Shown: positions 1 through 21,173 of the stretch, in pieces
Position numbering within the stretch: the first letter of the stretch is position 1
Layout of the letters: each line of letters starts with the position of its first letter
Origin: Hormoscilla sp.
GTDB taxonomy: Bacteria; Cyanobacteriota; Cyanobacteriia; Cyanobacteriales; Desertifilaceae
Assembly (NCBI GenBank): GCA_051439505.1
Contig: JBFRWI010000089.1
Span: 1 to 21,173, forward strand
Length of the DNA stretch: 21,173 nt
Reading direction: 5' to 3'
Made by a program: the position numbers and the translations under genes
The notes under the pieces: generated by a model
Told to the model about the DNA's origin: nothing
Database searches by the model: none
Seen by the model: the letters and a program-made list of their open reading frames with translations, nothing else

Positions 1-598
1 TGCGCCAAATTACATAGTCAAATTTATCGGACATCTGCTTGACTAGCTGCACCGCGATCGCGGTTTTGCCGATACCAGTCATGCCCAGAACAGCCACCAG
101 GCGACAGCGTTCCTGCAAGATCCATTGCTTGAGGGTAGTCAGTTCTGCGGTGCGTCCGTAGAAAGGGGAGACATCAGGCGCATCTGCTAAATCTAGACGT
201 ACATTCGGTCTAGGGTTGTCTTGGTTAGGGGTTTGCTCATTTGAGGGAGGGTGCGGGACTTCTTTTGATGGCAAACTGTCTCTACAAAGGTTGACATCAC
301 CAATGTGTACGGAGTCTTTTGTGAAGTTTAAGACATTGGAAACTTGCCACCTCTCTAGGGCCGATTTCAAATTCTTTTTCCCGACCTTTTCCCCCAACTC
401 CTCTGAGATGGTCTGCAACAATTCGGAGCCAACATCTCTCGCGTGGCCCTCAGTACAGTGGCATTCTTCAGCGATTTGAGAATAGGTGTGACGTTGGAGA
501 GTACCGCGCAGTATGGCCTGTTGCAGGTCGGAGAGGGGTGTGCCGGTCTTAGCGGAAAAGATGTCGGAGGCGAGGCTGAGGAAATCTTCAAGTTCCAT
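1..598 (-). CDS. 5' part of an N-terminal HTH + NB-ARC/NACHT-type (STAND) ATPase, often WD40-fused in cyanobacteria; runs off the left edge
   Basis: Absent from the ORF track. Manual translation from ATG 598 is open to the edge: MELEDFLSLASDIF...LSDLQQAILRGTLQRHTYSQIAEECHCTEGHARDVGSELL (HTH-like), then LDLADAPDVSPFYGRTAELTTLKQWILQERCRLVAVLGMTGIGKT (Walker A)...FDYVIWR. Confidence 0.9.
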   Translation of the reverse strand, partial: MELEDFLSLASDIFSAKTGTPLSDLQQAILRGTLQRHTYSQIAEECHCTEGHARDVGSELLQTISEELGEKVGKKNLKSALERWQVSNVLNFTKDSVHIGDVNLCRDSLPSKEVPHPPSNEQTPNQDNPRPNVRLDLADAPDVSPFYGRTAELTTLKQWILQERCRLVAVLGMTGIGKTAIAVQLVKQMSDKFDYVIWR

Positions 599-650
599 AG
601 GTCGATCGCCGGTGCATAGGTCCGGTAGATACTGGGATTTGCTCTATTGT

Positions 651-759
651 AATCCGACATTTTCCGATATAATCCAACATTTGCTGCAAAATCCGACATT
701 TTCCGACATCTTTAGGCGATCGATGTTTGGAAAATTGTATAGAAAATCCGACATTTTCC
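651..759. promoter_or_regulatory. Cluster of TCCGACAT-like direct repeats upstream of the HTH/NB-ARC gene (putative operator)
   Basis: Copies at 653, 663 (TCCGATAT), 673 (TCCAACAT), 692, 702 and 747, mostly 10 bp apart. Confidence 0.55.
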
Positions 760-894
760 TCTGGTAAAAGACTTAAATATTGCCATATCATTGTAAATGA
801 CGCAATTACAGCCCATGTCAGTTTGATATATGTTAGCGAGTGCGGTTTGAACGACTGCCACGACATAGCATGAGACAAGTAACTAGACATTGTA

Positions 895-1048
895 TATTGC
901 GTTTCTCAAATTGATGTGGTGTATTTTAGCTCGCCTATTTGTCATTGCGAGGGGGGGGATAACCGCGATCAACTATGCTTTATGCATTAACCCCCCCCCC
1001 GAAGCAATCTCACCAATCGCATATCACACTAATATGAGAGCTGCTATA
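895..1048. mobile_element. Degenerate MITE-like element carrying a GTCATTGCGAG...GAAGCAATCTC repeat (936-1011)
   Basis: Imperfect terminal inverted repeats 895-918 and 1025-1048 (17/24 match). The internal repeat recurs inverted at 7551-7625. Confidence 0.5.
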
Positions 1049-1097
1049 ATTTAGCGTTTTTTCAGTACATCAGTAAAAACACTCAAGGGAAATTGTC

Positions 1098-2732
1098 ATG
1101 GAACCCCAACAAAAAGAACAATCACCTAACATAGATAGCAACAATCACCGTGTATATTCAGAAGCAAATTCTGAATATACACAAAATTCTCCGCAAGATT
1201 CATCCAATCAGCCTAGCCAAGATTCAGGTAATAATATTGCTAAAGGACAGGCTAAACTTGGAATAGTTTTTAAGCTTTTTACCAAAGATCCAATTGCAGT
1301 TGTACTTTATGTATTTCAAGGAATTAGTTGGACGACAACAGTTAAAGGCGCACATATTATATTTCCTAAAGCTAATACAGTATCCCTATCTTTATTAGGA
1401 ACTTCACTTCAATTTAAATTAATTCCTTTTGTGCTAGGTAGTGCAGTCCAATTAGCTTTAATTATGCTCTTAATAGTCAGAGCTAGAAGTCAATCGACTG
1501 TTAGAAGATGGTTCATGATTATTATATTGACCGCAGCCAGCAGTTATACTAGCTTTTTTTGCTTTTATGATGCATTACTTGGAGGCGAATTAACTGAAAA
1601 TTCTCCGAAAAAGATCCTAGCACATGAAAGTCTTAAAAATCAAATATATACTCCTTTGCAAGCTGAATATGAAAATTTACAAAACCAGTTATTGACAACA
1701 AAAAAACGCTGGGAGGACGAAGTCAAAGGTACAAGAAGTGGAATCGTTGGGATTGGATATCGAGCGTGGGAGCTTAAGCAGGAGCAAGAGGAGATAGAAA
1801 ATCAACTCAATCAAATTGAAGGAATTATTACTAATTCCAATATTGCAGCAGCATTTACACTGTCTCATGAAGATATTAAGAAACTTTCAACTAAAGAGCT
1901 TTACGATCTAGGATTAGTTGCTTGGAGTTCAATTCCAGCAGCTCACAAGAATAATTCACCAAAACCACAATTTTCCAATTATGAAAACCCGGAAGCATTT
2001 TTGCTGCCGCTGGAACGATTACAGGCTGGAGATAAAAATGCGCTCGCAGCTTTAGTAATCGCATCTTTTATAGATTGTTCATCATTAATTTTAGGAAGTA
2101 TTGGTGATAGTTTTTCATTGTCAAAAGTATTTACTATTATAGTTTCAGGGTTTATTATGAATCTGAAAAGACTTGGGGCAACTCTAAGAAGAACGATCGA
2201 TAAAGAATCAGTGCCTTTTGAGACTGAAGTGAGTCAACTATCGAATAGCACTCAAATAATCAAACTCAATAGTGATATCGAAGGACATGAGTTTTTAAGC
2301 AAGTTGCTAAACAGTATTGAAAAAATAGACGATCAGACATACATTATAAATTACGATGATTTAGTGGCAAGTGATGATAAAGATAAATGTACGTTTTATA
2401 AGTTATTATTAACAAGGATGGAAATTTATCCGTTTAATTGGCTTGAAGATTACCGGGGAAAAGAACAATATAATTTTATGGGTTTAGGAAATTTTTTCGG
2501 TCTTGGCAATCAGCAGAATTCCGATGATGCAAATCAGGGTAAACCCAAAAAACCAAAAAAACAGAAAATACTGAAAATAAAAAAGGAATGCAAAGATGCT
2601 TTTCTAAACTGGTTAACTACTGAAATAGAGAATCAAATCAATCAAGAACAGGTTAAAACTAAAGGAGTAGCTGAAATTCAGCTTTACGCTAATCCTACCC
2701 TGAGACGATCGCTCAACTCTGAAGAAACATAG
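1098..2732 (+). CDS. Multi-TM membrane protein with coiled coil, DUF4407-like
   Basis: 544-aa AT-rich ORF with SD-like AAGGGA. About three N-terminal hydrophobic segments, a coiled coil with EVKGTRSGIVGIG, then further hydrophobic segments. Family call is tentative. Confidence 0.7.
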   Translation: MEPQQKEQSPNIDSNNHRVYSEANSEYTQNSPQDSSNQPSQDSGNNIAKGQAKLGIVFKLFTKDPIAVVLYVFQGISWTTTVKGAHIIFPKANTVSLSLLGTSLQFKLIPFVLGSAVQLALIMLLIVRARSQSTVRRWFMIIILTAASSYTSFFCFYDALLGGELTENSPKKILAHESLKNQIYTPLQAEYENLQNQLLTTKKRWEDEVKGTRSGIVGIGYRAWELKQEQEEIENQLNQIEGIITNSNIAAAFTLSHEDIKKLSTKELYDLGLVAWSSIPAAHKNNSPKPQFSNYENPEAFLLPLERLQAGDKNALAALVIASFIDCSSLILGSIGDSFSLSKVFTIIVSGFIMNLKRLGATLRRTIDKESVPFETEVSQLSNSTQIIKLNSDIEGHEFLSKLLNSIEKIDDQTYIINYDDLVASDDKDKCTFYKLLLTRMEIYPFNWLEDYRGKEQYNFMGLGNFFGLGNQQNSDDANQGKPKKPKKQKILKIKKECKDAFLNWLTTEIENQINQEQVKTKGVAEIQLYANPTLRRSLNSEET

Positions 2733-2754
2733 ATTTACTATGCTAAGCTTCATT

Positions 2755-3008
2755 GTCTCAGAGCAAAGTGCGATCGCACTCTGGTCTCAGAAAAAAGTGC
2801 GATCGCCCCCTGGTCCCAGAAGAAAGTGCGATCGCCCCCTGGTCTCAGAATCAAGTGCGATTGGGTGCATCTCAATGCATGTAATTAAGCCCGCGCAGGC
2901 GGGCTTTGTTCTTGTAGCCGGACCCTTTAGGGTTCGGGCAGCAACGCAAATATGCAGTGTACCCAGTGCGATCGCCCCCCGACCTCAGAAAAAAGTGCGA
3001 TCGCCCCA
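2755..3008 (+). repeat. Tandem 29-bp HIP1-containing repeat (consensus ~GCGATCGC-CCCYTGGTCTCAGARMAAAGT), interrupted by a MITE
   Basis: HIP1 at 2770, 2799, 2828, 2857 (disrupted), 2968 and 2997; exact 29-bp period. Confidence 0.9.
2863..2964. mobile_element. 102-bp MITE-like element (GGGTGCA-type ends) with REP-like hairpins
   Basis: Ends GGGTGCA / TGTACCC. Flanks AGTGCGATT (2854-2862) and AGTGCGATC (2965-2973) form a 9-bp target duplication with 1 mismatch. Internal hairpins GCCCGCGCAGGCGGGC and ACCCTTTAGGGT. Confidence 0.75.
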
Positions 3009-3013
3009 TTATA

Positions 3014-3430
3014 TCAGCGTGCGATCGCAACTTTTTTATCTAAGACATCTTCCGCTAATAAACTAACTGGTGACTCCGATTTAATCTGCCATTCTAACCA
3101 CCTACCATCAGTAATAAAACCCGTGATTTGCCAAATATTTGACTCTGTAAACAGCACCTCCGCGATCGTATCCATATAAGGAAAGGGAGGACTGAGAGTT
3201 TGCCAATTCTTGGTATCCGAGTCATAGACGCGAACCAACATCGAATGCACTTGTTTGAACATTAGGGAACCTTTGGGTAAACAAATATGCTCGTTCCTTT
3301 GATTGTCAGGATGTTTAGCATCAACAAAGAAATCCTCCAGATGAAACACTAGCGCCTCTGCACTCTGTTCCACTGACCGAACCACTGCATCGTGGAAATG
3401 TACCTGATGCCAAGAAGATGTTACATTCAT
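3014..3430 (-). CDS. Putative immunity protein for the adjacent toxin domain
   Basis: 138 aa with an N-terminal FHDAVV motif as seen in several immunity-type proteins; 4-bp start/stop overlap with 3427..3744. Confidence 0.6.
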   Translation of the reverse strand: MNVTSSWHQVHFHDAVVRSVEQSAEALVFHLEDFFVDAKHPDNQRNEHICLPKGSLMFKQVHSMLVRVYDSDTKNWQTLSPPFPYMDTIAEVLFTESNIWQITGFITDGRWLEWQIKSESPVSLLAEDVLDKKVAIAR

Positions 3431-3744
3431 AATCCAATAGAGATATGTGCTTCTAGTGACTGACGATCTACTACTTCCAAATTAGCATTTAATGATTCAC
3501 CCGCTTCATTATACAGGTGCAGGTGATTATAGGAGATGATAACGTTTGGCGGATCGATTCTGGCTCTAACTCGCCTCGCCCCATCTCGGAAATGCAAAAA
3601 TCTACCATCTGGACTACCCGATTTCTTCAGCCCCAATGCTTCTAATTGTAAAGCAACTTCTGCTATTGTCAAGTTGCCTATCTGGGACAAAAGACTCTGA
3701 AATTCATCGGTTGTCGGATTTCTCAAAGGTGAAGGGTTGCTCAC
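3427..3744 (-). CDS. Stand-alone polymorphic-toxin C-terminal-like domain (putative His-dependent nuclease)
   Basis: 105 aa, GTG start. RIDPP...YNHLHLY...G..L......V...S.EAHI pattern resembles Rhs/CdiA-type toxin tips; no delivery domain. Confidence 0.6.
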   Translation of the reverse strand: MSNPSPLRNPTTDEFQSLLSQIGNLTIAEVALQLEALGLKKSGSPDGRFLHFRDGARRVRARIDPPNVIISYNHLHLYNEAGESLNANLEVVDRQSLEAHISIGL

Positions 3745-3811
3745 GTTGTCGTTCTTTCCATAACTGGTGGTACTTATCTGAGTAGGAAACGAGATTAACT
3801 GAAATACTCTC

Positions 3812-3826
3812 TTTATTCTAGCAGAG
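3812..3826 (-). promoter_or_regulatory. Extended -10 element TGCTAGAAT for toxin/immunity pair 1
   Basis: Minus-strand CTCTGCTAGAATAAA; identical 15-mer at 4871-4885. Confidence 0.55.
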
Positions 3827-3862
3827 TATCCGAGCAGCAGTTTTATGTTAAGTTTTGGTTAA

Positions 3863-3901
3863 ATGCGATCGCCCCCCAGCCTCAGCCCAAAGTGCGATCG
3901 C
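3863..3901 (+). repeat. 29-bp HIP1 repeat unit
   Basis: HIP1 at 3865 and 3894 separated by CCCCCAGCCTCAGCCCAAAGT. Confidence 0.85.
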
Positions 3902-4077
3902 ATTTATCCCGCTAAAGCAAATTTATCTGTTGGTTGCATTCTGGCAGACAGCTGATAGGTTAAGCTCAAGGATTTGCTCCCAGAAACTTCGCCCCGCATT
4001 GGGAGGATAAACCCGATCGCCCCATTGTCTCATACCGTTTTGTACAAAAAATGCTAAAATTAGCATTACTATGGTAT

Positions 4078-4131
4078 TAGTCGGTTTTAACCGACTTGAG
4101 CTATTAGCCGGGGGTTTGAACCCCCGGCGGG
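4078..4131. repeat. REP-like double hairpin
   Basis: AGTCGGTTTTAACCGACT and GCCGGGGGTTTGAACCCCCGGC inverted repeats. Confidence 0.7.
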
Positions 4132-4140
4132 CTGACAGCG

Positions 4141-4175
4141 AAGTCCGATCGCCCCCCAGTCTCGGACGAAAGTGC
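4141..4175 (+). repeat. Degenerate 29-bp HIP1 repeat unit (partial copy also at 4014-4033)
   Basis: AAGTCCGATCGCCCCCCAGTCTCGGACGAAAGTGC. Confidence 0.75.
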
Positions 4176-4199
4176 ATCTCCCTTTACCCAAGAGTATAT

Positions 4200-4541
4200 T
4201 TACCTAACTCCAGCCACTTCGAGAGCGTCTACGCGCGATATTGCCGCATCTGATACCATTATTCTGATTGCATTAACCGCTGATGCGATCTTCCGAAGAT
4301 CGTCATCTTCTAACCGACCACCATTTCTGTCAAGCGCCACTGCATAAACTTCTTCTAACACCGTCCATTCACCCATAAAAGAGTCATACCACTCACCGGA
4401 CATATTTTCCAGACACCCAAGCAGCGCATCTAAATTATCGATCAGTTTCGGAAGACTCATCTGACCAGACTCATAAGCATCTATTGATGCTATCATTCGC
4501 TGATATTGGCGTTGATTATAGGTTAAATTTGCTTCGAGCAT
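4200..4541 (-). CDS. Putative immunity protein for the DUF4258-like toxin
   Basis: 113-aa acidic, helical-looking protein (WTVLEEVYAVALD), SD AGGAG, directly downstream of 4566..4865. Confidence 0.65.
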   Translation of the reverse strand: MLEANLTYNQRQYQRMIASIDAYESGQMSLPKLIDNLDALLGCLENMSGEWYDSFMGEWTVLEEVYAVALDRNGGRLEDDDLRKIASAVNAIRIMVSDAAISRVDALEVAGVR

Positions 4542-4565
4542 GATTAATTCTCCTAATTGGTAGTC

Positions 4566-4865
4566 CTACCACACTGTAACAACTCTCCCGGTGCTCGTGT
4601 CAACGGCTACTGTTATCTTGTTTACCGAGTCATAGTAGCGAATGGTTCCCGACGTTCCCGGTTTTGCTATCCCAGTTTGAATCGCATTTTCAACTACACT
4701 GGGTATAATTCCACGTTTTTGCATCCTGTCAATTGCATGACCAGAATATTGACGTTCATAAATAGTTGTTCGAGAATTCGTTTCCGGTTCCACCTCAAGG
4801 TGACTGTTTCTGCGACCAACAGGTGTTGATGGGTGAGGATCTGTGTCAGTGCCGTCAATTGCCAT
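4566..4865 (-). CDS. Stand-alone DUF4258/BECR-like RNase toxin domain resembling CdiA/Rhs C-termini
   Basis: STPVGRR...YSGHAIDRMQKRGIIPSVVENAI...YYDSVNKITV.V...TGRVVTV motif. Confidence 0.75.
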   Translation of the reverse strand: MAIDGTDTDPHPSTPVGRRNSHLEVEPETNSRTTIYERQYSGHAIDRMQKRGIIPSVVENAIQTGIAKPGTSGTIRYYDSVNKITVAVDTSTGRVVTVW

Positions 4866-4870
4866 TACCT

Positions 4871-4885
4871 TTTATTCTAGCAGAG
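4871..4885 (-). promoter_or_regulatory. Extended -10 element TGCTAGAAT, 8 nt before the toxin ATG (near-leaderless)
   Basis: TAGAAT at 4879-4874 and ATG at 4865; same 15-mer as 3812-3826. Confidence 0.55.
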
Positions 4886-4894
4886 ATGACTATT

Positions 4895-5158
4895 TTAACC
4901 CGCTCGATTGACATTTGCCATTTCCTCAGCGAAATCCTCCTCAGTATATTGAAACACGCAAACCTGATAACGGGACAAAGCATCAATAAAATCTGCGCGG
5001 GTTAACCCGGCGATTTCTGCTGCTTTACCCTGAGATATCTTTCCCATATCGTACCATTTTACAGCCGCTGCAATCCTCATTTCTGCGATAAATTCCCGTT
5101 CGTCTTTACCCAGAACAGTAAATGCCGTTTCTGGCAATTGGAATGAAACTGTTGTCAC
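4895..5158 (-). CDS. UPF0175-family antitoxin (orphan; usual DUF3368 PIN partner absent)
   Basis: EMRIAAAVKWY..GKISQGKAAEIAGLTRADFIDALSRY motif; GTG start with SD AGGAGG; upstream TGCTATACT at 5221-5213. Confidence 0.85.
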   Translation of the reverse strand: MTTVSFQLPETAFTVLGKDEREFIAEMRIAAAVKWYDMGKISQGKAAEIAGLTRADFIDALSRYQVCVFQYTEEDFAEEMANVNRAG

Positions 5159-5302
5159 TTTTGTATTCCTCCTGCTGAAAATTCACGCCCGCCAAGATTT
5201 TACCCTGTGTTTAGTATAGCATTTCTCCTTTGCCGCCGACCACCCTCCAGAGCGATCGAGTATAATTGAGCTTATTGTACAGATTTACTTCCCTTACACC
5301 AA

Positions 5303-5548
5303 ATGATGTCACCGCAGGTACTGGAACTCGATCGTGCCATCCGTGCTTTGATCCTCGAAGAACAAAAATGGCTGCTCGATCGCATTAACAAACTTATCCG
5401 TAACTTTACAGATGCCGATCGATTCGCTAATGCGTCCTATATGGAAGCACAAATCAAGGAAATGGCTTGCGATCCGGACATCCAAGCAGAAATAGCCGCT
5501 ATTAACCAGGAGTTTGCCGTTACAGAAATGGATGGCTTGTCAGACTGA
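5303..5548 (+). CDS. Small antitoxin-like protein (orphan)
   Basis: 81 aa ending MACDPDIQAEIAAINQEFAVTEMDGL, a type I recall upstream of MazF/PemK genes in cyanobacteria. TATAAT at 5261; the stop is followed after 1 nt by HIP1. Confidence 0.65.
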   Translation: MMSPQVLELDRAIRALILEEQKWLLDRINKLIRNFTDADRFANASYMEAQIKEMACDPDIQAEIAAINQEFAVTEMDGLSD

Positions 5549-5549
5549 G

Positions 5550-5590
5550 GCGATCGCCCCTCTGCCTCAGAGCAAAGTGCGATCGCCCCC
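5550..5590 (+). repeat. 29-bp HIP1 repeat unit
   Basis: HIP1 at 5550 and 5579. Confidence 0.88.
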
Positions 5591-5616
5591 TAATTTCATA
5601 CTAATTGAAATCCGCC

Positions 5617-6156
5617 CTAGGTGACGACCTCTACAGCACGCTCGTGGGATGCCGTTTGCATCTCTATTTTCTCTGAGTCACGAATAGCATCCAAACGCTT
5701 CTGATAGTAATCATCTAATGAGGCCAAGATCGTACCGGAGCGAAACTCAATTCCTAAAGCATCACTAATAGCGAGTACGTCCACAAAACTGGCATTTTGA
5801 TAATCCTTTGCTTCATACTGTTGAATTTGCTCTTCCGTGCGACCGCAAAGCATACCAAGTTCTTTTTGACTGAGCTTGAGAGCAATTCTCGCTTTAATCA
5901 ATGAGTCCGATATCTCATGAATTTCGGTAATATTCAGACTGATGGGGCGATCGCGATCGTGTGCGATCAACATTTCATATTCGACGATTTCTTCCCTGAG
6001 ACGCAAGATCCGACAGTGATAAGAATCTTGTAACAGTTGCCAACCATCAGGATCTTTAAGTTTCTTTTCTTCATTTTCCCGCAGGGTGATGAGCGCTTGG
6101 GTAAATCTCTCTACCCAATATTTAGTAATGTTATACTGGTGAGAATCTTTAATCAC
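5617..6156 (-). CDS. XRE-family HTH protein (HigA-like antitoxin/regulator)
   Basis: LIKARIALKLSQKELGMLCGRTEEQIQQYEAKDYQNAS HTH. Probable GTG start at 6156 overlapping the upstream stop (GTGA); ORF track gives 6165. Confidence 0.85.
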   Translation of the reverse strand: MIKDSHQYNITKYWVERFTQALITLRENEEKKLKDPDGWQLLQDSYHCRILRLREEIVEYEMLIAHDRDRPISLNITEIHEISDSLIKARIALKLSQKELGMLCGRTEEQIQQYEAKDYQNASFVDVLAISDALGIEFRSGTILASLDDYYQKRLDAIRDSEKIEMQTASHERAVEVVT

Positions 6157-6607
6157 GGTGACCACCTCACTAAATCTATGGCAACAAGACCTTTGGAGTT
6201 TCCCAAACGATCTCTTTGAAAAAAATCATATGAAGTTATATCATCAATCGGCTGGTCTGAGGGATATATTTCGCCTCTATACTTAGCTTTTTGGGCAACC
6301 GGTTCGTAAATTTTTAGCAAAGTAGGAGCATTTATTTTCAGGTAATCCATATCTACCTCCTCCCTATCCCAGCAAGCATCAAAATCGCCTGGGTCTAATT
6401 TATTCGTAACAAAACTACCGTTAATAAACTACCGTTAATATAGATAGTTCTACATCCAGCAGCTTTTAATGCCTTCATTACAGTATACAGTCCTTGAAGT
6501 CTACGGGTGCGTTTAGTATTTGTACCAAATCTTTCTTCAAATTCTGACCACTCAGCCCAGTGTATTCCCGGAGGAAGATTGCCATTTTCATCAAAAGGTG
6601 GTATCAC
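6153..6607 (-). pseudogene. DUF6932-like minimal nucleotidyltransferase-fold gene frameshifted by a 14-bp tandem duplication
   Basis: AACTACCGTTAATA at 6413-6426 and 6427-6440. Removing one copy joins track ORFs 6395..6625 and 6153..6350 into MIPPFDENGNLPPGIH...YINGSFVTNKLDPGDFDACWD... (146 aa, GS...DxD motif). TGGTATAAT at 6692-6684. Confidence 0.88.
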
Positions 6608-6719
6608 GTTCTTGTACCTATTCAAACTGAAATTATTTGCCAGAGTTGGGTAACGTCAACCCAAGGTATTTTTCTAATTTTTGATTATACCACCCCTCCC
6701 CAGTTCTTTGTCAATCCTT

Positions 6720-6809
6720 ATGGATGGCTTCTCAGACTGAGTCGATCGCTCCATTGTCTCGGAAGAAAGTGCGATCGCCCCCCGGTCTCAGAGCAAAGTG
6801 CGATCGCCC
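6720..6809 (+). repeat. Copy of the 3' end of the 5303..5548 gene followed by two 29-bp HIP1 repeat units
   Basis: 6720-6749 matches 5528-5557 at 28/30; HIP1(-like) sites at 6742, 6771 and 6800. Confidence 0.88.
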
Positions 6810-6848
6810 CGGAACCCCCTCAAATCTTTTAGCGTGAGGGTTATCCGA

Positions 6849-7058
6849 TCATGACGCCTGTTTTTCGATATACTCCTGAATCAACCCTGACATTTTCGCG
6901 AAATCTTCAGGCTCTTGCGGACAAGGATGCCATACTTGGTCAAAAGAGTCAGCCTTATAGCGATCGACCAGCTTGTAAAATGCTTCACGATCATCCCGGT
7001 GAGCGAACACATAGGCTCGTAACTCAGCCTTGCTCATTGTATCATAATCTGGTTTCAT
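6849..7058 (-). CDS. DUF6887-like small protein
   Basis: MKPDYDTMSKAELRAYVFAHRDDREAFYKLVDR. ATG 7058 overlaps the upstream stop (ATGA); ORF track gives 7073. Confidence 0.8.
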   Translation of the reverse strand: MKPDYDTMSKAELRAYVFAHRDDREAFYKLVDRYKADSFDQVWHPCPQEPEDFAKMSGLIQEYIEKQAS

Positions 7059-7261
7059 GTTATAAATCTCCATTTTCCATCCCGACTAACTTGAATTTGA
7101 AGTTCCTCTCCGGCAAATATATATATCGTGCCATCCCGCTCATCAAAACGCAATATTTCAATTGAGCGGTAAAAATTAGTCAAAGATTGACATACCCTAA
7201 TGCAGGTTATACCTTGTTCTGCTGTAGGAAGAATGGCCACCCTCCTCTGGTAAAAATTCAT
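7055..7261 (-). CDS. DUF6888-like small protein, paired with DUF6887 (putative TA-like bicistron)
   Basis: LPTAEQGITCIRVCQSLTNFYRSIEILRFDERDGTIYIFAGEELQIQV..DGKWRF; TATAAT at 7274-7269; exact start uncertain. Confidence 0.8.
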   Translation of the reverse strand: MNFYQRRVAILPTAEQGITCIRVCQSLTNFYRSIEILRFDERDGTIYIFAGEELQIQVSRDGKWRFIT

Positions 7262-7322
7262 CTATTTCATTATACATCTGTCTCCCCAAACGCGACAACC
7301 TGGTTTCTTAATTTTTTCTATA

Positions 7323-7363
7323 AAAGTGCGATCGCTCCTGGTCCCAGAACAAAGTGCGATCGC
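7323..7363 (+). repeat. HIP1 repeat unit (28-bp variant), right end of the array
   Basis: HIP1 at 7328 and 7356 with TCCTGGTCCCAGAACAAAGT between. Confidence 0.85.
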
Positions 7364-7390
7364 GTGCATCTCGATCGGGCATCATCAATG

Positions 7391-7490
7391 GGGTGCAACG
7401 ATAATGCATGTAATGTAGCCCGCGCAGGCGGGCGCAAGTTCAGTGTAGCCGGGCCCTTTAGGGTTCGGGCGGCAAATATGGGATGCACCC
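7391..7490. mobile_element. Second copy of the GGGTGCA-ended MITE-like element
   Basis: GGGTGCA...TGCACCC ends with the same internal hairpins as 2863-2964; flanks TCATCAATG / TTATCGATA (6/9). Confidence 0.72.
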
Positions 7491-7515
7491 TTATCGATAC
7501 AACCAACTACCCGCT

Positions 7516-7648
7516 CAATACTTCTCGGTTAAGCAAGAGGCAGGGGGCAGGAGATTGCTTCGGGGGGGGTCTCTTCAATTTCCCATAAGTTAATCGCGGT
7601 TGTCCCCCCCTCGCAATGACAAATACAATCTTTAACCGAGAAGTATTG
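7516..7648. mobile_element. 133-bp MITE, IS4-family-like ends, inserted beside the mntB stop codon
   Basis: Perfect 17-bp TIRs CAATACTTCTCGGTTAA (7516-7532) and TTAACCGAGAAGTATTG (7632-7648); perfect 10-bp target duplication ACTACCCGCT (7506-7515, 7649-7658). Confidence 0.88.
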
Positions 7649-7649
7649 A

Positions 7650-8498
7650 CTACCCGCTTCCAGACTGGTGTGAAGTTAAAATCCCTTGAGTGGGACTGAA
7701 CAGCAATGCTAGCAGAAAAAATCCTGATACCACTAAGACGATCGCGGGACCGGAAGGCAAGTTAAAAAAGTAGCTGAGGTACATGCCACTGACACTGGCA
7801 ACCACCCCAATAACTGCCCCCAAAATCATCATTTGGTGCAGTCGCTTGACCAACAAATAAGCTGTTGCCCCAGGGGCGATCAGCAATGCTAGCACTAACA
7901 CGACGCCGACAGCTTTGAGACTGGCAACAATAGTGAGGGAAATGAGTACCATTAACCCAAAGTTGAGCAGGTTTACGGGTAAGCCAGCTGCTTGGGCCCC
8001 CAGAGGATCGAAGGTGTAAAAGAGCAATTCTTTGTATAGCAGCAGCACTACCAATAAGACAAAGGCCCCAATGATGGCAGTATCTCGCAAGTCAGTAATG
8101 GTGACGCCGAGAATGTTGCCGAACAGAAAGTGGTTGAGGTCGATCTTGTTGTCTTTTTGAATGATGGTAATTAAAGTAATGCCGAGCGCAAAAAAGGCAG
8201 AGAAGACTATCCCCATAGCGGCGTCCTCTTTGATGGGCGATCGCTTCGAGATCCAGGCAATAACCATGGTACTAAAAACCCCGGAAATAAAAGCACCGAC
8301 AAAAATATTGGCTCCTAACAGAAAGGCGATCGCCAGTCCGGGCAGTACGGAGTGACTGATGGCGTCTCCCAACAGCGCTAGTCGCTGCACCATCAGATAA
8401 CTGCCCACTACAGAACAGATGATGCCGACTAAAATAGCGATCGTCAGCGATCGCTGCATGAAACTATATTGCAAAGGTTCGATTAAACTTTCTAACAT
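7650..8498 (-). CDS. mntB: Mn/Zn ABC transporter permease
   Basis: ALLGDAISHSVLPG and LNHFLFGNILGV motifs, multi-TM. Probable start MLESLIEP at 8498; ORF track gives 8513. Confidence 0.92.
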   Translation of the reverse strand: MLESLIEPLQYSFMQRSLTIAILVGIICSVVGSYLMVQRLALLGDAISHSVLPGLAIAFLLGANIFVGAFISGVFSTMVIAWISKRSPIKEDAAMGIVFSAFFALGITLITIIQKDNKIDLNHFLFGNILGVTITDLRDTAIIGAFVLLVVLLLYKELLFYTFDPLGAQAAGLPVNLLNFGLMVLISLTIVASLKAVGVVLVLALLIAPGATAYLLVKRLHQMMILGAVIGVVASVSGMYLSYFFNLPSGPAIVLVVSGFFLLALLFSPTQGILTSHQSGSG

Positions 8499-8593
8499 GA
8501 AGCTGTCCTGCATTGAAATTGCTATGACCTACGAGACCCTTGTTGCCAGGAAATTCCCCAATTTTGAATTTCAAATTTTGAATTTTGAATTGT

Positions 8594-9391
8594 TTAAGCT
8601 GCCTCTCGTGCCAAGAAAAACACTTTACCGCCATAGGCACCGTACAGGTATTCTTCTGTGAGTACCTGCTGACGGGAACCCGAGGCAATTAATTCTTTAT
8701 TCAGTAAAATCAAATCATCGAAGTGAGCGATCGATTCTCCCAAGTCGTGGTTGACGACTAAGACTATTTTACCCGCAGCGGCCAGTTCGTGAAAAATATC
8801 GAAAATTACTGCTTCGGTTTTTTGGTCTACCCCCACAAAGGGTTCGTCAAAGCAGAAAATTTCTGCTTCTTGCGCGATCGCCCGGGCAATAAATACCCGC
8901 TGCTGCTGTCCTCCCGAGAGTTGCCCGATCGGGCGGTGGCGATAGGCACTCATACCCAAGCGTTCCAAAGCATCGGCAGCAATATGCCGACTCGTAGCAG
9001 AAAAGGGACGCAACCAACCAGTTTTCTTCACTCTACCCATCATGACCACATCCCAAACAATAGCAGGATAGGTCCAATCGATTTGCGATCGCTGGGGTAC
9101 GTAGGCCACTTTTTCCAGTTGGGCGATCAGCGGTTTGTCGTTATACAGTACCGTGCCAGTGGCGGTGGGAACTAACCCCAGCATCCCCTTGAGTAGGGTA
9201 CTTTTCCCCGCCCCGTTGGGACCGATGATTCCCGTTAACCGTCCCGATCGGACTACACAATTTATATCCTGTAGTGCCTGCAACTGGCGATAATTCACCC
9301 CCAGATGGGTAATGATCATCTCTGGCGCCGCCTGATCGCCTGTCCAACCTCCCGATAGCGAGGGACTGCTAGATAATTTCCCGGTCTTCAT
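8594..9391 (-). CDS. mntA: Mn/Zn ABC transporter ATP-binding protein
   Basis: Walker A GPNGAGKST, signature LSGGQQQR, DEPFVGVD, AYVPQRSQIDW. Confidence 0.93.
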   Translation of the reverse strand: MKTGKLSSSPSLSGGWTGDQAAPEMIITHLGVNYRQLQALQDINCVVRSGRLTGIIGPNGAGKSTLLKGMLGLVPTATGTVLYNDKPLIAQLEKVAYVPQRSQIDWTYPAIVWDVVMMGRVKKTGWLRPFSATSRHIAADALERLGMSAYRHRPIGQLSGGQQQRVFIARAIAQEAEIFCFDEPFVGVDQKTEAVIFDIFHELAAAGKIVLVVNHDLGESIAHFDDLILLNKELIASGSRQQVLTEEYLYGAYGGKVFFLAREAA

Positions 9392-9430
9392 GATTTATTT
9401 CTATACTCACCTTGACTATTTTACCCAAAA

Positions 9431-9481
9431 AATGAAAAGATTATGATGTCAAAATGAAATCAATATGAATGTCTATGAGAT
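9431..9481. promoter_or_regulatory. ManR-type direct-repeat box in the divergent mntA/mntC promoter
   Basis: (A/T)ATGA half-sites with ATGA at 9432, 9443, 9454, 9465 and 9475. AATGAAAAGATTATGA resembles the ManR site TATGAAAAGAATATGAGAA as I recall it. Confidence 0.7.
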
Positions 9482-9532
9482 CGCCGGTTACTCAGCGGGG
9501 TGTAACCCGCACCCAAAGAAGCACCCAAAGAA

Positions 9533-9611
9533 GCCGCACCCTAAAGGGTGCGGCTACAGAAACAAAGCAATGTCATTGCGAGCGCAGCGTGGCAACCGCC
9601 TGCGCGGGCTT
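9533..9611 (-). repeat. REP-like element with nested 27-nt insert; inverted partner at 10731-10810
   Basis: 9563-9611 is the exact reverse complement of 10731-10779 (49 bp). Confidence 0.85.
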
Positions 9612-9657
9612 CAGGCGGGTGCCAGCTGCTGCGCAGCAGTTTTCTATAGGCAAAAAG

Positions 9658-10632
9658 GTGAAAAAGATTTATGTGTCTCGGATCTGCCTGGGATTATTGA
9701 TGCCTTTTGCCTTATTCGCATGTACCCAACCGAGTGGCGATCGGGTGAATGCTGGGGGCGATCGGCCATCAGTTGTAGCAACTAGCACCATCCTCAACGA
9801 CTTGGCAGAACAACTGTCCGGAGACGAAATCGAACTGACGGGTATTCTGGAACCAGGCGCGGACCCTCATATTTACGAACCCGTACCGCAAGACAGTAAA
9901 GCCTTGGAGGAAGCTGATTTAATTTTCTATAACGGCTATAATTTAGAGCCCGGCTTGATCAAGATGATCGAGGCAGTAGGAGGGAAGGCCCGTAAGGTAG
10001 CAGTCGGGGAAGTGGTGCAGTCATTACAGATGGAACAGTATGGGGAGACAGAACCAGATCCTCACGTTTGGGGCAATGGCAAAAATGTCATTATGATGGT
10101 AAAAGCGATGCGGGATGCCTTAATTGAAATTTCCCCATCCGACCGAGAGGAATTTACCCAAAATGCCGCACAGTTGATAGAGGAATTAGAACGGTTGGAT
10201 ACTTGGATTATCCAGCAAATTCAAACCATTCCCGCGAGTAAGCGCAAGTTGATTACCAGCCATGATGCTTTTCAATATTATGCCAATGCTTATGGGTTAG
10301 AAGTTTCCGGTACGCTAATTGGGATCAGCACGGAGGAACAACCCAGTGCTCAAACCGTGCGGCAGTTGGTGCAGGCGGTAAAAAATACGGGCGTTCCTGC
10401 TATTTTTGCCGAAACAACGATTAATCCTCAGTTGATTAAGACTGTGGCCGCAGAAGCTGGGGTAAAATTGGCACCACAAGAACTTTATTCTGATTCGATC
10501 GGGGCACCGGGCAGTGAAGGGGATTCCTATGTTAACATGATGGTGGCGAATACCCGGGCGATCGTGGAAGCCCTCGGCGGGAAGTATACGCCTTTTGATC
10601 CAACAGAGAAAGATGATAGGGAAAAGCGGTAA
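9658..10632 (+). CDS. mntC: Mn/Zn ABC transporter substrate-binding lipoprotein
   Basis: DPHIYEP, DPHVW, SHDAF and YSDS motifs. GTG 9658 gives signal peptide MKKIYVSRICLGLLMPFALFA-C (lipobox); the track's longer N-terminus from 9469 is repeat-derived. Confidence 0.9.
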   Translation: MKKIYVSRICLGLLMPFALFACTQPSGDRVNAGGDRPSVVATSTILNDLAEQLSGDEIELTGILEPGADPHIYEPVPQDSKALEEADLIFYNGYNLEPGLIKMIEAVGGKARKVAVGEVVQSLQMEQYGETEPDPHVWGNGKNVIMMVKAMRDALIEISPSDREEFTQNAAQLIEELERLDTWIIQQIQTIPASKRKLITSHDAFQYYANAYGLEVSGTLIGISTEEQPSAQTVRQLVQAVKNTGVPAIFAETTINPQLIKTVAAEAGVKLAPQELYSDSIGAPGSEGDSYVNMMVANTRAIVEALGGKYTPFDPTEKDDREKR

Positions 10633-10730
10633 AATTAAGATCCGAAAATCCCATAGCACATTATCCTCCAGCCCATCGCCCGATCGCATGGGAACTTGAT
10701 TAGAGGTAGCACAGATGAGGAAAGTCCGGA

Positions 10731-10810
10731 AAGCCCGCGCAGGCGGTTGCCACGCTGCGCTCGCAATGACATTGCTTTGGAACTGTAGCCCCACCCTTTA
10801 GGGTGAGGGC
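10731..10810 (+). repeat. REP-like element with nested 27-nt insert
   Basis: AAGCCCGCGCAGGCGG-[TTGCCACGCTGCGCTCGCAATGACATT]-GCTTTG...GTAGCC..ACCCTTTAGGGT. Confidence 0.85.
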
Positions 10811-10840
10811 GGTGGTAGCTGTTAGATGAAATAATGGCAG

Positions 10841-11530
10841 ATGTATGATAAGATAGAAATATCAGATTCAGGTAAATCGCCAATGACTTCTCAAGCGCCA
10901 AAAATTGATACGCAGCAATGGTCGGGACTAATTTCAGCAGTAGTGGAAGCTGCGGTCAAGCAAACTCAACCCGTTCTCAATCAACTGCTGAAAATCGTCA
11001 TGCATGATATTCCTTTACAACAACCAGAAGAATTGAGAGCGCCAACGGCCAAACACCTCCTCATAGAAATTGGCAAAGGCATGACACGAGCCCTGGGAAG
11101 CCCAACTCACCCCACCCTAGCATGGTTTGTGGTACATGTGGGTGTGGGAGCCACCCCTGCGGAGGCGGTGCAGTCAGTACAAATGTTGCTAGAACAAGGG
11201 TTTGTCCCTTTTGCAGATTTCTTTACGGACCGTCAAGGAATACATTTCTACGACGATGGGGCGACCCAGGAAAAACTCCAGAAAATGCCCGAAAGGTTGT
11301 CAGAGTTTACCCAGATGACCGTGAACATCAATATTAAAGAAGTTCATCATATTATGGAGAAATATAAGGTGTTAGAACCCCTAGCTAGAAAGATGTTGAT
11401 GAATCTCAAAATCTTGGAACAGAAGATGAATGTACCCCTGGAAGAATTGTTGTCGGAATTGGATCGGAATCAGGTATTACTGCAACAGGTGATGAACTCA
11501 GATTTTGCTGGCAGTATTGATACTAATTGA
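10841..11530 (+). CDS. Hypothetical protein
   Basis: 229-aa ORF filling the intergenic space; no motif recognised; start may be ATG 10883. Confidence 0.7.
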   Translation: MYDKIEISDSGKSPMTSQAPKIDTQQWSGLISAVVEAAVKQTQPVLNQLLKIVMHDIPLQQPEELRAPTAKHLLIEIGKGMTRALGSPTHPTLAWFVVHVGVGATPAEAVQSVQMLLEQGFVPFADFFTDRQGIHFYDDGATQEKLQKMPERLSEFTQMTVNINIKEVHHIMEKYKVLEPLARKMLMNLKILEQKMNVPLEELLSELDRNQVLLQQVMNSDFAGSIDTN

Positions 11531-11583
11531 ATCAGTAAGGAAAGGGTGTGGTCTTGCACCAGTTGGTAAAAGCGGTGGTGCCT

Positions 11584-11609
11584 GGTGGGCGGTGCCCACC
11601 CTACATTAT
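11584..11609 (-). repeat. GTAG-type REP hairpin; degenerate direct copy at 12491-12512
   Basis: Minus strand GTAGGGTGGGCACCGCCCACC; 11588-11609 matches 12491-12512 at 20/22. Confidence 0.7.
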
Positions 11610-11616
11610 TACATAA

Positions 11617-12243
11617 CTATTGACTAACCAATTGACCGAGTCGCTTTAAGATGCTCAGGACAATGTACAGATCGTGCTCCCGCCGCAACGCAAACTGCTC
11701 TGACTCAGCATATCTCGGTGTATCTTGTTTAGTCAACTTGAGAAAGATAAAATCTAGACCGTTGGTAACAAATCCAAATGCAGGTTTTTCAGAATCAGGT
11801 TTACCCAGCATATAACTCAGTGTTTGGGGTATTCCCGCCTCCAGAGAGTATTGTGCCTTTTTCGCCTCAATTGCCATTATCCAAAATTCCGGGGTAAACA
11901 CCAGCAGGTCGAGACGCCCTTTGACAACAGTTTCCTCATCCACAGAGATAATTTTTACCTCTTTCTCCCCAGCAAGGTAAAATGGCGGGCGATAAAACCC
12001 TGCTAGTTTCAACAAGGGAGAAAGCACCACTAACTTGACGATCGGTTCGAGGATGGGATATTTGGACAAGTGACGATAGTCGGCTTTCACCTCATCTAGA
12101 ACCTGTTTTTCTGCTGCGGTGAGTTCTGGCAAATTCTCTTGCCATTCTTGGAAGAATTGTTTGTCGTCCTCAGTCCGTTCTAGACCAAACTTTTCACTTA
12201 AGTCCATCAGGGTGATATTTTGGGCTTGAATAGTTTCAACCAT
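11617..12243 (-). CDS. HsdR N-terminal-like PD-(D/E)xK nuclease-fold protein (stand-alone cyanobacterial family)
   Basis: VKGRLDLLV...AIEAKK...GIPQTLSYM...FGFVTNG motifs; TGGTATAAT upstream near 12277-12269. Confidence 0.8.
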   Translation of the reverse strand: MVETIQAQNITLMDLSEKFGLERTEDDKQFFQEWQENLPELTAAEKQVLDEVKADYRHLSKYPILEPIVKLVVLSPLLKLAGFYRPPFYLAGEKEVKIISVDEETVVKGRLDLLVFTPEFWIMAIEAKKAQYSLEAGIPQTLSYMLGKPDSEKPAFGFVTNGLDFIFLKLTKQDTPRYAESEQFALRREHDLYIVLSILKRLGQLVSQ

Positions 12244-12578
12244 GAGTTTCTCTCCAATGTCTTTAATTATTATACCAATAAGCTACTATCGCGCAATGAT
12301 AAATTAGGCGATCGCCATTTTTACAGAACTCAATATTTTATGCGATCTAGAGAATTGCTGAATTTTGAATTGCTTAACCCGTGTCAGTAGTCGTTCCGCC
12401 TGCTGTTTCGCCGACCTAAAAAAATGTTGGCTTCTTGCACATCGCCCAGGAATAACTGTTGGCTAGCTGTAAAAAAAATAATACCTGTAAGGCGGTTTCC
12501 ACCCTACATTATGCCATTTGCTGAACTATTTTTTGAGGTTAGTCACGGGATGCTTCGGTGGTTCTCGCCTCCAAAAAC

Positions 12579-12658
12579 GGGTGCATCTGGTATGCATGTA
12601 ATCTAGCCCGCGCAGGCGGGCTTTGTTCGTGTAGCCGGACCCTTTAGGGTTCGGGCGG
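12579..12658. mobile_element. Third, right-truncated copy of the GGGTGCA-ended element
   Basis: GGGTGCATCT...ATGCATGTAAT..AGCCCGCGCAGGCGGGCTTTGTT...GTAGCCGGACCCTTTAGGGTTCGGGC; no right end seen. Confidence 0.7.
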
Positions 12659-12684
12659 TGACTTTCGCAGGTTCGCGGAAACCA

Positions 12685-13746
12685 TTAGACTGCGATCGCC
12701 TGTCTCTGTTCTATCTCCTGTGCTTCAGTATAACCCATCGCTGTCAGGGAGGCGATCGCCCGATCGATCAACTCGACCCCTGCGGTCACGGATTCAATCT
12801 TCGCCAATTTACCCCGCAATTCCCCAGCATTGGGAAAACCCTTCGCATACCAAGTCATGTGCTTGCGGGCTTGGCGAATTCCCCGATCGCCCTTATACTC
12901 GTACAAAGCCTGTAAATGTTCCCGGGCACAAAGCAACCTTTCTACAGCAGTCGGCGGTGGCAACTGCTTGCCAGTCTTCAAGAAATAGTCAATTTCTCCC
13001 ACCAGAAACGGATAACCCAGAGTCCCTCGCGAACACATCAGGCCATCAGCACCCGTTTCTTCCAAACACCGCACCGCCGCTTCTACCGAAAAAATATCCC
13101 CATTGCCGATCACCGGAATCGACAGAATTTCCTTCACCCTGCCAATCCATTCCCATCTAGCCGGTCCATTATAGCCTTGAGCGCGAGTCCGACCGTGCAG
13201 CGTCAGCATTTGCGCCCCCGCATCTTCCATCCTGCGGGCAAATTCCAGAATATTGATTTCTTGATTCGACCACCCGATCCGGGTTTTGACTGTCACCGGC
13301 ACATCCACCGCCTGGGACACCTCCCGGACGATCGCCTCTGCCACATCCGGTTGCCGCAACAGGGAGGAACCCCCACCATTTTTGGTAATCTTATTCACCG
13401 GGCAACCCATATTAATATCTACCGTATCCGCCCCTTCCGCCACCGCCTTCTGAGCAGCTTCGGCCAAGAAATCCGGACGACAGTCAAACAGCTGGATGCT
13501 AATCGGGCGTTCCTGCGGGTCTACCTCCATAATCTTCGGCAACTGCTTGACATAATGCAACCCCGTGGCATTCACCATTTCCGTGTACATCATCGACTCT
13601 GGCGCATAACGGCGCACCAGGCGACGGAACACCAAGTCAGTCACCCCCGATAGGGGAGATTGCAGTACGCGGCTGTTGACCTCCACCGAGCCAATTTTCA
13701 GAGGGGTTTCCAGTCGCGATTGTAGTTCTGGAGACAAATATACCAT
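12685..13746 (-). CDS. dusB: tRNA-dihydrouridine synthase
   Basis: QSPLSGVTD, DINMGCPVNK, VTVKTRIGW, TLHGRT and GNGDI motifs. Probable start 13746; ORF track gives 13761. Confidence 0.95.
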   Translation of the reverse strand: MVYLSPELQSRLETPLKIGSVEVNSRVLQSPLSGVTDLVFRRLVRRYAPESMMYTEMVNATGLHYVKQLPKIMEVDPQERPISIQLFDCRPDFLAEAAQKAVAEGADTVDINMGCPVNKITKNGGGSSLLRQPDVAEAIVREVSQAVDVPVTVKTRIGWSNQEINILEFARRMEDAGAQMLTLHGRTRAQGYNGPARWEWIGRVKEILSIPVIGNGDIFSVEAAVRCLEETGADGLMCSRGTLGYPFLVGEIDYFLKTGKQLPPPTAVERLLCAREHLQALYEYKGDRGIRQARKHMTWYAKGFPNAGELRGKLAKIESVTAGVELIDRAIASLTAMGYTEAQEIEQRQAIAV

Positions 13747-13820
13747 AAACCCATACATCAATTCATTACTAAGCTTATTTCATCTTAGACCAACATCTTG
13801 CCCTGGGTTCCCATCGGCAG

Positions 13821-14233
13821 ACGGCAAACACCACCACCGGATACGGTTGGCACCCTAGTCTGAAACCCCTCGATCGCATAGGATGGGTTAATGGCTAATG
13901 GCTAATGGTTAATGACTAATGGCTAATGGTTAATGGCTAATGGCTAATGGCTAATGGCTAATGGTTAATGGCTAATGGCTAATGGCTAATGGCTAATGGC
14001 TAATGGCTAATGGCTAATGGCTAATGGCTAATTTTTAATAGCTGGCCAGACGGCAAACACCAATAGCAGAATACGGTCCCCACCAATGTCTCAGACAGTT
14101 TGTTTGACCTAGCATGTGATTGTTAATGGCTAATTGCTAATTTTTAATAGCTGGCCAGACGGCAAACACCAATAGCAGAATACGGTCCCCACCAATGTCT
14201 CAGACAGTTTGTATGACCTAGCATGTAATTGTT
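13821..14233 (+). promoter_or_regulatory. Three promoter-like units upstream of the Hsp20 gene, each with two ACGG-N4-CACC motifs and a -10-like hexamer
   Basis: Motifs at 13821/13843, 14050/14073 and 14159/14182. TAGGAT at 13879, TAGCAT at 14110 and 14219. Units 2 and 3 are a near-perfect 109-bp tandem duplication. Confidence 0.6.
13889..14032. repeat. Heptamer tandem repeat (TAATGGC)x20, STRR-type
   Basis: 140 bp of 7-mers with a few TAATGGT/TAATGAC variants. Confidence 0.95.
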
Positions 14234-14311
14234 GTCGAAGCAAATAATTAAAGAAAAAATGACTGCTAGGCTGACGACAGCCCTAGGCTCATAAATTAAG
14301 GAGAAGGGATA

Positions 14312-14824
14312 ATGAGCACGTTAATTATGTCTGCACCTCAGCAACAAAAAGAATTGTTACGGCATCAGCTAAATCAACTATTGAACGATGTCGGCACTTC
14401 CCAGAAATCGGCGGATAGGACTTGGACTCCAGCAATGGAAATGCAAAGCACTTCTACCGCAGTTATCTTGCGTCTAGAACTGCCGGGAGTAGCAGGCAAA
14501 GATGTAGACTTACAGGTGACGCGGGAAGCAGTTTTGATTGCAGGCGATCGCCCCACTAACCAAAGTCAAGGCAGATGGGTCTCAGAAATATGCTACGGCA
14601 AATTCCGTCGCTTTATTCCTTTGCCCGTAGCAGTAGATAATACGCAGGTGCAGACAGAATTTAACAATGGGATTCTCACCCTGACCTTACCAAAATTGGC
14701 AGCGGTACGTCCGGAGGTAGTGAAAGTGAAGGTATCGTCAGCTAGCAGCACTCCGGAAACAGAAGTTGCCTCAGCTGCTGTAACGGAACCGGATGAATTA
14801 GAAACAGACCTTTGGGCAGCCTAG
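14312..14824 (+). CDS. Hsp20/alpha-crystallin small heat-shock protein
   Basis: WTPAME...LELPGV...SEICYGKFRRFIPLP...FNNGILTLTLPK; SD AAGGAG. Confidence 0.93.
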   Translation: MSTLIMSAPQQQKELLRHQLNQLLNDVGTSQKSADRTWTPAMEMQSTSTAVILRLELPGVAGKDVDLQVTREAVLIAGDRPTNQSQGRWVSEICYGKFRRFIPLPVAVDNTQVQTEFNNGILTLTLPKLAAVRPEVVKVKVSSASSTPETEVASAAVTEPDELETDLWAA

Positions 14825-14871
14825 TATACACAACAGCAAAGGGGGTATAGCTGTCAACCGTCCCCGATCGG

Positions 14872-14887
14872 GTTCGGTAAACCCCCC
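14872..14887 (+). promoter_or_regulatory. K-box (Rre1-type site) upstream of dnaK
   Basis: GTTCGG-TAAA-CCCCCC versus consensus GTTCGG-NNAN-CCNNAC (1 mismatch). Confidence 0.65.
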
Positions 14888-15041
14888 TTCATGAGAGAGC
14901 CTCAAGGTGATCAGTATAGATATAACGATATCAGCAGACATCCCGCTGTGGCTCAATTACGGCTAGACCCATCAGCCCAAACCCTACTCGTGGCTCGACC
15001 AACAAGCAGAAAACCCTAGTAATTAGAATCAGGACAGTATT

Positions 15042-16976
15042 ATGGCAAAAGTAGTTGGAATTGACTTAGGTACGACAAACTCCTGCGTCGCCGTGATGGA
15101 AGGTGGTACGCCCACGGTGATCGCCAACTCCGAAGGTTTTCGGACCACCCCTTCCGTGGTCGCCTATGCCAAAAATGGCGATCGCCTGGTAGGGCAGATA
15201 GCCAAGCGGCAGGCCGTGATGAACCCGGAAAACACATTTTATTCGGTCAAGCGCTTCATCGGACGCAAACACACCGAAGTTACCAACGAATCCACCGAAG
15301 TATCCTACAAGGTGCTGCGGGATAGCAACGGCAACGTGAAACTAGACTGTCCCACAGCAGGCAAGCAATTCGCCCCAGAAGAAATTTCGGCTCAAGTCCT
15401 ACGCAAACTGATAGACGACGCTAGCAAGTACCTGGGCGAAACCGTCACCCAAGCAGTAATCACCGTTCCCGCATACTTCAACGACTCCCAGCGTCAAGCC
15501 ACCAAAGACGCAGGCAAGATTGCCGGGGTAGAAGTGTTGCGGATAATTAACGAACCCACCGCTGCGGCCCTAGCTTACGGTTTAGATAAAAAGAGTAATG
15601 AAACCATCCTGGTGTTTGACTTGGGTGGCGGTACCTTCGACGTATCGATTCTGGAAGTGGGGGACGGCGTGTTTGAAGTGCTGGCTACTTCTGGAGATAC
15701 TCACCTGGGCGGTGACGACTTCGACAAGAAAATTGTTGATTACATGGCGGCAGAATTCAACAAAGTCGAAGGGATTGACTTGCGCAAAGACAAGCAAGCC
15801 TTGCAACGCTTGACAGAAGCTGCGGAAAAAGCCAAGATAGAACTCTCTAACGTCAGCCAAGCAGAAATCAACCTGCCCTTCATCACGGCCACCCAAGATG
15901 GACCCAAGCACCTGGATCTGACCTTAACTCGCGCCAAGTTTGAAGAAATCTGTTCTGACTTGATCGATCGCTGCCGCATCCCGGTAGAAAATGCCGTGCG
16001 CGACGCCAAGTTAGACAAGTCTGCAATCAATGAAGTGGTGCTGGTGGGCGGTTCTACCCGAATTCCCGCAGTACAAGAAGTGGTCAAGAAGGTTCTGGGT
16101 AAAGACCCCAACCAATCAGTTAACCCCGATGAAGTAGTTGCTGTGGGTGCGGCCATTCAAGGGGGTGTGCTGGCGGGTGAAGTGAAAGATATTCTGCTGT
16201 TGGATGTCACCCCCTTGTCTCTGGGCGTGGAAACCTTGGGTGGCGTGATGACCAAGATCATCCCTCGCAACACGACTATTCCTACCAAGAAGTCGGAAGT
16301 CTTCTCTACTGCTGTGGACGGACAGACGAATGTGGAAATCCACGTTCTGCAAGGGGAACGAGAAATGTCCTCCGACAACAAGAGTCTGGGTACTTTCCGC
16401 TTAGATGGAATTCCCGCTGCACCCAGAGGCGTGCCTCAAATCGAAGTTACCTTTGATATCGATGCTAATGGGATTCTGAATGTAACGGCCAAGGATAAAG
16501 GTACGGGTAAGGAACAATCCATCAGCATCACGGGTGCTTCGACTCTGGATGACAAGGAAGTCGATCGCATGGTGAAGGAAGCGGAAGCAAATGCGGACGC
16601 TGATAAGGAACGCCGGGAGAAGATCGATCGCAAGAACCAGGCAGATACTCTCGCTTACCAGGCAGAGAAGCAAGTCAACGAGTTGGGAGACAAGGTGCCT
16701 GCGGAAGATAAGGCGAAGATAGATGAGTTGGTGAAAAACCTGCGGGAGGCGATCGGGAAGGAAGATGACGAGCAAATTCAGAAGCTAACACCGGAGTTGC
16801 AGCAAACCCTCTATGGTATCAGCAGCAAGATATATCAAGAGGCAGGCGGCGATCCATCTGGTGCAGGTCCTACCGATAATGGTGCCACGGGTGCAGATGC
16901 TGGATCGGGTGATGCCTCTAGCGGTGCCGATGCCGATGTGATTGATGCTGAGTTCTCTGAGACTAAGTCGCAATAG
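15042..16976 (+). CDS. dnaK: Chaperone DnaK (DnaK2 type)
   Basis: [37 protein letters not shown] motifs and C-terminal DVIDAEFSE. Confidence 0.98.
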
Positions 16977-17015
16977 TTTGAGAGCGGGCAACGACAATTT
17001 AGGTAAATAATTTCC

Positions 17016-17049
17016 AGGGCTGATAACATAGATTATCAGCTCTTTTTTT
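17016..17049 (+). terminator. Intrinsic terminator after dnaK
   Basis: Stem AGGGCTGATAA / TTATCAGCTCT, 6-nt loop, then a T-run. Confidence 0.85.
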
Positions 17050-17368
17050 CTCTGGACGTGCAGCGATCGCCTTTACTCACTACTCGTTAAATATTTTCTT
17101 GGAAGTTCAGACAAAAATTATCGCTCATCCTGAGTGTAATCCATCACAGTCTTACCGATATAAATAAGGTAATTACGCTGCTTTAATTTTTAAACACTAC
17201 CGGTAGCGTCTGGTGGGCACCGGCCAGGTCTGGGAGCGATCGCGCCAGATCGGGTAATTCGCCCCTCAAATCCTTGAGCGTGGGGCCCGCCAACTTTTTG
17301 TCACCCCAGGGTGCGGGCTGGCCTGACTCTAAACTACAATGACGATCGCCTATATAGGAGGAAAAGGA

Positions 17369-19177
17369 ATGCGACTGTCTCAAATGCTGTTCTACACATT
17401 GCGGGAAAATCCAGCGGAAGCGGAAATTCCCAGTCACAAGCTGCTATTGCGTGCCGGTTATATCCGTCGCATCGGTAGCGGTATCTACGCCTATCTGCCC
17501 CTCATGTGGCGGGTGCTGCAAAAAGTATCCCAGATAGTGCGGGAGGAAATGAACGCCACCGGGGCTCAAGAATGTCTCCTGCCCCAGTTGCAACCGGCTG
17601 ACTTGTGGCGAGAATCGGGGCGCTGGGATACCTACACTCAAGCTGAAGGGATCATGTTCGCCCTCACGGACCGACAAGAACGGGAATTGGGATTGGGTCC
17701 TACCCATGAAGAGGTGATTACTACCATTGCTAAGGACATGATTCGTTCTTACCGCCAATTGCCCGTACATCTGTACCAAATTCAAACCAAGTTCCGAGAT
17801 GAAATTCGCCCCCGTTTCGGGTTAATGCGGGGACGGGAATTTATCATGAAGGATGGCTATTCCTTCCACCGGAATGTAGAAAGCCTGAAAAAAACTTATC
17901 AAGATATGGATCGGGCCTATCGGAATATGATTCGTCGGTGCGGTTTGGCCTTCCAAGCAGTGCAGGCCGACTCGGGGGCGATCGGGGGTGGGGTGTCCCA
18001 AGAGTTTATGATCTTGGCAGATGCGGGTGAAGATGAGGTGCTGTACAGTGCGGACGATAAGTATGCGGCCAATGTGGAAAAGGCCGTATCTCTGCCAGCT
18101 GATGGGAAACCCTCGCCCTTTACAACCTATGAAAAACTGGAGACCCCTGATAGTGAGACGATCGAGAAGCTGTGCAAAATACTCAAGTGCGATCCGACCA
18201 ATGTGGTGAAAAACGTCCTCTACCAGGTAGTTTACGATAATGGCATGACAGTCCTAGTCCTGGTAAGCATCCGGGGAGACCAAGATGTAAATGAGGTGAA
18301 GCTGTTCAACGAATTGACAGCCCTAGCAGGCCAGTATAATGCTAAAACTGTCTTAGCTTTAACAGTGCCGGACGCGGAAGCGCAACAAAAATGGGCCGAT
18401 CAACCCTTGCCCTTGGGTTATATCGATCCAGGGTTGCCAGATGATTATATCAGTAGCATGAGGAATGTCGCGCCCAAGTTTTTGCGGTTGGCAGACAAAA
18501 CAGTCGTGGATATGACAAATTTCGTCACGGGTGCGAATGAGTCGGGTTATCATGTAGTTGGCGCCAATTGGGACGAGCAATTCGATATGCCATCAGAGGT
18601 GGCAGACCTGCGAACGGCTTCTTCGGGCGATCGGGCAATTCACGACCCCAGTCAAACCCTGCAAACTGCCAGAGGTATTGAAGCGGGGCATATTTTCCAG
18701 CTGGGTACAAAATATTCCCAAGCGATGGGGGCTACCTACACTAGCGAACAAGGAGAAGAATTGCCTTTGTACATGGGGTGCTACGGGGTAGGCGTTTCCC
18801 GTGTGGCGCAAGCGGCGGTAGAGCAATCTTTCGACAAAGATGGGATTATCTGGCCAGTCGCGATCGCCCCCTATCATGTCATCATCTGCGTTCCCAATAT
18901 CGCCGACGCCCAACAGCTGGAAACTGCGGAAAAAATCTATGCCGAACTAAATCAAGCGGGTGTAGAAACCCTACTAGATGACCGCAATGAACGAGCTGGG
19001 GTAAAATTCAAAGATGCCGATCTAATTGGCATTCCCTATCGGGTAGTAACCGGCAAAACCCTCTCGGAAGGTAAGGTAGAACTGGTGGAACGATCGACAA
19101 AGAAATCTGAAAAGATTGCGATCGAGCAAGTCGTCTCTACCTTAAAACAGCGCATAGATGCCGCTTTGGATCACTAG
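17369..19177 (+). CDS. proS: Proline--tRNA ligase
   Basis: [33 protein letters not shown] and [10 protein letters not shown] motifs. Start MRLSQM at 17369 with SD GGAGG; ORF track gives 17339. Confidence 0.97.
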
Positions 19178-19192
19178 GGAAAAATGTTTCGA

Positions 19193-19251
19193 GTTGTTGA
19201 GCTTTAGTGATCGCTAGCAGATATCTCTAAAGCTCAACAACAAACCTTTTT
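19193..19251 (+). terminator. Long hairpin after proS (probable terminator)
   Basis: Perfect 15-bp IR GTTGTTGAGCTTTAG (19193-19207) / CTAAAGCTCAACAAC (19227-19241); short T-run at 19247-19251. Confidence 0.6.
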
Positions 19252-19384
19252 CCGTTAGCTTAGCGGCACTATTTCGCGAATATCCCAGTTGTTAATTCTT
19301 GATGATTGACAATAATTAAATGGTCATAAATGCTCGCATACAGCTAGATTTGCAATTAGCTATTGACAATTAGCAACAATAAGT

Positions 19385-19807
19385 ATGAATTCCCGCAAAA
19401 TCCCGATCGCGCTGTTTCTGTTTGCTGCCAGTTTCCTGTCCATTTCCTGTGGTCAAAACTCAGTAGATAAGTTAACAGACTACTATCGCAATGATACACC
19501 CGTAAAAGGGACGACTTTCTCGCCCTTGGTGCCCGGATCGCTGTGGCGTGTAGTTGCGTCCCAGTTAAACTGCTATAGCGATCCTCAAGCTGACAGCAAG
19601 ATTATCATCACCCAGTTTAGTCGCAATGATATCATTCAGGCAGAAGTCTGGCGCGGCGGTGCTGATGAAGTGCTTGTCAACGGACTAGACAGCGAAGGTA
19701 AACCCTGGATGCATGTTAGGGGAGGACGAAATATTGACAGTCCGGCGGACCTGACCAGATGTTATGTCAGAGCTAATAGCCGTTATATTCAACCTGTAAA
19801 AAAATGA
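19385..19807 (+). CDS. Putative lipoprotein with SH3b-like domain
   Basis: Signal peptide ending LSIS-C; WRVV...LNC...CYVRANSRYIQPV pattern. Confidence 0.7.
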   Translation: MNSRKIPIALFLFAASFLSISCGQNSVDKLTDYYRNDTPVKGTTFSPLVPGSLWRVVASQLNCYSDPQADSKIIITQFSRNDIIQAEVWRGGADEVLVNGLDSEGKPWMHVRGGRNIDSPADLTRCYVRANSRYIQPVKK

Positions 19808-20202
19808 TTTGTCTTACTCAAGATGCGATCCAACTTCATTTATTGCTGGCGGAGAATTTGCCCGATGGCGAGGCAAAATCGCGTCTTTTGCGTAAACTAA
19901 TCTCATCTTGACTGACCCCATGTTTTTTACTAATTGGCGCACTCAATAAATCGGCTCTTCGCTACTTAGTATGCTAGTCAAAAAATTTAGCAATTTTTGG
20001 GCGATTAAGTATAATTATTAATTGAGAATTGAGATGCACCCCCATGTATAATCTGGTAGTTTGTAGCCAGTCTGATTTGATTCGGCGATCGCACCAGGGA
20101 ACGCTACCTGAATAAGGGGGCGATCCCGCAAAACTGACGGATAAGCATTAAGGGCGATCGCGCGAACACATTCAAATACGCTACATATGGCAGATACGAA
20201 CG

Positions 20203-20270
20203 AGAAACCGAGTTTCTGCTAGAATGTAGGCACCCCAACCAATATTTCCCAGAAGAAACCCGGTTTCTGG
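20203..20270. repeat. Pair of AGAAACCNNGTTTCT palindromic repeats
   Basis: AGAAACCGAGTTTCT near 20203 and AGAAACCCGGTTTCT near 20254. Confidence 0.6.
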
Positions 20271-20400
20271 CCCTCGCCAGTCCGCCCCCGAACGTATAAG
20301 TTTTGGAAATCAGGGTGCGATCGGGCAAATATGTTGTAGCGGACTTCGCCGTTTATCCTTTATCATATAGCTTTGACGGTTTGACTCCAAATTGTATCTT

Positions 20401-20524
20401 ATGAAAGTACATCCACGAGAGATATATTCTTTACTCCTAGAAGCTAGCCGATCGGCAACCCCAGTTAAAGAAGTTGTAATTGGTCTGACCTGGACGTTAT
20501 GTCAGGCAGATGATATTGGCCTAG
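20401..20524 (+). pseudogene. 5' fragment of a DUF364 / heavy-metal-chelation-type gene
   Basis: MKVHPREIYSLLL...VKEVVIGLTWTLCQADDIGL, after which similarity stops abruptly. Confidence 0.65.
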
Positions 20525-20688
20525 CAGCAGCACCGATGGCACCCGATCGGGACTCGCCAGTCGCAACAGTCCGTAGCGGATACCTGCCAGTCCCGTCATT
20601 AGCCCCGGTGTCTCTACTCCCAAGAGAGTTCCGCAAAGCTAGCCATGCTTATTCATGCTTTCGACGATTGTAGCAGTAAGGCGATCGC
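20521..20688 (-). pseudogene. lanM: 3' fragment of a class II lanthipeptide synthetase (LanC-like cyclase end)
   Basis: Minus-strand translation DRLTATIVESMNKHG*LCGTLLGVETPGLMTGLAGIRYGLLRLASPDRVPSVLLL; internal TAG in place of the expected Trp. Confidence 0.78.
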
Positions 20689-20917
20689 TATCTGTTCCCC
20701 GATCGCGACCCAGTGGAGTTGGTATAATTCTACAATCGCCAAAGGGACAAAAAATCTTCCCTAAACATCCAATACGAATCAATTTTGCCATCAATCCGCA
20801 AATTACTTTACTACAGTAGTGCGGGGAAATTCACGGCCAAGGAAATTCGCAGTAATCTAGGAGAACCTTGGGTGTGGTCATGCATTTGTTGGGTGCGGGA
20901 TCTCCCCTTCTTCACTT

Positions 20918-20938
20918 CCCTTCGACTAACGCTCAGGG
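20918..20938. repeat. 21-nt small dispersed repeat-like element
   Basis: CCCTTCGACTAACGCTCAGGG; single copy in this window. Confidence 0.4.
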
Positions 20939-20977
20939 ACCGCAAAATTATTTAAAAATGCGCAGGAGAACCCCGCC

Positions 20978-21158
20978 ACAGGGCTCTCCTTGTGGAGTCG
21001 AAGTGAGCGATAAAGAGATTTACCTGACCCGGAGTTACCTGCGCTTAGCGCCTGGTGAACCGTTGCTTGACCCAAGTGGGGCGCTTTTTGCGCAGTCCGG
21101 GCCGGGCATCCCTGGTTTCGCTTGGGCTTGGGAGGGTGTGATTTTCCAAGCCCCCATG
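20978..21158 (+). ncRNA. ssrS: 6S RNA (SsrS/SsaA); ends approximate
   Basis: About 180 nt folding by eye into a rod: CTCTCCT/GGGAGGG, GAGTC/GGCTT, GAGCGA/TCGCTT, central bubble, CCTGACCCGGA/TCCGGGCCGGG, CTGCGC/GCGCAG, AGCGCC/GGCGCT. G-U pairs favour the + strand. Confidence 0.75.
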
Positions 21159-21173
21159 AACCTTTATTCTTAA

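Follow-up and report, generated by a model that had tools for sequence, protein, structure and literature searches.

The window analysed here is a 21,173-nt stretch of contig JBFRWI010000089.1 from Hormoscilla sp., a marine cyanobacterium. It contains a row of small cassettes (A, B, U, O, X and D below) and co-oriented copies of a 29-bp repeat unit consisting of GCGATCGC + 21 nt (HIP1+21-nt). From left to right, the array and its flanks are composed as follows.

1098-2732, plus strand: 544-aa gene of low GC (34%) without curated family assignment, flanking the array on its left
2753-2864, plus strand: tandem HIP1+21-nt units, one partial copy and full copies at 2770, 2799 and 2828
2862-2945: dispersed palindromic REP-type element, a secondary insertion (147 genome-wide matches)
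2968-3028, plus strand: unit (2968-3004) and a shorter HIP1-to-HIP1 stretch to 3028; joint 3' of module A
3014-3430, minus strand: module A partner, 138 aa, putative immunity protein (label from position only)
3427-3744, minus strand: module A toxin tip, 105 aa, matching extreme C-termini of RHS/haemagglutinin-repeat proteins
3865-3901, plus strand: unit
3902-4029: decayed segment with a partial unit (4014) at its end, also present in the C32, G003 and G004 arrays
4030-4144: dispersed MITE/REP-like element (104 genome-wide matches)
4145-4177, plus strand: unit, joint 3' of module B
4200-4541, minus strand: module B partner, 113 aa, putative immunity protein (label from position only)
4566-4865, minus strand: module B toxin tip, 99 aa, DUF4258 (Pfam label)
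4895-5158, minus strand: UPF0175 gene (U), partnerless (Pfam label)
5172-5245, minus strand: leftover promoter region of a deleted block (nucleotidyltransferase + unit + PIN TA) that is retained in G004
5303-5548, plus strand: orphan gene O, 81 aa, weak antitoxin label
5528-5586, plus strand: left copy of a 59-bp duplication, made up of the last 22 nt of O and HIP1-21-HIP1
5617-6165, minus strand: XRE/HTH_3 gene (Pfam), cassette X
6153-6607, minus strand: DUF6932 gene, cassette X, split by a 14-bp tandem duplication
6720-6807, plus strand: right copy of the 59-bp duplication (50/59 identical), then a further unit (6771-6807)
6849-7261, minus strand: cassette D, DUF6888 (7055-7261) and DUF6887 (6849-7073)
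7324-7363, plus strand: 28-bp variant unit, closing end of the array
7374-7649: two dispersed elements between the array and the ABC-3 permease gene (44 and 174 genome-wide matches)

The sole Rfam match in the window, at 12604, lies inside a dispersed palindromic element. A paralogue of the 544-aa gene (80% identical) heads a nearly empty array at the locus C32, and no DNA match to the gene was found in G001-G005. The 14-bp duplication that splits the DUF6932 gene is located near 6412-6440 and was also found in a contig of run X3.

An earlier note, made from the letters of this DNA, had described six modules, and their strands and Pfam labels (DUF4258, UPF0175, HTH_3, DUF6932, DUF6887, DUF6888) proved correct. 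Its two putative toxin tips both match C-termini of RHS-type proteins. For module A, the match is to the very C-terminal end of RHS and haemagglutinin-repeat proteins, the longest of 2309 aa; the module B tip (DUF4258) shows 44-64% identity to longer proteins, among them RHS proteins and carriers of a Hint domain. As in polymorphic toxin modules, both tips occur as C-terminal domains of RHS, Hint or haemagglutinin carriers. The immunity and antitoxin labels were given by position, as the putative immunity and antitoxin genes gave no family match, and the antitoxin label of O is weak. From their position, the genes downstream of the two tips are putative neutralising partners. The note also assigned each module its own -10 hexamer. 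Candidate -10-like hexamers do precede all six modules, but that of the UPF0175 gene was inherited from the deleted PIN TA cassette, to whose promoter the gene is fused by a 3-bp microhomology deletion.

Full copies of the unit start at 2770, 2799, 2828, 2968, 3865, 4145, 5550, 6742 and 6771, and the incomplete ones are a 28-bp variant at 7328 and a partial copy at 4014. This agrees with the co-oriented copies reported before, with the correction that the copy at 4014 runs into the genome-wide dispersed element at 4030-4144. The 21-mers have a mean identity of 74% (range 12-18/21). Folding of the unit relies on pairing of the two HIP1 arms alone; inner folds are variable, with no conserved inner stem. 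The candidate -10-like hexamers lie inside the modules and outside the unit, and a role of the unit as a PeSL-type promoter plus stem-loop terminator was rejected on these two grounds. The unit does not separate every module: B, the UPF0175 gene and the orphan gene occupy one interval (4182-5549). Successive copies are spaced at 29 bp without spacer or at 0.3-1.4 kb; a CRISPR array was rejected, since this is not a regular repeat with short unique spacers.

As claimed, the unit is absent from the remainder of the window, where 17 plain HIP1 sites and 0 units were counted. A position weight matrix trained on the nine window copies, which score high by construction because they form the training set, gave 22 matches in the 6.47-Mb genome. 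Seventeen of these are strong (score at least 29.8), nine in the window and eight at the paralogous locus C32:2636-3260; the remaining five score at most 23.1. The spread over the genome is uneven, strong copies being confined to the window array and the nearly empty C32 array, unlike the dispersal over many HIP1 sites that marks an SDR5-type repeat.

Arrays were compared between species-level genomes, not clonal strains, using same-genus genomes and related metagenome strains. The order in the window is A-[unit]-B-U-O-[unit]-X-[unit]-D, and in G004 it is [units]-B-U-MNT-[unit]-PIN TA-O-[unit]-A-[unit]. In G003, B-U-MNT is missing and both ends of the gap lie in units. X is absent from G003 and G004, which both have a single O-[unit] join. 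Six of the joints listed for related strains from two other studies end in the unit, among them one at which X ends directly at a HIP1 core. The unit does travel along when a whole block moves. No circle junction was present among the joints listed, all from assembled contigs. Cassettes are thus gained, lost and reordered at the unit between relatives, as had been proposed and as in integrons, though not exclusively there. Coincidence of breakpoints with the unit stands for G003, G004 and the related-strain joints, but fails for the deletion between U and O in the window (breakpoint outside the unit), for nearly all junctions of the scrambled, repeat-free G001 array and for 37/69 block ends of a second array family, which fall outside joints. 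A copy of the XRE gene at C42 ends within genes.

The 59-bp duplication flanking X has HIP1 at its left junction, directly after which the cassette begins, and a 7-nt microhomology at its right. Related footprints were found elsewhere. At the exbB-rsmH site (family f6), 6/15 relatives' loci are empty and carry one copy of a 65-70-bp stretch ending at HIP1, while G130 and G241 have two copies of it around DUF6887. Empty sites in these comparisons could be secondary deletions. The rsmH duplication contains coding sequence and provides the stop codon of the cassette, and therefore arose with the insertion. In G319, a 670-bp cassette lies between the two copies of an exact 38-bp duplication, HIP1-22-HIP1, and a HIP1-bounded 55-bp duplication was also found around a cassette. 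Lengths vary (38-70 bp or more), often with a single HIP1 end.

About a dozen other loci have their own HIP1-anchored joints around TA or toxin-tip genes, and one genome holds many locus-specific HIP1-N-HIP1 tandem families of unrelated periods. In the G210 array, of which G228 and G231 have reshuffled versions, the 40-bp joint is similar to the HIP1 context within the neighbour gene's 3' end (13.2/24 matches against a null mean of 6.8, a score reached by 1/1902). Derivation of the window unit from the 3' end of the 544-aa gene was not significant, with 169/1500 null contexts scoring as well. Where the same cassette families occur at different loci, the flanking repeats are unrelated. The repeat appears to be made by target duplication at insertion and not to be cassette-borne.

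A dedicated HIP1-directed nuclease or strand transferase, so far hypothetical, might nick two neighbouring HIP1 sites, insert cassettes and duplicate HIP1-N-HIP1, much as Cas1-Cas2 does with its repeat. The exact 38-bp and the HIP1-bounded 55-bp duplications fit such an enzyme, as do the many tandem families within one genome and the precise insertion of SDR5 within HIP1, for which directed HIP1 cutting has been suggested (PMC4390886). We nevertheless hold it to be quite unlikely, given the variable duplication lengths, the frequent single HIP1 end, the lack of a recombinase gene adjoining any array examined, and the earlier work described in PMC13756078, in which no HIP1-binding complex was detected. 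A further reading, in which the rearrangements are the work of REP/REPIN elements with a RAYT (Y1 HUH) transposase and the HIP1 units are by-products, is highly improbable. REP-type elements do occur at several joints of the window and in that of the second array family, and Y1_Tnp matches were found in G000 (this genome), G001, G003 and G004; however, the reorder points in the window lie in the unit and not in the REPs, no REP hairpin was seen by inspection in the G210 joints or in the rsmH and G319 duplications, and G210 has a single weak Y1_Tnp match.

HIP1-containing direct repeats flank 7/65 unseeded TA cassettes compared with 7/350 control ORFs (p=0.002), and inverted HIP1-containing pairs flank none of either set (0 of 65 and 0 of 350). 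Order-wide, HIP1-ended duplications were found at 6/26 DUF4926 loci and at 0/28 hpf control loci (p=0.009), which therefore makes this a minority route. No direct repeat at score 40 was found around 52/65 unseeded TA cassettes in this genome. HIP1-ended direct repeats were found at 2/26 DUF6887 loci in genus g43, both being the same rsmH site, and at 2/26 DUF6888 loci phylum-wide. Locus-specific direct repeats taken genome-wide gave no clear HIP1 ending (12/83 against 7-10 at inward-shifted positions). That missing genome-wide excess, the CGATCG frequency of 2.96 per kb and the wealth of dispersed elements and truncated genes in the arrays would suit slippage scars in neutral, junk-rich intergenic hotspots, where cassettes land through generic illegitimate recombination, HIP1 is found at ends only as the commonest microhomology, and shuffling is passive. 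This reading is unlikely in our view, as HIP1-ended duplications are commoner around cassettes than around controls and the rsmH duplication, with its coding sequence and stop codon, arose with the insertion.

The suggestion that the unit is attC-like is not supported: it has neither an attC motif nor a conserved inner stem, and the joint belongs to the locus, not to the cassette. A motif search for the RYYYAAC...GTTRRRY pair (attC R''/R' boxes) in 2701-7700 found none. The claim that no integrase lies nearby was upheld and extends beyond the window to this genome (93% complete), in which PF00589 (tyrosine recombinase) had 0 matches, as in G001, G002 and G004 (2 in G003). TIGR02249 (IntI) gave nothing above cut-off in 8/8 genomes. 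A decayed integron cassette array (CALIN) with a distant or lost IntI is by these results largely refuted, and the locus-specific joints of many unrelated periods count against it too, even though promoter-bearing TA modules, toxin tips and the layout resemble chromosomal integrons and some cyanobacteria have integrons (PMC4889954). A cassette-borne recombination site, as in integron/CALIN, was rejected on the unrelated flanks of the same families at different loci.

The explanation to which we give somewhat more credence than doubt is an 'accordion' array without an integrase, in which self-contained toxin-tip/immunity and TA cassettes are separated by joints that capture itself creates. We infer HIP1-seeded capture followed by PeSL-like recombination between the self-made repeats. 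Short HIP1-bounded cassettes would arrive, probably through natural transformation or from another site of the polyploid chromosome; comEC was found in 9/9 genomes tested. One cassette end would recombine at a chromosomal HIP1 (CGATCG core), and the other would join about 40-70 bp away, either at another HIP1 or through 5-7 nt of microhomology. Target sequence lying between these crossovers would thereby be duplicated and come to flank the cassette, a step whose footprints are those described above. Repeated captures and HIP1-to-HIP1 slippage could then amplify this stretch until the locus has its own repeat, which here is HIP1+21 nt. Co-oriented copies would finally recombine, deleting, duplicating and reordering cassettes, as is seen in the comparison of relatives; a whole block can move and take its joints along. 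In parallel, the arrays are eroded by microhomology deletions of the ordinary kind and by inserted REP/MITE elements. We found no description of integrase-free HIP1-seeded capture and repeat shuffling in the literature.

For three decades HIP1 has had no settled function, and current evidence is described as pointing to DNA uptake and recombination (PMC13756078). For this long unexplained palindrome, a testable role in gene capture is suggested by comparable rows in other cyanobacteria. A wider and more tentative possibility is a phylum-wide HIP1-directed capture route that does the job of the integron without an integrase. Methylated HIP1 would mark the crossover and each capture would duplicate the local HIP1-bounded stretch, comparable to CRISPR, where spacer capture duplicates the repeat; any intergenic site or gene end could therefore grow its own shufflable array. 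If true, this would give HIP1 a concrete selected function and help explain the multiplication of small toxin, antitoxin and defence gene families in cyanobacterial genomes.

The arrays offer natural footprints of HIP1-anchored capture in several families (filled and empty sites, duplicated targets, reshuffled cassettes), which makes the HIP1 question testable by strain genomics and a simple transformation assay. Because the joint differs at every locus, integron and CRISPR finders would probably miss them. The arrays may be reservoirs of TA, defence and toxin-tip genes that have yet to be characterised and, if confirmed, HIP1-bounded cassettes could serve as a simple gene-insertion tool for cyanobacteria.

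Orphan cdiA-CT/cdiI and rhs-CT/immunity modules are a known class of toxin-tip modules, which A and B resemble as free tips with a downstream partner gene. The tips in the window differ in having no full-length carrier upstream, in having their own start and promoter-like hexamer, and in being intermixed with type II TA cassettes.

HIP1-mediated illegitimate recombination, as it has been described, shares crossovers at HIP1 without long homology and is likely the elementary step of the arrays. Examples are the precise HIP1-flanked smtB deletion in Synechococcus PCC 6301 and plasmid recombination at HIP1 in PCC 7002 (PMC13756078, PMC4390886); methylated HIP1 raises integration efficiency (bioRxiv 2024.09.10.611283). 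Those known events are single deletions or plasmid events, whereas the arrays involve gene capture with target duplication and array-building. SDR5 (Elhai et al. 2008) is likewise a 21-nt sequence associated with HIP1, but published accounts describe a dispersed repeat that sits between HIP1 bases 3 and 4 and is reported from Nostocaceae only (PMC4390886, PMC5861425, PMC13756078). By this description the present unit is set apart, lying at two paralogous loci between two whole HIP1 sites and separating genes.

Arrays of attC sites in integrons and CALINs are alike in their cassettes of one or two genes between related repeats, variable order and content, and richness in TA genes (PMC4889954). 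The joint of the window differs in being apparently target-derived, without attC boxes, attC structure or IntI, and cassette orientation is mixed. In the PeSL cassettes of the T4-type phages RB49/phi1, small accessory genes are likewise shuffled, gained and lost without an integrase, via co-oriented short repeats, and mini-circles have been demonstrated (PMC2839356), whereas the present comparison covered assembled contigs. Integrase-free exchange between co-oriented repeats was found here by comparison of genomes. As described, PeSL is one promoter-plus-stem-loop family per genome (PMC2839356), whereas the joints of the arrays are locus-specific, HIP1-anchored and without promoter role, the promoters lying within the cassettes.

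The array at positions 2753-7363 of the window is a real feature, in which a repeat appears to mediate cassette shuffling in a new variant form. It contains nine full co-oriented copies of the HIP1+21-nt unit (29 bp), one 28-bp variant and one partial copy. The genome (G000; 6.47 Mb, 93% complete) has 6450 HIP1 octamers, and a genome-wide scan with a PWM trained on the window's own nine copies found strong matches in this array and at positions 2636-3260 of contig C32 only. The C32 array consists of units and dispersed elements without any cassette, and is placed behind a paralogue (80% identical) of the 544-aa gene flanking the window array on the left (1098..2732, +). The exact unit pattern had five matches across GTDB representatives, all in two Hormoscilla records, and the sequence of the unit itself is lineage-specific.

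Marine sediment metagenomes contain sequence near-identical to the window. Contigs of runs X1 and X3, which may represent the source sample, span several of the junctions almost without differences, and an assembly artefact is therefore unlikely for the layout of the array. A joint 2937-3864 in run X1 was rejected as an excision, as it corresponds to the junction of the C32 paralogue. Four types of dispersed element, with 44-174 genomic matches each, are inserted into the window joints, and Rfam gave no match inside the array. An Rfam CRISPR-DR28 match at 12604-12627 was rejected as a CRISPR array, since it is part of a dispersed palindromic element, of which related copies lie at 2887, 7416 and 10731.

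The window (1-2861) and C32 (locus L001:1-2727) both start with a common block of approximately 2.8 kb, 90% and then 80% identical, which includes the 544-aa gene, assigned to no curated family. This is a duplicated foreign block bringing the repeat array along. The 544-aa gene had no DNA match in the comparison genomes G001-G005; these genomes lack it, their permease operon is located near hpf (on the opposite side in G004, following a local rearrangement), and they offer no empty counterpart of the window's own site. An origin of the unit in the 3' end of the 544-aa gene was not significant. An element of 2.4 kb, possibly group II intron-like and with an ORF of 500-600 aa, was found in or beside the permease gene of G001, G002 and G004, with a related copy on contig C125 of G000. 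Its copies were located as follows.

L050:3826-6228, copy of the 2.4-kb element
L051:12666-15088, copy of the 2.4-kb element
L048:6012-9170, copy of the 2.4-kb element

Pfam families found in the window array were DUF4258, UPF0175, HTH_3, DUF6932 (split), DUF6887 and DUF6888, and the cassettes are denoted as follows.

A: toxin tip of 105 aa and partner
B: DUF4258 toxin tip and partner
U: UPF0175 gene
O: orphan gene
X: XRE/HTH_3 and DUF6932
D: DUF6888 and DUF6887

The protein of A aligns with the very C-terminal end of long proteins (236 matches, RHS and haemagglutinin-repeat carriers among them), which were recovered by profile search and not by a word-seeded search. The DUF4258 protein of B has 44-64% identity to four longer proteins, including one RHS and one Hint-domain carrier. 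Because both match longer carrier proteins, they appear to be free toxin tips. Their partners are putative immunity genes and O a putative antitoxin; these labels are given by position, the Atlas leads being weak, and for tip A and gene O alike the ESM Atlas returned no family.

The cassettes and the unit are also present in G003 and G004, at another chromosomal site. MNT denotes a nucleotidyltransferase gene.

Window: (units)-A-(unit)-B-U-O-(unit)-X-(units)-D-(unit)
G004: (units)-B-U-MNT-(unit)-PIN TA-O-(unit)-A-(unit)

The start of B and the O-to-A join of G003 and G004 both fall inside units, and B-U-MNT is absent from G003 with both ends of the gap in units. Among the joints listed for runs X5 and X7, from related strains in two other studies, six had one end within the unit; in one of them O had changed its neighbour, and in another X stopped one base short of a HIP1 core. 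In these runs B and D were without cover, and repeat copies may map ambiguously. Runs with a small share of matching words were left out. Breakpoints at the unit are not exclusive. MNT-(unit)-PIN was lost from the window via 3 bp of microhomology, which placed UPF0175 under the PIN promoter's downstream side, and G001 has a scrambled version without units, in which genes are cut mid-length and only one junction touches the HIP1 of a unit; both cases count against exclusivity.

An earlier note had proposed that the repeat acts as an attC-like joint for capture, loss and shuffling of cassettes. The functional idea largely holds, as cassettes are reordered at units, but the attC analogy fails. 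An attC motif scan found no RYYYAAC...GTTRRRY pair in the window array, pairing of the unit in folds was limited to the two palindromic HIP1 arms, and the cut-off of TIGR02249 (IntI) was reached in none of eight genomes. An integron identity was consequently rejected. PF00589 (tyrosine recombinase) had zero matches in G000, G001, G002 and G004 (93-96% complete), so that not even XerC/D was found there, and two genes in G003. Nine serine resolvase matches were found in G000, none of them on the window contig or C32. The single one inspected had a MerR-type HTH + resolvase layout, presumably IS607-like, and owing to this layout it was not accepted as the enzyme of the array. comEC was found in all nine genomes tested.

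Duplication footprints were seen at several sites. A 59-bp duplication (50/59 identical), comprising the last 22 nt of O and one whole unit, lies on both sides of X, with the left junction exactly at HIP1 and the right one at a 7-nt microhomology; G003 and G004 have a single copy of this stretch. At the exbB-rsmH site in family f6, six of 15 relatives' loci are empty and carry only once a 65-70-bp stretch that ends at a HIP1 inside the rsmH 3' end. Two genomes (G130, G241) have two copies around DUF6887, the stop codon of which lies within the duplicated stretch, and the remaining loci have other insertions or a cassette with an altered flank. In genus g43 the rsmH 3' end is an insertion hotspot (L132:4740-5320 of G130; L134-L148): a DUF6888/DUF6887 cassette is present there together with a target duplication, other insertions occur, and rsmH has alternative C-termini. 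In G319, 670 bp are enclosed by an exact 38-bp HIP1-22-HIP1 duplication, a clean empty allele being found in none of 20 relatives. The array of G210 has five TA-type modules with a 40-41-bp HIP1 unit between them and is reshuffled in G228 and G231; its joint is similar to the sequence around HIP1 at the 3' end of the adjacent Mg-chelatase gene (13.2/24; one of 1902 null contexts as high).

Many further tandem families that are anchored on HIP1 and specific to their locus occur in G000, their periods ranging from 16 to 44 bp. About a dozen of 18 extracted regions have cassettes between the copies (PIN, ParDE, HicAB, nucleotidyltransferase, DUF433, UPF0175, CdiA-CT/CdiI, C39-peptidase or PD-(D/E)XK), and one cassette family is found with different repeats at different loci. 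Flanks of the C148 and C100 loci were rearranged or deleted in relatives when filled and empty sites were compared. Three other repeat-bearing regions were observed.

C32:14405-18467, several PD-(D/E)XK-like paralogues in a row and a RelE-like gene, accompanied by direct repeats that contain HIP1; the empty 29-bp array lies 11 kb away
Window:11617-12243, stand-alone HSDR_N (type I restriction R N-terminus) gene between diverged 49-bp direct repeats (11566, 12469), possibly another captured cassette
Window:13886-14227, 7-bp tandem tract (~20 copies), then two 109-bp direct repeats; a long ORF ends at 13761 on one side, and an ORF of 170 aa lies at 14312 on the other

A second, larger array family has 7-12 kb of TA and toxin-tip cassettes and joints of 120-400 bp made of HIP1 microrepeats and a REP-type hairpin. 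This family is strongly reshuffled between G000, G001, G003 and G004.

L113, G004 contig C18
L115, G001 contig C6
L117, G003 contig C196
L118, G003 contig C173
L033, G000 contig C214

Its 69 internal block ends, which are non-independent, fell in joints of both genomes (24), of one (8) or of neither (37), where joints make up 5-17% of the sequence.

Enrichment was evaluated in G000 on 118 TA cassettes, from which 27 near contig ends or with less than 100 nt of non-coding flank were dropped, as were 26 of the remaining 91 being in loci chosen by their repeats. A HIP1-containing direct repeat flanked 7 of the 65 non-seed cassettes, against 7 of the 350 ORFs that served as controls (p=0.002), and a strong direct repeat was absent at 52 of the 65. 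CGATCG was modestly nearer to the ends of TA cassettes than to those of control genes (p about 0.01). Among 83 locus-specific local direct repeats genome-wide, 12 had HIP1 at an end versus 7-10 at shifted positions, which is no clear enrichment. HIP1-ended direct repeats were found at 6/26 DUF4926 loci versus 0/28 hpf control loci (p=0.009) and at 2/26 DUF6888 loci (pooled with DUF4926 versus hpf, p=0.045), p values from related, non-independent genomes and a single control gene. DUF6887 gave 2/26 loci of one genus, one site being counted twice. Loci shorter than 3000 bases (3 DUF6888, 4 DUF6887, 4 DUF4926, 1 hpf) and the window's own DUF6888 locus were dropped. HIP1-ended duplication around cassettes is thus a minority occurrence.

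The joints are locus-specific, target duplication occurs with a HIP1 junction, and cassettes are reordered at joints. We infer that capture would proceed by two out-of-register crossovers, one or both at HIP1; the duplicated stretch would then be amplified, and recombination between its copies would follow. Rivals to this reading are a dedicated enzyme cutting at HIP1, neutral slippage, and RAYT activity, for which Y1_Tnp matches are present. Elementary steps have published support in a HIP1-flanked smtB deletion and in methylation-dependent gains in integration (PMC13756078; bioRxiv 2024.09.10.611283; PMC4390886). Given the wider pattern, the idea that HIP1 takes part in gene capture can be tested directly, and the second array family, reshuffled between close genomes, is the best follow-up material.

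The literature searched, with subscription papers and supplements outside its reach, gave no description of HIP1-jointed cassette arrays. The window array works like an integron but fails on the defining attC and IntI features, and works like the PeSL cassettes of T4-type phages (PMC2839356) but fails the PeSL promoter-hairpin test. With SDR5 the unit has the 21-nt length in common, and is set apart by the distribution of SDR5, which is described as a dispersed repeat confined to Nostocaceae (PMC5861425, PMC13756078).
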